Shown here: positions 1 to 51,351 of the stretch, piece by piece
How the letters are laid out: every line of letters begins with the position of its first letter
Position numbering within the stretch: position 1 is the stretch's first letter
Source: Pseudomonadales bacterium
GTDB lineage: Bacteria > Pseudomonadota > Gammaproteobacteria > Pseudomonadales > DC-out160
Direction: 5' to 3'
DNA length: 51,351 bases
Assembly: GCA_016765265.1 (NCBI GenBank)
Contig: JAESQG010000001.1
Coordinates: 1 to 51,351 of the forward strand
Notes under the pieces: model-generated
Databases searched by the model: none
What the model was told of the DNA's origin: nothing
What the model saw: only the letters and a program-made list of their open reading frames with translations
Program-made: the position numbers and the translations under genes

Positions 1-96
1 GGGACCAGGACCGGGTACGGGTACGGGGACGGGACCAGGACCGGGTACGGGTACGGGGACGGGGACGGGTACGGGGACGGGTACGGGTACGGGGAC
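1..96. repeat. Hexanucleotide-phased tandem repeat (GGGTAC/GGGGAC/GGGACC/AGGACC) with an exact 30-bp unit at 1-30 = 31-60
   Basis: gggaccaggaccgggtacgggtacggggac occurs twice back to back, followed by GGGGAC/GGGTAC units to nt 96. The same repeat family closes the window. Confidence 0.95.
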
Positions 97-129
97 ACCC
101 TCCCTCCGGGACTTGTAATCACAGTATAA
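1..129 (+). CDS. 3' part of a ~73-aa Gly/Tyr/Asp-rich repeat microprotein (5' part at 51259-51351; the ORF crosses the window ends)
   Basis: Frame 1 from nt 1 reads GTRTGYGYGDGTRTGYGYGDGDGYGDGYGYGDTLPPGLVITV, stop TAA 127-129. It is exactly in phase with the ORF that starts at 51259 (93 nt = 31 codons to the window end). Confidence 0.5.
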   Translation, partial: GTRTGYGYGDGTRTGYGYGDGDGYGDGYGYGDTLPPGLVITV

Positions 130-233
130 AAACCAGCCTCGACAACTTTAGCGAGATGATCGAGGCATTTACCCCGCCCAGGATGGACGGGAACGCCAGA
201 ACGGCGGAGCCGAAAGCATCGAAAGGATATCGA

Positions 234-410
234 ATGAAAGCAACTGTATACGCGCGTCTCTACTGGAAGCATTGGGCTATTGCCCTGTCCGCCGCCGCCC
301 TTGGGATCTTGTTCCTGTCCGCCCTTGGCGGATGCTCAGCGATCGAAGGCGCGGGGCGAGACCTCTCAGACATGGCGGGTGCCACCCGCGAAGCGATGAA
401 GCAAGAATAG
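234..410 (+). CDS. Small lipoprotein, entericidin (EcnA/B)-like
   Basis: MKATVYARLYWKHWAIALSAAALGILFLSALGGC gives a hydrophobic signal plus an LGGC lipobox-like site. The mature CSAIEGAGRDLSDMAGATREA resembles the entericidin core C-N-T-x-x-G-x-G-x-D-I. AAAGGA lies 7 nt before ATG 234 (the track ORF starts at 156). Confidence 0.55.
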   Translation: MKATVYARLYWKHWAIALSAAALGILFLSALGGCSAIEGAGRDLSDMAGATREAMKQE

Positions 411-480
411 AAACACGCCCCGCCAACGCTGAAATGTTTTGTCGGGGATTGCGGAATAACCCGCGAGGAAAGATAATCAA

Positions 481-1203
481 ATGAATGATAAAGATCGGAA
501 TACTGGGGACCGGAATACTGGGAGCCTGAATACTGGGGACTGGAATACTGGGGACCTGAATACTGGGGACCGGAATACTGGGAGCCTGAATACTGGGGAC
601 TGGAATACTGGGAGCCTGAATACTGGGAGCCTGAATACTGGGGACCGGAATACTGGGGACCGGAATACTGGGGACCGGAATACTGGGGACTGGAATACTG
701 GGGACCGGAATACTGGGGACCGGAATACTGGGGACTGGAATACTGGGAGCCTGAATACTGGGGACTGGAATACTGGGAGCCGGAATACTGGGAACTTTTG
801 CACAAACACACCTTCTCCAATAATGTTCGATAAGCCGTGCCTGAACCACACCCATAAAGATATTGCGGAAGATATATATAAATCAATGCCGTACATAAGT
901 CTGGTATCTTGGGTTCGTTTTTCAAGTATGACCGATGACCAAAAGCGCGAACAAGAAAACGCGGAACACCTTAACGGCTTCTTGCTCGCGTTCGACTCAA
1001 TCCAGGATGCCGGGCGGAACGCTTGGGAGCAACTCACCCAAAGTGAACGCGATCGGCACGAAAAACTCATTCGCGCCCTCCCTAACTTTGACGCAGCCAA
1101 GTTTCTGAAATGCACCGGGATTGATCTGGATTCAATCCCCACTGACCGCCCGAAGAACATTGTTGTAGACGGCGTGGAATACGCGCCAGTCACCAAAGAA
1201 TAG
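481..1203 (+). CDS. Repeat protein: ~100 aa of (R/W/L)NTG(D/S) pentapeptides plus a unique ~135-aa C-terminal region
   Basis: ATG 481 lies downstream of GAGGAAAG. The 15-bp array is read in frame and continues into non-repetitive sequence (FCTNTPSPIMFDKPCLNHTHKD...VEYAPVTKE) before a stop at 1201-1203. Confidence 0.55.
   Translation: MNDKDRNTGDRNTGSLNTGDWNTGDLNTGDRNTGSLNTGDWNTGSLNTGSLNTGDRNTGDRNTGDRNTGDWNTGDRNTGDRNTGDWNTGSLNTGDWNTGSRNTGNFCTNTPSPIMFDKPCLNHTHKDIAEDIYKSMPYISLVSWVRFSSMTDDQKREQENAEHLNGFLLAFDSIQDAGRNAWEQLTQSERDRHEKLIRALPNFDAAKFLKCTGIDLDSIPTDRPKNIVVDGVEYAPVTKE
496..795. repeat. 20 head-to-tail copies of a 15-bp unit (C/T)(G/T)GAATACTGGG(GAC/AGC/AAC)
   Basis: Counted directly. Unit types are CGGAATACTGGGGAC, CTGAATACTGGGAGC and TGGAATACTGGGGAC plus minor variants, with no spacers. 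Four of the six frames (one on plus, three on minus) are open across it in the ORF track. Confidence 0.97.
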
Positions 1204-1212
1204 AATCCTCAG

Positions 1213-1248
1213 CCCTGCCCTCGGAGAAATCCGGGACGCGGGGTTTTT
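1213..1248 (+). terminator. Weak candidate intrinsic terminator after the repeat-protein gene
   Basis: Imperfect GC hairpin (ccctgccctcgg / ccgggacgcgggg) followed by TTTTT at 1244-1248. Confidence 0.3.
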
Positions 1249-1285
1249 CAACACCAGCCGGGCAAATGCCCAAGAAGGGGGAACG

Positions 1286-1519
1286 ATGAAAACCGTGACC
1301 AAAGTACATATTGAGCCAGAAAACGCCCAGGATCAAGAGTTTGCCCAGCGTTGCAAGGTGATCGGATCACCAACCCTCTCCCGCCTAACCGGGATCAGCA
1401 CCGGCAAGCTCTCGGCGTGGTACATGGGCCTGAACTTCCTCACCCTCGAACAATACGAGCGACTTCTTCGGATGGTTATTGCAATGGAAAAAGTTGCCGA
1501 TCCATCGGATGATAGTTAG
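1286..1519 (+). CDS. Small HTH protein (Cro/XRE-like regulator candidate)
   Basis: GAAGGGGGA lies before the ATG. SPTLSRLTGISTGKLSAWYMG looks like a helix-turn-helix. Confidence 0.5.
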   Translation: MKTVTKVHIEPENAQDQEFAQRCKVIGSPTLSRLTGISTGKLSAWYMGLNFLTLEQYERLLRMVIAMEKVADPSDDS

Positions 1520-1579
1520 CCCTCGCAAACTTGGGGGCAACACTGCCACACCCCGCCGGCCCGTCCTAGATCGTAAAGT

Positions 1580-1650
1580 AGCCCGCGCGACCCAAAACAG
1601 AACAGGGCTCGCGGGAAGTGGGGGATCTGAAACCAACCAACCGCGAGCCC
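1580..1650 (+). other. GC-rich alternative-pairing segments in the 173-nt leader of the 1693 gene
   Basis: gggctcgcgg (1605-1614) is the perfect reverse complement of ccgcgagccc (1641-1650). cccgcg (1582-1587) can also pair with cgcggg (1610-1615). ATAAAATGTT follows. Confidence 0.4.
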
Positions 1651-1692
1651 ATAAAATGTTCCGTCACAGCCCAGCCTTGAAAGGAGGATCAA

Positions 1693-1941
1693 ATGAGTGT
1701 ACCAAATCCAGATCAAGAAATCAACAAAGCAATAGGGGTTATCGAATCCAAGTTCGTATCCGATGCCCTGAACCACGAATCCACGCCGCAGGAAACCCGA
1801 TGGTGCGAGATCGAACGCGCCGCACAAAGGGTGGTCGAGAAGTTCGCAGAATGCGAGTTGTCCGGCGCCAAGGTGCCCGTTGGCGCATGGTTCCTGCTTC
1901 TCACGCTCAAAGAGTTGCTTGAGAACCCGCCGAAAGATTGA
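1693..1941 (+). CDS. Hypothetical protein
   Basis: A strong SD, AAAGGAGG, lies 6 nt before the ATG. 82 aa with no recognisable motif. Confidence 0.6.
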   Translation: MSVPNPDQEINKAIGVIESKFVSDALNHESTPQETRWCEIERAAQRVVEKFAECELSGAKVPVGAWFLLLTLKELLENPPKD

Positions 1942-1944
1942 GTT

Positions 1945-1975
1945 CGTGTAAAAACTTTACAGCGTAAACCGCGAT
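1945..1975 (+). promoter_or_regulatory. Copy A of a three-copy intergenic motif (palindromic TGTAAA-AAC-TTTACA plus TAAACCGCGAT)
   Basis: cgtgtaaaaactttacagcgtaaaccgcgat starts 4 nt after the stop of the preceding gene. Its first 18 nt are identical to copy B, and it is about 80 percent identical to copy C. Confidence 0.5.
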
Positions 1976-2051
1976 AACACGCCAAAACTGGCTATAATCA
2001 CACAAAACAGACTCTTTGGACGGTACAAGGGGTGAACCGAAAGGAAACAGA

Positions 2052-2669
2052 ATGAACTTCCCATCAAGACTAATAGACACACAGCTTGTCGTGACCGCTT
2101 CGGAAGACGAGATCCGCGACGAACCAATGATTTTTTGGGGATCGTTTGACTGGGCATATAAAAACGGCGGGCCACTGACCCGCCAAGCCATAGTTCATAT
2201 GTGCAAGATTTGGCCCGACTGTGACGGTGTTATCGACACGCGATCACATATGCTCATGCCGGGAATGTACCCGTGTATACCCGGATGGCACCTTGACGGC
2301 AGACCGCGATATCCAGAAACCGGCCAGCCAATTTTCAGTGAGGACAAGGCTGGAAGCGCGATGCTGTGTGTTATTGGCCCTAGTGCGCTGACCGAGTTTG
2401 TCGTCGAAGACATTGAGATATCCAAATGGTCGGCGACCCACACCTATAAGTCATGTAGCGAACAAATAGCCGAAATGCGCCCGTCTACCCAAACCGTCAA
2501 ATCTGGGCACCTATATCAGTTTGATGGACACACATGGCATCGAGGAATGCCCTCGGAACATCGGTGTTGGCGTTGGTTTTTTCGCGCGTCTATCAACGAT
2601 GGTCGATCGCCGGTCAATGAACTTCGTACACAAGTCCAGGTCTATACCACGATTGATGGGGGGTGGTAA
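2052..2669 (+). CDS. Hypothetical protein with a possible HxD...H metal site (weak dioxygenase/cupin-like guess)
   Basis: AAAGGAAACAGA precedes ATG 2052. GWHLDG and HTWHRG motifs are present; there is no other support. Confidence 0.5.
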   Translation: MNFPSRLIDTQLVVTASEDEIRDEPMIFWGSFDWAYKNGGPLTRQAIVHMCKIWPDCDGVIDTRSHMLMPGMYPCIPGWHLDGRPRYPETGQPIFSEDKAGSAMLCVIGPSALTEFVVEDIEISKWSATHTYKSCSEQIAEMRPSTQTVKSGHLYQFDGHTWHRGMPSEHRCWRWFFRASINDGRSPVNELRTQVQVYTTIDGGW

Positions 2670-2671
2670 GA

Positions 2672-3376
2672 ATGAAACACACAACCAAATGCGTCCTGTA
2701 CGCCCGATATTCACCGAGGCCGACCGACAAACTCGCCAACCTTGCCACCGCAGACCAGCAACTTGATGCGTGCCGCAAGTACGCCAAAGAGAAGGGCTAT
2801 GAAATCCTTGGCGAGTTCCTTGATGAACAGGTATCCCGAGATGCCGAGATCAAGCCACAACTCGATATGGCCATCGGCTCCATTCGGCGCGGCCAGGTTC
2901 TTGTGATTGCCAAGCCAGACCGTATCGGAGGCGGGTTCCCGGCTGCAAGCCTGTACAACTACTGCGATACCCGGAAGATCAGGATTGAAGCGGTTGAGGG
3001 GGGGCTCAATGGAGACTCACCCGAGGCCAAAATGATCCGAGACATCACCGCGATCGTCACCCAATACGAGCAACGGATCATCAAGAAGCGGACCAGCACG
3101 AACATGCGATATCGCCAGAGCAAGGGCCAGAAAATGAGCAACCTTGCGCCCACCGGGTTCAAGGCACACCCCGCCGACCCGAGCAAGTGGGTGGTTGACC
3201 GCAAAGAATCCGCAATCGTCCAAGAAATCTGCGCAATGTACGATCAAGGGCTCAGGGCACCGACAATCACGAAAATGCTCAACGAACGGGGCTCAAGGCT
3301 CCGTGACAACCCGTGGAACCGATGCACCGTGCGAAGGATCTTGATACGAAACGAGAAGATGACCGCCGTGGCGTAA
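2672..3376 (+). CDS. Short serine recombinase (resolvase-type catalytic domain plus part of a 'recombinase' domain)
   Basis: CVLYARYSPRP (the YxRxS nucleophile motif) and KPDRIGG (DR) are present. APTGFKAHPADPSKWVVDRKESAIVQEICAMYDQG...WNRCTVRRILIRNE resembles the large-serine-recombinase recombinase domain. The ORF stops at ~235 aa. Confidence 0.7.
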   Translation: MKHTTKCVLYARYSPRPTDKLANLATADQQLDACRKYAKEKGYEILGEFLDEQVSRDAEIKPQLDMAIGSIRRGQVLVIAKPDRIGGGFPAASLYNYCDTRKIRIEAVEGGLNGDSPEAKMIRDITAIVTQYEQRIIKKRTSTNMRYRQSKGQKMSNLAPTGFKAHPADPSKWVVDRKESAIVQEICAMYDQGLRAPTITKMLNERGSRLRDNPWNRCTVRRILIRNEKMTAVA

Positions 3377-3464
3377 GAATATCGTATAATCAAGTATCAC
3401 AACCGCCGGGCCTCTGTCTTTTGACACGCTATCTCACGGCGGTTTTTCTATGCGCCCACCCATA

Positions 3465-3494
3465 TTGACAAACAACGCCCATTCGGTGTACTAT
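3465..3494 (+). promoter_or_regulatory. Sigma70-like promoter candidate for the structural operon
   Basis: TTGACA (3465-3470), an 18-nt spacer, then TACTAT (3489-3494), about 35 nt upstream of the 3527/3533 start. Confidence 0.4.
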
Positions 3495-3526
3495 GTTGGT
3501 AGACACAAACTTGAAACACTCGGAGA

Positions 3527-3943
3527 ATGCACATGGGCATACCAAATCATTACGCTTTTTCGTCGGCAGGCACCAACCTGTCCACTTTCTATAGGCTATC
3601 TAACCGTGGAATCCCCTCTGAAAAAGCGGGCGACCAGATCGGGCGACTGTTTGCCACCTCGTTCGCGGACGGCGCAGCGGGCACCGCAACTCTTGTGCTT
3701 GCCGACAAGCGTGGTACGATCCGATACCTGCAACTCGATGCAACCATCACCCCTACAGCCGATCGAAGCGATGCAGCAGGCACCGCAGGGGCATACCTCT
3801 GCACGGTCGATGTGAGCGCAACCGGCAAAGACAAGTTTGATCTCATGGGTGCCAACGCTGAACTCGACTGGTTTATCGGCGTGACCGACATGGGCGGGCT
3901 TACAAGCCTCGATCTGTACATCGACTACTCACCCGCGCTATGA
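3527..3943 (+). CDS. Hypothetical protein translationally coupled to the terminase (positional small-terminase candidate only)
   Basis: GGAGA precedes the ATGs at 3527 and 3533. The stop overlaps the terminase ATG (ATGA at 3940-3943). The sequence is Ala/Gly/Thr-rich with no TerS motif recognised. Confidence 0.55.
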   Translation: MHMGIPNHYAFSSAGTNLSTFYRLSNRGIPSEKAGDQIGRLFATSFADGAAGTATLVLADKRGTIRYLQLDATITPTADRSDAAGTAGAYLCTVDVSATGKDKFDLMGANAELDWFIGVTDMGGLTSLDLYIDYSPAL

Positions 3944-6543
3944 CCCAAGGCCGCAAGTCCAAGCCGTTTATCGCCTACCCGCCCGATGGGGGGGATGAAT
4001 ATCGTGGTGCAAGCCTTAAGGATTTCTGTGATTCCCAAGGGCTTGTCTACGCTTCGTGCTCGGCGTGCTGTGCTGGACGACAAAAAAACCACAAAGGATG
4101 GAGATTCCAATGGCTCGAAAACAGTGGCCCAAAGGCTCTCCACAAGCCCAGTGGATCAACGCCAACCGTGCAGGCCCCGCCCGAAACGACCGACGCGCTC
4201 GGGTTTCTCGACGAGCCCTTGCCCACCGATTCAGCCTCAAGCGATACAAACGGAGATGGCACTGTTAGCACCAAGGACAGGATCCGAAAGGCATTCAAGA
4301 AACTCTCCGAGATGTGTATGTACTACTTGGATAACCCGGACGAGACACCCGCAAGGTGGAACCCCGATGTGGTTCTCCGTGTACTCAAGGGCGAGGCTGA
4401 GGCCAACGGCATTGACTGGTCGAATATCGCCGATGAACGCACACCACTCGAAAAAGCCGCTGACAGCTACGATGCCATGCTTCTCGATCCTAGCGCAATC
4501 TACGAGAATGTCGATATAACACTCGATGCCATGATCTTTGGGTGCGAGGAATCAACCCGGCGAGGAATGGAACAGTTCGAGCGGTACAACAAGATGAAGG
4601 CCAAGGATCTTGTGCGTGCTGGAACGGTGCCCGAAGGTGAAGATCCTGAGGAACCGCCCGGCCCAAAAACAATAGCGGAGGCGGGGAAACAGTGGATTAG
4701 CCGCCTCCGCGCAATCAAGGACATACGAGACTCAATCACAGATCCCCCGACCCCCGGACTCAGCCGAAAAGAACGCATCGTCTACGAAGCAACCCGCCTC
4801 TTGCGGTTCATGCTCTATGTTTCCCGATCCGACATTGGAGATAAACAGTTTCGGCTACGGGGCGACATATACATTATCGGTGACCCGCATGTAGAGATGT
4901 CAATGTCACTTTGGCTTTCAAGGGAGGGGTACGCCAGAAGCGAGTACGGGCTCGTCGGACCTGGCGATCTCATCGGCCCCGACGGTGCCAAGTTCGAGTT
5001 CGAGGGTATCAAATACGAAGGCGTGATGCTTTTGTACCCGCCCCGTATAGGCAAATCAAATGTTATTGCAATGGATATGGCACTACTTATCAATGACTAT
5101 CCAAGATTCCAAATGGGGTATGTTCATCGTGCAGAAAAAGAAACCTCAAAAACAATCAGCAAAACGGCAGCGTTGTTTGACATAAAATCATCCGCAGGAA
5201 AAAGAAATCACAGTCTTTACCCGTACAGGCTTGACAAGAATGACAATAATACGACCACGATTCGCGTCTGGAATAAGGAAAAAACGGCAAATCCCAATGT
5301 TATTGGCGTGGGCGTGACATCTCGGGGACAGGGCAACAATCTCAATCAAATGTATGTTGACGATGTGACTCACAGGGAAGATCAAACGCAGGCCGCAACG
5401 CGAGAAAATATCAAAAAACTCATATCGTCTACATGGCTTACCCGATTCCAAGGAAGCGAAGGTTTCACTGTATTTTCAGGATACCCGTGGCACCATGAGG
5501 ATGTTCTCTGGTCTTATCTGAAAAAAGCAAGAATCGCCAAGAAAACACTAGGGAGAGAAGGCGTACCACTATGGGTATCAATGAGTCCTGTCGGCGGACC
5601 ATCAACAAATCCAAAGTTCAAGTCAATCTGGCCGGAGGTGTACGACGCGAAATGGAATAGAAGAAAATACAAACTTTTATCAGACGATTCAGCGTGGAAC
5701 GCCAACTACATGCTCGACCCGATCAGCGACGAGAACCGCATCGTCCGTCAGGTCCGGCTATACGATATCGAGCATGAATCCGCCCGCAAGTTCATTGAGA
5801 ACGGCGTTGAGCGGTATGTCTCATGCGATCCAACGGCCAAGGGCGACGGAACCGGCGACAAAGTAGGCTGGGTACAGGCCATGCTCGGGCAGGAACGCAT
5901 CGAACGGCAAGAGGACGGTCTACGGCGAATCAAATACGAGGACCAGATCCGAATCACGATCCAAGAAGAGTTCCCTGCTACCCAAATGGATCTCTCCAAC
6001 CGAATCGCCCAACTTGCCAGGGGAGAAGCGATTGACGAGGTATTCATGGAGGTTGTCACCGGCCTCGGATCGGCAACCATCGAGATGCTGGAAGAAATGC
6101 ACGGAATCCATAGCGTGACCGAGTGTGGTGTTGGGCACAAGAACAAAGAGCAGCGATTGAGAGCGGTCGCACAGATGCTCGAAAACTCCAACCCCATGCT
6201 CCCCGCCGTGGTCCTGTTTCCCGCACGCCGGGTCAACGACGAGAACGGGAACCCGACCGATCAACTCGAACCGCTCGACGAGATCAAACCACTCATCAAC
6301 TATGTCATCAACTTCAAGGTGGCAAGCGGATACCACTCACTCGACGCGCTCACCCAAATGCTCAACAAGTGCCGGTCGCGGTTGGCTATCGCGGGCGGGC
6401 AGGTTTCTAGAGAAGCACGAATGGCCGAGGAAAATAAAGGACGCATGAAAAAGCATATTGAGCGTACAATGCGTAAGAACAGCGACGAAACATTGGGCAA
6501 CCGGCGTTCAATGGCATCGTATTACAACACCGCCGGGGTATAA
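3940..6543 (+). CDS. terL: Terminase large subunit with a long N-terminal extension
   Basis: Walker A-like LLYPPRIGKS at aa 365-373, Walker B-like NQMYVDDVTH, and a nuclease-region VSCDPTAKGDGTGDKVGW. 867 aa. The first ~60 aa show a NUMOD1-like pattern (F-x-S...G-R-x-K-x-H-K-G-W-R-F). Confidence 0.85.
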   Translation: MTQGRKSKPFIAYPPDGGDEYRGASLKDFCDSQGLVYASCSACCAGRQKNHKGWRFQWLENSGPKALHKPSGSTPTVQAPPETTDALGFLDEPLPTDSASSDTNGDGTVSTKDRIRKAFKKLSEMCMYYLDNPDETPARWNPDVVLRVLKGEAEANGIDWSNIADERTPLEKAADSYDAMLLDPSAIYENVDITLDAMIFGCEESTRRGMEQFERYNKMKAKDLVRAGTVPEGEDPEEPPGPKTIAEAGKQWISRLRAIKDIRDSITDPPTPGLSRKERIVYEATRLLRFMLYVSRSDIGDKQFRLRGDIYIIGDPHVEMSMSLWLSREGYARSEYGLVGPGDLIGPDGAKFEFEGIKYEGVMLLYPPRIGKSNVIAMDMALLINDYPRFQMGYVHRAEKETSKTISKTAALFDIKSSAGKRNHSLYPYRLDKNDNNTTTIRVWNKEKTANPNVIGVGVTSRGQGNNLNQMYVDDVTHREDQTQAATRENIKKLISSTWLTRFQGSEGFTVFSGYPWHHEDVLWSYLKKARIAKKTLGREGVPLWVSMSPVGGPSTNPKFKSIWPEVYDAKWNRRKYKLLSDDSAWNANYMLDPISDENRIVRQVRLYDIEHESARKFIENGVERYVSCDPTAKGDGTGDKVGWVQAMLGQERIERQEDGLRRIKYEDQIRITIQEEFPATQMDLSNRIAQLARGEAIDEVFMEVVTGLGSATIEMLEEMHGIHSVTECGVGHKNKEQRLRAVAQMLENSNPMLPAVVLFPARRVNDENGNPTDQLEPLDEIKPLINYVINFKVASGYHSLDALTQMLNKCRSRLAIAGGQVSREARMAEENKGRMKKHIERTMRKNSDETLGNRRSMASYYNTAGV

Positions 6544-6554
6544 AAGGGGCGATT

Positions 6555-6863
6555 ATGAAAACAGAACAGATACAACACCTTGTCACACCAAACGCTAAGA
6601 GGGTAGCGATTGTCCGCGATACCGTGGAAGAAGTCACCAATGCGGGGATCTACCTTCCTGAGTCTGGGCGCGGACAACTCAACAGCGGGATGATTGTTTC
6701 TATGGGCGACGGATGCCCCGAGTTCCTTGAGAACGGCTGCCGAGTGACCTTCTCAGGGTTTGGCGGGTCAGAAATCACTATCGGAGATCGGAAAATCCTG
6801 CTTCTCCATGTTGACGACATTCACTGTCGAGTTGATACCGACGCAGAAATCGGGGGGGTATAA
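6555..6863 (+). CDS. GroES/Cpn10-like co-chaperonin
   Basis: VTPNAKRVAIVRDTVEEVTNAGIYLPESGRGQLNSGMIVSMGDG aligns by eye with GroES [44 protein letters not shown]. The C-terminal half is also GroES-like. Confidence 0.6.
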   Translation: MKTEQIQHLVTPNAKRVAIVRDTVEEVTNAGIYLPESGRGQLNSGMIVSMGDGCPEFLENGCRVTFSGFGGSEITIGDRKILLLHVDDIHCRVDTDAEIGGV

Positions 6864-6866
6864 ACC

Positions 6867-7184
6867 ATGACACCCGACCTACTCGCCTTCATGCTCATTG
6901 TCACCGTCATGGTGTGCGCCACCATCGTTGTGTGTGTCTGCCAATCCGCCAAGAACGCGGTCAACCGTGACGAAACACTAGAAGAACTCACCCGTACCGT
7001 GTCCGATTTGGCAGCGATGGCATTCAACGCCTCGATGATCCGAGAGGACGACCAAGTAGAACGGATGCGGATCGAAAACAATCCAGACAAAGACCAACGA
7101 AAACCACAGATACAGTTCCCAAGCGCGATGGATCGAATGGTTCGAGAATCAAACCAACAAGAGATCCCGCGAATGCAGGAATAG
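6867..7184 (+). CDS. Small membrane protein
   Basis: N-terminal hydrophobic segment LLAFMLIVTVMVCATIVVCVC followed by a charged tail. Confidence 0.5.
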   Translation: MTPDLLAFMLIVTVMVCATIVVCVCQSAKNAVNRDETLEELTRTVSDLAAMAFNASMIREDDQVERMRIENNPDKDQRKPQIQFPSAMDRMVRESNQQEIPRMQE

Positions 7185-7197
7185 ACAGGAGTATTAG

Positions 7198-9168
7198 ATG
7201 TTGCATTTTCCCAACCCGCAGGCATTGTCGCAATGGGTGCGCGAACAAATACGAGATTCCAGCACCGAACGCAGGGACATGGAGATTGCTGCGGGCAGAT
7301 CCAGATCGTACTATATCGGCATCCATTGGCTCCAACAGGGCCAAGCGACCGGGGGATACTCTCGCCTGTTCCGAACCAGCATCAATGACACGGTGGCAAG
7401 CGGGCGGATCAAGGCCACCATCAATGAGATCACTGGCAACATTATTCGGATAGCCGCCGCCACCAACCCCGAAAAACTGAATGTGGACGCTCTCCCGCTC
7501 CACCATATCACCGGGATCTCTGGCGCAAAGGACTCGGATCTCATGGAAAACTTTGCAAATATGCTGATTGAAAAATCAGGATTGCTGCAATCGGCCAGAA
7601 CAGCGAACTTTGAGCGAAGCATTGACGGGCGGCACGGCGTAGGCGTCCGCATTCAATCATCGCAAATCAACGGGGTGGCAAACACCAAACTCAAGTCGTT
7701 CGAGTTTGACGGATACCGCCTTACGACCGATCAAACCACGCGAAGTGACAATCTTGAGGACAATGAGTTCGTCATCTACTCGGATGTGATGAGCATCCAC
7801 GCAATCAGGCGGGTGTATGGGGAAGAAGCCTTGTTTGAGGTTGACCAGAACAAGATGAACACGGTCGCCGAGTTGACACCCACAGAACACGCATTCTACT
7901 ACCTCTCGGGCGGAAAAATGTATGCAGACTACTTCAAGCACTCCAAAGAAAAAGGGGCACTTGTCCATGAGATTTATATCAAGGGCTCAGGAGACCGATT
8001 CGACCGCCGGTATGTGATGCTCAGCACAGGCGGGTCAGAAAACGACGATCGGGTTCCCAACTTTGACAACCCCGTGAACCCGATCGGACTCAACGGGATG
8101 CCATACATTCTTCTCAACGGGTTCCGCAAGCCGGGAAGCCGGGACAAGGTTTCCGACACAGCCCTCATGCTCGACAATCAGGATAAGCTCAACCTCACGG
8201 GCACCCTATTCTTCCAGCAACTCTACGATTATGTCAACAACTCGATCTGGTTCATCGACCAGTCGTGGTTTGGGAGTGGCAGGGCAGACAAGTCAGAGAT
8301 CATGGAAGAGTTCAACCGGGGCTATGTCTTTGGCAATGCTCGGGATCGCCGAGGTTCGCCACCCGTGCAGATTCAGAACCCGCCGCCAAACCCCGCACTT
8401 GAGCAGACCATGAGCAGCATGATCTCTCAGGTCAAAGAATCCGCGTTCCAGTCGAGCGTCCATCGCGGGCAACTCAAGAGCCATGTCACCGACGGGGCGG
8501 TTCAGCTTGCTGCGGACCTGGTTGAAAGACCGCTTGATGACCGTGTAAAGGACGATGTTGAGTCGTATCAGAGGCTTATTTCCACAATCACGGCCACAGG
8601 AATCGGGATGGTTCGCTCGGAATCCCCCGACCTGATTGTTTCCATGACAAAGCAGGGTTTTAGCAATCAGATGATCGGTGAAATAGGCAATATGGACCCC
8701 ACATCCATGCCTGTTTCCCTCGCATTGAGAGATCAGGCACTCCGCCCCCGCTCGCGGCAGCAGCGCGTATCGCAGGTTGAGCGAGGAATCGAACTTGGCG
8801 CGGTTGATCCGTCAACTTATTCGCGGCTCATGGCAACCCTCGACATGGCTATTGATCCGCTGGACAAAGAAACCATGCAGTTTGCAAACATGACGGCGGC
8901 AGGGATGCTCGACGGACAGCCATACCAGCCGATTTCATTGGGCTCTCGGGTCAATATCATGCTTGACGCTCTGCAAAGGGCATCTATGGATACGATCGCA
9001 CGGGCAAACCCCGAGATCCAGCAAGCGATTGAGGAAGCAAAGATCAGCCAGATGGAAATCGACGGACTCCTGCAATCCGAGGAAGATGAACTGGCACCCG
9101 AGCCCGAAGGCCCGCAGCAAGCCGACCTCCAATCAATCCTTGGCGGCGTATCCATTCCACCGGCTTGA
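7198..9168 (+). CDS. Portal protein (positional/size call)
   Basis: 656 aa, lying after the terminase and before the scaffold-like and capsid-like genes. Contains an SRSYYIGIHW segment near the N-terminus. Confidence 0.6.
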   Translation: MLHFPNPQALSQWVREQIRDSSTERRDMEIAAGRSRSYYIGIHWLQQGQATGGYSRLFRTSINDTVASGRIKATINEITGNIIRIAAATNPEKLNVDALPLHHITGISGAKDSDLMENFANMLIEKSGLLQSARTANFERSIDGRHGVGVRIQSSQINGVANTKLKSFEFDGYRLTTDQTTRSDNLEDNEFVIYSDVMSIHAIRRVYGEEALFEVDQNKMNTVAELTPTEHAFYYLSGGKMYADYFKHSKEKGALVHEIYIKGSGDRFDRRYVMLSTGGSENDDRVPNFDNPVNPIGLNGMPYILLNGFRKPGSRDKVSDTALMLDNQDKLNLTGTLFFQQLYDYVNNSIWFIDQSWFGSGRADKSEIMEEFNRGYVFGNARDRRGSPPVQIQNPPPNPALEQTMSSMISQVKESAFQSSVHRGQLKSHVTDGAVQLAADLVERPLDDRVKDDVESYQRLISTITATGIGMVRSESPDLIVSMTKQGFSNQMIGEIGNMDPTSMPVSLALRDQALRPRSRQQRVSQVERGIELGAVDPSTYSRLMATLDMAIDPLDKETMQFANMTAAGMLDGQPYQPISLGSRVNIMLDALQRASMDTIARANPEIQQAIEEAKISQMEIDGLLQSEEDELAPEPEGPQQADLQSILGGVSIPPA

Positions 9169-9292
9169 CACCGCGATCCATGTTGGTATACACTAAGTAA
9201 GACAGGTGGCACCCTTGCGTAAGGCCAACCCACCATACACCGCGAAACCGCCAACCCAGCAATGGCACCGGAATCGCCAGAGGTAAAAAACC

Positions 9293-10168
9293 ATGACCGA
9301 AACAGATACACAGGGTACACCGTCGCCAACACTCAACCAACCTGCCGTCCAGACACCGGCAGCACTTGAGACACCGACGCAAGAAACGCCCGCATCGAAC
9401 ACGCAGACGACTATTGACCCCACAAGACTCGCAGAACTTGAGCGAATGGCTACTGCTTATTCTGGATCGTCAGAGATGATCCGAGCAATGGCAACCGCAG
9501 GAATCAAGACCGCAGATGATATTGCCAGTTTGCAACAGGGCCGCGAGGCTCAACAGTTGCTTGATAGAAACAATATCAACCTTCCCGGCCTTCAATCCAT
9601 GTTCGCGGGCGAAGCAACGCAAGTTGAACAGCCCGTAGCAGCGATCACAATGGAGGACATCAACGGTGCAATCAGCAATCAACTGACCAACCACAGTGTC
9701 AACCAAGAGCATGAAAGCCTTGTGGCATCCGAAAATGCCGGGCTGAGCAAGATTACAGCGGACATCCTCGGGAAGAATACCGACCCGACGATGGCAGGTG
9801 TAGTCAAGTTCCTTGTGGAAAATGCGGCCACGGAAGCAAGATCAGTGTACCCAGCGAATCATCCGCTGCGAAACGATTCCTTTGCCCCGTTGAGTGCGGC
9901 TCAGATTACCCAAATAGGGCAGGTGGCCCAAAAAGCCGCCACTGGCCTCATGGGATCAAATCTGGTTGCGAAGGCTCAGGCTGCACAGGCAGTGATGGCT
10001 GGCCCCGCCGGTCTGAATGGACTCCAATCGCCGAATCCCTCGTTGGGAGACAGCAAGGTTCCGTTCCGAGACAAGTCAATGGCCGAAAAAACAGCAGCGT
10101 ATTCGATGATCGAGCAACAGAACAATGGAAACCCACTCGGAACCATTGCGAATACACCAATAAACTGA
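9293..10168 (+). CDS. Scaffolding protein candidate
   Basis: 291 aa, low-complexity A/Q/T-rich, located between the portal-like and capsid-like genes. Confidence 0.45.
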   Translation: MTETDTQGTPSPTLNQPAVQTPAALETPTQETPASNTQTTIDPTRLAELERMATAYSGSSEMIRAMATAGIKTADDIASLQQGREAQQLLDRNNINLPGLQSMFAGEATQVEQPVAAITMEDINGAISNQLTNHSVNQEHESLVASENAGLSKITADILGKNTDPTMAGVVKFLVENAATEARSVYPANHPLRNDSFAPLSAAQITQIGQVAQKAATGLMGSNLVAKAQAAQAVMAGPAGLNGLQSPNPSLGDSKVPFRDKSMAEKTAAYSMIEQQNNGNPLGTIANTPIN

Positions 10169-10201
10169 CACGCGCCAACGGGTGCGTGATGGAGAATAAT
10201 C

Positions 10202-11605
10202 GTGGCACACCCACAATACGACATTGTTGAAACCAGACTCACCAACCTCACTGCATTGCTGAGGACTCAATACGACGCTGATGTACCAGACCTTGCCTAT
10301 CGGCTTGGTTCGCCTACCGCCCGCATCATCAAGCCCGCCGAGGAAGTTGTCCAGTCGTCCAAGGTCTATCAGATGACCACCGGACACTCGGACTCGTCCC
10401 GTGCAGGCAAAGACCTGTCCAAAGACTTTGATGCCCCACGGCGTTCGACCGCTGCACAGGTGAAGATTCGTTTGGATCACACCGACCCAACGGCCAACGA
10501 TTTTCGTCGAATCGACGCAATCGCACGCCTCTCGATCTTTGAGATCAAGGGTATGAACACGCCTGAGGCAGCCGTAAACATTGCTGAGATGGTTCAGACT
10601 GATTCTATTGAATCCGCATCTGAATCCATGACGATCTTGCTCCATGCCGACAAGACCGCCAAGATCGGTGCCCAAAGCGGGACCAAAAAGCTCAATGATG
10701 CGGACAACCTGAGCGACGCAAGCACTTACGCGACCGGAAACAATGCCCGAATCCTTGTCACCGATAACTCAATCGGGATCTTCTCCAGAAATATGTACCT
10801 CGACTTCTACACTGCAGCAGGTGTATTGGTCGCGGACAACATTCGTGTGACCGATGTGAATGTGGTTGATTACTCAATCGGCCTCGAACACACCGACGAA
10901 ACCACCACTGCCAACCTCAATGGCCTTGCAAATACCGTCGTGATTTACCGTTCGGGCGAAAAAGACGCAGGGTTCCTTGGTGGATTTGGTGAAACCTTCA
11001 AGGCGACCATTGCCTCTGGCGACTCTTGGTTCGGCGACCTTGACCGCTCGACCGCAGCCAACCGCCACCTGCTCCCTATCCGGCTCAACGGAACCGGATC
11101 GGCGACTCAGGTAGCCAAGTCTCATATGAACAATATGGCTCGCCATATCGGATACAAGATCCGTGATTCAGGGCAGGCCGTACCCTCGGTTGCCCTGATG
11201 GGTATTGATCTCTCTGACGAACTCCGCGAGGGCATTGGCAACAACGCTCTTGTCCAACAGGATGCCGTGAACAGCGGTGATTACACCTTTGGCGAGATGG
11301 GGCTTACTTTCCAACACCCCGTTCTTGGTCAAGTGACCATCCTCGGCGATGCGGCTGCTTCCAACACCCGCATGATGCTCTTGAACCCCGGTGACTGGCG
11401 TATGCAATACGGCTACACCAAGGGTATTGATGTTGTGACCCGTGGCGCAGGCGACTGGGAACGCATGGAGGGCACCAACACGCATGGTGGTGGCTCGATG
11501 TTCTACCGTCGTGAGGGCTTCATGGTCGCTACCCCGTACTGCAAGCGCATCAACCGCCAGGTCGTCACCAACAACTTGATTGGCAAGGGCGCGTCTGTAG
11601 CATAA
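10202..11605 (+). CDS. Major capsid protein candidate
   Basis: GTG start after GGAG. 467 aa. Sits in the expected position and is followed by a clear hairpin plus T-tract. Confidence 0.55.
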   Translation: MAHPQYDIVETRLTNLTALLRTQYDADVPDLAYRLGSPTARIIKPAEEVVQSSKVYQMTTGHSDSSRAGKDLSKDFDAPRRSTAAQVKIRLDHTDPTANDFRRIDAIARLSIFEIKGMNTPEAAVNIAEMVQTDSIESASESMTILLHADKTAKIGAQSGTKKLNDADNLSDASTYATGNNARILVTDNSIGIFSRNMYLDFYTAAGVLVADNIRVTDVNVVDYSIGLEHTDETTTANLNGLANTVVIYRSGEKDAGFLGGFGETFKATIASGDSWFGDLDRSTAANRHLLPIRLNGTGSATQVAKSHMNNMARHIGYKIRDSGQAVPSVALMGIDLSDELREGIGNNALVQQDAVNSGDYTFGEMGLTFQHPVLGQVTILGDAAASNTRMMLLNPGDWRMQYGYTKGIDVVTRGAGDWERMEGTNTHGGGSMFYRREGFMVATPYCKRINRQVVTNNLIGKGASVA

Positions 11606-11650
11606 AAATCACCCAGCATCGTAGCTCCTTGCGATGCACCCTTTCGTGGG

Positions 11651-11678
11651 CGGCGGCTTACCGCTGCCGTCCATTTTA
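11651..11678 (+). terminator. Intrinsic terminator after the capsid gene
   Basis: cggcggc-ttacc-gctgccg forms a 7-bp stem (one G:T pair) followed by tccATTTTat. Confidence 0.5.
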
Positions 11679-12124
11679 TGACGATCTATCCACACTTGTT
11701 CAAGGTTGACGGGCGGCACCTGCCTGGCGTACCCGGCTCTCTGCATGGAGAGATAACCAAGGCTGCTATGCGTGTCGGGATAAGGACTGGCACGACCCCT
11801 TGGTATCATGCAGGGCTCAGCACAATCCAGTATCATATTGGCGAGAAGCCGGCGGGCGGGCCAGCACAATCCTTAGTGTTCCAAGGCGACAGATACCTCA
11901 AGGTCAATGTGGAAGAAACATGCGGACGGATCTTTGGAGCCCGCGTTGCCAAGCAGAACAAAGATATGGCAATCAAGCAGGCTTACGATGACTCGGCGAC
12001 AAAGATGAAGAAGGAAATAGCGGCACACAACGCCGATATTCGGCCCGAACGGATGGATATGGCACGGTTCATGTTCAACAAAGAAAGACACGGCAAGCAT
12101 AGCCATAAACAAATACTCACTTGA
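11678..12124 (+). CDS. Hypothetical protein
   Basis: 148-aa ORF in the structural block with no motif. Confidence 0.45.
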   Translation: MTIYPHLFKVDGRHLPGVPGSLHGEITKAAMRVGIRTGTTPWYHAGLSTIQYHIGEKPAGGPAQSLVFQGDRYLKVNVEETCGRIFGARVAKQNKDMAIKQAYDDSATKMKKEIAAHNADIRPERMDMARFMFNKERHGKHSHKQILT

Positions 12125-12137
12125 GTAGGAGAAAATC

Positions 12138-12605
12138 ATGCTACAGATCGGAAACAAGAAAATCAATGTCAACAAGTTCGCTGCTGGCGGCGAGGTCAAA
12201 GACTTACAGGCGCACGCATCAGGCGTTCGCACCTTTGAGATTAGGGAACTGGTCACGCTGACAGCGGCACAGACCGTTGACATCTCACACAAGATTCCAG
12301 CAAACTCTCAGATCACCCTCATTTCACTCAAATCAAGCACCGGCCTCTCGCTGGCGACCGCAACGCATCTGAGTGTTGGCACCGCCGCCGACCCGGACGC
12401 ATACCTTGAAACCGCCCTCGCCACTCTCGATGCCAAGAACAAGGCGGTCATTACCCGATTCGCAACACCCGAAGTGATCGCTGCTGAAACAACCGTGGCT
12501 CTGGCAACCACAAACGGTTCGGGTGCTGACGCTGGAACGGGTACTTGGGTCGGTTCTGTCCACATCATTTACAACACATACGACGGCCTGCAAGACTTCG
12601 AGTAA
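12138..12605 (+). CDS. Hypothetical virion protein (decoration-like position)
   Basis: AGGAGAAAATC lies before the ATG. 155 aa, A/T/S-rich. Confidence 0.55.
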   Translation: MLQIGNKKINVNKFAAGGEVKDLQAHASGVRTFEIRELVTLTAAQTVDISHKIPANSQITLISLKSSTGLSLATATHLSVGTAADPDAYLETALATLDAKNKAVITRFATPEVIAAETTVALATTNGSGADAGTGTWVGSVHIIYNTYDGLQDFE

Positions 12606-12627
12606 ACCACCTCACCAGGAGATCATC

Positions 12628-12969
12628 ATGGGAAATCCCATTTACGCGATCCGCTCAAGCGGCGCATTCAAGCCGCTTAGCGTTTCAACAGCCACAGGTC
12701 TTTCTCTTTCCTCGGGAACCACGAACCACCGAATCAACGCATCCTCTGTATCTATCATTGACAGCATCATTGGTGGAGCGGAAGATGGCCGAAGGGTCTT
12801 TTTCCTTGGGAAAACAGGGACATCTTCGATCGTCTTTCGTGACGATCAATCGGGAACCAACCTGAAACTGGCCGGAACATCGTTCTCGATGCTTCAAGCA
12901 GACAGCATCGAGTTTATCTACGATGCTGACTCTGGATTCTGGATCGAAATCGGCAACACCAACGCCTAA
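12628..12969 (+). CDS. Hypothetical virion protein
   Basis: AGGAGATCATC precedes ATG 12628 (the track ORF starts at 12523). Confidence 0.5.
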   Translation: MGNPIYAIRSSGAFKPLSVSTATGLSLSSGTTNHRINASSVSIIDSIIGGAEDGRRVFFLGKTGTSSIVFRDDQSGTNLKLAGTSFSMLQADSIEFIYDADSGFWIEIGNTNA

Positions 12970-12982
12970 TAGGGGGTAGACC

Positions 12983-14065
12983 GTGGCCCTCACTATAACA
13001 TCTGGTACGAAGGATGAGATCAGCCTTCTCGTTGTCGGCAAGGCGTTTGCCCAAGGTACGGCCAATCAGCAACTTGGTATCGACAAAGCCGCAGATCGAG
13101 CCCTCGCCGTCATTGACGAGCAGGGTCGGTCATTTGGCATTATCGACGCGGACAGCCCCCCCGCTGAATGGGCGAGGTGGCTTGTGCGACTTGGTGCCTA
13201 CGAAGCATCTGCGCAGTTCATGCCCGAGCGGGAGGCCAACTTCCGTGCGGCGGCTGATATCGCCGAGGACGACGCACTCTCGACATTCAGCAAGTTCTCG
13301 GCGGACAGCACCGATGCGTCGCCGATCGAGTTCACGGCACAGTCCATCCGTCGCTATGTGATGGAAAACTGCATGAATATGAGGCCGAGGGTCAAACCTT
13401 CGGTGGCGATCATCGACCAAGAGTTGCAGAATACCATCATGTCGGTTTGGAACGATGCCGATTGGTCGTTCCGGCGTAAGCGGGTCACTCTCAGCATCTC
13501 GGTGACTGGCGCGGTGACAACCGCCCCGGCGGTGATTATTGCCAGTATCCCCGACAACAAACTCAAGTACACGGTCACATCGACATCAAGCCTTGTTGGA
13601 GACAACACGGGCTATTGCCACCATGTAAGCGATCAGCAGATGAACGAGTACGGTGCCCGGACGCTCGCCGATGGGCGGCCCGAGGCGTTCAGGATGCTCA
13701 CTGTGGGTAATGTGGTGGCCTTCACATTCTCGCGTATGCCCGATCAGATATACACTGCCGAGGCCGAGGTGATTATCCGCACACCGGACATCAGTTCGAT
13801 TACCACCATCGACTCGTCAATCTCTCTGTTCCCCATTGAGTTTCAGCATGTCCTCAAGTCCCGCACCCTTGCCGGCGTGTTGAATAATATGGGTAAAGCG
13901 GCCAAGGCACAGCCTATTTTGAGCATTGCAGAGAATATAATCGCTGGATTGCTCCCAATCTACAGTGATCCGGGCGGCGACCCGGCCAACGACTCGATGT
14001 ACCCAGCGAGAATCAATGGGCTTGGCCCTGCTCCGTGGGGAGGGGTCATTGGTGGAAGCCTGTGA
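12983..14065 (+). CDS. Hypothetical virion protein (head-tail connector region)
   Basis: GTG start after AGGGGG; 360 aa. Confidence 0.55.
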   Translation: MALTITSGTKDEISLLVVGKAFAQGTANQQLGIDKAADRALAVIDEQGRSFGIIDADSPPAEWARWLVRLGAYEASAQFMPEREANFRAAADIAEDDALSTFSKFSADSTDASPIEFTAQSIRRYVMENCMNMRPRVKPSVAIIDQELQNTIMSVWNDADWSFRRKRVTLSISVTGAVTTAPAVIIASIPDNKLKYTVTSTSSLVGDNTGYCHHVSDQQMNEYGARTLADGRPEAFRMLTVGNVVAFTFSRMPDQIYTAEAEVIIRTPDISSITTIDSSISLFPIEFQHVLKSRTLAGVLNNMGKAAKAQPILSIAENIIAGLLPIYSDPGGDPANDSMYPARINGLGPAPWGGVIGGSL

Positions 14066-14895
14066 GTATCGACCAACTCCTATTTGAGTGGATCAAGGGC
14101 GAACTTGACATTGCGGGCGTGACAAATATCGTCGGCACCAATGAATCCATTGTGCGCGACGACTTCACAACATCGCTATTAGTCACGCCGAGAGTGGAAT
14201 ACAACTCATGGCGCACACGCGATCAAACGCTTGGCGGGGTGGTGACGCTCTCGGACGGCGGGTTTGGTATTACCGTGGTGTGTGACCGCGACGATGCGTT
14301 TGGCGACGGCGACACACCTGAGGCGGCGGGCGATCTTCATAGCTTGCTCGATGCCGTGCAGGGGCCGCTCGTTGGGATTGTTCCGACCTTGGCTGGGTTC
14401 TTGCCCAAGGCGATCAAACTCGAAGGCGTACGGCGAACCACGCTCAGTGATTTACAGCATGTCAGTATCCGCCTCGATTTCAGCCTCAATGTGTTTGACG
14501 GCCTCACGACAGCACCGATCTCGGGAGGAGATGGCGATCTTGATTTCGACGAACTCGCGGGCACGGTTGTCCGATGGGTGGCTATGCCTGATGCCAGGCA
14601 CGATACCTTGTCAACAAGCGAGGATGACGGTGTTCCGATATGGGAACCGAACGATCTGACGAACCGGGTGCGGGTATGGTTCATGCCCGAGCCGGTGGCG
14701 CAACCCGCGCCCTTGGCTGGAAGTATAGTGACCGCCAACTTTGATATTCATTCTGGCGTGTCGTGGGTTCAATCGCTCAAGATTGATCGGTACACTTGGC
14801 CGCAGGATCTCACAACCGACGATCCGTTGATCGTGGTGATTGATCTTGTGGATGACGATGTTGTCCGTTCACCGTGGTTGGGGGCCACTATATGA
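14062..14895 (+). CDS. Hypothetical virion protein
   Basis: GTG 14062 overlaps the previous stop (GTGA). The track start at 14035 is also a GTG. Confidence 0.5.
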   Translation: MSIDQLLFEWIKGELDIAGVTNIVGTNESIVRDDFTTSLLVTPRVEYNSWRTRDQTLGGVVTLSDGGFGITVVCDRDDAFGDGDTPEAAGDLHSLLDAVQGPLVGIVPTLAGFLPKAIKLEGVRRTTLSDLQHVSIRLDFSLNVFDGLTTAPISGGDGDLDFDELAGTVVRWVAMPDARHDTLSTSEDDGVPIWEPNDLTNRVRVWFMPEPVAQPAPLAGSIVTANFDIHSGVSWVQSLKIDRYTWPQDLTTDDPLIVVIDLVDDDVVRSPWLGATI

Positions 14896-15086
14896 CCATC
14901 ACCCAAGAACAGTTTGACAATCTAAAGCGGGTTGTCGATGAGATGGCCGAGGGTATCAAGGATGCCAAGGACAAATCGGACAATGCGAACCTCTCGATCA
15001 CCGAGCGGGTTGATGATATACAGGAATCGCTCGACCGCATCGAGGACAAACTTGATGAACTCAACGACGAGGGGGATGACCTGTAA
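14892..15086 (+). CDS. Small acidic coiled-coil protein
   Basis: MTITQEQFDNLKRVVDEMAEGIKDAKDK...LDELNDEGDDL. The stop overlaps the next start (TAATG). Confidence 0.5.
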   Translation: MTITQEQFDNLKRVVDEMAEGIKDAKDKSDNANLSITERVDDIQESLDRIEDKLDELNDEGDDL

Positions 15087-15898
15087 TGGCCGGCGATGTT
15101 ATCTCAAAGAAAACAAAGGGTGGGATCACCGAGGGAACATCCAACGGTCTTATCAAGTATGTAGTTGACTCCTACACCATAACCAACCTGCCGGTGACAC
15201 CAGGAACCCCGCTTAGTCACCCGCAAATACTCGCCTTGGCACAATCCGCAGCAACCGTTGACCCGGTTCCACTGCTTTCTTCGCTGCAATACGGGCTCCC
15301 GGTCAAACGGTGGAGAGTAAAAAGGAATCCAAACTCTCGCAGCCGTGCAACGATCACGCTCCAATATGGCTCGCCAAGCGGGTTCATTGTCAACGACGAT
15401 TCAAGGCGCACAAGGACGATAGATTTCGGAATCACGATAACGCTCCCGTATTTTGTTGACAGGTCGGTCACACTCCCGCCCGGTCTTGCTGGCCCAGTGT
15501 TCAGTCTGTTTGAGGCCAAAGAGCAGAAAGGGCATTTTGTTGGCACCTACGAGATATGGCATGGAGAACTCCAACCAACCTCTTTCAACCCCATACTTAC
15601 CCGTCAAATCTCCATCCAAAACAAACTCAAACTGTACACGGTTCAAGGGCTCCCGTTCCTGCATACCGGCGTTGATATCCGCGACCTTCGTGGAGGGCAG
15701 TATTGGACATGGACAAAGTACATGAGCAGCGGTGTACGGAAAGGATTTGCCGCTGACGACTTAGAACTCGGATCACAGGCGGTTGAGCCACTCGGGGTGC
15801 TTGAGCAATACCGGCTCGACCAAACCACGCACACCACCACCGTTGCCAAGCCTATTGACCTTTACGATGTTGGAACACCGCTCACATGGGATACCTAA
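15086..15898 (+). CDS. Hypothetical virion/tail protein
   Basis: 270-aa ORF coupled to its neighbours. Confidence 0.55.
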   Translation: MAGDVISKKTKGGITEGTSNGLIKYVVDSYTITNLPVTPGTPLSHPQILALAQSAATVDPVPLLSSLQYGLPVKRWRVKRNPNSRSRATITLQYGSPSGFIVNDDSRRTRTIDFGITITLPYFVDRSVTLPPGLAGPVFSLFEAKEQKGHFVGTYEIWHGELQPTSFNPILTRQISIQNKLKLYTVQGLPFLHTGVDIRDLRGGQYWTWTKYMSSGVRKGFAADDLELGSQAVEPLGVLEQYRLDQTTHTTTVAKPIDLYDVGTPLTWDT

Positions 15899-16242
15899 GC
15901 CAAGATATCCCGTTGTCCGAGCGAGAGATCCGTGGCCGGGTGTTGTCGATTCGGCTCGATGGTGCGATCCAGACCAGCATCATTGGCGAGACTGTCCGCG
16001 ATATTGCCAGTAAGATCACATACGATGTGATTCTGTTCGCCGAAAATGAGCAGAACGCGATCAGCGACGAGCCGCCCGGGCGAAGGAACTACTCCAATAT
16101 CCGCATCATCAGTGCCGCACCCGGAGACCCCTGCACATTGGTCATCAGCGACGATCTTTCTGGTACAATCGTGCGAAGATTGTTCGTCCATGAGGATATT
16201 GACTATTACGACTGCGACATGAACCCGATTCTTCCACTATGA
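15886..16242 (+). CDS. Hypothetical virion/tail protein
   Basis: 118-aa ORF that overlaps both neighbours by a few nt. Confidence 0.5.
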   Translation: MGYLSQDIPLSEREIRGRVLSIRLDGAIQTSIIGETVRDIASKITYDVILFAENEQNAISDEPPGRRNYSNIRIISAAPGDPCTLVISDDLSGTIVRRLFVHEDIDYYDCDMNPILPL

Positions 16243-17303
16243 ACCCAACCCAAACCATCATGCTCGACCTCACCGAAGTTGGTTCCTTCTGGGATATTGA
16301 TATCACAGGGATGCAGGTCTGGTCGGTGTCGGCGGTGGACAGTGCGGGGTGGGGCGCGGGCGAACTCACCATCACCCGCGTCTTGGACGGCATCGAACTT
16401 CCCTACAGCCCGTCGAAGATTCTTTCTTCCGCAACCCCGCACGCCTATGGGCGAGGCGACGACAATGTTCGTATCTTACGAATCACGGTTTCAACCGAAG
16501 GGACTGGATCTGCCCGAGCAAATATATTTTCCGCGAACGAGAATGAGGCCAAGACTCTTTCCGGCGAACCAATACCAATCGCCGTCGATCAATCTGTTGC
16601 ATTCTCCATCGACCTCACGAATGCGGGCGACCACTTCGATCTCGATATCAGCACTGTTGGGTCATGGATGTCTGCGGCCAACACCGCGTCGTGGGGCTCG
16701 GCGGTTGTTGAGATTCGACGGCTCATAGGCGGGGTTGAAAACCCGTACCCAACGACCAAAGAACTGACCTCGACCGCCCAGACATCCAACGAGGAAAGCG
16801 ACGGAAACACACCAAGTGTCCGGTTTGTTGTGACCACATCCGATGCGAATGCGGGGTCTGGCAGGATTGCGATCTATGGATCAAAGAGCAGGCGTTCGGT
16901 TGACAAGTGGGATGGTGTTGCCTGCATCTTCGCCGAGGAAGGATCAAACCTTTCGACTGCGACGGCGGGTGGATTTCAATGGTCCTATGGCAATGGCGAT
17001 ACAGCCGATGGGTTCGGAATATCTCCACCATTTGACTATGAAATCTTGGCAATGAGTTTGTCGGTTCGATCAAACTCTGCAGGAACGGCAACGGTCGCTG
17101 TTTACTCAGGATCAAGCACTGACACAACATCGTCGGCAACAGGCGTGACCGTATCGCTTGCGTCGGGCCAAAGGAACAGCCTCACGGTTATTGACAACCC
17201 GGTTCAAGGGAACAGGGGTGACTGGATCACATTTAGGACAACCGCATCCGCGGGCGGAGCAATCAACGGCGGTCGTGTATCAACATGGATTCGACCAAGA
17301 TAA
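16239..17303 (+). CDS. Hypothetical tail protein with an internal tandem domain duplication
   Basis: Two similar ~90-aa segments (FWDIDITGMQVWSVSAVDSAGWGAGELTITRVLDGIELPY versus HFDLDISTVGSWMSAANTASWGSAVVEIRRLIGGVENPY). Confidence 0.55.
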   Translation: MNPTQTIMLDLTEVGSFWDIDITGMQVWSVSAVDSAGWGAGELTITRVLDGIELPYSPSKILSSATPHAYGRGDDNVRILRITVSTEGTGSARANIFSANENEAKTLSGEPIPIAVDQSVAFSIDLTNAGDHFDLDISTVGSWMSAANTASWGSAVVEIRRLIGGVENPYPTTKELTSTAQTSNEESDGNTPSVRFVVTTSDANAGSGRIAIYGSKSRRSVDKWDGVACIFAEEGSNLSTATAGGFQWSYGNGDTADGFGISPPFDYEILAMSLSVRSNSAGTATVAVYSGSSTDTTSSATGVTVSLASGQRNSLTVIDNPVQGNRGDWITFRTTASAGGAINGGRVSTWIRPR

Positions 17304-17315
17304 AGGAAGCATACA

Positions 17316-18155
17316 ATGGCAGAAATACTTATTTGGACAGGCGCAGTAGACGGCGATTACGCGAACGCAAGCAACTGGATCGACGACGCAACCGGCGTTG
17401 CTTCGCTCACATCGCCCGTCGCAACGGACACGATCATCTTTGATCGAGGCAATGTCAATGTTGACACCAACCTCAGCCCATCGGGAACCCTTGCCAAGAT
17501 CGTCGGCACCAACGGGTACGCCGGGATCGTTGCTCCGGGCAGCGTGCTTACGGTTCCGGCGGACGATATCGAATGGGCGGCGGGCTCGATCAATCACTCG
17601 GGCAGCGTGTCCGGGTTCTCCAAGTGGGCACCACGGCAGGGCACGGTCGCCAATATCAACGGCGGCACACACGCCAACCTTGTGCTTCAACGGGCCTCGG
17701 CCAATATCGCGGCTGCAACCGTTGTCACAAACGCCTTCATCGACGGCGGCACGGTCAATATCCTTGACAACGCGACCGACATAACCTCGGTGAGTATTCG
17801 CGGCAACGCCCGTGTTTCATCGGCTCGGGATGCCAAGTACGATATTGGCGCACAATCAATCCTCACCGCCAAAGAGGGGTGTACGCTCAATACTGGCACG
17901 GTCATCCAAGACGGCGGTATGATAAAATACCTCTCGGCGGAAACGATTGCGGATCTTCTTGTGAGCCCAAACGGGATGTTCGACGCGAGCCAGAGTTCAC
18001 GAACATTCACACTCACCTTGCTCAATCGCTGGCTCAACGCTCGGATCAACCTGTTCACCAAGAGCGGGCCGGTCACGCCGGGTACGGAGAATGTGTACGG
18101 GATCGGCGGATACTCTGTATCAGAGTCTCCATTGAGCCCATCCGCACCGATCTAA
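17316..18155 (+). CDS. Tail fibre/spike-like protein (beta-solenoid-like composition)
   Basis: 279 aa, rich in G/N/T/S/V with short repeats (GTVANINGG, GGTVNILDN). Confidence 0.5.
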   Translation: MAEILIWTGAVDGDYANASNWIDDATGVASLTSPVATDTIIFDRGNVNVDTNLSPSGTLAKIVGTNGYAGIVAPGSVLTVPADDIEWAAGSINHSGSVSGFSKWAPRQGTVANINGGTHANLVLQRASANIAAATVVTNAFIDGGTVNILDNATDITSVSIRGNARVSSARDAKYDIGAQSILTAKEGCTLNTGTVIQDGGMIKYLSAETIADLLVSPNGMFDASQSSRTFTLTLLNRWLNARINLFTKSGPVTPGTENVYGIGGYSVSESPLSPSAPI

Positions 18156-19901
18156 ATGAATGAACCGCTTGCCAAACAACTCGACGACGGGACTTGGGTT
18201 GCGATAGCAAACCGTCTCGACGACGGAACAATCGCACCCGTTATGGTGGGGGATTGTTGTTGTGATGAGATACCAACGGTCGGGTGCTACCTTGACGATT
18301 GCGCACACACACATAGGCCGAACTGTGTGGGTGTGATACTCTCTAGATTTGAGCCGAACATTGGCGCGTCAACATTCGGCCCGGTTGGGTTTTTACAGTC
18401 GGTGTCAAAGAGCCTAAACGGTGTTCATAACCTTCGGTACCTCAGTAGTGGAGGCGTTTTTGCGGACCCAGACAATGGCGATTTTCGAGTTGTGGTCACG
18501 CATGATTATGAAATCGTAAAGAATAACTACTTCCAAACAACACACTACAACAGCATATTTGATGTGACCACGATTCTCAATCACGACCTGATAATCACCG
18601 TTACTCTCGCGTGTTCTTCTTTCAACTCTTCGACAGACAACTACCTTGGCGTGAGAAGCATTGGCGTTTTTGTCACAACTGATGAGTTCTTCATACCAGA
18701 CGGAGTTGAGTTTGGATTCCAGTACGATGATCCTGATCCAAGTTCGCTCCCGCTATTCAACGAATACGACGACAGCACAGTTTTCCCTTCCGGTTTTTAC
18801 TTCATACCGGGAAAAACTACACCGCTCCCCCGCTATGCGTGTCCCGGAGAACCATTCACCGATCATGTGAATGTCGCTTTGTGCGATGGTGGTTCGACCG
18901 TCATAAAATCGGGGCCTGACAATAATCCAAACAACGACCAGTTCGTAAACACCGGAAGCGGTCTTTGTGTAGTTGGAAGAATCACGGGCCAATCCCAATC
19001 TCCAAGAAAAACACACGCCGATGCGAATCTCAATGGCGCACAGTTTACAGACCAAGATCCGTGCCCCGGTAACTCTTGCGCAACACCAAACGACATACCG
19101 TGTAACGATGTCCCGATCGTCTATGCTGTAAACTGCACGAACAGCCAAGACAAAATACCCATCTCCATCAACGAGATTGGGGATGCGGCAACGGTTGAGT
19201 ATCAGGGGTCGATCTACCGGGTCACTGGGCAACAAGTTCGCCTTGAGCCATTCACGGTCACCCCAAGCGATCAAGAATGCGGTGAGCCGGAATCACCAAT
19301 CCGGCTCGCCTATCCCTGTGGCGGCGGCACCCCTATCACATATGACGAAAGCGATTTCGTCGCAGGCTCACTCACCGGCGAGTATCAGGGCGTTTTCTAT
19401 GAGCCGTCAACCGATCCATCAACCGATCCCCCTGTCCAACTCGCATGGTCTACTGAACCCTGTCAGGTTGCTACCCGCTACATAGCCAACGCCTGCGACG
19501 GAACACTCACACACGCCTACGAACTCACGCCCGGCATGAACCCCGGCGAGGGCATTGTCTGGCATGTCACCGCTCAGCCCACTGCATTTGCCCCCGATTG
19601 CGTGCGAGGGATCAAACTGCAATGCACCGCCGACATTGCCCCTGATGGGATGCTGCCCGCCACTAATGCCCAAGAGGCGGGTGCGTGCGGCGACGGTCCC
19701 GACGGTTTTGAGAATTTGTGCGAGGGCCTTGGTGACACTGGGCCGGGACCGACAGGGCCGTTCGCCACCGCAGGACCCGGCCTTGGCGATATAACGGCAC
19801 GCATCATCAGGGCCGCAACGCTTGGAAAAATCAAACCATGCAAGGGCTGCCAGCGTCGCCAAGCGGCACTCAACAAGATCAGGCTTGGCAAACGACGGTA
19901 G
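18156..19901 (+). CDS. Cys-rich virion/tail protein
   Basis: 581 aa with numerous Cys (CCCDEIPTVGCYLDDCAHTHRPNC ...) and a basic C-terminal tail KPCKGCQRRQAALNKIRLGKRR. Confidence 0.55.
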   Translation: MNEPLAKQLDDGTWVAIANRLDDGTIAPVMVGDCCCDEIPTVGCYLDDCAHTHRPNCVGVILSRFEPNIGASTFGPVGFLQSVSKSLNGVHNLRYLSSGGVFADPDNGDFRVVVTHDYEIVKNNYFQTTHYNSIFDVTTILNHDLIITVTLACSSFNSSTDNYLGVRSIGVFVTTDEFFIPDGVEFGFQYDDPDPSSLPLFNEYDDSTVFPSGFYFIPGKTTPLPRYACPGEPFTDHVNVALCDGGSTVIKSGPDNNPNNDQFVNTGSGLCVVGRITGQSQSPRKTHADANLNGAQFTDQDPCPGNSCATPNDIPCNDVPIVYAVNCTNSQDKIPISINEIGDAATVEYQGSIYRVTGQQVRLEPFTVTPSDQECGEPESPIRLAYPCGGGTPITYDESDFVAGSLTGEYQGVFYEPSTDPSTDPPVQLAWSTEPCQVATRYIANACDGTLTHAYELTPGMNPGEGIVWHVTAQPTAFAPDCVRGIKLQCTADIAPDGMLPATNAQEAGACGDGPDGFENLCEGLGDTGPGPTGPFATAGPGLGDITARIIRAATLGKIKPCKGCQRRQAALNKIRLGKRR

Positions 19902-19937
19902 TTTGTGTATACTAGCATAATGAAATAGGAGCCTACT

Positions 19938-21572
19938 ATGGCAAAGCAACGCTTCGAGAATCCCTCAGATCCATCTCAAACCATCCCTGTCGGTGGTCAA
20001 CCCCGAACAGCGGCCAGCCAGCGGTCTATTCTCGCTCGGCAACGCAAGGCGGCGGACAAGAAGAAGCGGGATCAACTCGCCGATACAGCCAATCCACGGA
20101 CGGTTGATCGCGGCCAACTCGCAGAAACCAATCGTCGCCAGCGGAAGAAGATCAAGGACAATCTTGCCACCCGGCTTGACCGATCCCGGCTCATCTCTCG
20201 CCTCGAACAATCTGGAGATATCGAGGGTGCCAACCGGCTCCGCGCACAAAGCCGTGCCGAAAAAGGCCAGTCTGATATCGACAAACGCCAAGTGTCCCGC
20301 GAGTCACGCTTGTTCCGAACCGGCGCAGGCGATCTCCCCGTCGAACAGCAACGGGAAAATCTCGGCAACCTCAACCGGCAGAAGTTTGATATCCTCAACG
20401 CTCAGGGCAAGCAACTCGTCATCCAACTCAAGGATGCTGTTGACCCCGAGGAAAAGCGTCAGATCGCCGAACGACTCCAGCAAGTCACGGCCCAACTCAA
20501 CGAGCCAATCCCGTTCCAAGAACGAACGCCACGGATACCAACCGACGAAGATGAATCAGTGCGGCAAAGAATCCTTGGACGACAAGGACAGGCGGCGGTC
20601 AACAAGCAACTTGAAGATCAACGGTTCTTGACGGGGGCAACGGTCGCGTCCGCTGGACAGCAAGCACGGCTCAACGAAGCACAGTCACGCCTCACTGAAT
20701 CCAGCCTTGCCGCCGACCTTGGACAATCCACTCGGGATGCAAGATTCGAGGCGGGACAGGCGGGTGTTGAAGAACAAAACACAAGGGCACAGATTGCCCT
20801 CAATCAAGCACGCGCCGATGCTGAAAATCAGCCGGGGAATATCGCGGCACAACAGAACTTGCTCAAGGCCGAGAACGATGCGAGAATCGCACAAGCCAAC
20901 GCAGCAGGTGGAGAAGCAGGGCGAGCAGAACGCCGTGGCGCAGCGGGCGAAGAAGGCCAGTTGGACATTGATCGGGCTGTAGAACAACGGCTTCTTGAAG
21001 AAGAAGGCGGGCTGGTTGCACAAAAACAACAATCAACCATCGCACAACAAGCAGAAGAATCAGGCTTCCCGTCTACACAGGAGGGTGTAAATGAGTTTAT
21101 TGAGTTTTCCGACAAGCCTGCGGACAGCCTTGCATCAATCCGTGGAAAATCCGTAAGCAGCGAGACTGAAAAAACACTCGACAGTACCATAGACACAATC
21201 AATATCGGGCTAAGAACGATTCCAAAAATCAAGCAGGCTGGTTATGCAAAACAAATCCTTGCCAGAATACAAGAGAACTCGGGTGGAGAAGGCTTTGACA
21301 TCTCAAGCCCTAGGTTTGAGTCAACAGGATTACAGTTGAGAGCCGGATCGTTCATACCCGACTTTTTCCGAGTAGAAAACGCAGGCGATATCCCGACAGA
21401 AAAAGAACTCCGATCAACGATAGATCCAAACACAGGAAGAAACTATACCGCTGGTCGATCTGGGTCGGCGGCGCGTGAACGAACAAGGCTTGAAAACACT
21501 CAAAAAGTCACACGGAAATACAGGCTGATTATTGCTCGGTTGCAGAAAATCGCCAACGAAACACCAGCATAA
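19938..21572 (+). CDS. Highly charged Q/R/E/A-rich protein, probably long alpha-helical (internal/ejection protein candidate)
   Basis: AGGAG lies before the ATG. 544 aa of low-complexity charged sequence, immediately upstream of the 1637-aa ORF. Confidence 0.55.
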   Translation: MAKQRFENPSDPSQTIPVGGQPRTAASQRSILARQRKAADKKKRDQLADTANPRTVDRGQLAETNRRQRKKIKDNLATRLDRSRLISRLEQSGDIEGANRLRAQSRAEKGQSDIDKRQVSRESRLFRTGAGDLPVEQQRENLGNLNRQKFDILNAQGKQLVIQLKDAVDPEEKRQIAERLQQVTAQLNEPIPFQERTPRIPTDEDESVRQRILGRQGQAAVNKQLEDQRFLTGATVASAGQQARLNEAQSRLTESSLAADLGQSTRDARFEAGQAGVEEQNTRAQIALNQARADAENQPGNIAAQQNLLKAENDARIAQANAAGGEAGRAERRGAAGEEGQLDIDRAVEQRLLEEEGGLVAQKQQSTIAQQAEESGFPSTQEGVNEFIEFSDKPADSLASIRGKSVSSETEKTLDSTIDTINIGLRTIPKIKQAGYAKQILARIQENSGGEGFDISSPRFESTGLQLRAGSFIPDFFRVENAGDIPTEKELRSTIDPNTGRNYTAGRSGSAARERTRLENTQKVTRKYRLIIARLQKIANETPA

Positions 21573-24500
21573 ATGACCTCCCTCATCTCCCAAGCCCCGA
21601 CCGTGCTAAGCCAAGCACCCCGCATTGTCCGCCCAGCAGCGACAACGGTTCTTGCACAGACGGACACCGAGAGAGAGCAACGAAAACACCTCAACCGAAT
21701 CCGGCTAGATTCGGCGATCGAACTCAACCGAGCCAACACGCCAAAGGATGTTTCCGATCAGCGTGTCGCGCCACGGTATTCCATCAGGGAAACCAACGAA
21801 CTATCCAGTGACCAGATCCGTTCCCGGCTTGCCCAGATAAATCGGCGTGATACGAGACCAGGCATTATGAAGGTTCTGGATATCATCGACATGCCACGCA
21901 ATGTGGTGCAGAACATGATCGCTGATATCTTCTTGCCAGAGGCCAAGCGTGCCGCAATCGAACGCGGCGAGTTTGACCAATCGGGAAGTGTCAAGATATT
22001 CGGTGGCGATATATTGCGTGCAATGGGATTCGAGAACAGGTTTGTCAACGCCATTGCCGGGTTCGGTATCGACATTGTGACCGACCCTCTTTCGTTCATC
22101 GGCGCACCGCTCGGCGGGGCGAAGATCGCAGCAACCAAAGGGGCATCCTTTGTCATCACCAAGACGGGCAAGAAGCAACTGCGCAAGGGTATTTCCAGAG
22201 TTGCCAAGGGCGAGAGCCTTGATGGTCTTGCACCCGAAGTTGCACGGCGCATCCAGGCATCCATTGCGACCTCGCCAAAGGTTCTCAATCCGAGAGAGCA
22301 GGCCGAGTTCGCATCCAAGGAAATCTTTGGTGAATCAGGGCGGCTCAGTAAGATCGCCGACAAGTTTGGGCTCGGGATCTCGACCAAGGGCAGTGGGATC
22401 GCCGACGACCTGATCGAAGTCACCGACGAAACCGGACGGCGAGTACTCTCCAAGACAAACGAGATTGTTGATAGCCCGCTTGTCGCCAACCGGATCAACG
22501 CGAGCAAAGACTTTGTAGACAAGTTCACCACACTCCCCGGCATTGATCTGACCAAGGGTGCAGGTGGGGCGACGCTTGCTCATATCCCATTCACCCAACT
22601 CTCACTGACCACCCCACAGATCCGCGTTGGCGCGATCAATCTCGGGCACGCTCAGGTTGTTCAGCGGGCACTTGCCAAGGCCAGGACCGGGAACCTCAAT
22701 GGCGGTGCGGTCATTGTTGCGGCCAAAAACGCCACTGACGGGGCGACACGGATTGCGCAGCGGATGGAGCAGTTGACAAACTCAGCGATTGCCAAGAGTG
22801 AAGAAGCACTCGCCGAAGCAAACCCAGTTTCCAGAGAAACATTCGAGATCGAACGGCTACTGATCGACGATGAAATCACTAAACTGGTCGCCGAGATTGA
22901 CGAAATCAAGGCACAACGGGTTGGCGGGATCGCCATTGACGATGAGGCCGATACGATTGTTGAGTTTCAAGGCCGAATACTTGATTCGTTTGATGCTGCG
23001 AAGAATGGCAGTGGATCACTCGAAGGCGGCGAGAGCCTTGGCGACATGATCGCGTCGGCGGCGTACACACGCAACGCGGTTGCCAATCTCCGACTCGCCG
23101 AGGCACACCGCAAGTTTTCAGACCTTAGTACGGCGGCAAACAGAATATCGAGCGAAGATGTTGTCAATATCAACAGTAAGCGGGAAAGTCTGCGGCTCCA
23201 ACTTGCACGAAAACTCGATCTCGCACCCGACGATGCGTTTGACGAAGTGATTGACGCGGCACGACAAGACGATGCCATGCTCAAGATCATCGCGGTTCAC
23301 CAGCAGCGGGCGGGCGAAAAGTACGGACGGTTCCTTGATCTTGCCGAATCCGATTTGGACAACGCCGAGGCAACCGCAGACGCATTCGGCGAGGTGGTCA
23401 GTGGCGCGGCAGAGGTGGCGTTCCATTCTGGCAAGGCGACCCGCGAGTTTATGGGCTCAGAGGCGAGATTGATGTCCGATGTTGCCAAGAAGATTCTCCG
23501 TCTGGACGCGGGCGAGATGGGTGATATGCCGTTCACCAAGATCGGCGACATGCTGCGAACTATTGGCGTGGTTGATGGAGATCAGATTCTCTCTGAGATC
23601 GGGTTCCGAACCGCTGTCAACTTTGGCGGTGTTGGCGGCGTGGTTGCTGCACGCATGGCCGCACACCGTCGGGCCGTCACAGGTGCCGAGGATGTTGGTG
23701 GCGCAATGGCCGAACAATGGCGGCGAGGGCAAGGGCGATTCAAGGATATTGGGCTCGACAGTATTGCAACCAAACGGAATATCCCAAGCGAGAACTATGA
23801 CACGCTTCGAGAGTTGATCTCGTTGCAAGTTGAGGCTCTTGGAAAGACGCGGGCGGGACAGAAGCAGCTTGTGTACAATATCGGTGACGGATCTTTCCTT
23901 GGCGGGATTATGAAGCGAGCCAAGGAAGGAAAAATGCTCCGTCAACAGAACCCCGAACTGTGGGAAGATATCGACCAATCGGCCAATGCAATCCTTGATC
24001 TGTTCGAGGAAATCGGGGTCAACAAAGTACGCCGGGGCGATCTCACCACCGCAGGAACCGGCTATGTCGGTGTGGCTCTGAAAAAAGAGGGTGCCGATAA
24101 GGTGCGGGCCGTCCATCGGGCGAGCAGCATCAAGAACACCGACACCGAACAACTCATCGGATCGCTCGTCAATGTCACTGATGCGCGAGGCTCGAACATG
24201 ATCGAGTTTACAGATGCCAATGGGATCGACCATGCGTTCTCGCTCAACGATATGGATATCGCAAGGGCCACCGCTGCGGATGCCGACACCTTCGCAAAGA
24301 TCCAGATCGAGAACCCATCGCTTGCGGCCAAAATTGATGCGATCAATGAATCGGTGCTGGAATCGCACGACAACTTTGGCATCCCGCTCGGAACCGGCGA
24401 CGACACCGACGACCTGTTCCGCAATGTCAGCCGTCCGGTCACTCCGGGCGAACTCAACCAAATGGCATCCAACGGCGATCTGAACCTACTGCAATCGTTT

Positions 24501-26486
24501 GTGGGCGGCGATCTTGTGGACACCATGCGGATCTATGAGACAGATCCAGCGGTATTGATTCAGCAAGCGGTTCGTTCAGACAGAATCGCCGAGGCTAAAG
24601 CGGGGTTCAATGATGCGATCAGCCCATTCGTTGTTGCCAAGGTTCCTGATCCAGAAAATGCACTCAAGATCGGCGACAAAGCAAGGCTCGCAGACGGTTC
24701 AACGATGGAACTCATCAGCCCAAACCGATTCAAGGCGGGCGATGGGCGGATCTACCGCAAGATCGACCCCAACGCAATCGACTCGACCTCACTGTTCCTC
24801 CCCGCACAAATGATGGACGACGCGAAGTATGAGAGCCTTCTGCCCGAAGCGTTGGCAACCCAACTCGAACGCATGAATCAAACACTCAATCCAGAGGGGT
24901 TGAAGGGTGTGATGAAACTCGCATCCAAGATTACGAGTTTGTTCCGAACCAGCACGCTCTTGCACCCGTCGTGGATGGTGGCGAACGGTATGGGCAACGC
25001 CCTGCTTGCGGTGATGGATGACCCCGAACTACTGACCAATCCCGCGAGGGCGGTCCAATACATGCGGCACTTCAAGAACGCTTTGAGGATCGAGATGCAC
25101 AAGAACTTCAACGGGGCCGGTCCCGTTGGTGGTAAAGTGTTCAAGACCACGCAGAAGATTGGGCTCGGTCCAGACGATTTGATCCCGATCACTGGACGAG
25201 ATCAGCGGGTCGGCGATCTGCTTGTGCAAGCGAACCTCACCGGGCTCGACAACGCGGCCCAGGCTGGCGACGCTCAGCAAGCACTCCACCAAACAACCAA
25301 TCTCCGAGCACCGCTCGATACCTCCGCTGGCGCGTCAAAGGGATTTCTTGGCCCATTCAAGGATCGAACCGCTCGCAACAAGGCTAATCTGGAAAACAGG
25401 CGGGGAACCGTCGCTGCTGGGCCGCTGGTTGAAGGCATCGAAACCACACGCGCCATTGCGGGTGCTGCCAAGACCAACATACTCAACAAGGCAATGCGGG
25501 CGTGGTTCGCGGCCAACGGCTCAGTGGACAATACTTTCCGGCTGACCCAATACCTGATGAAACTCGACGACGGCATGGATGCAGTATCGGCGGCACAGGC
25601 ATCTCAGCGGGCCATGCTCAACTTTGGCGATATGTCACAGTTCGAGACCAATGTGATCCGCCCACTCATCCCGTTCTACTCATGGATGCGTGCATCGCTG
25701 CCAAACTTCCTCATGCGATCATTGAGGGACCCAAAACAGATAGCGTCCACGCCCAAGCTGATAAACGCTATGGAAGAACTGTTTGCCGGCGAGGATCGCC
25801 TGCCCCGACACGAACGCCCTCGTTGGCTCCAGAGCCAGTTGGCTGTTCAGGTCGGCACGAACCCGGAATCCATCTCATCGCTCGGCGTAGGTACGCTGTT
25901 GCCACAGGAGGGGGCGTTGCAGGTTGCGTCGGGAGTGGCGGGGTTGGTCGGCATCTCAGACTTCAACGGGCGGGACTTCATGGACTCGATCAACTGGCTA
26001 TTTGGACAGACAAGCCCGGTTGTCAAGGCCCCAGCCGAACTCGGGTTTGGACGCGAGGCGTTCACAAACCGTACGATTGGGAGTAAGAGCGAGGGGGCAG
26101 ACCTTTCACTCAAAGAATACGCATTTGGCCAAGTTAGGCTTCTCAAGGAGTTTGGTGTTGGTCAAGAACGAATCGGACCCGTACAGCGGGCGGCAGCACA
26201 AGGCTCCGGCGCACTGGCCGCGAGAGGCTTGATTGGCGGTCGATTCAGCCAAGGGCTCAGCGAGGATAACCGCCTGACCTCGTTCTTCTTCGAGTTGAAA
26301 GAGCGCGAAGGAAACCTTAGAAAGACAATCCGCAAGGCTGAAAAGAGAGGCGATGACAAAAGTGTGGTAAGATTCAAGGAAGAACTGCTTGCCACATACG
26401 CCGACTACCTCAACAAAGGGGGTGATCCAAAGGATGTTCCCAAATGGGCAAGAGAAGATTTGGCAGGATTCGGATTTGGCGCGTAA
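21573..26486 (+). CDS. Giant virion protein (1637 aa; internal/ejection or tail-needle-complex candidate)
   Basis: An uninterrupted 4.9-kb ORF whose start abuts the previous stop (TAAATG). No catalytic motif recognised by eye. Confidence 0.7.
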   Translation: MTSLISQAPTVLSQAPRIVRPAATTVLAQTDTEREQRKHLNRIRLDSAIELNRANTPKDVSDQRVAPRYSIRETNELSSDQIRSRLAQINRRDTRPGIMKVLDIIDMPRNVVQNMIADIFLPEAKRAAIERGEFDQSGSVKIFGGDILRAMGFENRFVNAIAGFGIDIVTDPLSFIGAPLGGAKIAATKGASFVITKTGKKQLRKGISRVAKGESLDGLAPEVARRIQASIATSPKVLNPREQAEFASKEIFGESGRLSKIADKFGLGISTKGSGIADDLIEVTDETGRRVLSKTNEIVDSPLVANRINASKDFVDKFTTLPGIDLTKGAGGATLAHIPFTQLSLTTPQIRVGAINLGHAQVVQRALAKARTGNLNGGAVIVAAKNATDGATRIAQRMEQLTNSAIAKSEEALAEANPVSRETFEIERLLIDDEITKLVAEIDEIKAQRVGGIAIDDEADTIVEFQGRILDSFDAAKNGSGSLEGGESLGDMIASAAYTRNAVANLRLAEAHRKFSDLSTAANRISSEDVVNINSKRESLRLQLARKLDLAPDDAFDEVIDAARQDDAMLKIIAVHQQRAGEKYGRFLDLAESDLDNAEATADAFGEVVSGAAEVAFHSGKATREFMGSEARLMSDVAKKILRLDAGEMGDMPFTKIGDMLRTIGVVDGDQILSEIGFRTAVNFGGVGGVVAARMAAHRRAVTGAEDVGGAMAEQWRRGQGRFKDIGLDSIATKRNIPSENYDTLRELISLQVEALGKTRAGQKQLVYNIGDGSFLGGIMKRAKEGKMLRQQNPELWEDIDQSANAILDLFEEIGVNKVRRGDLTTAGTGYVGVALKKEGADKVRAVHRASSIKNTDTEQLIGSLVNVTDARGSNMIEFTDANGIDHAFSLNDMDIARATAADADTFAKIQIENPSLAAKIDAINESVLESHDNFGIPLGTGDDTDDLFRNVSRPVTPGELNQMASNGDLNLLQSFVGGDLVDTMRIYETDPAVLIQQAVRSDRIAEAKAGFNDAISPFVVAKVPDPENALKIGDKARLADGSTMELISPNRFKAGDGRIYRKIDPNAIDSTSLFLPAQMMDDAKYESLLPEALATQLERMNQTLNPEGLKGVMKLASKITSLFRTSTLLHPSWMVANGMGNALLAVMDDPELLTNPARAVQYMRHFKNALRIEMHKNFNGAGPVGGKVFKTTQKIGLGPDDLIPITGRDQRVGDLLVQANLTGLDNAAQAGDAQQALHQTTNLRAPLDTSAGASKGFLGPFKDRTARNKANLENRRGTVAAGPLVEGIETTRAIAGAAKTNILNKAMRAWFAANGSVDNTFRLTQYLMKLDDGMDAVSAAQASQRAMLNFGDMSQFETNVIRPLIPFYSWMRASLPNFLMRSLRDPKQIASTPKLINAMEELFAGEDRLPRHERPRWLQSQLAVQVGTNPESISSLGVGTLLPQEGALQVASGVAGLVGISDFNGRDFMDSINWLFGQTSPVVKAPAELGFGREAFTNRTIGSKSEGADLSLKEYAFGQVRLLKEFGVGQERIGPVQRAAAQGSGALAARGLIGGRFSQGLSEDNRLTSFFFELKEREGNLRKTIRKAEKRGDDKSVVRFKEELLATYADYLNKGGDPKDVPKWAREDLAGFGFGA

Positions 26487-26510
26487 AAGTTTTACAAGAT
26501 AAACCGCGAT
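26481..26510 (+). promoter_or_regulatory. Copy C of the three-copy motif (GTAAAA-G-TTTTAC plus ATAAACCGCGAT)
   Basis: gcgtaaaagttttacaagataaaccgcgat overlaps the stop codon of the giant ORF and lies 26 nt before the next ATG. Confidence 0.5.
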
Positions 26511-26535
26511 TAGACTAAGAAACAAAGGATAATCA

Positions 26536-27177
26536 ATGAAAAACAGAACAAGTCAAGGTGCAATGATCCTCATTATTATGTGCATCTTCACGCTCTCGGC
26601 GTGTTCGTTATCACCACAAGAGACACGCGAAGGTTGGCAGCAACGAATCGACCGACTCGAAAATGCGAATGATTCGCTCGAAACATCCATCTTCGAGATC
26701 CGTGCCACGATCGACGAACAGCGTGCAACGATTCAAGCGTTGCCGGATGGTACGGTCAAAGACCAGATCCAGTCCGGCATTGCCCGTGCCGAAACACTCA
26801 TGGCCGAGATGCTTCAACGGCAAGGTGCGATCGGCGCATCAATCGACAGCGGGCGGGCCGCACTCGACGCGCTACCCGAAAATGCTGAATCATGGCAAAT
26901 CAATGGAGTTGGTGCTGGGCAGACCGTGAGCGGCATTGGTGCCGTTCTCCCCCCGCCTTGGGGCACCGTGCTTGGCGGCATCGGCGCGTTGATCGCGGGC
27001 GTATCGCTCCGATCATCCAAGAAAAACAAAGGTGCCGCGATCGGTGCAATCGACACGCTGAACATGGTCAAGGAATCAAGTTCCGAGGCCGCTGCATTCT
27101 TGAACACCAACCGCTCAGTTATTCGCCGGGCACAAGGCGTGTCCGCCGGGCATATTGACAAGTTGAGAGGAAGATAA
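26536..27177 (+). CDS. Lipoprotein with a C-proximal transmembrane segment (u-spanin-like architecture)
   Basis: MKNRTSQGAMILIIMCIFTLSAC gives a signal plus an LSAC lipobox. A coiled-coil-like middle follows, then a hydrophobic WGTVLGGIGALIAGVSL segment. Confidence 0.55.
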   Translation: MKNRTSQGAMILIIMCIFTLSACSLSPQETREGWQQRIDRLENANDSLETSIFEIRATIDEQRATIQALPDGTVKDQIQSGIARAETLMAEMLQRQGAIGASIDSGRAALDALPENAESWQINGVGAGQTVSGIGAVLPPPWGTVLGGIGALIAGVSLRSSKKNKGAAIGAIDTLNMVKESSSEAAAFLNTNRSVIRRAQGVSAGHIDKLRGR

Positions 27178-27756
27178 ATGCCCGACGATGAAAACCAAGC
27201 GAAGTTCGTGACGCACAAAGAGTTCCGCGAGTGGACTAAGGACTTTGATGCCAAGTTCGACCACATGACCGATCGAATGAGCGAGCAGTTCAGGCTGCTC
27301 AACGAGGGCATGGGGAAGATGGTCGCCCGCGTCGGTGTCACCGAAGCATCCAAGGGGTCCATCCCGCTCGGCTCGATCGGCATCATCATCGCCATCGGTG
27401 CAGTCTTTTCATCGCTCGTCGTTGTCCCGTTGAGCCATAAAACCAACGCACAAGAAGACCGAATATGGAACCTTGAAACCTCGTATGTGCCCGAATCCGT
27501 TGTCGTCGCCTCGATTGACGGGCTGCGAGAAAATGATCGGGAGTTGAGCCAGACCGTCTACAAGCACACACTCCAATCGGCAGAGCGATGGGGCCGCACC
27601 GATACCGAGCTCTCTGCATATCGCCATGAACTCACAATCATTAGGGCGTGGCAAATCGCACATGATGAGACGGTTGCACCGCTGAACGCATCGCAGTGGT
27701 CACAGATCCTCAATAATAAATCGGAGATCGAACGGCTCAGGATGGTGTCGCCATGA
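27178..27756 (+). CDS. Single-pass membrane protein (holin/spanin-class candidate)
   Basis: Charged N-terminus, TM segment IPLGSIGIIIAIGAVFSSLVVVPL, and a ~100-aa helical C-terminus. Coupled to its neighbours. Confidence 0.5.
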   Translation: MPDDENQAKFVTHKEFREWTKDFDAKFDHMTDRMSEQFRLLNEGMGKMVARVGVTEASKGSIPLGSIGIIIAIGAVFSSLVVVPLSHKTNAQEDRIWNLETSYVPESVVVASIDGLRENDRELSQTVYKHTLQSAERWGRTDTELSAYRHELTIIRAWQIAHDETVAPLNASQWSQILNNKSEIERLRMVSP

Positions 27757-28601
27757 AAACCGCACCCGTCATTTTGTCAATCGCTGCTGGTGGATCATTG
27801 AGCGTCCACCTGATCCCTCGCGTCCGCGAGATCGTGATGAACTCAGACCTCGGCAACCTTGTCGTCGGCGAGGGTGCCCAATGTTCACTCGGTCACGGTC
27901 TTGATGGGTTGTTCCGCAAGACTGCCGAGGAAGTTCTCGCCACTAAACCTGACTGGCCCGAGACGGGATTCCGAGGAGTCGTCAGGGACCAACTTGACAA
28001 GGCCCATAACCCGATCATGGCGTACCTCGATTATGAGCCATATGGTGACGACGAGGCGACACGCAAATACCGATTCGACGCGGGAAACCGACCACGCACG
28101 AACGCCGAAATGGATCTGGTCATCCGGTGTATCGGACAGATTCAATCTGAGTCATACGAACGCGGGATCAAACTTGAGGTTGGTGTTTGGAACACACCAA
28201 TCACTATCGACAAGTCCGTAGATTGGCCGTCGATCAACGCGATGCACGATCTGGCTGACCTCGATTTCATTTTCCTCAACGAGTACAGACCCCTTCCTTC
28301 GGCGACGCAGAGAAAAATAACCGCCCGAGATGTCCGCACTATTCGCAAGAACACGAAACAACCTATCACAGTGACGGTTCATGCCAATGGAGGGCGAGAT
28401 TTCATTCCTAGAAATGAAGCGAGCGTCCGCAAAAAGGGTCGGGCCATCCGCGACGCTCGTGCCCGGTGTCTGTTCTGGGTCAACACCGCGTGGCTGCTCG
28501 ATCAAGCAAACGAATCACCCTTCGAGGTCGCGTGCAACCAATGGGCTAAGGCACTGGGATACCGACGCACCCGCATCCTCCCGTGGAGGCTTATCCGGTG
28601 A
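27753..28601 (+). CDS. Hypothetical protein with a hydrophobic N-terminus (possible glycoside-hydrolase-like enzyme; very tentative)
   Basis: The start overlaps the previous stop (ATGA). N-terminus MKTAPVILSIAAGGSLSV. No canonical lysozyme or amidase motif seen. Confidence 0.45.
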   Translation: MKTAPVILSIAAGGSLSVHLIPRVREIVMNSDLGNLVVGEGAQCSLGHGLDGLFRKTAEEVLATKPDWPETGFRGVVRDQLDKAHNPIMAYLDYEPYGDDEATRKYRFDAGNRPRTNAEMDLVIRCIGQIQSESYERGIKLEVGVWNTPITIDKSVDWPSINAMHDLADLDFIFLNEYRPLPSATQRKITARDVRTIRKNTKQPITVTVHANGGRDFIPRNEASVRKKGRAIRDARARCLFWVNTAWLLDQANESPFEVACNQWAKALGYRRTRILPWRLIR

Positions 28602-29866
28602 CCCGCATCAAATCCTACATCTCGCCCTATTCGACCCGCAACACCCCTGCGTTGGTGATCTGCACGCTCAATGAACGGCTCAACATCTCCGCCCACGACT
28701 ATATCAAGTGGTCATTCTTTGACGAGGACAATAACCCGATCGACCCATTCACCGATTGGGGATTCCAGGGTTCATGCTACGGCATCGCGGGCACCCGCAT
28801 CCGTGCCGAGTGCGTACACATCAAGGTCGGGTGGCGATTCGCACGCCGGTACACGACCGGGTGGATGATGGTCCCGAGCGCATCAAACGCACCGCCGGTC
28901 ATCAACAACCCGACCGAACGAATCCGAGTCACCGAGCCAGGAACAGTCATTATCAACCCGCGCATCAATGGCGACGGCAAATACGCGATCGAGATCAAGG
29001 CCCCGTGGTGTCGCATCATTGGCGGAGAGTGTGGTGGATTTGGCGGAATATCGCTGCAAGATCGAGCGGACAACACACTGATTCACGGTTTCAAGACGAC
29101 CGGAACAACGAACTATGGGATCAGCCTGCACACCACGGAACGGATCTACCGCGCTCTCACGGTCGATTGTGACATCGGTGTATCAACAGACGAGTGCGGA
29201 CTGCGATCGACCGGGCTGATCGACTATTGGACCATCATCAACTCTAAGTTCCGCAACGCCCACAAGAAGCAGGGCATCCGGTTTACGGGGCAGGGCAACA
29301 GGTTCCTTCATGTCCACAAGTGCGATCTTCGTGACGGTGGGTGCGCGATGGGGCAAATGAGTCCGCCAAACAAGCCGGGATATGTGAAGCATGTACGCAT
29401 AGACCAATGCACACTTATCGGAGGCAACAGCCACGGTCATGACCCGACGAAGCCGGGCACCGCACTCATCCCGATCTATCCCAACACCAGCGATCTAGTG
29501 ATCTGCTCAAACAAGATCGTCAACGACACCCAAAACCCCGCGATCGTCATCGCACCTCTTGCAGATGGTGCCGATGACGGCACCGGGGCGTGGCCGTCAT
29601 CGCGGCAAACCATTGCCCACAACAACATCGACACCGGACCGTTGTCCACGCGAGGCATCAAGAATGTCGCCGAATGGGAAGGCTCAGTGATCGAGAACAG
29701 CCTCATCGACGGCGATCCCGACAACCCAACAGGCAAACGCACCGACGGCGTGTGGCTAGATTACTACGGCAACTTCATCCGCAAACGCCGGGCGATCGCG
29801 GGTATGCACCAACCACACACACGCCGAGCCCCACGCGGGGTGCGGGTTTTGGGGAGCCTCACATGA
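28583..29866 (+). CDS. Tail spike-like protein with parallel beta-helix-like repeats
   Basis: Repetitive G/N/T/I-rich turns (NTLIHGFKTTGTTNYGISLHTT, CDIGVSTDECGLRSTG, NRFLHVHKCDLRDGG). An alternative GTG start at 28598 overlaps the previous stop. Confidence 0.5.
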   Translation: MEAYPVTRIKSYISPYSTRNTPALVICTLNERLNISAHDYIKWSFFDEDNNPIDPFTDWGFQGSCYGIAGTRIRAECVHIKVGWRFARRYTTGWMMVPSASNAPPVINNPTERIRVTEPGTVIINPRINGDGKYAIEIKAPWCRIIGGECGGFGGISLQDRADNTLIHGFKTTGTTNYGISLHTTERIYRALTVDCDIGVSTDECGLRSTGLIDYWTIINSKFRNAHKKQGIRFTGQGNRFLHVHKCDLRDGGCAMGQMSPPNKPGYVKHVRIDQCTLIGGNSHGHDPTKPGTALIPIYPNTSDLVICSNKIVNDTQNPAIVIAPLADGADDGTGAWPSSRQTIAHNNIDTGPLSTRGIKNVAEWEGSVIENSLIDGDPDNPTGKRTDGVWLDYYGNFIRKRRAIAGMHQPHTRRAPRGVRVLGSLT

Positions 29867-31491
29867 TTCGCACCCTCGTCACAGCACTCGCGTTGCTTAT
29901 CGCCCAACCCGACCTTGGACCAGACGACCCATTCATTGAAGTCTGGGAAACCGTACTCAACTACACAACAGGACCACAAATGCCACCAAGATTACCGATA
30001 TTGCAAAATGGAGACCCGCTCTACTCACTGGGCGAGCCCGTCTATGGCGTAGGCGCAGACCTTGGCACCGCAGCAAGCACCGCCAACTATGTTGGCAACA
30101 CCGATGTTGCCCGGCGTTTCGTTGCGGGTGAGGGGGTGCGGCTTTGCATCTCGTCAAACTCTCAGTTTGCCAATGGTGAATCGAGAGGGTTGAAAGCTAT
30201 TCAGAACGAATGGCCGTTCCGGTTCTCAGTCGTTCCCGTCATGGTGGCGACGACCAATGAAATCTTCGATGTCAACAAAGTCTCAACTACAGTTGATTAC
30301 CTGTATAGCACAGTATGGCATCGTACAGATGTAGTCTCCAACCTTGGTGTAGCAGCATCAACCCTGTTCACCAACTCAGGTATTGGAGACATCTCACAGA
30401 TCCCAATGGCGTGGACATTTCTCAAGGCAGGTGCATCATCCCAGTTCTTTGCCAACCTGTCTATTGAGGCGGGCAACGGGCAAACAGATCACTTCTTCTA
30501 CGATGACAACTGGATCGACGACGACGGTGTTTGGTGGCAGGACCATATCGCGTTGGTCTGCGGAGGAAACACCGACCTCAATACCGGCGGTGGTTCATAC
30601 GATATGAGGCTGCGGTTTCAAGGATACATACCCAATACCACAAAACTGTTCACATCACTCACAACTCATACAATCCCATCAGTAGACTCAAAATCAGTCA
30701 CACTGTCGGTTGCCAACGGGTCAGCATCCCTCACTATGATTTCAACAGGGGTGAACCTGACAGGCACGGCAACAGCCCCTTTCCGCCCTTGGACATTGCT
30801 CGAAGAAGACGATGCGATTGACAATAAAGAGACCTTCATCCTGCCCGGATACCGTCAGCGATACACCGACGCAACCACACCCGCCACAGACTTTGGGATC
30901 TACCTTGTTCGGGCGGGGGCGGCAAGAAGCCCTGAGCAATGGATGTCCGGTGCCGATAACGGCTCGGCAATCTTTTATGGGTCAGGCGGCGACTTTGATA
31001 CCCGCCAGTGGATGTGGGAAAACTACGGTTCACCCAACACGCTCATGTACTTCTACGGACACAACAATTTCGAGCGGGACATCACCGTACCAAAGGCAGA
31101 GAGCGTGTTTCAGGCCGACCTGTTTGACCTGATCCATCAAGACGCATCGGATATCTTCGCCCTGACCGGCGCGTACCCGGACATTGTTCTCGGCATCCCT
31201 TGGGCAGAGACATCAGGAATCAATATGGATCAGGCTCGGCACGATGAGATGGTGGCAATCGTGAACGCCCTCAACGCCGTAGGCATCCCGACAATCGGTG
31301 CTGATATGTTCAACAAGTGCGGCGGGGCGACATACGACAATGTGTATCCACTTGACGGCACACACCCACTGAACAAAGCGTCCGCGCGTGGGCTTTGGGG
31401 AACCGATCGGTTCTTCGGGATCATGCAAGAGGCGGCGGCAGATACAGGGTCAGGCGGCAACCGCAGCCGGGATCGCAAAAGAGAAAGATAA
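29863..31491 (+). CDS. Tail fibre/spike-like protein with a possible C-terminal SGNH-esterase-like region
   Basis: ATG 29863 overlaps the previous stop (ATGA); the track ORF starts at 29590. Signal-like MIRTLVTALALLIAQP. The C-terminal YGHNNF and LDGTHPLNKASARGLW resemble SGNH blocks III and V. Confidence 0.5.
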   Translation: MIRTLVTALALLIAQPDLGPDDPFIEVWETVLNYTTGPQMPPRLPILQNGDPLYSLGEPVYGVGADLGTAASTANYVGNTDVARRFVAGEGVRLCISSNSQFANGESRGLKAIQNEWPFRFSVVPVMVATTNEIFDVNKVSTTVDYLYSTVWHRTDVVSNLGVAASTLFTNSGIGDISQIPMAWTFLKAGASSQFFANLSIEAGNGQTDHFFYDDNWIDDDGVWWQDHIALVCGGNTDLNTGGGSYDMRLRFQGYIPNTTKLFTSLTTHTIPSVDSKSVTLSVANGSASLTMISTGVNLTGTATAPFRPWTLLEEDDAIDNKETFILPGYRQRYTDATTPATDFGIYLVRAGAARSPEQWMSGADNGSAIFYGSGGDFDTRQWMWENYGSPNTLMYFYGHNNFERDITVPKAESVFQADLFDLIHQDASDIFALTGAYPDIVLGIPWAETSGINMDQARHDEMVAIVNALNAVGIPTIGADMFNKCGGATYDNVYPLDGTHPLNKASARGLWGTDRFFGIMQEAAADTGSGGNRSRDRKRER

Positions 31492-31563
31492 GAACATTCA
31501 GTGAGCCGAATAACGGTGTAAAGCAAATCAGCAATGATTGGTTGTTCATATGTCACAGAGAAG

Positions 31564-31591
31564 GAACAACCCCCGGTCTGGGGATTTGTTC
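31564..31591. terminator. Hairpin in the convergent gap (weak bidirectional terminator candidate)
   Basis: gaacaacccc-cggtct-ggggatttgttc sits between the last plus-strand gene (ends 31491) and the last minus-strand gene (ends 31873). Confidence 0.3.
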
Positions 31592-31872
31592 AGTGTTTGG
31601 TTCCCCATAGAGGCCCGTCACTATCACTCAGCATTCTTATCGGCATTGCTGATTCACCTGCCGCTTGAAAAGTTATGCCAAGGGGCGTTCGTTGCTCACC
31701 TCACCCTTGACCCTTTCAAGTACCGCCTGATCGCTTAGGCCCGTAGACCCCTGACGCATGGCGGCCCGATCTACAGAGCCGATCGGAGTGGCTACTGGTT
31801 TGGCAGGAGAGATCCCAATACCCTTTGACGAGAGCCAGTCTCGCAATACAGATTGTGTTCGACAATATACAC

Positions 31873-32220
31873 TCAGTTGTCGGGCGAGAATGGCGGATCA
31901 CAAAATCCATCCATAAGTTCCGATCTATCCACAGGCTTTGTGTATTGATTGTGGATAACTTTTTCACCGTGAGGCGTGCCCAGTTCGTTCAGGACGGTCT
32001 GGATCTGTTCAACAGCCCACGAAGCGTCTTTCAACACTCGGGGCCGGGAGGGGCGGGATACGGGCCGTTTCTTGCCCTTTGCTCGCTGCTGACAGCGGAA
32101 GGCCATCTGTTCGTGATGGACATGGCATTTCCATAGTCCATCAGTGTCTTTGGCAGTGGCGACCAGGGAGCAAAGATTCCCTTTGGCGGTTGTACATTCA
32201 CAGTAAGGCATCAGGCCCAA
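31873..32220 (-). CDS. Hypothetical protein with an N-terminal Cys/His cluster
   Basis: PYCECTTAKGNLCSLV...WKCHVHH is zinc-finger-like. Overlaps the SSB stop by 10 nt. Confidence 0.5.
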   Translation of the reverse strand: MGLMPYCECTTAKGNLCSLVATAKDTDGLWKCHVHHEQMAFRCQQRAKGKKRPVSRPSRPRVLKDASWAVEQIQTVLNELGTPHGEKVIHNQYTKPVDRSELMDGFCDPPFSPDN

Positions 32221-32642
32221 TCAACCCTTGGACTGAACGGGATGTCGTTATGGTCAATCGCCGGTCCTGACCCCGCACCGCCCAATGATTGCTGTTCTTG
32301 ACCACCCTGCTGACCGCCACCGACGAAGGTGAATGACTCAACGACGACCGAGAGTTTGGAACGCTTCCCACCCCCATTGCGATCTTCCCACTGATCGAGT
32401 TTCAGCCGACCCTCAACCAAAACCGATGAGCCCTTGGAAAGGTATTGGGCCATGACTTCGGCGGTCTTGCCCCATGATTGGCAATCAATGAATGCCACTT
32501 CCTCGCGTTGCTCACCCGATGCGGTCTTGAACTTCCGGTTGGTGGCGAGTGTGAAGTTGCCGACTTGGGTAGACCCTGCCGCCTTCAACTCGATGTCGCG
32601 GGTAAGGTTTCCAAGGATGATTACTTTGTTGAAACTAGCCAT
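32211..32642 (-). CDS. ssb: Single-stranded DNA-binding protein
   Basis: MASFNKVIILGNLTRDIELK...FIDCQSWGKTAEVMAQYLSKGSSVLVEGRLKLDQWEDR is an OB fold, followed by a Gly/Gln-rich linker and a DIPF motif. Unusually, 7 more residues (SPRVDWA) follow DIPF. The start overlaps the upstream stop (ATGA). Confidence 0.9.
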   Translation of the reverse strand: MASFNKVIILGNLTRDIELKAAGSTQVGNFTLATNRKFKTASGEQREEVAFIDCQSWGKTAEVMAQYLSKGSSVLVEGRLKLDQWEDRNGGGKRSKLSVVVESFTFVGGGQQGGQEQQSLGGAGSGPAIDHNDIPFSPRVDWA

Positions 32643-33028
32643 CAGTTGATCTCCCATTCTTCGATATTGTCGATTGCCCACACATTGATCCACACGATCG
32701 TCGGTGCGCACATCGGGCCGTCGAGATAGACGGCAGTGTATTCTTCGGTGCTTGACAGATTGATGTCCTTTGACCGCCCAATCAATATAGCCTCGCCAAT
32801 CGCCCTTGTGACTGATTCCATATCGTCATCAATGAGTGGCCCATTGTACATGCTTTTGGGTTCAAATCGACTGTCGGCAAGCCACACGCGAAACTCCACA
32901 CCGCCTTCGGATCGCGTGATATACAATCGCCCGTCGATATACTCATCAATCGTCATCGGCGGATCAAGCGTTTCAATCGGCGTGATTGGCAATCGTGATA
33001 CATCTACTCGTTTGTTTTTGTCGTTCAT
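32642..33028 (-). CDS. Hypothetical protein
   Basis: AAAGGACAGAA lies before the ATG at 33028 (the track ORF extends to 33103). Confidence 0.5.
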   Translation of the reverse strand: MNDKNKRVDVSRLPITPIETLDPPMTIDEYIDGRLYITRSEGGVEFRVWLADSRFEPKSMYNGPLIDDDMESVTRAIGEAILIGRSKDINLSSTEEYTAVYLDGPMCAPTIVWINVWAIDNIEEWEIN

Positions 33029-33121
33029 TTCTGTCCTTTCGGTTTGACCTTCTTCCCGACACCGGGAATATGGTTTTCTGATTTTCCAAACACACGCTCC
33101 CATCGAGCGCGGAACTTGGCT

Positions 33122-33499
33122 TCATTTGTTGGTCGTCGGCGTGATCCCTTGCCCATGCTTCACCTGCCATTCGACCGTTTCGATGATGCAGTCAAAGATC
33201 CCTGCTTTGCTGCTAAATGGATACTTGATTTCCATTCGTGTTTGCGTGTGGCTATACAACACTTCGCATCCTCGTCTGTCGATTGTCCACCCGTTATCCA
33301 ACAGCCACCTCTCCGCACGCGCGGTCACGATGTCGAGGGCGTGTTGGTCCAAAATAACAGCCCAATGGTCCGAGTCTCGACGATATGAGATGTGAAACTT
33401 TGGAATAAGGATTTCTCTCGGCCATACTTCTTCCGGCAACGCTTCCTTGAGATCAATCAACTGTTCGCGGTAAGTCATCTTTGTTTCGTTGTTAGTCAT
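33122..33499 (-). CDS. Hypothetical protein
   Basis: The start MTNNETK overlaps the upstream stop (ATGACTAA). The track ORF extends to 33580. Confidence 0.5.
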   Translation of the reverse strand: MTNNETKMTYREQLIDLKEALPEEVWPREILIPKFHISYRRDSDHWAVILDQHALDIVTARAERWLLDNGWTIDRRGCEVLYSHTQTRMEIKYPFSSKAGIFDCIIETVEWQVKHGQGITPTTNK

Positions 33500-33686
33500 C
33501 AGTGTCCCCTTCATAAGCGATCCAAGATCGACAGTTTTCACACGCAAACGAGACTTCTTTTTCAGGGTACCCGTTTTCAATAAGCCACTCGCTAGTAGGC
33601 GTATTACATTCCTTTATGCGGGGGAAGCCATATCTCCACCCTGACGGTGGATCCACCCAAGTTCCGATTACTTTTCGGTTAGTCAT
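33492..33686 (-). CDS. Small hypothetical protein
   Basis: 64 aa. The start overlaps the HisRS-like stop (ATGACTAA). Confidence 0.5.
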   Translation of the reverse strand: MTNRKVIGTWVDPPSGWRYGFPRIKECNTPTSEWLIENGYPEKEVSFACENCRSWIAYEGDTDD

Positions 33687-34341
33687 CTTTGGTTCCTTCG
33701 CACTCCGCAGATCGCTTGTGCGCGAGCATCACGCGCTCGACACCGAACGCGAAGCCCATGCCGTTCTTGTATCGACCACCTCCGACGATCTGTTTCTGAG
33801 CACCGAGCAGGTCGCAAGTGATCTCGAAGCCGCGAGCGTCTTTGTAGTACGCCGAGCCTCGATTCACATTCAGATTCAACTCAAAGTCGAACCGATCGAG
33901 GAAAGCACTGAGCATCTGAATCGCAAGAAGGGAGATTTCGTACTCGACCTCACCATCACACGATGTTGGATTCAACCACTCCACACCGAACTGCGTGAAC
34001 TCGCGGTAGCGGCCCTCTTGCGGTTTGTCGTACCGCCAGCACCGCTCGGCGTAGTAGACCAGCGTGTCCGCTGGGAACGCATCGGCGATCGCTGAGATGG
34101 TGTTGGTGCATTCCGGACGCAGACACAGCGGGCGGCCTTTGCGGTCGGCGAACTCGTACATGCGCAAATCGGGTGCAAGTTTTTCGGTGTAGAACGGGGC
34201 GGAGTCCAGCGAGGGGAGCCGGATGGGTTGGCAGCCAAAGTTGGCGGCAATGTCCTCGCTCGATCGGATGATGCGTTGCATGAGGGCAGCGTCGTCGCCG
34301 GTTCGGATGTGTGTGCCCTTGACGGGCTTGTAGTCAGTCAT
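33679..34341 (-). CDS. Truncated histidyl-tRNA synthetase/HisZ-like class II catalytic core (no anticodon-binding domain)
   Basis: MYEFADRKGRPLCLRPECT; YYAERCWRYDKPQEGRYREFTQFG (motif 2); AYYKDARGFE; GGGRYKNG...GFAFGVERV (HisB/motif 3). Only 220 aa. Confidence 0.75.
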   Translation of the reverse strand: MTDYKPVKGTHIRTGDDAALMQRIIRSSEDIAANFGCQPIRLPSLDSAPFYTEKLAPDLRMYEFADRKGRPLCLRPECTNTISAIADAFPADTLVYYAERCWRYDKPQEGRYREFTQFGVEWLNPTSCDGEVEYEISLLAIQMLSAFLDRFDFELNLNVNRGSAYYKDARGFEITCDLLGAQKQIVGGGRYKNGMGFAFGVERVMLAHKRSAECEGTKDD

Positions 34342-34380
34342 TCTTTGATTCCCTTTGAGTTGGGCGAGGTGTAAGGGTGA

Positions 34381-34545
34381 CTATCTGTAAACCGTACACG
34401 ACACGGGCAACACCGTACCTTCGGGCAATGTGCCGCCACCAAGGGAGATCCATTCCAACGACGCAGGCAACACCATACCTTCTGGCAATGTGGCACCGTC
34501 GAGGTGGAGCGTCTTTTGACCTTCTGCAACTTCAATCTTCTTCAT
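34381..34545 (-). CDS. 54-aa ORF with a 20-aa internal repeat (below the track cutoff)
   Basis: AAAGGAATCACAA precedes the ATG. Reads MKKIEVAEGQKTLHLDGATLPEGMVLPASLEWISLGGGTLPEGTVLPVSCTVYR. A 36-bp direct repeat with a 60-nt period lies at 34405-34440 and 34465-34500. A competing TTG-start frame exists (34338-34535). Confidence 0.35.
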   Translation of the reverse strand: MKKIEVAEGQKTLHLDGATLPEGMVLPASLEWISLGGGTLPEGTVLPVSCTVYR

Positions 34546-34567
34546 TTGTGATTCCTTTCTTGGTCAG

Positions 34568-34918
34568 TCATTCTTTGATCTCCATTACTTCGATTGCGAG
34601 GCTGACGACGGCGTAGCGGAAAGGTTGGCCGCTGCACGGAAGGAAGCGTTGGTAATCTTCATCGCACGCATCGAGGAACCACCGCCCATCCATCTGCCCG
34701 TTTATACTGAACCCCTGGATATAGTTGGTGCCAGCCCACCGCAGCAACTCCAACGCTGCGTCCGTGCAGTCGCGGGGGTCGGGTACCCTCCCGCCTCTTA
34801 CATGTTCGGGGTATGGACTAAACCCAGACCCTTTGCCGAGGCAGTAGACCTCCTGCCAGCCCTCTTTCTTTGAAATCATCTTCGCAGTCGCCGAGTCGTT
34901 TGGTCTAGTTGGGGTCAT
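34568..34918 (-). CDS. Hypothetical protein, paralog of 35511-35870
   Basis: The C-terminus FRYAVVSLAIEVMEIKE matches FCYAVINLAIELMEIKDE in the paralog, and about 45 bp of DNA similarity underlies it. Confidence 0.55.
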   Translation of the reverse strand: MTPTRPNDSATAKMISKKEGWQEVYCLGKGSGFSPYPEHVRGGRVPDPRDCTDAALELLRWAGTNYIQGFSINGQMDGRWFLDACDEDYQRFLPCSGQPFRYAVVSLAIEVMEIKE

Positions 34919-35346
34919 TGGTTGCTACCTTGCTGCTGGGTGGTGCGGGCTCTGTTTTTTATGGCGGCCATGATTTCTTTGATCGTGGTCCACGGGACAT
35001 TTATGTTTCGGGTGTATTCTTCTCCGTCCTCGCCAAACTCGGGGAACCCAAACGAAAACTCGCCCATGTACTCCCGCTTCGTTTCTCCAGATGCGGTCAA
35101 TGCGTCCTTGAACGCGGCGAGATTCTTTCGAGCATCCGAGGCACTCCACGCGAGTATTGCACGGCCAAGGCTTCCGCCTGCGATTCGGATCTCGCCGTCG
35201 TCCTCCGCTTTTTCAACCATCTCAACGGCTGACCTTGCCGCTGCTTCCGCTTTTTGGCAGCGACGGTTCAACCTCGCGTTTGTATTTCGAGTCGCGGCGA
35301 GTTCGGTGGTGAGGCGGTCGATGGTTGCTTGCTCATGGTCAGTCAT
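34915..35346 (-). CDS. Hypothetical protein
   Basis: Starts MTDHEQ inside the conserved junction GGAGATCAAAGATGACTGACC; 143 aa. Confidence 0.55.
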   Translation of the reverse strand: MTDHEQATIDRLTTELAATRNTNARLNRRCQKAEAAARSAVEMVEKAEDDGEIRIAGGSLGRAILAWSASDARKNLAAFKDALTASGETKREYMGEFSFGFPEFGEDGEEYTRNINVPWTTIKEIMAAIKNRARTTQQQGSNQ

Positions 35347-35518
35347 CTTTGATCTCCTTCTGTTTATTGAACCATCTCATACACAAATGACAATCCCACC
35401 TATCTTTTCTAAGGAATTTACCTATTCGGGAGAGGTTCCAGCGTTTACTCACATTGTAAGATCCGCAATGGGGGCAAATAATGGTCGGTAGTCCTCTGAT
35501 TGTTTCTTGGTCATTCAT
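35339..35518 (-). CDS. Small zinc-ribbon protein
   Basis: Starts MNDQETI at the conserved junction. CPHC...CHLC pairs are present. The track ORF extends to 35599. Confidence 0.5.
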   Translation of the reverse strand: MNDQETIRGLPTIICPHCGSYNVSKRWNLSRIGKFLRKDRWDCHLCMRWFNKQKEIKDD

Positions 35519-35870
35519 CTTTGATCTCCATGAGTTCGATTGCGAGGTTGATGACGGCGTAGCAGAAAGCGGGTCCTGATGCTTCGAGCATACAAACATG
35601 CTCCCCTCTTGCCGTGTGGATATGGAATACGGATTCGGAATCGGCTGTCATTATCAGGTCGTTATCCCACATAAGTTCGCGCAACAACGCCATCGCCGTG
35701 TCCGTGTCTTTGCGAGGGTCTTTGAACGAGCATCCATCCCTCCGTTTCTTCCACTCTGCAATCACCTCTGCGGTTGGTTTAGTTTGCGTTTTCTTATTAG
35801 CGGTTGAGGCTAATGAAGCAGGAGGCCGTTTGTCTAAATAGCGGTCGCCGGTTGATTCACTTGAGTTCAT
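35511..35870 (-). CDS. Hypothetical protein, paralog of 34568-34918
   Basis: GGAAGGATCAGCAA precedes the ATG at 35870 and overlaps the upstream stop. C-terminus AIELMEIKDE. Confidence 0.5.
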   Translation of the reverse strand: MNSSESTGDRYLDKRPPASLASTANKKTQTKPTAEVIAEWKKRRDGCSFKDPRKDTDTAMALLRELMWDNDLIMTADSESVFHIHTARGEHVCMLEASGPAFCYAVINLAIELMEIKDE

Positions 35871-36303
35871 TTGCTGATCCTTCCTGCTCGGCACATTTGT
35901 CGCATAGATACATACCGTCATGGATCACTGTTTTGTAGATTGCTCCGCAGTCGCACGCAACCTCGCTCGGTTGGTCCTGCTTGGCGGCGAGGGCGGCTTT
36001 GCATTCATGCTCGATCTCACACATGTCCTCGAATAGCATGATGTCTTCACGGATCTCTTGTGTGGCATTTGCATACACGGCACGATCTAGTATCTTCTCC
36101 ACCACCGACTTCAACTCGGCGTTCTTGGTGCGGAGATCAGACAGTTGTAATCTTACACATTCAAGGTCGGTTTCAAGTGTTGCTTCTGCTGTTCGTAAAG
36201 CATCTTTGCTCTCGGCAAGTGCGGTGCGGAGAGATTGGATTTCAGAGCGTGCCATGCCGCACAATGGATTGGCTGAAAACAGCAGTTGTTGGTCAAGATT
36301 CAT
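35857..36303 (-). CDS. Coiled-coil protein with a C-terminal zinc ribbon
   Basis: AGGAGACGAAG lies before the ATG. CDCG...CDKC is near the C-terminus. Shares the segment RTKNAELKSVVEK with the next gene. Confidence 0.55.
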   Translation of the reverse strand: MNLDQQLLFSANPLCGMARSEIQSLRTALAESKDALRTAEATLETDLECVRLQLSDLRTKNAELKSVVEKILDRAVYANATQEIREDIMLFEDMCEIEHECKAALAAKQDQPSEVACDCGAIYKTVIHDGMYLCDKCAEQEGSANELK

Positions 36304-36312
36304 CTTCGTCTC

Positions 36313-36678
36313 CTATAGGTTGATCGAGGGCTTGGCGGCGACGGCGGCTTCGCGAGTTGAGTAGATGGACTCACAAACAGACCCATGAATCTGGAAATAC
36401 ACACCAATTCCAGACCCATCATCAATGTACTCGAAGTTTACAGACCCATCCAGAATAGCCTCAACCACTACTGCGGTTATTTCTCCATCTCTGGAATGGA
36501 CAAGGTATTGGCCCGGCGTGATAGCCACACCGTCCCCCGTCTTGGGCAACTTCTCCACCACCGCCCGCAACTCGGCGTTCTCGGTGCGGAGAGTCTCATT
36601 TAGATCACATATCAACTTTGCGGTTGCTTCTACATTAGAGAGCCGCATCTCTATCTCAGTCAGTGTTTCACTTTCCAT
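36313..36678 (-). CDS. Coiled-coil protein (partial paralog of 35857-36303)
   Basis: AAAGGAG lies 6 nt before the second ATG (36678). Contains the segment RTENAELRAVVEK. Confidence 0.5.
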   Translation of the reverse strand: MESETLTEIEMRLSNVEATAKLICDLNETLRTENAELRAVVEKLPKTGDGVAITPGQYLVHSRDGEITAVVVEAILDGSVNFEYIDDGSGIGVYFQIHGSVCESIYSTREAAVAAKPSINL

Positions 36679-36949
36679 CTTCATCTCCTTTGGGTTGGGC
36701 GAGGGCTTGGAGGGCTATCCGACTCATCGCTTCGGGTGTTGGTGTGAGCACTAGGGTTTTCCATCTTGTATCTGTCTCAGTTGTGATCTTTACCAATGCC
36801 ACTCGGTACCTCTCACACTCCGCCCGGCTCGCGGCGAGTTGGTCATGGACAACTTGCTCGCAGATTATCGAACAAGTTATCTCGCTGCCTTGAACCACCT
36901 TGGAACATACCGGACACTTGGGAGCCGTTGAGAACATATCAACCATCAC
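36668..36949 (-). CDS. Small Cys-containing hypothetical protein
   Basis: 93 aa with CPVCSKVVQGSEITCSIIC. Confidence 0.45.
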   Translation of the reverse strand: MMVDMFSTAPKCPVCSKVVQGSEITCSIICEQVVHDQLAASRAECERYRVALVKITTETDTRWKTLVLTPTPEAMSRIALQALAQPKGDEDGK

Positions 36950-37251
36950 GCACCACCCTTCTCTTCTTTGAGTATTTCAAGCACCGTTGCAATGATTTGG
37001 TCGCGGATCACGAGTATGCCGAGGATTACGAAAATCATATCTATAACGGATCCGTACCGAGATTCTGCATCATTGTTCCACTCGAAGAGTGTGTTTTGCA
37101 AAATATAGAATACAATCAGTATAACGAAAAAAACGATCGACCTCTTTCCGTACTTGTTCATTCTGTTTCCTTTCGTTGGGTGTTGATCGAGTTGGCGAGG
37201 ATGATGCGTTGCCCCGATCCCGTCGCACACGCTGGCGTAGTTGATGGTCAT
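36946..37251 (-). CDS. Small membrane protein
   Basis: Two hydrophobic segments (SIVFFVILIVFYIL and MIFVILGILVI). ATG 37251 overlaps the methylase stop (ATGA). An alternative start at 37161 follows AAAGGAAACAGA. Confidence 0.5.
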   Translation of the reverse strand: MTINYASVCDGIGATHHPRQLDQHPTKGNRMNKYGKRSIVFFVILIVFYILQNTLFEWNNDAESRYGSVIDMIFVILGILVIRDQIIATVLEILKEEKGGA

Positions 37252-37985
37252 AGGGTGGCACCTGCTTCAAGCAGGCCCTCGCTTGCAAGCCTCGCGTTCG
37301 CCGATTCAACATATTCGGGATTTGTATCGCATCCAATATACCGACGACCGAGGCGCAACGCCACCCGAGCGAGCGATCCAGATCCGGAAAACTGTTCTGC
37401 AACAAGATCGCCTACATTGGTGTAGGCGTGTACCAGTGTTTCAAGCGGCTCGGGCGGGAGTTGGCATGGATGCCACTTCACACGGTCATTGCTTGTGCCC
37501 TGGAGCCGCCTGACAGTCCAAACATCACCTGGCACACGCGGACCCGCAGCCCGCTTATCACCAGCGATCATCCGCTGAGAAGGGACACGGATATTCTCGG
37601 TGTTCCAAGTGTTTTTGTCGAGCCCGAATCGCTGATGAATGAACAGGTGTCGATGTTCGTTAGTGAACTTGCGATCAGTGTACTGGGCAAATCGCTCTTG
37701 CCAGATAATCCGATTGATCCGTGTTCCAATAAACTCGGTCATCGCTCGCCCGGCATCGTCGGCCCATGATTCAGAAATCAGCAAGGCGACTACGCCGCCC
37801 GGACGAACACACTCGGAGGCCGACAAGATCCATTCACGAAGCGCGAATAGGTATCCGTATTTGCTCATAGCGTCGGATTCGTCTTTCCCGTAGTCCACAC
37901 CAAGGTTGTACGGCGGGTCAAGGAACACTAGGTCGGCGTTTGGTGCGATTGATTTGATGTCGTTGGCGTTGTGTTCAAGGATCAT
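37248..37985 (-). CDS. DNA methyltransferase, beta-class N6-adenine (or N4-cytosine) type
   Basis: DLVFLDPPYNLG (motif IV, DPPY) is near the N-terminus and FSGSGSLARVALRLGRRYIGCD (motif I, FxGxG) near the C-terminus. Confidence 0.85.
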   Translation of the reverse strand: MILEHNANDIKSIAPNADLVFLDPPYNLGVDYGKDESDAMSKYGYLFALREWILSASECVRPGGVVALLISESWADDAGRAMTEFIGTRINRIIWQERFAQYTDRKFTNEHRHLFIHQRFGLDKNTWNTENIRVPSQRMIAGDKRAAGPRVPGDVWTVRRLQGTSNDRVKWHPCQLPPEPLETLVHAYTNVGDLVAEQFSGSGSLARVALRLGRRYIGCDTNPEYVESANARLASEGLLEAGATL

Positions 37986-38368
37986 GCCGCACCGCCGATC
38001 CGCTCAATCACAAGCTCCACGCGCGGGTTCTTGCGATCAACCTCGCACCAATAGCCGTGATCTTCTTTGATGAGGCAGTCGTTTTCAATCACCCCAGCGT
38101 TCTCAATCCCATCCCGATACGCCTTGCGATGGTTGTCGATGTCTCTCTTTTTCAAGTCGGGCGGGTAGAAGCGCTCTGTCACCTTCACGGTTCCAAGAAC
38201 CGATGGGTTTCCGTCGGCGATGACGATTTCTAGCACGGCCTGTTTGTACGCTCGCCCCTTGGCACTGAGTATTTGAGTCGCGTGCTTCCCTCGGACGATT
38301 GCCCGGTAGTACCCATTAACCGACGGGGGCCAAGGGAGTGTGATTTCGATGCGCGCTGCGGTGGTCAT
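37982..38368 (-). CDS. rusA: RusA-family Holliday junction resolvase
   Basis: ITLPWPPSVNGYYR, KGRAYKQAV and KKRDIDNHRKAYRDGIENAGVIENDCLI match RusA signature blocks. Confidence 0.8.
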   Translation of the reverse strand: MTTAARIEITLPWPPSVNGYYRAIVRGKHATQILSAKGRAYKQAVLEIVIADGNPSVLGTVKVTERFYPPDLKKRDIDNHRKAYRDGIENAGVIENDCLIKEDHGYWCEVDRKNPRVELVIERIGGAA

Positions 38369-38580
38369 GCGGCCCTCCGATTGTGGTGGTCGTCAACATC
38401 AACCTGGAACATGGCTTTGTCAACGCCAATCGCCGCAAGCTCGTAAGCAAGATCGTCCTGGACGCGACCGTTGGTGACCCGGAAGGGGTCGCCGTATTTG
38501 ACTGGTCCGTCAACGCCCGTCCACTTTACGATGGGCTTGTACTCAAATCTGACACTCGCCGGTTGTATTCTTGATCTCAT
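38365..38580 (-). CDS. Small hypothetical protein
   Basis: The internal ATG at 38580 overlaps the upstream stop (ATGA). The track ORF extends to 38676. Confidence 0.4.
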   Translation of the reverse strand: MRSRIQPASVRFEYKPIVKWTGVDGPVKYGDPFRVTNGRVQDDLAYELAAIGVDKAMFQVDVDDHHNRRAA

Positions 38581-39008
38581 ATCAGCCCCCTCTGCGGTGC
38601 AAACGATTCCTCTGGTGACAAATAATGCGGGCCATTCATCCCGACCGAATTGGGCAACTTGCTTTCCTTGAAACACCAGATAAAGAATGCGTTTGATGGG
38701 TCAACGACTTCGTGCTCGGGCGGATAAACCTCGTATCCAACCCATCCGGGTCCAGCGATCTCGTTCTTGATTCTTTGGAACTCTCGCCAGTCTCTCCGTG
38801 CGCTTTGGTCATCGTTGACGATCATTATTAATCCTGCTGTGCGATCTTCAGAAAACTCCGCGTATGCGGTGTAGTGCTCGTTTTCGTATTCGATCCGGAT
38901 TCCGTTGTGGAATCTGGTTGCGGACCCCTCCGCAATCTTCTTTAGCGGTGTCCATTTGCGCGGCTTTGGATCATTTGGTTTGATTCCTTTTACATTTTTC
39001 CAGCTCAT
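38577..39008 (-). CDS. Hypothetical protein
   Basis: AAAGGAATCTG lies before the ATG at 39008 (MSWKNVKG). Confidence 0.5.
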   Translation of the reverse strand: MSWKNVKGIKPNDPKPRKWTPLKKIAEGSATRFHNGIRIEYENEHYTAYAEFSEDRTAGLIMIVNDDQSARRDWREFQRIKNEIAGPGWVGYEVYPPEHEVVDPSNAFFIWCFKESKLPNSVGMNGPHYLSPEESFAPQRGLI

Positions 39009-39085
39009 CAGATTCCTTTCTGTGTGTGAATCCGCCCGCCGATGTCCGCCGCAAACTCCGCGTCCGCGATGGGTTTGGTTTGCGT

Positions 39086-39361
39086 TCACCCGCGACCATC
39101 GTCAATCCCTAGATTCCTGGAAACAGACTCAAGAGAACAGATGCAACAGGCCGTAATCGACTTAAACTCATTGATGGACGCTACTTGCACCCCACCAACC
39201 GGGCAATCTTCTTTGCCGTCAAATCGGATAAACAAAAAACTGCCATATCGAGTCTGCATCTCATTCATTATCTCACTGTTCGAGGCGAGATCCAAGAATA
39301 CTGGGGCCTCCTGCTTGACGACCTCTTGGATGACCTGTTTCTTTTTCCTTCTGAAAATCAT
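39086..39361 (-). CDS. Small hypothetical protein (start uncertain; alternative ATG at 39268)
   Basis: A 91-aa ORF. If it starts at 39361 it overlaps the upstream ORF by 89 nt. Confidence 0.35.
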   Translation of the reverse strand: MIFRRKKKQVIQEVVKQEAPVFLDLASNSEIMNEMQTRYGSFLFIRFDGKEDCPVGGVQVASINEFKSITACCICSLESVSRNLGIDDGRG

Positions 39362-39518
39362 GCTTGTCCTTTGCTGCTTGCCAACCCTCGTTGAACCATT
39401 GTTCTTTTTGATCCCGAGGCACAGCGATACACCCCGCGCCCTGATGGTACTTCTTCCACCCGTAGGTGTGCCACTTCTCGTACAATAATCGGTCTTTGGG
39501 TTTACAAAGGCCCGTCAT
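39273..39518 (-). CDS. Small hypothetical protein
   Basis: The start overlaps the upstream stop (ATGA). Trp/Lys-rich, 81 aa. Confidence 0.4.
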   Translation of the reverse strand: MTGLCKPKDRLLYEKWHTYGWKKYHQGAGCIAVPRDQKEQWFNEGWQAAKDKHDFQKEKETGHPRGRQAGGPSILGSRLEQ

Positions 39519-39715
39519 CGTTCACCCCTTATCTTGCGGACGATCTCGCCACTGGTCATCACCGACTTTGGATCGACCCAAACGGTTGAGCCGTCCGATT
39601 CGCCCTTGTCATTGACCGGCTCGACCTGAACCGTATCGCCGAACACGGAACCCCCGTACCTGTCGTCCGCCTTCCATCGTACCCGCACATACACGACTTG
39701 TCCACTTACTACCAC
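39515..39715 (-). CDS. Small hypothetical protein
   Basis: GTG start 5 nt after GAGGAAG; 66 aa. Confidence 0.45.
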   Translation of the reverse strand: MVVSGQVVYVRVRWKADDRYGGSVFGDTVQVEPVNDKGESDGSTVWVDPKSVMTSGEIVRKIRGER

Positions 39716-39725
39716 TTTTTCTTCC

Positions 39726-41366
39726 TCACTTTCTTGAATAGCCGCCGAATCGGCGAGACATGATGCTTGAAGCCTTCTTCTTGCTCATCACCCGCAACTC
39801 GACCTTTGAGTACCCTTGCCTGTTGAGCCACAACGCTTGCTTGACCGTGCAAAGCCCGTCCGCGTGCCGATCCTGCACCAGCCTTGTTGTCCGCCGCGCC
39901 ATCTCGCCATCCCACAGTTCAACCTTTTCCTTCTTGAATCCGGCGGCAACCAGGTACGCGCACTGGCACTCGCTCGGGATATCCACCCTCGACTCCGTAG
40001 CGATCTGAAACTCGCGTTTGTTGAACAGGTCGGTGCGCTGCATCCCGTACTCAACCTTGATCTCCACCGGGGCGTTCTCGCGCTCGTACCGCAACCGTTC
40101 CTCGTATTCTTCCTCGGCCTTCTCAAGCAACTCACTGGTATCGGCCAACTCCCCATCGCCGTCATCTAACTCATTAGCAATCTCGCCAACCTCGGGCGGG
40201 GCCATATCGCCCGCAAGCACATGCTGGGGGCCAATAAGGTTCATGGCACCGTTGCGACCCACAAACGAGATGACCTCGACATACGGCTTGGAAGAAGTAG
40301 TGATCGCATTGACACGATCCTCAGGGCTGTCCAATCCATCCACAATTCCCGTTAGTGGTCGCAAGCCTCGACCGACACATTGTGTGAAAAGACTCCACGA
40401 CTTCGTTGGCCGGCACATGGCTACTACCTGAATACCGGGCGAATCGAACCCGGTAGTCAGCACGGCACAGTTGCATAGGTATTGAAACTCATCATTCTCA
40501 TAGGCCGCAAGGATCTGTTTTCGCTCAGGCTCGGGCGTGCCACCGTGAATCACCCTTGCGCACATAGGCCGTTTGTTGTTCAAGTTGGCGGCCACAAGTT
40601 CGGCGTGCGAAACTCTTGCACAAAATACGAGTGTTCGTTTATTCTCGCAATGCCTAAGAAGGGTGCCAACCATCTCCAGAAGTGGACCCTCTTTTTCTGC
40701 TTTTTCAGCGATCTCGTTCGCTGTCCAATCCCTGCCGCCCTTGATTGGTTTCAACTCAAAACTTTTTACAACCGAAACCATACCCATAATGGGCACCAGC
40801 CAGCCATCCTTGATCGCCGCGCGGATATCGTAGCGGTAGAAGCATTCCTTGTACAACTGGCCGAGCGAAAGCCCGTCAGCACGCTTGGGAGTCGCGGTGT
40901 ACCCACACATCCGCATCTTGGGGTTGCCGTCAAGGAAGTACCGCACGGTCTCGATGGTCGAAGGCGTGATCGTGAGATGGGCCTCGTCGATCAGCATCCG
41001 ATCAAAGTGCATCGGATTGAACCGCTCATACCGCTTGCGATCCTTGCCAGAGCGCAACGACTGGATCGTAGCAATGACTACATCGGCGGCATTCGGCCCT
41101 TTGGTCACGGCGTACATATCGGCTTGCTCAAGGTCGGGCCAGATATTCAACCGCTGATTGATCCGCTTGGCCGTCTGCGAGACAAGGTTGATGCGATCGA
41201 CAAGGATGATGGTTTTCAACCCCTGCTCACGCGCAATACTGATCTCATGGATGAACATCTCCGTCTTACCCGTGCCTGTCGGGGAAACGACCAGTCCGGT
41301 TTGGTGCTTCTTCCACCCCTCGTGAACAGCATCGCCCGCCTCGATTTGGTAGGGTCGACGGATCAT
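39726..41366 (-). CDS. Superfamily 2 DEAH-box helicase
   Basis: VSPTGTGKT (motif I), LIDEAHL (II), GYTATP (III), QCVGRGLR (VI). 546 aa with a ~120-aa C-terminal extension. Confidence 0.85.
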   Translation of the reverse strand: MIRRPYQIEAGDAVHEGWKKHQTGLVVSPTGTGKTEMFIHEISIAREQGLKTIILVDRINLVSQTAKRINQRLNIWPDLEQADMYAVTKGPNAADVVIATIQSLRSGKDRKRYERFNPMHFDRMLIDEAHLTITPSTIETVRYFLDGNPKMRMCGYTATPKRADGLSLGQLYKECFYRYDIRAAIKDGWLVPIMGMVSVVKSFELKPIKGGRDWTANEIAEKAEKEGPLLEMVGTLLRHCENKRTLVFCARVSHAELVAANLNNKRPMCARVIHGGTPEPERKQILAAYENDEFQYLCNCAVLTTGFDSPGIQVVAMCRPTKSWSLFTQCVGRGLRPLTGIVDGLDSPEDRVNAITTSSKPYVEVISFVGRNGAMNLIGPQHVLAGDMAPPEVGEIANELDDGDGELADTSELLEKAEEEYEERLRYERENAPVEIKVEYGMQRTDLFNKREFQIATESRVDIPSECQCAYLVAAGFKKEKVELWDGEMARRTTRLVQDRHADGLCTVKQALWLNRQGYSKVELRVMSKKKASSIMSRRFGGYSRK

Positions 41367-41635
41367 TCAGGCTGCTCGGTCAACGCCTCGTGAGCAATGT
41401 CCGAAACGATCTGTATATTCTCAGCAACACCAATCCGATAGTCGATTGGGTGAATGTCAATCAAAGTAAGAGCGTTGCGAAACTTCTTTTCAATCGCTTC
41501 AAGATCAAAAATACGATCGACAAGGGATTGAACAAGAAGGTTGATACTGTACTTGAGTTTTTCATCCGAAGACTCTTTTGTCACATTTCCATTTTCATCA
41601 AACTCAAGCGTTGGCTCATTTCCTAGAATCATCAC
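41363..41635 (-). CDS. Small acidic hypothetical protein
   Basis: 90 aa, coupled at both ends; the stretch is locally AT-richer. Confidence 0.45.
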   Translation of the reverse strand: MMILGNEPTLEFDENGNVTKESSDEKLKYSINLLVQSLVDRIFDLEAIEKKFRNALTLIDIHPIDYRIGVAENIQIVSDIAHEALTEQPE

Positions 41636-42513
41636 GCACCCCCGATCGCTTCTTCATCCCGCTGCAAGCTCTTTGCTTGTTCGGCGAACAGCAACCCGCT
41701 CTGCTTGCACGAATGGCACCCGGCACCCTTGCACAGATCGCACTCGTCCACCGGCTCACACCCGGCGACAATGGCACCGATATCATCCAGCAAGCGATTG
41801 AGGACATTTGTGTGCCCCGCAATCATCACGCCCGAAGGCTCGTCGGCAAACTCTCGTACCGTCTTGCGAAACACACGGACAAGATTCTTGCACGCCTTGG
41901 TGTACTCACGGCCAATCGCAATGCCATTTCCGACCGTTGCATTGCTCCGCTCGATTTGCTCATTATCGCCGATTTCCTGCGTTTCTGGATCGTCAGAGGC
42001 GTTCTTCTTGGCAAAACTTTCCAAGCCAGAATCTCCAAAATCACCTTGCGGGATATGCTCACGGTCCTTGCGGATATTGGCAACCGTGGTGTGCGAACAT
42101 CCAACCAACTCGGCGACCTCGCGGGTGGTGGCGTACTTTCCAAACCGGCCTTTGGCAATCCGATCGAACAAGTTGATCGCTTTGAGGCGGTCCTGCTTGG
42201 TCATCGGCAAGCCGTGGATCGTGTTGCCGTGGATCGCTGCCCGGACGATATCAATCGCGTCCCCATCGCCCTCGACCGAACAACTGATCTTCTTGAGCCC
42301 GAGTTGCTTGGCGGCGGCGATGCGGTGGAATCCGTCGGCCAGGATATACTCGTTGCCAACCTTGAATATCAGAACAGGCGGGAATGTATCACCTTCCTGC
42401 ATACGCTCGGCATAATGCTCGATCTGGTCGATATTCATCGTGACACGAATCTGTGTCTCGGTACTGGTACTGATTTCGTCGATATTGATGACCGACTTGT
42501 TGAGTAGTGCCAT
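41632..42513 (-). CDS. ParB N-terminal-domain (sulfiredoxin-like) protein with HTH and a C-terminal CxxCxGxGCxxC cluster
   Basis: FPPVLIFKVGNEYILADGFHRIAAAKQLG is ParB-like (DGxHR box). TTREVAELVGCSHTTVANI is an HTH. ECDLCKGAGCHSCKQSG lies near the C-terminus. Start at MALLNKS (the track ORF extends to 42570). Confidence 0.65.
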   Translation of the reverse strand: MALLNKSVINIDEISTSTETQIRVTMNIDQIEHYAERMQEGDTFPPVLIFKVGNEYILADGFHRIAAAKQLGLKKISCSVEGDGDAIDIVRAAIHGNTIHGLPMTKQDRLKAINLFDRIAKGRFGKYATTREVAELVGCSHTTVANIRKDREHIPQGDFGDSGLESFAKKNASDDPETQEIGDNEQIERSNATVGNGIAIGREYTKACKNLVRVFRKTVREFADEPSGVMIAGHTNVLNRLLDDIGAIVAGCEPVDECDLCKGAGCHSCKQSGLLFAEQAKSLQRDEEAIGGA

Positions 42514-42533
42514 TATGTCTTTCTGTGTGTGAT

Positions 42534-42566
42534 AAAAACCCCGCCCGCAGTACAGTACGGACGGGG
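42534..42566 (-). terminator. Intrinsic terminator inside the minus-strand early block
   Basis: In minus-strand sense: CCCCGTCCG-tactgtactg-CGGGCGGGG followed by TTTTT. It sits just after the stop of the 42580-42795 gene and before the ParB-like start. Confidence 0.65.
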
Positions 42567-42579
42567 CCAAGAAGAGAGA

Positions 42580-42795
42580 TCAAAAATCGGATTGCAGTTT
42601 CTCTGCACGGATAGTGTACTCGGTTTGAGAAACCTTTGATTGAAGTGCAGCCCCGGCTGCCATGAGATTATGGATCGCCATCTTGTGCGCGTCACTCAAA
42701 TCAAGCTCCAAATCGGCCTTGCAAGAGGTAATCAGCAGTTCCATTCGCTTGCGTGTGACACGGATATCGTCCATTTTTGGGTGCTTACTCGGCAT
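42580..42795 (-). CDS. Small hypothetical protein
   Basis: AGGAGAAGAATA precedes the ATG at 42795 and overlaps the ERF stop; 71 aa. Confidence 0.5.
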   Translation of the reverse strand: MPSKHPKMDDIRVTRKRMELLITSCKADLELDLSDAHKMAIHNLMAAGAALQSKVSQTEYTIRAEKLQSDF

Positions 42796-43513
42796 TATTC
42801 TTCTCCTGTTTCGCGCCTTCACGCTTGATCCACTTGCCAATCTGTGGCGACCAGCGATCGGGCCAGTTCTCTACGGCTGAATCCACTTCAGCCGCGTCCA
42901 TGTTCTTGAGCCCCTTGAGATACTCGCGGAGCCCGCCAAGCGTCTGCCCGGCACCCGACACCGCTTCGAGCAACTTGGCGGCGCGCTCGGGGCCGATTGG
43001 CTCTCTGATCGACTCGGGCTGCTGTTGTTTGACTCTCGCAGCCGTTGATTGCTTGCTAGGGCTCCCTTGCTGTCTGCCCGACGCACGGTTGCCGTCGTCG
43101 TCATCCTCAGTGGCAATGCCAAACAGGGATGAGAGTTGATACCGCTTTCCATAGGTGATCGCCGAGCCAATGCCCTGCGCGTCGTTTTTGGTGATCTTGA
43201 TCTGCATACCCGCATCAAGATCAAGCATCTGCCCTGATTCATGATACAACACGGCACCGATCTTGATATATTCAGGTGTGACCGTTGGCGGCATGACCAA
43301 GGCAAGCCCGTTGGAAGCGAGAATCGGCTTTGTGTAGGCCAAGATTGCGTCCAAGGTGGCGTACTTGTTCTTGTGAAAGGTGTTCTCGCGGTCTTTGACA
43401 ACCGAGCCAATCTCACCCCATGACTTGACCATCGCCTTGATGACCAAATCTTGTGGCTCTTTCACTTCGCCGGTACTCTCGTTCACTGTTTCCAGTCCAA
43501 TATCAGGCATCAT
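42785..43513 (-). CDS. ERF-family single-strand annealing protein
   Basis: KNKYATLDAILAYTKPILASNGLAL and GSAITYGKRYQLSSLFGIATEDDDDGN match ERF signature regions. Confidence 0.7.
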   Translation of the reverse strand: MMPDIGLETVNESTGEVKEPQDLVIKAMVKSWGEIGSVVKDRENTFHKNKYATLDAILAYTKPILASNGLALVMPPTVTPEYIKIGAVLYHESGQMLDLDAGMQIKITKNDAQGIGSAITYGKRYQLSSLFGIATEDDDDGNRASGRQQGSPSKQSTAARVKQQQPESIREPIGPERAAKLLEAVSGAGQTLGGLREYLKGLKNMDAAEVDSAVENWPDRWSPQIGKWIKREGAKQEKNNAE

Positions 43514-44424
43514 TCCGCCTCCTTCATTTTCTTTGGTATTGCCCGCGTGTGCGGATTGTTTGTTTTCAACACCTGTTCATACACATCGGGGTGACGCATC
43601 TTCAACAGCTTGGAATCAACCGTCTGCTTGCCCTTCACCACTGTCACATTCATCATGTACCCGCCGCCCTGCCCACGACTCGCCTCGCCGACCTGCTGCA
43701 TGAGCAACGACTTGATCGTTGACTGTTCATCCTTCAAGTCTTTGATGATCGCCGTGATCTCGATATGCCGCTTGGCCATCTCGGGGTCGATCTCGGCAAC
43801 CGTGTCGTTCTCGCGCTTCATGGACGCAAAGTATTCCTTGGTCGAATCTGTCATGCCCGAAGCCTCGGGTGCAACATCGGCGACAATATGTTCAATCCAC
43901 CACTTCTCGCAACGGGTCTGAATCGCATGGCACAGATCAATGTCGATGCCGACACAGTAGATGTCGAACTTGCGGTGACTCAAGCGGCACACAATCGCAT
44001 CATCGCTCTCGGCGCAGATGAGTTGGTGCTGCACTTGGAGCATGACCATATCGGGGATCTGATCGGTTCCCGGCTCGCCCCACCCAGCGTCAACCAAGGA
44101 AGATTTGGCCTCAACAATCGGTTGACCTTTGGCAAACTTTCCAACCATCCCATCGACATTGCTTCTGAGAATACCTTTCACAAAGGTCTGTTTAGGCGCA
44201 TACACCTTCTCGCCGAGGGCGTGTTCGACATACTTCAAGATACCGGGTTCCATAAAATCACCCCACATCGTTGCCTCGTTGCCAGTGAACGAATCAACAC
44301 GCCCAGTTTTTTCCAGCCAGAGGTCAAGCGCGGTTCGGTACGGGTTCATTCCAAAGATGCAAGCCACATCGGATGAGCCAATACCCTTCTTACGATCCGC
44401 TGCCTGTTTTTCGGTGATTGCCAT
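43510..44424 (-). CDS. YqaJ/lambda-Exo-like recombination exonuclease
   Basis: GIGSSDVACIFGMNPYRTALDLWLEKTG is a typical YqaJ N-terminus. Sits upstream of, and coupled to, the ERF gene. Confidence 0.75.
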   Translation of the reverse strand: MAITEKQAADRKKGIGSSDVACIFGMNPYRTALDLWLEKTGRVDSFTGNEATMWGDFMEPGILKYVEHALGEKVYAPKQTFVKGILRSNVDGMVGKFAKGQPIVEAKSSLVDAGWGEPGTDQIPDMVMLQVQHQLICAESDDAIVCRLSHRKFDIYCVGIDIDLCHAIQTRCEKWWIEHIVADVAPEASGMTDSTKEYFASMKRENDTVAEIDPEMAKRHIEITAIIKDLKDEQSTIKSLLMQQVGEASRGQGGGYMMNVTVVKGKQTVDSKLLKMRHPDVYEQVLKTNNPHTRAIPKKMKEAE

Positions 44425-44666
44425 TACTCCGTCCCCACATCTTCCTGAAACATATCGAACTGGCAGAGGCTAATGACCGCTTGCCCGCCACCGCTTCCGG
44501 ACCGAATCACTCGCCACTGAGAACAAGATCGCAGATCATCCGACTTGATAACCAGTTCAATCTCCGATTTGGATATAGACACCTTATCGACCTCTCGAAC
44601 CAATATGGATTCAACCCGAACCTTCGGGTCTTTCGCAGGGCTTGACTGTAGAATAATACGATCCAT
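44424..44666 (-). CDS. Small hypothetical protein
   Basis: The start MDRIILQ overlaps the upstream stop (TAATG), as does its own stop. Confidence 0.45.
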   Translation of the reverse strand: MDRIILQSSPAKDPKVRVESILVREVDKVSISKSEIELVIKSDDLRSCSQWRVIRSGSGGGQAVISLCQFDMFQEDVGTE

Positions 44667-44845
44667 TACTTCATCTCCCATCCGCCATCAAGACGGTCTG
44701 ATTGCCACTCGACAAATGCCTGTTCAACATCACGCTTCAACTCTTTCTCGGACAACTTCACCGGGTCGATCCCGAGGGCGGAAAGGTCAAGCACCACACG
44801 ATGCTCGTCCTTGAAGCCGATGGATGTCCAGAACTCAACCTTCAT
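44666..44845 (-). CDS. 59-aa ORF (below the track cutoff), N-terminal paralog of the next gene
   Basis: AGGAGGACGCG precedes the ATG. Reads MKVEFWTSIGFKDEHRVVLDLSALGIDPVKLSEKELKRDVEQAFVEWQSDRLDGGWEMK. Confidence 0.45.
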   Translation of the reverse strand: MKVEFWTSIGFKDEHRVVLDLSALGIDPVKLSEKELKRDVEQAFVEWQSDRLDGGWEMK

Positions 44846-45110
44846 CGCGTCCTCCTTTTGTCATTTTGTTGTGCAAATCAAGATACTTCCACTTTATTAT
44901 TGTGTAGCAAAATGTCAAATCTGCTTCCTTGGCTTCCGAGCGGCCTATTTCTAAAATATGCTGGATTGCAGATTTCATGTACAACAGTTTTTGATCCGAT
45001 TCAGGCAAAAGATCGCCATCTTGAATGACGATTTCAGAAAAACCAAGATCCGCAATGAACCGGCGGCGAACCTCTCTGTTCCGATCAAAGATATAGAACT
45101 CAACCTTCAT
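44835..45110 (-). CDS. Small hypothetical protein
   Basis: The start MKVEFYIF overlaps the upstream stop (ATGA). The first 19 nt of the start region are identical to that of 44666-44845. Confidence 0.45.
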   Translation of the reverse strand: MKVEFYIFDRNREVRRRFIADLGFSEIVIQDGDLLPESDQKLLYMKSAIQHILEIGRSEAKEADLTFCYTIIKWKYLDLHNKMTKGGRDEG

Positions 45111-45385
45111 CGCCACCCTCCCCAACTGTATTCCGAGCGTATCAGATCCCTTGAAACACTGTTTTTCTCAGCATAGTCGCCGGCCACTGCGGAAATGTAT
45201 CTGTAGTTATCAAGGTGTACGCTGAGGCGGTATGTTTCCTCGACATCACCCTCGCCAATATATTTTTCTTCCTGTTTCAGGTGCTTTGTGATCGCATCTC
45301 TAGAGACAGAAATCGACAATTTTATTTCACAAAGTACCTCTTTGGTTTCTTTGTGTATAAGTTTCGCGGTCTCAGCCTTCATCAT
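45107..45385 (-). CDS. Small hypothetical protein
   Basis: Start at MMKAETAK (the track ORF extends to 45511). Confidence 0.4.
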   Translation of the reverse strand: MMKAETAKLIHKETKEVLCEIKLSISVSRDAITKHLKQEEKYIGEGDVEETYRLSVHLDNYRYISAVAGDYAEKNSVSRDLIRSEYSWGGWR

Positions 45386-45680
45386 GCCCCCCAATCGCCT
45401 TGTATCGACGCATCGCACGATCGGCATCGAAGAAACACATATGCGGCATAACGATGACCGCCTTATCGTTCTCCTTGCGAGCCCGAATCGTGCGTGTTTG
45501 CACGGATACAACCGTGGCGACGAACATATGGGGGATGATCCCCGAGGCCGTGGTGCCGGTCGAGTCCACCACCGTCACCGACATGCTGGGTGCGATAGGG
45601 AGGCCGTCGCCGCTCAAAGGGAGTTTCGATAGTGCCTCGGCGTTGTGCCCCTCAACCTTCTGTTTTTGCCCACTCATCAA
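45372..45680 (-). CDS. Hypothetical protein
   Basis: 102-aa ORF in the coupled array. Confidence 0.45.
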   Translation of the reverse strand: MMSGQKQKVEGHNAEALSKLPLSGDGLPIAPSMSVTVVDSTGTTASGIIPHMFVATVVSVQTRTIRARKENDKAVIVMPHMCFFDADRAMRRYKAIGGHDEG

Positions 45681-46014
45681 GATCCCCTTTCTCTGTCACC
45701 CAAGTATCGTGAATCACATCAGCGTCGATGCGATCCAGAAATGATATTGCCAACTTCGCCGCGTCGCGTGGTCCGATAGAACCCAAAGGCAGCCTTGTAT
45801 CGAACAACCACTCATGGAAACGAACGAAGTCTGCCTTGGAAATAAAACGCTCCAAGCGATCCATGTCTCGCCATTGCTTCTTACGCACACGGACAAACAC
45901 GCCAATCGTGTACCGATCCGCCGTCCGGCAAAACGCACGATAATCCTTCGCCACCTCGCGGAACCCGCGATCAAGCACCGTCGAAGTGTCGCCAATCAGA
46001 TCGTTCTCAATCAT
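45652..46014 (-). CDS. Hypothetical protein
   Basis: 120 aa. The start region GGTGAAGGATGATT is the same as at the TyrRS start and overlaps the TyrRS stop. Confidence 0.5.
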   Translation of the reverse strand: MIENDLIGDTSTVLDRGFREVAKDYRAFCRTADRYTIGVFVRVRKKQWRDMDRLERFISKADFVRFHEWLFDTRLPLGSIGPRDAAKLAISFLDRIDADVIHDTWVTEKGDLDEWAKTEG

Positions 46015-47143
46015 CCTTCACCATAACCCTTTCACCCACAACAACAGACACACAGTTCCTCTTACCCCTTTGTAATACACCATTTTTCATGATAATCTCA
46101 TGTATAGAGGAAACGGTATTCCCGTCAATCTTCACGCCGCGACCAGTAATGAGCCTTCTCGCATCCGAACGAGACTGGGCCATTCCACACAAAACAAGAG
46201 CATCAACAACGGTAGATCCGAGAGGCACATCCGTTTTACCATGAGGGATGGCAACTTTCTGCTTGCACACCAAGTCAAACCTCTTCATTGAATCTTTCGC
46301 GGCTTGCCTGCCATGAAGCATCTCAACGACCGCAAGTGCCAGTGCTTGTTTTTTTACAACCTCTAGCCCTGGCGGAGAAGAACACTGGAACAAAAGAGAA
46401 AACCACTCATCCATCAGGCCGTCTGGAATGCTCATTGTTTTTCCAAAAGCGTCGTCGGGCGTGCTGTTCATTGAAATATGGTTTCCAAGCGACTTGCTCA
46501 TCTTGTGGCTTCCGTCTGTTCCAGTAAGTATCGGAAACAGCATAATCGCCTGCTTTTTCATCCCAAGACGACCCATCAAATCCCTTGCAAGTGTACAGTT
46601 TGCCAACTGGTCATTGCCCCCAATCTCAAGGTCGCACCCAAGGCTGATGGAATCCCACGCCTGAAGGACAGGGCACACCATCTCAAGAATGGATATTGAC
46701 CCCCCGGAAGCATGTCTTTTCGAGAAATGATCCCTGCCAAGCATTGAACGAATAGACACACTGCCAAGAAGCTCAAAAAGATCATCCATTGGCGGTCTTA
46801 TGGCCGAGTTCTTTACAAAACCCCACTCCCCCCCATCGCCCATGAATCGACATATCTGGGCCATGATATCAGCCGCATTTCTCGATGTTTCACTAAACGA
46901 AAGCAATGGCCTCGATGTGTCTCGCCCCGACGGATCGCCAATCTGTCCGGTTATGTCACCAATGACAACAGTACCCTTGCAACCACGACGAACCAAAGAA
47001 CGAAATGCTGAAAACGGGACAAGGTGCCCAATGTGCAAATCGCGCCCCGTCGCATCAATGCCGATCTTTACATGCGACCCCAACGGAATGCCATTCGCAA
47101 GGCCGATCGTTTGCGAAGCCGTCTTTTCAAGATCCGTAATCAT
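46007..47143 (-). CDS. tyrS: Tyrosyl-tRNA synthetase (type 2, with a C-terminal S4-like domain)
   Basis: GIDATGRDLHIGHLVP...VIGDITGQIGDPSGRD (HIGH region typical of TyrRS), LQAWD, GGNDQ, HKMSKSLGN (KMSKS), and a C-terminal SRSDARRLITGRGVKIDGNTV (S4-like). Confidence 0.9.
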   Translation of the reverse strand: MITDLEKTASQTIGLANGIPLGSHVKIGIDATGRDLHIGHLVPFSAFRSLVRRGCKGTVVIGDITGQIGDPSGRDTSRPLLSFSETSRNAADIMAQICRFMGDGGEWGFVKNSAIRPPMDDLFELLGSVSIRSMLGRDHFSKRHASGGSISILEMVCPVLQAWDSISLGCDLEIGGNDQLANCTLARDLMGRLGMKKQAIMLFPILTGTDGSHKMSKSLGNHISMNSTPDDAFGKTMSIPDGLMDEWFSLLFQCSSPPGLEVVKKQALALAVVEMLHGRQAAKDSMKRFDLVCKQKVAIPHGKTDVPLGSTVVDALVLCGMAQSRSDARRLITGRGVKIDGNTVSSIHEIIMKNGVLQRGKRNCVSVVVGERVMVKDD

Positions 47144-47192
47144 CCTTCACCCCTTTCGCTACACACTAGCACCCATGCCACAACTTGTCCAC

Positions 47193-47552
47193 TTACTTGA
47201 CGACCTTCTTGCACACAAACTCAATCGAGCCCCGCCCGCGACCATCCTTGGAGAACGCTTGAACACAAACCGAGTACTCGAAGAAGATCGTTCGGTGTCC
47301 AACGCCCCAACTGTTGAGCAGATAAATCGCACGAACCACGCTCAATCCCACCTGCATCTCGGCCAAACAGCAGAAGCGCACGCGGCCACCGTCGGCCAAC
47401 AAGACCGCGATCACCCGCTCCATCTGTTCCTGTCGTTGGCTACTCATCATGCACACAGAATACTCTTGAATAAGAAAGAAGTCAAGTAAGGATGCAACAA
47501 CACCCCCGCCTGCAACGAACGAGGGTGTTGAGTTTTCCAGCCATTCACGCAT
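47193..47552 (-). CDS. Hypothetical protein (start uncertain: 47552 or 47450)
   Basis: This is the 3' part of the 217-aa track ORF; the 5' part of that ORF overlaps the two tRNA genes and was discarded. Confidence 0.35.
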   Translation of the reverse strand: MREWLENSTPSFVAGGGVVASLLDFFLIQEYSVCMMSSQRQEQMERVIAVLLADGGRVRFCCLAEMQVGLSVVRAIYLLNSWGVGHRTIFFEYSVCVQAFSKDGRGRGSIEFVCKKVVK

Positions 47553-47646
47553 CTGGAATGAGGTGCTCCATTGTAGTCGGCACCTGCGATCTCCCTCAAC
47601 CGACGCGGCAGTCAAGAGGCGCGCCCAACGGGGAGAAGTGTTGAAA

Positions 47647-47725
47647 TGCCCCTGTCGGGGATCGAACCCGAGATCGCCCGAATCTCTTTGCAAGACCGGG
47701 AATGTTTCCATTACACCATCGGGGC
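47647..47725 (-). tRNA. tRNA-like gene, 79 nt, non-canonical anticodon arm (anticodon possibly GCA, or CAA in another fold)
   Basis: Sense: GCCCCGAUGGUGUAAUGGAAACAUUCCCGGUCUUGCAAAGAGAUUCGGGCGAUCUCGGGUUCGAUCCCCGACAGGGGCA. The T arm is clear (UCGGG-UUCGAUC-CCCGA), as are the D arm and an acceptor stem with 5 good pairs. The anticodon region is 7 nt too long. Confidence 0.55.
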
Positions 47726-47737
47726 TACCGTCGTAAA

Positions 47738-47810
47738 TAGCGGATATCGGACTCGAACCGATGACCTTCGGGTTATGAGCCCGGCATTCTACCAACTCAA
47801 CTAATCCGCA
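47738..47810 (-). tRNA. tRNA-Met(CAU), initiator-like
   Basis: Sense: UGCGGAUUAGUUGAGUUGGUAGAAUGCCGGGCUCAUAACCCGAAGGUCAUCGGUUCGAGUCCGAUAUCCGCUA. It forms a cloverleaf. The anticodon arm GGGCUCAUAACCC has three G:C pairs, as in bacterial tRNA-fMet. There is a U1-U72 mismatch and no encoded CCA. Confidence 0.85.
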
Positions 47811-47888
47811 ATCATCAAGAAACACGGGTCGCTTCACCGTCACCAAGGCGGGAGAGGCGGAAATCCGTGCGTACTTCGTATCATACCG

Positions 47889-48179
47889 TCAAATGCGAGC
47901 CACAATCGACTCCAAAGAATCAATGTGCCGACAGATATCGGCAAGAACCGAAGTCGCACACGCAAGCGGGTTGCCAGGAACAGCGGAATCACTAGCCGAA
48001 CTGGGTGGCGACGGCGAACACCCAACCAGCGAATCCACCCTCTGAGAAGCATTCAACGATAAATCACACAACCGTCCATTGATCGAGGACAAACCATCGG
48101 CATACGCCGTAATCAGGTTTGTCACCGTTGACGGCAGACAACTATCCCCACCACAAGTGCCACTTGAAATCGTACTCAT
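47889..48179 (-). CDS. Hypothetical protein
   Basis: AAAGGACTGTGAT lies before the ATG at 48179 (MSTISSG). The track ORF extends to 48233. Confidence 0.45.
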   Translation of the reverse strand: MSTISSGTCGGDSCLPSTVTNLITAYADGLSSINGRLCDLSLNASQRVDSLVGCSPSPPSSASDSAVPGNPLACATSVLADICRHIDSLESIVARI

Positions 48180-48216
48180 ATCACAGTCCTTTCTTGGGCA
48201 CAATCGCCCGGTAAAC

Positions 48217-48342
48217 CTAAACCGCATTCCCAAAAAGATAGGTTATCAACACCACAACAGCAAACCAAGCAACGAAAAAACCGCCAATCAAACCCCACAT
48301 CACCACAAGAGCCTCACGGTTAGACATCTCCTTACCCATCAT
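48217..48342 (-). CDS. 41-aa membrane peptide (below the track cutoff)
   Basis: MMGKEMSNREALVVMWGLIGGFFVAWFAVVVLITYLFGNAV. It is the first ORF downstream of the minus-strand promoter candidate. Confidence 0.4.
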   Translation of the reverse strand: MMGKEMSNREALVVMWGLIGGFFVAWFAVVVLITYLFGNAV

Positions 48343-48362
48343 ATCACCAACCTTTCAACCAC

Positions 48363-48391
48363 ACACTACACCAACCAACAACACCTGTCAA
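48363..48391 (-). promoter_or_regulatory. Sigma70-like promoter candidate for the minus-strand early block
   Basis: In minus sense: TTGACA (48391-48386), a 17-nt spacer, then TAGTGT (48368-48363), about 20 nt upstream of the 48342 start. Confidence 0.45.
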
Positions 48392-48591
48392 GAAAGAGGC
48401 GAGAAAAGGGGGAAGGATATCGAGTCCTCAACATTCGCCACACACCATACACCGAAAAATCGTAAATTGTTGGAAAAAGTTGAGAGGGAGGGTTTATTAG
48501 ATAGAGGGCAACCCCCCCCCCTGGGGGTTTGGGGGTCACTTGGTGGTTGGGGATAGGCAACACACGCGGTTCCCTAGTCTCACGCAGGATA

Positions 48592-48603
48592 GCTAGTACT
48601 AGC
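48592..48603. promoter_or_regulatory. Perfect 12-bp palindrome GCTAGTACTAGC in the divergent control region
   Basis: Read directly. It is followed by AAACCGCTCTAA, which resembles a half of the 48751 palindrome. Confidence 0.4.
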
Positions 48604-48750
48604 AAACCGCTCTAAATGCACAGAAACACGGGCAAACACCACGATCGGCAATGGATTGGGGGTGTCGGTCGTGGTGCAGTGGGAGGGCACCGAACCATCG
48701 TGTAGCATTGGCTACAAACGGGGCTCATACGGGCAGATCGTGAAGCAGTT

Positions 48751-48765
48751 TTAGAACCGTTCTAA
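48751..48765. promoter_or_regulatory. Perfect 7-1-7 palindrome TTAGAAC-C-GTTCTAA (operator-like)
   Basis: Read directly; lies about 45 nt upstream of the 48811 ATG. Confidence 0.4.
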
Positions 48766-48810
48766 CCTTCCCTCCCATTCTTCTTGCTTATGTCCCCATA
48801 GATTCTACTT

Positions 48811-49125
48811 ATGCCATCCATAAACGGGGCTTATGAGCTTTGCGCTTACCCCGCCCACAATGTCCGAATGCCCCGCAGCGTGATATCCTCTATCCGCTCC
48901 ACCCGCTCTAGAGCCGCCCTACTCGGCTTGCCGGTCGAATCATGGTCTACGGTTATGCAGGCCCATGCCAGGGCTCTAGACGAGCGTGTACGGGCCGAGT
49001 GTGTACGGCGTGGCATTGACTATGACCAACTGTGCAAGCGTTGTGTGTTGGATGAGCCTGTACCTGTTGAGCCAAAGCCTAAGCCTCTGCATAACCAGAG
49101 TCATCGTATCGGTCCCAATGGGTAG
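48811..49125 (+). CDS. Hypothetical protein (first plus-strand gene after the control region)
   Basis: 104-aa ORF with no obvious SD; the start is uncertain. Confidence 0.4.
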   Translation: MPSINGAYELCAYPAHNVRMPRSVISSIRSTRSRAALLGLPVESWSTVMQAHARALDERVRAECVRRGIDYDQLCKRCVLDEPVPVEPKPKPLHNQSHRIGPNG

Positions 49126-49193
49126 TCTGTATAGGGCATATTGAGCCGGAGACTGTCGAGGAGGATAACCAAACTACGATATTTGCCTAAACT

Positions 49194-49227
49194 CGTGTAA
49201 AAACTTTACAGATTTATCCGCCCTGAT
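49194..49227 (+). promoter_or_regulatory. Copy B of the three-copy motif
   Basis: cgtgtaaaaactttacagatttatccgccctgat. The first 18 nt are identical to copy A. Lies about 135 nt upstream of the 49364 ATG. Confidence 0.5.
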
Positions 49228-49363
49228 TGCCCAGTATCGTCGATTTGTCCACAATATAACAATAATCAACGGAACAGCCCTTGATCCACCCGACAAGTAG
49301 TGTACGCTCTCATTATCACAAACCCAAACCGGGCATAAGCCCAAAACCATAGAGGACCTGACA

Positions 49364-49552
49364 ATGAACAACGAAACAATCACCGCCGCATACATGGTAA
49401 TCATGGAATCCGACACTTTCCGAATCGGCGGACCCGAGATCGACTTACCCCAAGCATTGATTGACCTATCCGATTCCGTTATGGACGCGGACACTGATTC
49501 GTCTACATGGTCAATCGGTGAAGGGTTAGAATGCTACCTTGATTGCTTGTAG
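49364..49552 (+). CDS. Small acidic hypothetical protein (possibly the 5' half of a split gene)
   Basis: AGAGGACCTGACA precedes the ATG. 62 aa, ends in TAG. Confidence 0.5.
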   Translation: MNNETITAAYMVIMESDTFRIGGPEIDLPQALIDLSDSVMDADTDSSTWSIGEGLECYLDCL

Positions 49553-49749
49553 GCGCGTACTGGTCATTGAACGAATGGCACGCCGGGCAGTACTCGACCG
49601 AATACGCCGCATTGTCGGCAATCGGGCAGGTATTCCAGCCCGGTATGACATCAGGCCCCGAGCCTGATTCCTGCGAATACACAGCGTACGAAATGATCGG
49701 CGAGTATTTCAAGAAGAAGAATCAAGCCCAAACCCAAAACAGCCGATAG
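49543..49749 (+). CDS. Hypothetical ORF in the -1 frame, TTG start (possibly the 3' half of a split gene)
   Basis: Overlaps the previous ORF by 10 nt. Reads AYWSLNEWHAGQYSTEYAALSAIGQ. No ATG or SD of its own. Confidence 0.35.
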   Translation: MLVGAYWSLNEWHAGQYSTEYAALSAIGQVFQPGMTSGPEPDSCEYTAYEMIGEYFKKKNQAQTQNSR

Positions 49750-49824
49750 GGAAACCATGACCCGCCAAATACTCACACTCGCATTCTGGGCATTCCTCGC
49801 CCTCTGCTAAAAAGGATCTGGACC

Positions 49825-50001
49825 ATGATCGACCACCCCCCCGCCCTATTTACCGAACAAGCCGCCCGCGACCTCGCCGCCAAGCTCAACGCCGACCCCG
49901 CCGACGATTGGCACTACGCCCCAAAGCCACCACCAGGCGGGCGCGGATTGTGGATTCTGGCAATCTTTGACGAATCGCGGGATTTTGTCGGCTATATGTG
50001 A
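49825..50001 (+). CDS. 58-aa hypothetical protein (below the track cutoff)
   Basis: AAAAGGATCTGGACC precedes the ATG. Reads MIDHPPALFTEQAARDLAAKLNADPADDWHYAPKPPPGGRGLWILAIFDESRDFVGYM. Confidence 0.45.
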   Translation: MIDHPPALFTEQAARDLAAKLNADPADDWHYAPKPPPGGRGLWILAIFDESRDFVGYM

Positions 50002-50095
50002 TACAATGAACCGTCAAGCCGCCGACCTCTGAAACGGGATCGGCGACATTCTGAAACCAAACCGCCCGAAAACCGGGCAGAAATGAGGATCTGAT

Positions 50096-50833
50096 ATGAA
50101 AACAACAATCACCTTGCCGAATACCCTTTCGCATTGCATAAGCCGCGAGAATGGCCGATATGCGATTGAGGGATTGAATCTCATCATCAAAGACGGGAAG
50201 GGATCGGTAGCCGCCACAAACGGGCGGATTTTGTGTGTCCGTGATATCGGCGAGATCGACGGCGAAAACTCGCACGCGATCATTGCCTCCGATACGATCG
50301 GCAAGAACCCCACCAAAAACGCCAAATACTACCAAATCAGTATCGACGGCGACACGGTAGGCGGATTCGTAAAAACTGGACAAACCGTATCGAAACAAAT
50401 GATCGGTAAGGATCACAAGCCCAAAGACGGCGACCTCGGGCAGACTTCTAGATTCGTCGAAGGATCATTTCCACCTGTAAGCGATATTCACCCGTCCGAT
50501 ACCGAATACCAAGCCTTTTGCGTAAACCCCAACCTTCTCAACGCTCTAGCCCAAGCCGTACAAGGAGAACCGTACGAATCGCAGGGCGTTGTGCTGCTTG
50601 TGCCGATCAATCCTGACGACACCCGAGCAATCAATCTTGACACCGAACTGGGCAGCGACAAGGATCGTGGGCTTTACACCCGAGCCCAAACCCCAAAACC
50701 CGCGTTTATGGTCGGCACCGATAAGAAGTGCGCGGGTGCCATCATGCCAATCAGTCCAGCGGACGAATCACACGGGCACGGATACGCATCAATCGCCCGA
50801 AATCTGATCCTGAACCACACCCCCGCCAGGTGA
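50096..50833 (+). CDS. DNA polymerase III beta-clamp-like protein, two-domain size
   Basis: GAGGATCTGAT precedes the ATG. By-eye matches to DnaN domains II-III: RYAIEGLNLIIKDGKGSVAATNGRILCV versus RYYLNGMLFE...LRTVATDGHRLAV; SRFVEGSFPPVSDIHP versus SKLVDGRFPDYRRVLP; C-terminal AGAIMPI versus YVVMPM. Confidence 0.5.
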   Translation: MKTTITLPNTLSHCISRENGRYAIEGLNLIIKDGKGSVAATNGRILCVRDIGEIDGENSHAIIASDTIGKNPTKNAKYYQISIDGDTVGGFVKTGQTVSKQMIGKDHKPKDGDLGQTSRFVEGSFPPVSDIHPSDTEYQAFCVNPNLLNALAQAVQGEPYESQGVVLLVPINPDDTRAINLDTELGSDKDRGLYTRAQTPKPAFMVGTDKKCAGAIMPISPADESHGHGYASIARNLILNHTPAR

Positions 50834-50923
50834 ACCCAAAGCCCCCATTCTGGCAGCGAAAGCCGCCCGGATGGTTTCACCCCGCCAATCAAGGATGGGG
50901 TTTCTCAAACGAAAGGATAGAAT

Positions 50924-51259
50924 ATGATCCGTGGACTTCTCAAAGAAATCATTGCCGAAGAACTTGGCGCAACGCTTTCAAAATCGAATAAACCAGAATC
51001 AAACTCCCAATTTTCCGGACGAATGATCGTGGTCCTCGACAAGGGGTTTATCTACTTCGGAGATATCGAAATCGTCGGCGATACAATCGTTGGGCGAAAC
51101 GGCGGGAATATCCGGTACTACTCTGAACCGGACGGTGGACTTGCACGCCTCACCTCGCATCAGCCTTCGGAAAAAACAAAGATTGATCCATGCAAAAAAT
51201 GGGTAGCCCCATTCAATCTTGTAAAAAACGCGATTGATATTCAAGAAGGGGGAATCTAA
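50924..51259 (+). CDS. Hypothetical protein
   Basis: AAAGGATAGAAT precedes the ATG. 111 aa. The stop overlaps the next start (TAATG). Confidence 0.5.
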   Translation: MIRGLLKEIIAEELGATLSKSNKPESNSQFSGRMIVVLDKGFIYFGDIEIVGDTIVGRNGGNIRYYSEPDGGLARLTSHQPSEKTKIDPCKKWVAPFNLVKNAIDIQEGGI

Positions 51260-51351
51260 TGCCACTAGCTGATATTCCAAAGACCAGGTGCGGGCACGGG
51301 GACGGGTACGGGTACGGGACGGGGACGGGGACCGGGTACGGGGACGGGTAC
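51259..51351 (+). CDS. 5' part of the Gly/Tyr/Asp-rich repeat microprotein (continues at nt 1)
   Basis: The ATG overlaps the previous TAA. Reads MPLADIPKTRCGHGDGYGYGTGTGTGYGDGY with no stop before the window end (exactly 31 codons). Confidence 0.5.
   Translation, partial: MPLADIPKTRCGHGDGYGYGTGTGTGYGDGY
51292..51351. repeat. GGN-NNN hexanucleotide-phased repeat, the same family as 1-96
   Basis: gggcacggggacgggtacgggtacgggacggggacggggaccgggtacggggacgggtac. Confidence 0.9.

Follow-up and report, generated by a model that had tools for sequence, protein, structure and literature searches.

A headless phage gene with twenty x-N-T-G-x pentapeptide units and a conserved tail domain

The repeat gene and its surroundings

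The stretch of DNA analysed here (the window, 51,351 nucleotides) is a phage contig, near the start of which a gene with a long array of 15-bp units sits in a run of small plus-strand accessory genes. The features of this gene and the neighbouring genes that bear on its interpretation are as follows.

465 to 470, plus strand: Shine-Dalgarno-like GAGGAA, 10-12 nt 5′ of the start codon (read from the sequence)
481 to 1203, plus strand: complete gene for a 240-aa headless protein with a Pentapeptide_2 array and a tail domain, PHROG 14105 (open reading frame, Pfam and PHROG matches; the exact protein is present in public collections)
481 to 495, plus strand: N-terminal cap MNDKD, a degenerate first unit (the same kind of start in 49 of 147 representative relatives)
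496 to 795, plus strand: twenty 15-bp units encoding (R/L/W)-N-T-G-(D/S/N) (Tandem Repeats Finder, unit table, three Pentapeptide_2 matches and structural model)
796 to 837, plus strand: cap at the C-terminal end of the array, FCTNTPSPIMFDKP (arrays of the family are followed directly by the motif F-[CN]-T-x-T-P ... F-[DN]-K-P)
838 to 1200, plus strand: conserved C-terminal tail domain, WV..MTD.EK ... LPNFD..F..TGID ... DG..Y (183 proteins, alignments, pLDDT >90)
2663 to 3376, plus strand: small serine recombinase, 237 aa (PHROG 95/125), 1.9 kb downstream of the array
3940 to 6543, plus strand: large terminase, 867 aa, approximately 3.1 kb downstream of the array
50096 to 50833: RusA-like gene, upstream of the repeat gene

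Cut from base 496, the array comprises 20 complete and uninterrupted 15-bp units, as had been proposed in a sequence-only reading of this DNA. Tandem Repeats Finder reported it at 496-792 (period 15, 19.8 copies, 0% indels, score 433) as the top-scoring tandem repeat of the window. Bases 3-12 and base 15 of the unit are invariant in all 20 copies, and variation is confined to bases 1 (C/T), 2 (G/T), 13 (G/A) and 14 (A/G). The sequence-only reading had placed the variation at positions 1-2, which agrees with the unit table, and at positions 12-14, which has to be narrowed to 13-14 within the codon formed by bases 13-15. All variants within the array are non-synonymous, codon 1 being CGG, CTG or TGG (R, L or W) and codon 5 being GAC, AGC or AAC (D, S or N), and the codons for N, T and G are constantly AAT, ACT and GGG across the 20 units. 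When the last residue of each unit is paired with the first residue of the next, the junction pairs are DR (7), SL (5), DW (5), DL (1) and SR (1), the first three of which correspond to the main unit types recognized earlier.

The frame that begins at ATG 481, which is preceded by a Shine-Dalgarno-like motif as the sequence-only reading had stated, runs from MNDKD through the array into 135 further residues and ends at the stop codon 1201-1203. This 135-residue stretch consists of the array end cap and the tail domain. All three frames of the minus strand are also open over the array, so that all six frames are open in total; the caution that openness proves nothing here was therefore justified. 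The longest exact repeat inside the array is 56 nt (647 versus 692) and represents the duplication of a three-unit block (45 bp). An identical 20-unit gene with its flanks is present in a JGI contig that was deposited separately (L087) and in an ENA scaffold of 51,470 bp (L086). Considering this identical gene in a separate deposit and the limited length of the longest exact internal repeat, it is unlikely that the copy number is an assembly artefact.

Several additional features of the contig were observed. Immediately upstream of the repeat gene lies a 58-aa open reading frame (234-410, plus strand) with a signal peptide and a lipobox (LSALGGC), which is kept, except for residues 3-5, in L003, one of the contigs from other samples that carry the same repeat gene. 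The two ends of the contig (51259-51351 and 1-129) form one 6-bp (GGGKAC) array, which suggests that the contig is probably circular or circularly permuted and was broken inside this repeat. When joined directly, the ends encode a 73-aa microprotein in frame, MPLADIPKTRCGHGDGYGYG...(G-x)n...GDTLPPGLVITV, whose orthologues in L003 (63 aa) and L004 differ in repeat length and composition; it represents a second variable coding repeat, located approximately 350 bp 5′ of the pentapeptide array. A weak match (1.7e-5) to PHROGs annotated as HNH endonuclease covers the first ~66 residues of the large terminase, and a 378-aa open reading frame at 46007-47143 (minus strand) matches PHROG 9270, a tyrosyl-tRNA synthetase family (1.2e-54), in a phage genome of just 51 kb. 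The phage contig has a G+C content of 53.7% and is the longest of its genome bin, the mean of which is 43.8% over 573 contigs (87% complete, 5% contaminated); the assignment of the phage to that bin, and thereby to the host of the bin, looks doubtful.

Coding status and relatives

The 240-aa protein matches the Pfam family Pentapeptide_2 (PF01469, XNXGX) in three stretches (1.6e-31, 108.4 bits versus a cut-off of 26.4), and a six-frame search returned three Pentapeptide_2 matches of 43-51 bits over the array. Each of the 20 units follows the X-N-X-G-X pattern, with N as its second and G as its fourth residue. In addition, residues 42-219 align with positions 109-282 of the 297 positions of the PHROG 14105 profile (function unknown; 5.9e-54), which covers both array and tail, and the C-terminal part alone still matches the same PHROG (1.2e-12). 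No match of the 240-aa protein to the other pentapeptide family, PF00805, was found at E<=1; in the best PF00805-like register, L stands at the centre of 6 of the 20 units, the others having R or W there. This agrees with the earlier remark that the unit lies outside the A(D/N)LXX consensus. Searches of NCBIfam and PADLOC gave no match for the protein or its neighbours.

The sequence-only reading had described the 135 residues behind the array as a unique C-terminal domain. The array is indeed read in frame into a real domain, but this domain is far from unique: HMMER searches with the C-terminal 135 residues found 183 representative proteins at E<=1e-3, three of which are chance matches to eukaryote-type fn3/PKD repeat proteins, leaving approximately 180 family members counted as clusters at 50% identity. 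They belong to phages and prophages of Firmicutes, Bacteroidota, Proteobacteria, Planctomycetota, Verrucomicrobiota and Acidobacteriota. The aligned homology extends from the last units through the cap to W-V...M-T-D-x-E-K, then to L-P-N-F-D...F..T-G-I-D and to a final D-G..Y hairpin. The tail domain corresponds to no Pfam, NCBIfam or PADLOC family and to no PDB sequence or fold; searches of PDB sequences with profiles from the full-family and tail-only alignments gave no match even at E<=10. When 41 tail-only relatives were compared with Pfam at E<=1, only scattered chance matches appeared, such as HMG_box_2 in 2 of the 41.

The tail domain occurs alone, behind an array, or behind a head domain (often DUF7666) followed by an array. 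Among 147 representative relatives, one third (49) have a short cap with the array beginning within 15 residues, and the same number have the tail with fewer than three units; the remaining proteins comprise 41 whose head exceeds 60 residues and 8 with a short leader. Examples of headless starts in these relatives are MSDEKHNTG, MKDKDGNTG and MADEKKNTG. Since a short cap followed by an array is found in 49 of the 147 relatives, ATG 481 is supported as the true start. Homologues that start downstream of the array had been named in advance as an observation that would speak against a coding repeat. Such homologues do exist, as about one third of the tail family lacks repeats, but they do not refute coding, because an equally common third starts with a short cap and then the array. 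By its sequence, the window protein adds evidence that the array-plus-tail module may work without a head domain.

To examine the repeat at the codon level, 52 related loci were taken from viral contigs, and array codons were read in 50 arrays. Between lineages, N is encoded by AAC or AAT, T by ACC, ACA, ACT or ACG, and G by GGC, GGG, GGT or GGA, whereas within any single array one set of N, T and G codons is nearly fixed. Diversity between lineages together with uniformity within arrays shows that the peptide motif is selected between lineages and that the array DNA is homogenised by recent unit duplication. An element acting at the DNA level would give the opposite codon pattern, which argues against the iteron-like or packaging-related role that the sequence-only reading had kept as an alternative, as the relatives keep the peptide and not the DNA.

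It may be argued that the repeat acts as DNA (iterons, or a packaging or recombination site) and that its open frame is incidental, given that all six frames are open across the array and that the terminase and serine recombinase genes lie nearby (the distance to the terminase had been put at about 3 kb, close to the value listed above). However, unrelated phages keep x-N-T-G-x at unrelated positions using all synonymous codons, the homology runs in frame into a conserved domain, and the within-array variants all change the amino acid. Moreover, Rfam searches and promoter and terminator scans of 1-3000 and 1-2100 found nothing above chance, the array itself having no Rfam match; the sole promoter-like site (797-824), just past the 3′ end of the array, scores no better than shuffled sequence. 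A role as a DNA element is thus extremely improbable, and the array of 481-1203 is coding.

The closest named relatives are Barba18A gp041 (QCQ61745.1) and Barba19A gp048 (QCQ61888.1), which are 'pentapeptide' proteins of Rheinheimera phages (tblastn 5e-35, 115 genomes; Foldseek 1.4e-9). They share with the window protein an x-N-T-G-x array (25-26 strict units), the end cap and the C-terminal LPNFD domain, and their arrays likewise vary at unit residues 1 and 5 and differ by one unit more or fewer between species. In contrast, the Barba proteins possess a 100-aa DUF7666 head that is missing from the window protein, their glycine codon is GGT instead of GGG, and they belong to 80-kb myoviruses unrelated to the 51-kb window phage. 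The last degenerate units in the Barba phages keep N-T with different codons. The absence of DUF7666 (PF24703) applies to the 240-aa protein, to the contig and to the whole genome bin, and the same search finds this domain in Barba19A at 5.8e-23. A near-identity DNA search of window positions 1-3000 against isolate phages gave no match. Metagenome and viral collections scanned for exact patterns from the flanks of the array likewise yielded no match, perhaps because these collections leave out near-identical records. A second Barba gene annotated as 'pentapeptide' encodes a canonical PF00805 protein (L002 5629-6036; L059 2312-2929; Barba9A gp045 and Barba18A gp043); it lies approximately 1 kb downstream of the PF01469 gene and also belongs to the early transcript cluster, at a lower level.

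Pentapeptide_2 repeats are best known from the PPE-MPTR proteins of mycobacteria, which are secreted, reside in the cell envelope and carry a PPE head. The window protein has the x-N-x-G-x unit in common with them and scores far above the family cut-off, but it lacks a PPE domain, resides in a phage and carries a different conserved tail. A Pentapeptide_2 match implies a common type of repeat and does not by itself demonstrate a common function. Our search of the literature on DUF7666, on PF01469 together with phage, and on pentapeptide together with Rheinheimera found no functional work, and the gene is unmentioned in the Barba genome paper. Judged by its sequence, 481-1203 is a headless member of a functionally uncharacterised phage family that has already been catalogued (PF01469, PF24703 and PHROG 14105).

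Copy number and the variable residue pair

Four contigs from other samples (L003-L006) contain the same gene with 10 units, compared to 20 in the window. The 80 bases upstream of the gene are identical between the two alleles and the tail is 99% identical; over longer distances, the flanks are 97.3% identical over 3.2 kb upstream and 99.0% identical over 2.7 kb downstream. When the 20 units are aligned with the 10, the expansion in the window lies in the middle, between collinear ends of the array. D predominates at residue 5 of the window array and N at residue 5 of the 10-unit allele. Each of the two alleles is identical across several assemblies; the samples from which the two alleles came are BioSamples SAMN07571242 and SAMN07571245 and JGI 3300029924, 3300029949, 3300029807 and 3300033050. 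What is specific to the window is its headless architecture together with this clean pair of alleles, which adds an example of 20 versus 10 units on nearly identical backgrounds.

Other members of the family show similar changes. In the Barba phages, the span of the locus is identical in at least 55 of the 60 isolates listed (115 matched, 110 of them at least 99% identical), the exceptions being one genotype with one unit fewer and two genotypes with one unit more. Two further related contigs, L020 (358-1599) and L042 (5689-6750), have the same head and tail with 39 and 27 strict units, respectively. L020 also holds a duplicated multi-unit block, an instance of array growth by higher-order duplication. 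The array changes in size as whole units, or short blocks of them, are duplicated or lost. Its copy number shifts readily between lineages that have diverged by 1-3% and is not visibly unstable among isolates. The proposal that the copy number is changeable has thus been borne out by the window, the Barba phages and the L020/L042 pair, and in view of the near-invariant copy number among Barba isolates, "fast" evolution refers to change between lineages and not within a clone.

The sequence-only reading had also called the array a contingency-type repeat, that is, a phase-variable locus at which frequent copy-number change within a population switches or tunes expression. This proposal is encouraged by the near-identity of the units as DNA, by the different copy numbers of close relatives, and by the fact that 16 of the 52 related viral contigs end inside the array (including L015, L023, L024, L028, L036, L040, L046-L050, L054-L056 and L058), as would be expected from heterogeneity or from unresolved repeats. 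These contig ends indicate that the arrays are frequent break points of metagenome assembly, where copy numbers should be taken as lower bounds; however, they are explained equally well by repeats longer than the assembler word size. More importantly, a 15-bp unit within an open reading frame keeps the frame at any copy number, which makes an on/off switch impossible, and both the reproducible 20- and 10-unit alleles and the common locus length of the listed Barba isolates speak indirectly against frequent change within populations. The contingency label was therefore not upheld and such a locus appears quite improbable here; the array is a fast-evolving coding array rather than a phase-variable switch.

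The variable residues of the array are only the two at each unit junction, and they are drawn from a small alphabet. Across the family, diversity between units of one array is 0.52 and 0.54 at the first bases of codons 1 and 5, compared to 0.10 and 0.12 at the third bases of the T and G codons, which are fourfold degenerate. The higher diversity at the junction codons, approximately five times that of the silent sites, recurs in all 43 arrays compared (Wilcoxon p = 1e-8). The family mostly has D, N or Y (NAY codons) at residue 5 and R, W, C, S or G (NGN codons) at residue 1, so that L and S of the window array are minority choices in the family. As unit duplication homogenises all 15 bases alike and the excess nevertheless persists, amino acid differences at the junction appear to be retained or favoured. 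The window adds to this a quantitative sign that two junction residues are kept diverse.

Predicted structure and possible function

A structural model of the 240-aa protein was built with AlphaFold2 from a 40-sequence alignment (mean pLDDT 81, pTM 0.60). The tail is predicted as a confident alpha/beta domain (pLDDT >90), and the array is predicted with a single beta-bridge every five residues (pLDDT 51-84). As this part of the model is moderately confident, we infer rather than observe which residues belong to the core and which are exposed. The predicted coil and tail domain do not resemble any solved structure with which they were compared, Qnr-type proteins included, and the four-sided right-handed beta-helix (Rfr fold) was not recovered. 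The order of unit types showed no periodicity at lags 1-8, so that the sequence gives no independent support for any particular number of units per turn. The array is mildly acidic, with a net charge of -4 per 100 residues.

A pentapeptide-repeat-like beta-helix had been suggested for the array on the basis of its period. A repeat coil is indeed predicted, but the unit belongs to Pentapeptide_2 and no solved pentapeptide-repeat protein matches the model. These observations also bear on the possibility that the protein is a DNA mimic of the Qnr/MfpA type, in which a right-handed four-sided beta-helix would block gyrase, restriction enzymes or another DNA-binding defence protein. The window protein shares with Qnr, MfpA and AlbG (PF00805) the five-residue period and a predicted repeat coil, its shifted register G-(D/S/N)-(R/L/W)-N-T is loosely similar to A(D/N)LXX, and the Barba phages carry a true PF00805 gene close to their homologue of the repeat gene. 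On the other hand, it has neither a match to the PF00805 HMM nor a fold match nor a strongly acidic surface, and the position expected to hold L or F is taken by R or W. With the model unlike any solved pentapeptide-repeat protein, we regard such a mimic as very unlikely.

With regard to the time of action, transcript data are available for one cultured relative. Barba18A gp041, confirmed as the PF01469 homologue, belongs to the first temporal cluster and peaks at the first time point with a log cpm of 15.0, a level similar to those of DNA polymerase and primase and far above those of its neighbours (PMC9305737, Table S2); these are RNA-level data on a headed homologue from a phage other than that of the window. 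Around the copies of other relatives, a predicted HTH regulator, an SNF2-type helicase and a DNA methyltransferase were recognized by eye from translations, with no family search, and no neighbouring gene is generally conserved across the 52 viral loci.

This context is relevant to the idea that the protein is part of the virion or of a surface, for example a fibre or adhesin, and that its repeat length determines the host range. Phage fibres commonly vary in repeat length, and the gene shares its direction of transcription with the structural genes. Nevertheless, the protein has no signal peptide and no match to a structural PHROG, its gene is situated outside the modules for head and tail, the Barba homologue falls in the early and not the late transcript cluster, and the copies of relatives are found among replication or regulatory-looking genes. 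A structural role in the virion is highly improbable on these grounds.

Taken as a whole, these data are likely to be best explained by a real phage gene in which a cap, 20 x-N-T-G-x units and a conserved tail form a modular protein of early or accessory type. In the predicted structure, the stacked units would form a rod-like beta-coil whose core contains N, T and G, and the variable pair might be exposed, which would create a surface of quickly changing length and chemistry. The constant tail domain could serve as a working or docking module, and the protein may act early within infected cells, its target most likely being a host or defence partner. Members of the family are very widespread, and one cultured phage expresses its copy early and strongly at the RNA level. 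Should the variable surface serve for binding, the family would represent a large unexplored layer of phage-host interaction; if not, it would be a well-behaved coding repeat in an accessory gene.

A more specific extension of this modular-protein explanation, which we consider unlikely, is that the arrays, headed or headless, are a natural and quickly re-tailorable phage recognition scaffold, in which duplication, loss and point change of units would re-aim the constant tail at new host or defence targets. In such a scaffold, the beta-coil would display one residue pair per unit, with D, N, Y or S followed by R, W, C, S or L. If this were true, the arrays would be a recombination-driven counterpart of diversity-generating retroelements or TAL-type codes, and the common headless form would imply that array and tail constitute the minimal working unit. 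The repeat-variable diresidues of TAL effectors offer an analogy only: in both cases near-identical units differ almost solely at two adjacent residues with a small alphabet, although the TAL unit has 33-35 residues instead of 5, its structure is helical and not predicted beta, and there is no homology. In the arrays studied here, variation is concentrated, as in TAL repeats, in two adjacent residues per unit and lies above the silent variation.

Follow-up and report, generated by a model that had tools for sequence, protein, structure and literature searches.

A HisRS catalytic core in a phage replication gene block

The window, i.e. the whole stretch of 51,351 nucleotides analysed here, encodes a terminase large subunit and a portal protein on the plus strand. 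On the minus strand, genes for an SSB, an ERF protein, a YqaJ exonuclease, a helicase and a DNA methylase surround an ORF that encodes the catalytic core of a histidyl-tRNA synthetase (HisRS) and neither its insertion domain nor its anticodon-binding domain. This mini-HisRS had been placed in a phage early operon by an earlier note made from the sequence alone, and the surrounding genes agree with that placement. The features of the locus are listed below.

33679..34341, minus strand: mini-HisRS coding sequence, ATG start, 220 aa, class II HisRS catalytic core
34350..34355, minus strand: putative RBS AAGGGA as read from the sequence, 8 nt spacing to the ATG
34201..34236, minus strand: motif 1 region GCQPIRLPSLDS, residues 36-47, class II dimer interface
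34132..34146, minus strand: DRKGR loop, residues 66-70, counterpart of 70-DRGGR-74 in T. thermophilus
34105..34119, minus strand: RPECT, residues 75-79, histidine-binding RPE(G)T motif with P76, E77 and T79 invariant
33979..34053, minus strand: motif 2 and its loop YAERCWRYDKPQEGRYREFTQFGVE, residues 97-121, from the alignment to E. coli and T. thermophilus HisRS
33844..33861, minus strand: HisA motif RGSAYY, residues 161-166, aligned with RGLDYY of E. coli
33769..33783, minus strand: HisB motif GGGRY, residues 187-191, aligned with AGGRY of E. coli; G187, G189 and Y191 invariant
33730..33762, minus strand: motif 3 GMGFAFGVERV, residues 194-204, aligned with GFAMGLERL of E. coli
33492..33686, minus strand: downstream ORF, 64 aa, AAAGATGACTAA, its ATG overlapping the mini-HisRS stop by 8 nt
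46007..47143, minus strand: full-length TyrRS, 378 aa, Pfam tRNA-synt_1b (E=2.8e-47) and S4 domain
47737..47811, minus strand: initiator-like tRNA-Met(CAT), ARAGORN; Rfam RF00005, 59.5 bits

The 8-nt overlap between the mini-HisRS gene and the downstream ORF indicates one operon, in which translational coupling is possible. This 64-aa ORF was also called as a gene in a related contig (L139); it had no match to the HisRS profile and is not an anticodon-binding domain. The TyrRS reached 230 bits with TIGR00234 tyrS (cutoff 113.8). Initiator-like traits of the tRNA-Met(CAT) are a mismatch at 1:72 and an anticodon stem with GGG/CCC. It was the only tRNA that ARAGORN reported for the window, and neither ARAGORN nor Rfam detected a tRNA-His there, in line with the earlier note. 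A weak tRNA-like element was indicated by Rfam at 47647-47725, with an aberrant anticodon-loop region of 13 nt and no GUG. A megablast search of the window against known phages gave no match.

All HisRS-family blocks that the earlier note had quoted were located in the 220-aa ORF and in the order given, and the profile searches and structural superposition that it had proposed supported its assignment. Mini-HisRS matched Pfam PF13393 tRNA-synt_His with E=7.2e-17 and 62 bits (cutoff 25) as well as PF00587, and reached E=5.2e-38 and 131.1 bits with TIGR00442 hisS, which is under the equivalog cutoff of 286.75. Curated HisZ models also remained below their cutoffs. For TIGR00443, a significant match (E=8e-22) scored 77.7 bits with a cutoff of 271.65, and other models of the NF0089xx series gave at most 53 bits with cutoffs above 380. 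None of the matching NCBIfam models scored the protein at or above its curated cutoff, and PHROGs contained no significant family for it (best E=0.06).

The alignment to the E. coli HisRS sequence of 1KMM (E=2.4e-15) consisted of two stretches, residues 7-142 matching E. coli 8-150 and residues 153-205 matching E. coli 251-313. An HMM built from 61 full-length HisRS (420 positions) and run with --max sensitivity was covered at positions 2-155 and 248-319, and positions 156-247 and 320-420 were unmatched. It follows from this two-stretch match that mini-HisRS has neither the insertion domain, of ~90-100 residues, nor a C-terminal anticodon-binding domain, as the earlier note had claimed for a stand-alone core. 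Pfam detected no anticodon-binding domain (HGTP_anticodon) in mini-HisRS. The HisRS HMM, searched against all stop-to-stop frames of the whole window for remnants of either domain, returned E=1.7 at best, and no stand-alone anticodon-binding-domain partner was present near ~60 homologous loci. The sole match in this partner search was a 394-aa protein at locus L122, which matched the HisRS profile with its C-terminus, in the anticodon-binding region. The AF2 model of mini-HisRS is compact (pLDDT 91.7), and HisRS catalytic domains were its top structural matches in Foldseek (1KMM, E=8e-17, TMq 0.83).

Conservation of catalytic and acceptor-end residues

Conservation figures refer to an alignment of 94 mini-HisRS sequences. 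P43 in motif 1 aligns with 'IRLPIVE' of E. coli and is invariant (94/94). The DRKGR loop and RPECT belong to the block MYEFADRKGRPLCLRPECT at residues 61-79. In motif 2, R103, Q108 and R111 are equivalent to R113, Q118 and R121 of E. coli (Ec); D105 corresponds to Ec E115 and T. thermophilus (Tt) E114, K106 to Ec R116 and Tt R115, and R113 to Ec R123 and Tt R122. R103, R111, R113, Q117 and E121 were present in 94/94 sequences and Q108 in 93/94. The RGSAYY/AYYKDARGFE block occupies residues 161-173, and its R161 is the equivalent of the catalytic arginine R259 of E. coli; R161, G162 and Y166 are invariant in the family. The same applies to G194, G196, G200 and the ATP-binding arginine R203 in motif 3, and the protein terminates 16 residues past this motif. 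R103, R111 and R113 of motif 2 and R203 of motif 3, whose loss would have counted against the earlier assignment, are invariant.

In T. thermophilus HisRS, the pocket for G-1 is built across the dimer by 70-DRGGR-74, the phosphate of G-1 is bound by R115 and R122, and A76 by E114 (PMC4357726). Residues were transferred to mini-HisRS with M61 aligned to Tt 65. In the corresponding loop, D66 was conserved in 94/94 and R70 in 93/94 sequences, and G69 in 59/94. The first glycine of the pocket is variable (K, G or S at position 68), and position 69 was D in 23/94. The counterparts of Tt E114, R115 and R122 were E/D in 94/94 (D105), R/K in 81/94 (K106) and strictly R (R113), respectively; Tt R7 corresponds to K8, which was R or K in 91/94 sequences. 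Tt E64 corresponds to Q/R60 in the mini-HisRS family; this Glu64 is essential in the T. thermophilus enzyme. The window copy belongs to a divergent subgroup with H11 for R, R60 for Q, C78 for G and a loop deletion of 3 residues. Judged from these alignments, the residues predicted to contact G-1, its 5'-phosphate and A76 are conserved in the family, except for position 68 and the counterpart of Tt E64.

A family of short forms and its gene neighborhoods

Homologs of mini-HisRS formed at least 366 clusters at E<=1e-3. Among the best 120 of these clusters nearly all proteins had 144-250 aa, mostly 200-225 aa. Of the 70 best representatives in a library at 50% identity, 58 were single-stretch short forms, and a full-length HisRS appeared first at rank 49 (~E=1e-22). 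Clustering separated both kinds completely, since the nearest neighbor was of the same kind for 105/105 short and 65/65 full-length forms. Within the family, the residues contacting histidine, ATP and the tRNA acceptor end are invariant or nearly so. Furthermore, C101 is invariant and C73 and R11 are near-invariant, and these residues are absent from HisRS. The protein encoded in the window was found 100% identical on 13 contigs. In homolog P0144 an intein is inserted directly after 'PE' of the RPE(G)T motif, a site typical of inteins in functionally important proteins. Besides this intein and unannotated extensions, no informative domain fusions were found among the homologs. An apparent fusion to RhuM may be a gene-calling artefact.

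Homologs are encoded by the huge phages LR745206 and LR756502, by Sinorhizobium phage Phosso and by phages of 20-60 kb with few or no tRNA genes. Chromosomal copies occur in heterogeneous gene contexts in Undibacterium, Kangiellaceae, Pseudomonas and Paraburkholderia. Public entries carry the automatic names 'histidyl-tRNA synthetase' or 'ATP phosphoribosyltransferase regulatory subunit', the latter being the NCBI pipeline name here. Full-text literature searches turned up no description of a core-only HisRS in phages, and reviews name HisZ as the sole HisRS paralog. No curated family model was found either. The earlier note knew of no described phage system of this kind, and the searches agree with this for the family; the sequence itself is not new, as homologs are already public under automatic annotations.

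In jumbo phages the mini-HisRS gene is located within same-strand tRNA arrays, and tRNA-His was the tRNA species found in most loci (20). A tRNA-His was located less than 1 kb from mini-HisRS in 10 of 21 tRNA-bearing loci versus 5.1 expected (label shuffling, p=0.004) and was the tRNA closest to it in 5, where 2.0 would be expected (p=0.037), a modest enrichment with optimistic p-values because the tRNA-bearing loci are phylogenetically related. Nearly all array tRNA-His genes encode G-1 and most encode C73; some have long variable arms. Many family members, including that of the window and most small-phage copies, are found in phages without tRNA genes nearby.

In the bacterium Pleionea sediminis the mini-HisRS gene, a PNK-like kinase gene and a Thg1-like gene follow each other in this order in an apparent operon, their junctions being a gap of 10 nt and an overlap of 11 nt. 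The substrate of Thg1-like enzymes is tRNA-His at its 5' end. At the viral locus L134, a Thg1-domain gene is situated 6 kb from mini-HisRS. In the window and ~60 loci searched for Thg1 or PNK, L134 and the Pleionea locus (L005, adjacent genes) were the only cases, and this association is therefore a lead and not a rule. In other mini-HisRS phages, a TrpRS core of 240 aa is encoded nearby. Clustering of 3020 neighboring ORFs from ~60 loci revealed no conserved operon partner, as it yielded only antisense-ORF artefacts and sporadic genes. Among the latter were an unannotated 145-aa ORF (7 loci), NADAR, a nucleoside deoxyribosyltransferase-like gene and the TrpRS core. No carrier protein or other acceptor gene was recurrent among the neighbors in ~60 loci, and no hisG was found in these loci up to 6 kb from mini-HisRS or in Pfam-annotated contexts.

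Possible functions and comparison with known systems

Our preferred reading, taken with modest confidence, is that mini-HisRS is a minimal HisRS of natural origin, which recognizes G-1:C73 and thereby charges the tRNA-His of the host. Histidine and ATP would be bound and converted to histidyl-adenylate by the full HisRS catalytic set, i.e. the RPExT motif, the arginines of motif 2, motif 3 and HisA, and the tyrosine of HisB, a chemistry deduced from the conservation of these residues. Histidine would then be transferred to tRNA-His by recognition of the acceptor end alone (G-1:C73, 5'-phosphate and CCA end). The contacts would be provided by the motif 2 loop and, from the other subunit, by the DRxGR loop, in a homodimer that is probably formed through the retained motif 1 interface. 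Since the window phage does not encode a tRNA-His, the substrate would be the host tRNA-His. In jumbo phages the same enzyme would also serve phage tRNA-His genes, including the variants with long variable arms. Mini-HisRS would be co-expressed with the early replication and recombination genes and, together with the phage TyrRS and the initiator-like tRNA, may boost or safeguard translation capacity in infection. In the Pleionea trio it may be combined with tRNA 5'-end repair, restoring and recharging tRNA-His damaged by nucleases of the host or of competitors.

Charging of tRNA-His is suggested by the conservation of catalytic and acceptor-end residues, the tRNA arrays, the Pleionea trio, the TyrRS, the intein position and the activity of HisRS fragments. 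Minihelices are charged by E. coli HisRS, for which the anticodon is a weak determinant; the insertion domain normally acts as a clamp on the acceptor stem, and the insertion-domain mutants R197A and K209A of T. thermophilus HisRS retained most activity (PMC4357726). Several points argue against this function. Without the anticodon-binding domain, affinity for tRNA should be much reduced, and the insertion clamp is gone. Also, the window copy belongs to a divergent subgroup, the pocket glycine is variable, and many copies have no tRNAs nearby. The E. coli Ncat fragment of Augustine & Francklyn 1997 is said to be monomeric and much less active. A more far-reaching proposal is that mini-HisRS represents the smallest natural free-standing aminoacyl-tRNA synthetase (aaRS), a phage-borne, urzyme-like enzyme of ~210 residues that charges tRNA-His purely by the G-1:C73 acceptor-end code, without anticodon reading or an insertion-domain clamp. 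We advance this tentatively, holding it almost as probable as its opposite; to our knowledge there is no smaller natural free-standing synthetase.

The earlier note had expected a target that is probably not a standard tRNA-His. Mini-HisRS would then be a histidine-adenylating ligase for a non-tRNA acceptor, such as a protein, a carrier domain, a small molecule or a nucleic-acid modification site, analogous to the amino acid:carrier-protein ligases, PoxA/GenX, GluQRS and AsnA. The invariance of all adenylation residues, together with the loss of both tRNA-body-binding modules, would fit such an enzyme, as would the family's own residues (C101 and the near-invariant C73 and R11) and the lack of nearby tRNAs for most small-phage copies. 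Moreover, truncated aaRS paralogs usually have non-canonical acceptors (PMC9437257). We nevertheless regard this explanation as unlikely, because neither a conserved neighbor in ~60 loci, be it a carrier protein or another acceptor gene, nor an informative domain fusion points to an acceptor, and because such a ligase would have no need of the conserved acceptor-end contact residues. The location in tRNA arrays, the enrichment of tRNA-His nearby and the one adjacent Thg1-like gene likewise favor tRNA-His as the target.

Mini-HisRS might also act as a modulator instead of an enzyme in its own right. It could tune or poison host HisRS in a heterodimer formed through motif 1, which is kept together with its invariant proline, or act in a HisZ-like manner on the host short-form HisG (ATP-PRT) and thereby rewire histidine biosynthesis. 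HisZ and short HisG are in use in Pseudomonadales hosts. The match to TIGR00443, the presence of the HisZ structure 1Z7N among the fold matches (TMq 0.77) and the NCBI automatic name would agree with the latter. Still, the likeness to HisZ drawn by the earlier note is weak, with 77.7 bits far from the HisZ cutoff and 131 bits for hisS, and all catalytic residues are kept. A regulatory or poisoning subunit would not need strictly invariant R103, R111, R161 and R203, and the absence of hisG among the neighbors and the tRNA-array context are unfit for regulation of histidine biosynthesis. A modulator role thus appears quite improbable.

A functionless, decayed fragment of a captured hisS, which the short length and the 131 bits below the TIGR00442 trusted cutoff might suggest, is effectively refuted by conservation at the family level, in line with the earlier note, given a large family of constant length with all catalytic residues in invariant columns, clean excisions without remnants in other frames, a confident compact fold, identity on 13 contigs, and short forms that cluster separately and are not scattered truncations.

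If the minimal HisRS is active on tRNA-His, evolution has repeatedly retained a class II synthetase reduced to ~210 residues. This would lend direct evolutionary support to the idea from minihelix, operational RNA code and urzyme work that a catalytic core with acceptor-stem recognition suffices for specific aminoacylation. It would also explain a recurrent, mis-annotated gene of jumbo and mid-size phages, add HisRS to the phage-supplied translation functions, and offer a very small engineering scaffold, e.g. for a compact orthogonal HisRS. Should the protein not ligate histidine to tRNA, HisRS would have a second functional paralog besides HisZ. A dedicated profile is needed for the family, as pipelines currently assign HisRS or HisZ.

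The class II fold, motifs 1-3 and the HisRS-specific motifs RPE(G)T, HisA and HisB are common to mini-HisRS and bacterial HisRS (class IIa; E. coli 1KMM, T. thermophilus 4RDX), as are the residues in the loop of motif 2 that read G-1:C73 and A76. In contrast to the bacterial enzymes, mini-HisRS is half-size, lacking the helical insertion of ~90-100 residues and the C-terminal anticodon-binding domain of ~100 residues, and its family scores under the TIGR00442 cutoff, carries invariant residues of its own and clusters apart from HisRS in sequence. HisZ is likewise a HisRS paralog without anticodon-binding domain, to which mini-HisRS has weaker but significant profile and fold similarity. However, HisZ has ~310-390 aa compared with ~210 aa, keeps the inter-motif insertion region and works with HisG, whereas the mini-HisRS family retains all catalytic residues and has no hisG neighbor. 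HisZ is without aminoacylation activity (PMC5388404).

Like the aaRSs of phages and giant viruses, mini-HisRS is a virus-encoded translation component located beside viral tRNA arrays and other aaRS genes. Part of the report on huge phages (PMC7162821) treats their aaRSs as host-related synthetases and, in that part, mentions neither histidyl-tRNA synthetase nor truncated forms; mini-HisRS differs from these aaRSs by its core-only architecture. PoxA/GenX, GluQRS/YadB, the amino acid:carrier-protein ligases and AsnA are also stand-alone aaRS cores without anticodon-binding domain. Their origins are LysRS, GluRS, SerRS/GlyRS or AspRS, and their non-canonical acceptors are defined and often encoded nearby (PMC9437257). 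Unlike these paralogs, mini-HisRS is without a conserved partner gene and retains the tRNA-His-specific contact residues.

The closest architectural parallels are engineered. In the Ncat HisRS (residues 1-320) and the urzymes, as in mini-HisRS, HisRS is cut down to its active-site core. Histidine activation persists in HisRS urzymes and fragments of 119-145 aa, in which residue 134 is joined to motif 3 (PMC3060492). Mini-HisRS instead joins ~Ec 150 to ~Ec 251 and retains the HisA loop and the HisB motif, both of which are deleted in the urzymes. The helical insertion, retained in Ncat, is removed in mini-HisRS. Whereas Ncat and the urzymes are laboratory constructs, mini-HisRS is an evolutionarily stable, selected form with predicted activity.

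A histidyl-tRNA synthetase core in a phage early operon

The gene of the phage protein, here called mini-HisRS, and its putative ribosome binding site are located as follows:
33679-34341, minus strand: mini-HisRS ORF, ATG start, 220 aa
upstream of this ATG with 8 nt between, minus strand: AAGGGA, putative Shine-Dalgarno-like element read from the sequence

All sequence blocks quoted in the earlier note are present in this ORF, and the HisRS-family membership proposed there was borne out by Pfam tRNA-synt_His (E=7.2e-17) and NCBIfam TIGR00442 hisS (E=5.2e-38); HisZ models scored clearly weaker (best 77.7 bits). HisRS structures from E. coli, T. thermophilus, archaea and eukaryotes matched with E=1e-15 to 1e-7. 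The description as a core devoid of insertion and anticodon-binding domains also held. The match to E. coli (Ec) HisRS consists of two pieces (7-142 on Ec 8-150 and 153-205 on Ec 251-313), and in an HMM of full-length HisRS built from 61 sequences mini-HisRS spans positions 2-155 and 248-319 of 420, the rest being unmatched. No remnants of the anticodon-binding domain or the insertion domain were detected by HMM in any stop-to-stop frame of the 51-kb window (best E=1.7). The score stayed below the curated cutoff of every matching NCBIfam model, and PHROGs gave no significant match (best E=0.06). The AlphaFold2 model is confident and compact (pLDDT 91.7, pTM 0.89). HisRS catalytic domains head the list of its structural matches (1KMM, E=8e-17, TMq 0.83), with HisZ structures ranking below these and PylRS cores below HisZ.

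The end of the mini-HisRS gene and the start of the next small ORF share 8 nt (AAAGATGACTAA), which makes the gene part of a densely arranged operon running leftward. The window represents all or much of a phage genome, with terminase and portal genes on the plus strand; the minus strand around mini-HisRS encodes an SSB, ERF recombinase, YqaJ exonuclease, SNF2/DEAD helicase, a ParB-like protein and an N6/N4 DNA methylase. A megablast search of 50,697 phage records gave no relative at the nucleotide level. Thirteen metagenomic contigs (up to 52 kb) encode an identical protein; one of them was deposited in a Pseudomonadales MAG with the protein named 'ATP phosphoribosyltransferase regulatory subunit'.

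Several early genes whose products start with MTD, MTN or MTP share near-identical translation-initiation regions (…ATCAAAGAATGAC…; window 34339-34362 and 34565-34590, minus-strand starts), which may represent a duplicated or conserved start module of the early operon. The place of the 245-aa N6/N4 methylase gene (37248-37985, minus strand) is taken by another gene in two otherwise near-identical contigs: upstream of the conserved early block, L137 carries a 398-aa PF00145 C5-methylase and L135 a 380-aa gene of unknown type. The methyltransferase cassette is swapped, at least in L137.

The family of short forms and its distribution

A large protein search yielded at least 366 clusters (E<=1e-3); nearly all of the 120 best are 144-250 aa long (most 200-225), with 41-57% identity to the query. 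In a library of 50%-identity representatives, 58 of the 70 best matches (E 3e-51 to ~1e-19) were single-stretch short forms, and full-length HisRS of ~420 aa and up, matching in two stretches, first appeared at rank 49 (E ~4e-22). Over the shared core columns, the nearest neighbour of each of 105 short and 65 full-length sequences was without exception of its own kind, and average-linkage clustering split the two groups perfectly. Thus, the short architecture forms one coherent lineage rather than a series of repeated accidents. The motif 2/3 arginines are kept throughout the family alignment (R103, R111, R113, R203).

The invariant residues in the 94-sequence family alignment, the source of all conservation figures, include
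Motif 1: P43
Loop: D66
RPE(G)T histidine motif: P76, E77, T79
Motif 2: R103, G110, R111, R113, Q117, E121
HisA: R161 (catalytic E. coli R259), G162, Y166
HisB: G187, G189, Y191
Motif 3: G194, G196, G200, R203

The copy in the window falls into a divergent subgroup (H11, P39, R60, C78, S163 and a 3-residue loop deletion). In a 564-aa metagenomic homolog (P0144), mini-HisRS is interrupted by an intein (Intein_splicing and LAGLIDADG endonuclease) immediately behind the 'PE' in the histidine-binding RPE(G)T motif; inteins at such conserved sites are typical of proteins that must stay functional.

Mini-HisRS is encoded by 48 IMG/VR viral contigs, many of them from 250-560 kb jumbo phages and some just 15-100 kb long. 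Two huge phages (LR745206 and LR756502) and Sinorhizobium phage Phosso carry it as well, annotated as 'histidyl-tRNA synthetase', as does a T7-like contig that encodes a single-subunit RNA polymerase. Bacterial-chromosome copies (Undibacterium, Kangiellaceae, Pleionea, Pseudomonas, Paraburkholderia) are a minority. Clustering of 3020 ORFs located <=6 kb from the gene in ~60 loci revealed no conserved partner, the sole large clusters being antisense ORFs inside the mini-HisRS gene, and no stand-alone anticodon-binding domain is encoded near the homologs. Hence, mini-HisRS evidently works without a dedicated co-encoded partner.

A TrpRS-like catalytic core of 240 aa was observed within ~6 kb of mini-HisRS in jumbo-phage loci (L124 4137-4859, plus strand; L089, L106, L117, L128). 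It covers positions 6-225 of 328 of the TIGR00233 model, the C-terminal anticodon-binding part being absent, and core-only synthetases may be a recurrent feature of such phages. A BFVD fold search returned phage proteins of 185-222 aa with a class II core-only fold at 8-15% identity (A0A292GIB7, A0A6J5M2P2, A0A2I7SAH4, A0A141HRQ2 and K7QJG2 of Escherichia phage phAPEC8), which suggests further, unrelated putative mini class II synthetase-like families in phages.

Proposed acceptor-end recognition of tRNA-His

In the T. thermophilus (Tt) HisRS-tRNA structure, the G-1 phosphate is held by two arginines of the motif 2 loop, Arg115 and Arg122, part of the G-1 pocket comes from the partner subunit through its 70'-DRGGR-74' loop, and A76 and the C68 phosphate are bound by Glu114 and Arg7, respectively (PMC4357726). 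Neither Glu64 nor Glu114 is dispensable, most activity survives the insertion-domain mutations R197A and K209A, HisRS substrates include minihelices and microhelices, and in E. coli the anticodon counts as a weak determinant (PMC4357726).

Equivalents of Tt residues in the phage protein, mapped by alignment (Tt 65 = M61), and conservation in 94 sequences
Tt R7: K8; R/K in 91/94
Tt E64: R60 in the window's copy; Q in 89/94
Tt D70-R74: D66-R70; D66 94/94, R70 93/94, G69 59/94
Tt E114: D105; E/D in 94/94
Tt R115: K106; R/K in 81/94
Tt R122: R113; 94/94

Since the Tt contact residues map to conserved core positions, the acceptor-end reading head is predicted to lie within the retained core and to be under selection, with the exceptions of Tt E64 and the first glycine of the G-1 pocket, which is variable in the family. 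Q108 is kept in 93/94 sequences; its equivalent, E. coli Q118, covaries with C73.

In jumbo phages, the mini-HisRS gene lies within long same-strand tRNA gene arrays. Of all tRNA species, tRNA-His is found in the largest number of loci (20); its gene directly adjoins the mini-HisRS ORF in L088, L110 and L117 and lies 276 nt upstream in Phosso (L001). Among the 21 tRNA-bearing loci, tRNA-His lies <=1 kb from mini-HisRS in 10, versus 5.1 expected from shuffling the tRNA labels within each locus (p=0.004), and is the nearest tRNA in 5, versus 2.0 expected (p=0.037). Relatedness among the loci makes these p-values optimistic, but the direction of the effect is clear. Nearly all of these tRNA-His genes encode G at -1 and most have C73, together the canonical bacterial tRNA-His identity set. 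A long variable arm, giving a class II-like shape, was seen in 87-90-nt tRNA-His genes with the G-1:C73 pair (L088 7880-7966, L117 7790-7879, L090 3849-3936), two of which directly adjoin mini-HisRS. Nearby genes for tRNA-Asn and tRNA-Trp exceed the usual length as well. Such shapes might be tolerated by an enzyme free of body-binding domains.

In Pleionea sediminis (L005 10001-11832, SUNB01000004.1), mini-HisRS is followed after a 10-nt gap by a polynucleotide-kinase-like AAA_33 gene, which overlaps a Thg1/Thg1C tRNA-His guanylyltransferase-like gene by 11 nt. This apparent operon may be a module for tRNA-His 5'-end repair and recharging. The viral locus L134 carries a Thg1-domain gene (14953-15822) 6 kb from mini-HisRS. 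Although rare (2 of ~60 loci), this linkage is telling because Thg1-family enzymes build or repair the tRNA 5' end read by HisRS.

On balance, we lean towards a minimal but genuine HisRS, which would form His-AMP and then charge tRNA-His by recognition of the G-1:C73 acceptor end alone, and would probably act as a homodimer formed through motif 1. The data show the conservation, the architecture and the gene context, and from these we infer the two chemical steps, the dimer and a physiological benefit; loss of two tRNA-binding modules must cost affinity. A His-adenylating ligase with a non-tRNA acceptor, the reading favoured in the earlier note, is unlikely, considering the retained tRNA-contact residues, the lack of a conserved partner gene and the tRNA-His array context. 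A modulator that pairs with host HisRS as a heterodimer, or that acts on HisG in the manner of HisZ, appears quite improbable in view of strictly conserved catalytic residues, weak HisZ scores and missing hisG linkage. A pseudogene is effectively excluded: the earlier judgement that the gene is not a fragment was right, given many same-length homologs in one cluster, invariant catalytic columns and no domain remnants.

Other translation genes and relation to known families

As a genuine HisRS, mini-HisRS would use host tRNA-His in the window phage, because this phage has none of its own; ARAGORN and Rfam found no tRNA-His gene in the window, in agreement with the earlier note. The TyrRS and the initiator-like tRNA of the window phage fit this reading, as does the TrpRS core of other mini-HisRS phages. 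Translation-related elements of the window besides mini-HisRS are:
46007-47143, minus strand: tyrosyl-tRNA synthetase, 378 aa, tRNA-synt_1b and S4-like C-terminal domain
47737-47811, minus strand: initiator-like tRNA-Met(CAT), 1:72 mismatch, three G:C pairs (GGG/CCC) closing the anticodon stem
47647-47725, minus strand: weak tRNA-like element, Rfam RF00005 32.3 bits (gathering score 29), missed by ARAGORN

The TyrRS passes the TIGR00234 tyrS equivalog cutoff (230 vs 113.8 bits), and its gene, which shares the strand of the tRNA genes, follows closely downstream of them; a full TyrRS is unusual for a ~51-kb phage. A 1:72 mismatch and three G:C anticodon-stem pairs are hallmarks of initiator tRNAs and suggest that the phage brings an initiator-like tRNA of its own. 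In the tRNA-like element the acceptor stem has mismatches and the anticodon-loop region is 13 nt long, with a possible UUGCAAA loop on a lengthened stem. A pseudo-tRNA, a tRNA with an intron and a decoy are all conceivable; as tRNA-His the element was rejected, GUG being absent from its anticodon-loop region.

Judged by its residues, mini-HisRS should work like a HisRS, but it departs from the curated family in three respects: it has neither an insertion domain nor an anticodon-binding domain, and it scores below the TIGR00442 cutoff. From HisZ it differs in every criterion that could be tested. Histidine activation persists in engineered HisRS fragments of 119-145 aa (PMC3060492); these are less complete than the natural mini-HisRS, which has HisA, HisB and motif 3. 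No publication on a core-only phage HisRS was found in the literature, and reviews of synthetase paralogs list HisZ as the sole HisRS paralog (PMC9437257, PMC5388404). On present sequence evidence, mini-HisRS is most fittingly described as a core-only HisRS that occurs naturally and is borne by phages. Phage-encoded aminoacyl-tRNA synthetases are already known, and in that respect it is ordinary. What sets it apart is that it would represent a conserved natural minimal class II synthetase, which makes the idea that the acceptor-stem code suffices directly testable.

Follow-up and report, generated by a model that had tools for sequence, protein, structure and literature searches.

A tyrosyl-tRNA synthetase of a phage-only clade, with an altered tyrosine pocket, on a 51-kb phage contig

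Introduction

Most known phage-encoded aminoacyl-tRNA synthetases (aaRS) come from jumbo and ‘huge’ phages, and we know of no bacterial-type phage tyrosyl-tRNA synthetase (TyrRS) that has been biochemically characterised. Precedent for a functional viral TyrRS comes from Mimivirus, whose full-length, virus-encoded enzyme was reportedly found by Abergel and colleagues in 2007 to be active on tRNA-Tyr. The TyrRS of Neurospora mitochondria, CYT-18, is also a group I intron splicing factor, with an RNA-chaperone role.

The phenolic hydroxyl of tyrosine is recognised by Asp176 together with either Tyr34 or a lysine (Lys41 in Thermus thermophilus), the alpha-amino group of the substrate takes hydrogen bonds from three residues, Tyr169 among them, and Asp259 of the T. 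thermophilus enzyme reads anticodon base G34 of tRNA-Tyr (PMC1934993). Here we describe a TyrRS gene in a 51,351-nucleotide contig (JAESQG010000001.1) that was assigned to the genome bin of a Pseudomonadales bacterium (GCA_016765265.1); this whole stretch of DNA is referred to below as the window.

The TyrRS gene and its product

The gene and its immediate neighbours are as follows.

46007..47143, minus strand: TyrRS gene of the phage ‘C-clade’, TyrZ/Thermus type, 378 aa, stop codon included
47146..47158, minus strand: Shine-Dalgarno-like AAAGGGGTGAAGG, read from sequence, a short way upstream of the ATG at 47143
45652..46014, minus strand: downstream ORF, 120 aa, no Pfam match, its ATG overlapping the TyrRS stop by 8 nt
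47193..47450, minus strand: upstream ORF, 85 aa, function not assigned, between the tRNA genes and TyrRS

The product of 46007..47143 belongs to the tyrosyl-tRNA synthetase family (class Ic aaRS). It matches the NCBIfam model TIGR00234 (tyrS) at 230.1 bits (cut-off 113.8), Pfam PF00579 at 2.8e-47 and 161.9 bits (cut-off 21.1) and the phage family phrog_9270 (tyrosyl-tRNA synthetase) at 1.2e-54, and also has Pfam S4 and SYY_C-terminal matches. An AlphaFold model (pLDDT 89.5, pTM 0.80) has the bacterial three-domain architecture, with a Rossmann fold, an alpha-helical domain and a confidently modelled C-terminal S4-like domain, and aligns over all three domains with the T. thermophilus TyrRS:tRNA-Tyr structures (9sdf, 1h3e) at TM 0.80–0.85, the best structural match being 0.85. 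The enzyme is of the TyrZ/Thermus subtype, a lysine replacing Tyr34.

The ORF runs through 378 codons without interruption. Its start at ATG 47143 is favoured over an alternative 358-aa call (P0002) because the N-terminal ‘ASQxI’ stretch is kept in relatives; the N-terminus is some 15–25 residues shorter than in cellular enzymes, as it is throughout the phage clade. The 8-nt overlap with the downstream ORF suggests translational coupling; the gene lies in the early part of a leftward operon and would be expressed early. A promoter and terminator scan around the gene gave signals at chance level only.

An earlier note on this DNA had described a full-length, intact TyrRS with HIGH, LQAWD, GGNDQ and KMSKS motifs and a C-terminal S4-like domain. 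All of these are found in the 378-aa ORF, and the reading frame, motifs and fold bear the description out; ‘intact’ has to be qualified, however, since Cys157 stands in for an alpha-amino ligand, Bst (Bacillus stearothermophilus) Tyr169, and Ile115 for Bst Trp126.

Conserved and altered residues

The residues on which the argument turns are encoded as follows.

47024..47035, minus strand: HIGH (His37-Ile-Gly-His40), class I signature; H37, G39 and H40 invariant in the clade
46490..46504, minus strand: KMSKS, residues 214–218, invariant in the clade
46421..46423, minus strand: Asp241 codon, aligned to T. thermophilus Asp259, invariant in 268 homologues
46673..46675, minus strand: Cys157 codon (TGC), at the Bst Tyr169 (alpha-amino ligand) position by sequence alignment
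46799..46801, minus strand: Ile115 codon, at the Bst Trp126 position by sequence alignment
46655..46657, minus strand: Trp163 codon, at the Bst Tyr175 position, adjoining the retained Gln161 and Asp164 (Bst Gln173 and Asp176)

In addition to the motifs listed, GDPSG (69–73), LQAWD (160–164) and GGNDQ (175–179) are present. HIGH and KMSKS are invariant in the clade, as are Thr32, Asp70, Arg78, Asn112, Gln161, Asp164, Asp178, Gln179 and Asp241, and five of these residues (Asp70, Arg78, Asp164, Gln179 and Asp241) are the same in 268 of 268 homologues. The pair that reads the phenolic hydroxyl is present as Asp164 (268/268) and Lys26 (lysine in 265/268). Clade members have diverged to 40–51% identity with the functional residues still kept, and the alignments support long-term selective maintenance of the gene.

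The amino-acid pocket departs from this pattern. Two of the three alpha-amino ligands (Bst Asp78, Tyr169 and Gln173) are kept, as Asp70 and Gln161, and the third is Cys157. Tyrosine stands at the Tyr169 position in 44 of 44 cellular sequences, and 11 of 12 clade sequences compared have cysteine; the Trp126 position is tryptophan in all 44 cellular TyrZ-type enzymes and isoleucine, leucine, phenylalanine or methionine in the clade. Position 175, by contrast, varies in ordinary TyrRS, with tryptophan in 13 sequences that retain Trp126 and Tyr169. Taken together, the exchanges (Cys for Tyr169, Phe or an aliphatic residue for Trp126, Trp for Tyr175) amount to a tyrosine pocket rebuilt across the clade. 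Loss of the Tyr169 ligand is a real departure, though it is not grounds for excluding the protein from the TyrRS family. Among Fersht's mutants of the B. stearothermophilus enzyme, Tyr169Phe is said to cost several kcal/mol in tyrosine binding; were the loss not compensated, the phage enzyme could have much lower tyrosine affinity or a different substrate. Disrupted catalytic residues, which the earlier note held would mark a pseudo-enzyme and count against its reading, are found in part: Tyr169 has been replaced, but the replacement is conserved across the clade and is not decay.

Three cysteines and one histidine (Cys55, Cys157, Cys183 and His139) are clade-specific, with both cysteine codons in use at each of the cysteine positions. 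A Cys3His metal site made up of these residues was considered and is not claimed here, since the fold topology would put Cys55 well away from the pocket.

A phage contig in a bacterial bin

Phage genes in the window include those for a large terminase, a portal protein, ERF, YqaJ, SSB, RusA, a helicase and a methylase, and both contig ends lie in one GGxACx repeat, as expected of a circular genome broken during assembly. The GC content, at 53.7%, is over 5 SD from that of the remainder of the bin (43.9 ± 1.7%), and Tyr and His codon preferences are opposite to those of the bin. These differences in GC content and codon preference also led us to reject the bin organism as the host of the phage. 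That the gene might nonetheless be the native tyrS of the bin organism, on a contig from its chromosome or from a prophage, is brought to mind by its being the sole TIGR00234 match above cut-off in a 5.08-Mb, 87%-complete bin that has a tRNA-Tyr(GUA) on another contig. Against such an origin stand the base composition and codon preferences just given, the phage genes found throughout the contig, its ends in a shared repeat and the fact that the nearest relatives of the gene are all on phage-like contigs, and we regard it as scarcely credible.

The Tyr-rich repeat ORF found at the two contig ends is one small protein. A link between this microprotein and TyrRS, raised as a speculation in the earlier note, finds no support: the phage proteome, at 2.3% Tyr, is not Tyr-rich. 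With His at 1.8%, neither residue is enriched, and demand for Tyr or His was rejected as the reason for carrying synthetase genes.

A phage-only clade

The closest relatives of the window's TyrRS are around 12 metagenomic sequences of 40–51% identity, and every one of these that can be placed sits on a phage-like contig. Cellular TyrRS are 33–39% identical to it, and a scan of genome contigs returned matches of 31–39% identity only, from many phyla (Solirubrobacterales, Saccharibacteria and Chloroflexota among others). In trees, the clade lies outside the sampled cellular TyrRS as a whole; for this reason there is neither a recent donor nor a host clue, and the donor lineage that phylogeny had been hoped to reveal cannot be named. 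On this evidence the gene was not captured recently, and the clade to which it belongs is an old one circulating among unrelated phages. The only genes common to the window and the other clade loci are those for TyrRS and a mini histidyl-tRNA synthetase (HisRS), plus a weak ORF match to one locus (L012).

33679..34341, minus strand: mini-HisRS core, 220 aa (PF13393, 7.2e-17)

The mini-HisRS accompanies TyrRS in three of eight phages of the clade, the window included, compared to none of 55 other viral TyrRS loci. A 142-aa ‘tRNA-synt_2b (weak)’ protein at a further locus (L009) was considered as a relative of the window's mini-HisRS and set aside, there being no detectable relationship between the two. 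At two clade loci (L008 and L012) the TyrRS gene is flanked by RNA ligase and PNK tRNA-repair genes; genes of the clade often lie beside tRNA arrays, tRNA-repair genes and a mini-HisRS.

That TyrRS genes are rare at this genome size, as the earlier note has it, is true of cultured phages; every clearly annotated phage match in INPHARED comes from a jumbo phage of ~350 kb. It is not true of metagenomic viral contigs, several of which, of 42–46 kb (IMG/VR) and 44–46 kb (Logan), carry TyrRS. Matches among small INPHARED phages were inspected closely for Pseudomonas phage Ostro only; there, neighbouring genes for OprD, bicyclomycin resistance and HpaR mark the TyrRS as part of a host flank rather than a phage gene. 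Many of the other small INPHARED ‘phage’ records with a match are unannotated and are suspected to be host contigs. The IMG/VR matches came from an alignment query, the single TyrRS protein having found no match when used as a query against viral contigs, and the window's large terminase found no match in INPHARED by tblastn.

tRNA genes

ARAGORN and Rfam searches of the whole 51-kb window identified only two tRNA-type genes, neither of which has the anticodon GUA or a long variable arm, in agreement with the earlier note's claim that there is no cognate tRNA-Tyr.

47738..47810, minus strand: tRNA(CAU), 59.5 bits, with the initiator hallmarks of three G:C pairs in the anticodon stem and an unpaired 1:72
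47647..47725, minus strand: weak tRNA-like gene, 79 nt, 32.3 bits, with an over-long anticodon arm, G1-C72 and A73

Where two adjacent tRNA genes had been described, the tRNA(CAU) is genuine but the second is merely tRNA-like, and is called by ARAGORN only if an intron is allowed. Besides these two, no RNA family (a group I intron, for example) reached the Rfam gathering score in the window. On whether related phages keep TyrRS beside the same tRNAs, a check that the earlier note had proposed, blastn matched neither of the two genes in any related locus. Two relatives (L008 and L011) have a tRNA-Tyr(GUA) near the TyrRS gene, which fits tyrosine specificity. The earlier suggestion that the phage does not bring its own tRNA/aaRS pair is upheld, in that a genuine TyrRS is found on a phage contig that has no tRNA-Tyr and hence no cognate pair; it follows that the enzyme, if active, must act on host tRNA-Tyr.

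Possible functions of the phage TyrRS

Our preferred reading, to which we attach a probability of roughly 0.6, is that the gene encodes an active, early-expressed TyrRS of a phage lineage that charges host tRNA-Tyr. Transcribed early from the leftward operon, the enzyme would activate tyrosine with ATP and transfer it to host tRNA-Tyr, recognised via G34 and the acceptor end, and the phage would gain a supply of Tyr-tRNA-Tyr independent of the host enzyme. Sitting less comfortably with this are the missing Tyr169 and Trp126, the short N-terminus and the gain itself, which is unexplained for a phage whose proteome is not Tyr-rich.

The enzyme could be active and yet functionally shifted by its rebuilt pocket, together with the clade-specific Cys55, Cys183 and His139, which we think rather unlikely. 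The shift could lie in insensitivity to a TyrRS-directed inhibitor or toxin produced by the host, by competitors or by the phage itself, or in another substrate, for instance a tyrosine analogue or a compound modified at its alpha-amino group, and the co-travelling mini-HisRS would then be the second half of a replacement set. The substitutions do lie in or next to the amino-acid pocket and are clade-conserved and under selection; both positions have also changed in a second phage clade, whether independently or jointly with the first, Tyr169 being Val there and Trp126 missing from most members, and the mini-HisRS occurs with the window's clade only. However, Lys26 and Asp164 are kept, as are Asp70 and Gln161, and with the phenol-hydroxyl readers and the two other alpha-amino ligands in place tyrosine is still the substrate that needs fewest assumptions; the TyrRS gene has no identified inhibitor gene, toxin or defence system beside it, and the tryptophan at position 175 is shared with sequences that keep Trp126 and Tyr169. 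Taken further, this line of thought would make the TyrRS, with its altered pocket and three clade-specific cysteines, and the mini-HisRS ancient phage ‘replacement’ synthetases, either blind to a translation-directed weapon, for which an inhibitor of aaRS, a toxin that modifies them or a shut-off factor from host or phage would be candidates, or adapted to a non-standard substrate. We consider this distinctly unlikely; were it true, the phage could decode Tyr and His codons while the host enzymes were disabled.

Alternatively, the protein might not aminoacylate at all and might be a tRNA-Tyr- or RNA-binding factor that sequesters tRNA-Tyr or shields it from anticodon nucleases, or that acts as a chaperone in the manner of CYT-18; in one variant, it might act on the neighbouring 79-nt tRNA-like RNA. 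Anti-phage nucleases, Retron-Eco7 PtuAB among them, are known to attack tRNA-Tyr (PMC11555353, PMC12673091), repair genes flank two clade members, one alpha-amino ligand has gone and the odd tRNA-like gene lies 500 nt upstream of TyrRS. It is hard, however, to explain the clade-wide retention of HIGH, KMSKS, Asp70, Gln161, Asp164, Asp178 and Gln179 without adenylate chemistry; the tRNA-like RNA has neither GUA nor a long variable arm and is absent from related loci, and no group I intron in the window reached the Rfam gathering score. A role of this kind appears highly improbable, and an active tyrosine-charging enzyme remains our preferred reading.

Whichever function applies, two synthetase genes and an initiator-type tRNA are found in one 51-kb phage, and the TyrRS lineage, confined to phages, is too old for a cellular donor to be identified. 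In this and a second phage lineage, two pocket positions that do not vary among the 44 cellular TyrZ-type enzymes sampled have changed (Trp126 mostly, in the second), and a bacterial-type TyrRS whose pocket has diverged in nature could be of interest for genetic-code-expansion work.

Comparison with known TyrRS systems

The phage TyrRS most resembles the TyrZ-type enzymes, represented by T. thermophilus (1H3E, 9SDF), Helicobacter pylori (6BYQ), Acinetobacter baumannii (6BQY) and Bacillus subtilis TyrZ, among which its best PDB sequence matches are found (2.6e-50, 5.5e-50 and 2.6e-46). With these it shares the three-domain layout, Lys in place of Tyr34, HIGH, KMSKS, the equivalents of Asp78, Gln173, Asp176 and Gln195 and the G34-reading Asp259, at 29–31% identity to the solved structures by structural alignment. 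It differs from them in being phage-encoded, in its short N-terminus and in four exchanges (Tyr169 to Cys, Trp126 to Ile, Tyr175 to Trp and His63 to Cys). By alignment, T. thermophilus Asp423, which reads psi35, corresponds to Arg362, and arginine is nearly invariant at this position among the relatives aligned.

The jumbo phages Cronobacter GAP32, Pectobacterium CBB, Erwinia Eneladusvirus and Yersinia fHe-Yen9 also encode phrog_9270 proteins and are often tRNA-rich, but their TyrRS are only 24–28% identical to that of the window and their genomes are 350–380 kb in length, compared to 51 kb with a single bona fide tRNA. The weakest viral matches (24–28% identity) lack the TyrZ-type E..xP..Q..D motif pattern, and six of them served as the TyrS-type outgroup in our tree. 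Mimivirus TyrRS, of archaeal/eukaryal type and from a eukaryotic giant virus, has no specific relation to the phage enzyme. CYT-18 (1Y42, 2RKJ) has the bacterial-type TyrRS fold and is a structural match at TM ~0.56–0.60, but binds its intron through an N-terminal extension and insertions, whereas the N-terminus of the phage enzyme is shortened.

A further parallel is provided by a second phage TyrRS clade, ‘ELLVPICQGWDS’ (P0018, P0019 and P0034 among others; IMG/VR loci L098–L101, L104–L107 and L130). Its proteins, of 357–373 aa, are likewise found in phage-like contexts, 42–46-kb viral contigs included, and have likewise lost Tyr169 and, mostly, Trp126, with Trp at position 175. They differ in having Val rather than Cys at 169, in retaining His63, in being 36–38% identical to the window's TyrRS and in having no mini-HisRS nearby. 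In the tree, the two phage clades group weakly together (support 86), outside cellular TyrZ.

A tyrosyl-tRNA synthetase gene on a phage contig

46007-47143, minus strand, tyrosyl-tRNA synthetase (TyrRS)

The TyrRS ORF is open for 378 codons, with AAAGGGGTGAAGG upstream of its ATG and an 8-nt overlap between its stop codon and the start of the next ORF. Three profile libraries agree on its identity: Pfam reports tRNA-synt_1b at 2.8e-47 together with an S4 domain, NCBIfam reports TIGR00234 tyrS at 230 bits (curated cut-off 113.8) and PHROG reports 9270 'tyrosyl-tRNA synthetase' at 1.2e-54. The motifs picked out in the earlier note were confirmed, with HIGH at residues 37-40, GDPSG at 69-73, LQAWD at 160-164, GGNDQ at 175-179 and KMSKS at 214-218. 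An AlphaFold2 model built from 13 sequences of the phage clade described below (mean pLDDT 89.5, pTM 0.80) has as its top PDB matches full-length Thermus thermophilus TyrRS:tRNA-Tyr complexes (9sdf, 9sfq and 1h3e; TM 0.80-0.85), and the Rossmann, helical and S4-like C-terminal domains are therefore all present.

3940-6543, plus strand, 867-aa large terminase with HNH-endonuclease-like N-terminus (phrog_2081, phrog_20162)
1-129, plus strand, GGxACx repeat
51259-51351, plus strand, GGxACx repeat

The window spans all of contig C405, one of 573 contigs in a 5.08-Mb bin (G000), and it is a phage: alongside the terminase it encodes portal, helicase and ParB-like proteins, the recombination proteins ERF and YqaJ, SSB, a DNA methylase and RusA. 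The terminase has no tblastn match in 50,697 INPHARED phage records, leaving the phage without a close cultured relative. The window's GC content is 53.7%, against 43.9 ± 1.7% in the other contigs of the bin, and its genes favour TAC and CAC over the TAT and CAT favoured in the bin; the contig therefore probably does not derive from the bin organism, nor is the bin likely to be the host. Outside the window, no tyrS of the bin (87% complete) passes the TIGR00234 cut-off; the only other match, on contig C77, scores 19 bits and contains an in-frame TAG, and the host tyrS is probably simply absent from the bin. A repeat shared by both ends is expected of a circular or permuted genome broken within it, so a circular genome is probable, or else an assembly broken or collapsed in the repeat. 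The repeat codes for a Gly-Tyr-Gly-Asp/Thr microprotein, in phase across the contig ends, in which every Tyr codon is TAC.

A phage-only TyrRS lineage

A search of 5.8 billion proteins identified a tight group of relatives (P0003-P0013) with 40-51% identity to the phage TyrRS, below which identity falls to 39% or less, the range of ordinary cellular TyrRS. All placeable members of the group lie on phage-like contigs, which were inspected over about ±10 kb per locus.

Loci encoding members of the phage TyrRS clade (locus; protein; contig and notable genes)
L004-L006; P0007; 44-kb contigs, portal, DNA polymerase A (the L004 record is also IMG/VR UViG L097)
L007; P0011; 46-kb contig
L008; P0003; 74-kb contig (467 kb in another assembly), at least 14 tRNAs including two tRNA-Tyr, RNA ligase directly downstream, PNK-like kinase/phosphatase, mini-HisRS
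L009; P0008; 22 tRNAs
L011; P0005; 15 tRNAs including tRNA-Tyr, mini-HisRS
L012; P0006; RNA ligase
L013; P0012; thymidylate synthase, ribonucleotide reductase

Besides TyrRS, the genes these phages have in common with the window phage are the mini-HisRS and one weak ORF match (L012).

Maximum-likelihood trees recover the clade as monophyletic (SH-aLRT 99, from quick searches with several long branches). When the tree is rooted on TyrS-type enzymes, the clade falls outside the single group formed by 44 TyrZ-type sequences of cellular origin, drawn from many phyla. Among cellular proteins the best matches reach just 31-39% identity and come from scattered taxa. The donor lineage and host clue that the earlier note sought from phylogeny did not emerge; the gene has a long history of evolution within phages.

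The motif ELLVPICQGWDS marks a second, separate phage TyrRS clade, whose proteins are 357-373 aa long, with Val at position 169 (Bacillus stearothermophilus, Bst, numbering) and Trp126 mostly lost. Its members include P0018, P0019 and P0034, L094 (8001-9083) and IMG/VR loci L098-L101, L104-L107, L110 and L130; one is encoded near a CCA-adding enzyme, a tRNA-ligase CPD domain and ClpP, others on IMG/VR contigs of 42-530 kb. Our alignment of 268 homologues contains 18 sequences in which Phe replaces the second His of HIGH, and we suspect that these belong to the second clade.

A remodelled tyrosine pocket

The closest solved relatives of the phage TyrRS are the T. thermophilus, H. pylori and A. 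baumannii enzymes. In the TyrZ/Thermus subtype, a lysine (T. thermophilus Lys41) replaces Tyr34 and partners the universal aspartate at the phenol hydroxyl (PMC1934993); the phage protein is of this subtype, and its Lys26 is the corresponding lysine. The classical Bst residues were mapped onto the protein by way of a Bst sequence in which 15 of 15 landmark residues checked fell at the right numbers. Thr40 (Thr32 in the phage), His45 and His48 (His37, His40), Arg86 (Arg78), Asn123 (Asn112), Asp194 and Gln195 (Asp178, Gln179) and Lys230 and Lys233 (Lys214, Lys217) are all kept. The alignment of tyrosine-binding residues proposed in the earlier note gave a mixed answer: Asp78 (Asp70), Gln173 (Gln161) and Asp176 (Asp164) are kept, but Tyr169, Trp126 and Tyr175 have become Cys157, Ile115 and Trp163. 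Asp70, Arg78, Asp164, Gln179 and Asp241 are invariant in the 268 homologues, and Asp241 aligns with T. thermophilus Asp259, a base-specific reader of G34 in tRNA-Tyr (PMC1934993). Asp78, Tyr169 and Gln173 are the three ligands of the substrate alpha-amino group (PMC1934993).

Positions fixed differently in 44 cellular TyrZ-type sequences and in the phage clade (Bst position; cellular; clade)
His63; His 100%; Cys55
Trp126; Trp 100%; Ile/Leu/Phe/Met
Ser153 (aligned column); Asp; His139
Tyr169; Tyr 100%; Cys
Tyr175; Tyr 89%; Trp
Ser193 (aligned column); Thr; Asn
Gly197 (aligned column); Phe; Ala/Ser

A further residue fixed in the clade is Cys183, at a position where most homologues carry Leu. 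At each of the three clade-specific cysteines both Cys codons are in use (eight loci), so the cysteines are held by selection rather than by recent common descent. The pocket has been remodelled and has not decayed. Position 169 is Tyr in P0013 and P0122, two members nested in the clade, hence the change is not absolutely required. Tyr169 is missing from 31 of the 268 homologues, 25 of which also lack Trp126 (Trp126 alone is missing in 5); this joint loss reflects few evolutionary events and is a pattern, not a statistic. Mutation of Tyr169 to Phe in the work of Fersht reportedly costs several kcal/mol of tyrosine binding, so its loss should matter unless Trp163 or another change compensates.

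tRNA genes and a mini-HisRS

47647-47725, minus strand, weak 79-nt tRNA-like gene (Rfam, 32 bits)
47738-47810, minus strand, tRNA(CAU) with initiator hallmarks (ARAGORN, Rfam)
33679-34341, minus strand, 220-aa mini-HisRS core (PF13393, 7.2e-17)

ARAGORN and Rfam find no tRNA-Tyr in the window, only two tRNA-type genes just upstream of TyrRS; as the earlier note observed, a GUA anticodon and a long variable arm are absent from both. The tRNA(CAU) looks like an initiator-type tRNA: its anticodon stem has three G:C pairs in a row, and U1-U72 is left unpaired by the Rfam alignment, from which the ARAGORN ends differ by one base. The tRNA-like gene has normal D and T arms, G1-C72 and A73, an anticodon arm that exceeds the usual length by about 7 nt and a loop reading UUGCAAA or UGCAAAG; ARAGORN calls it solely as an 'intron-containing' tRNA-Ala, and the related loci contain no copy.

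In L008 (17732-18325) and L011 (2202-2786), a homologue of the mini-HisRS (44-46% identity) lies no more than 8 kb from the clade TyrRS, and none was found near TyrRS in 54 other IMG/VR TyrRS loci or L094. The pairing thus occurs in three of eight clade phages against none of 55 other viral TyrRS loci (about ±10 kb per locus), which suggests that the two genes may move and function together. Both tRNA-Tyr and tRNA-His have G34-U-N anticodons. Anti-phage nucleases are documented to target tRNA-Tyr (PMC11555353, PMC12673091).

Possible roles

We favour, at a probability of about 0.6, an active phage TyrRS that would be expressed early in infection and charge host tRNA-Tyr with tyrosine, freeing the supply of Tyr-tRNA-Tyr from the host enzyme; TyrRS, mini-HisRS and the initiator-type tRNA would then form a small phage translation kit. 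A high demand for Tyr or His is not supported as a rationale, the phage proteome containing 2.3% Tyr and 1.8% His.

That the remodelled pocket confers some other property, be it insensitivity to an inhibitor or toxin or an altered substrate, is a rather unlikely alternative. A non-catalytic, tRNA-binding role is a minor one and quite improbable, given that the adenylation residues are invariant across the clade, and least credible of all is that the gene is the bin's own tyrS, against which both composition and context argue.

Comparison with known viral TyrRS

The window protein is a bona fide TyrRS of a phage-only lineage. Our literature searches turned up no biochemical work on a phage TyrRS of bacterial type; the mimivirus enzyme provides a precedent for an active viral TyrRS. 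The TyrRS of Pseudomonas phage Ostro was considered as a small-phage case, the sole such match examined, and rejected because it adjoins host genes. In that 48.8-kb record (L096, OR683408.1, 41276-45880), the genes after TyrRS encode OprD porin, bicyclomycin resistance and HpaR, and the right end looks like host chromosome, either a prophage flank or transduced DNA. The claim that such genes are rare at this genome size is tempered: annotated phage TyrRS do come from jumbo phages of ~350 kb, but other viral genomes of ~45 kb also carry the gene, which weakens it.

In two of the phages, L008 (11129-11848 and 14177-15133, with the PNK-like kinase/phosphatase) and L012 (12547-13347), an RNA ligase gene (PF09414) sits immediately or a short way downstream of the clade TyrRS, an arrangement resembling a tRNA-repair module such as T4 Rnl1/Pnk. 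New here are a phage-only TyrRS lineage in a mid-sized phage, linked to a mini-HisRS, and a conserved change at two residues of the pocket that never vary among the cellular enzymes sampled. The jumbo-phage TyrRS (GAP32, CBB, Eneladusvirus and fHe-Yen9) are, by comparison, only 24-28% identical to the window protein.
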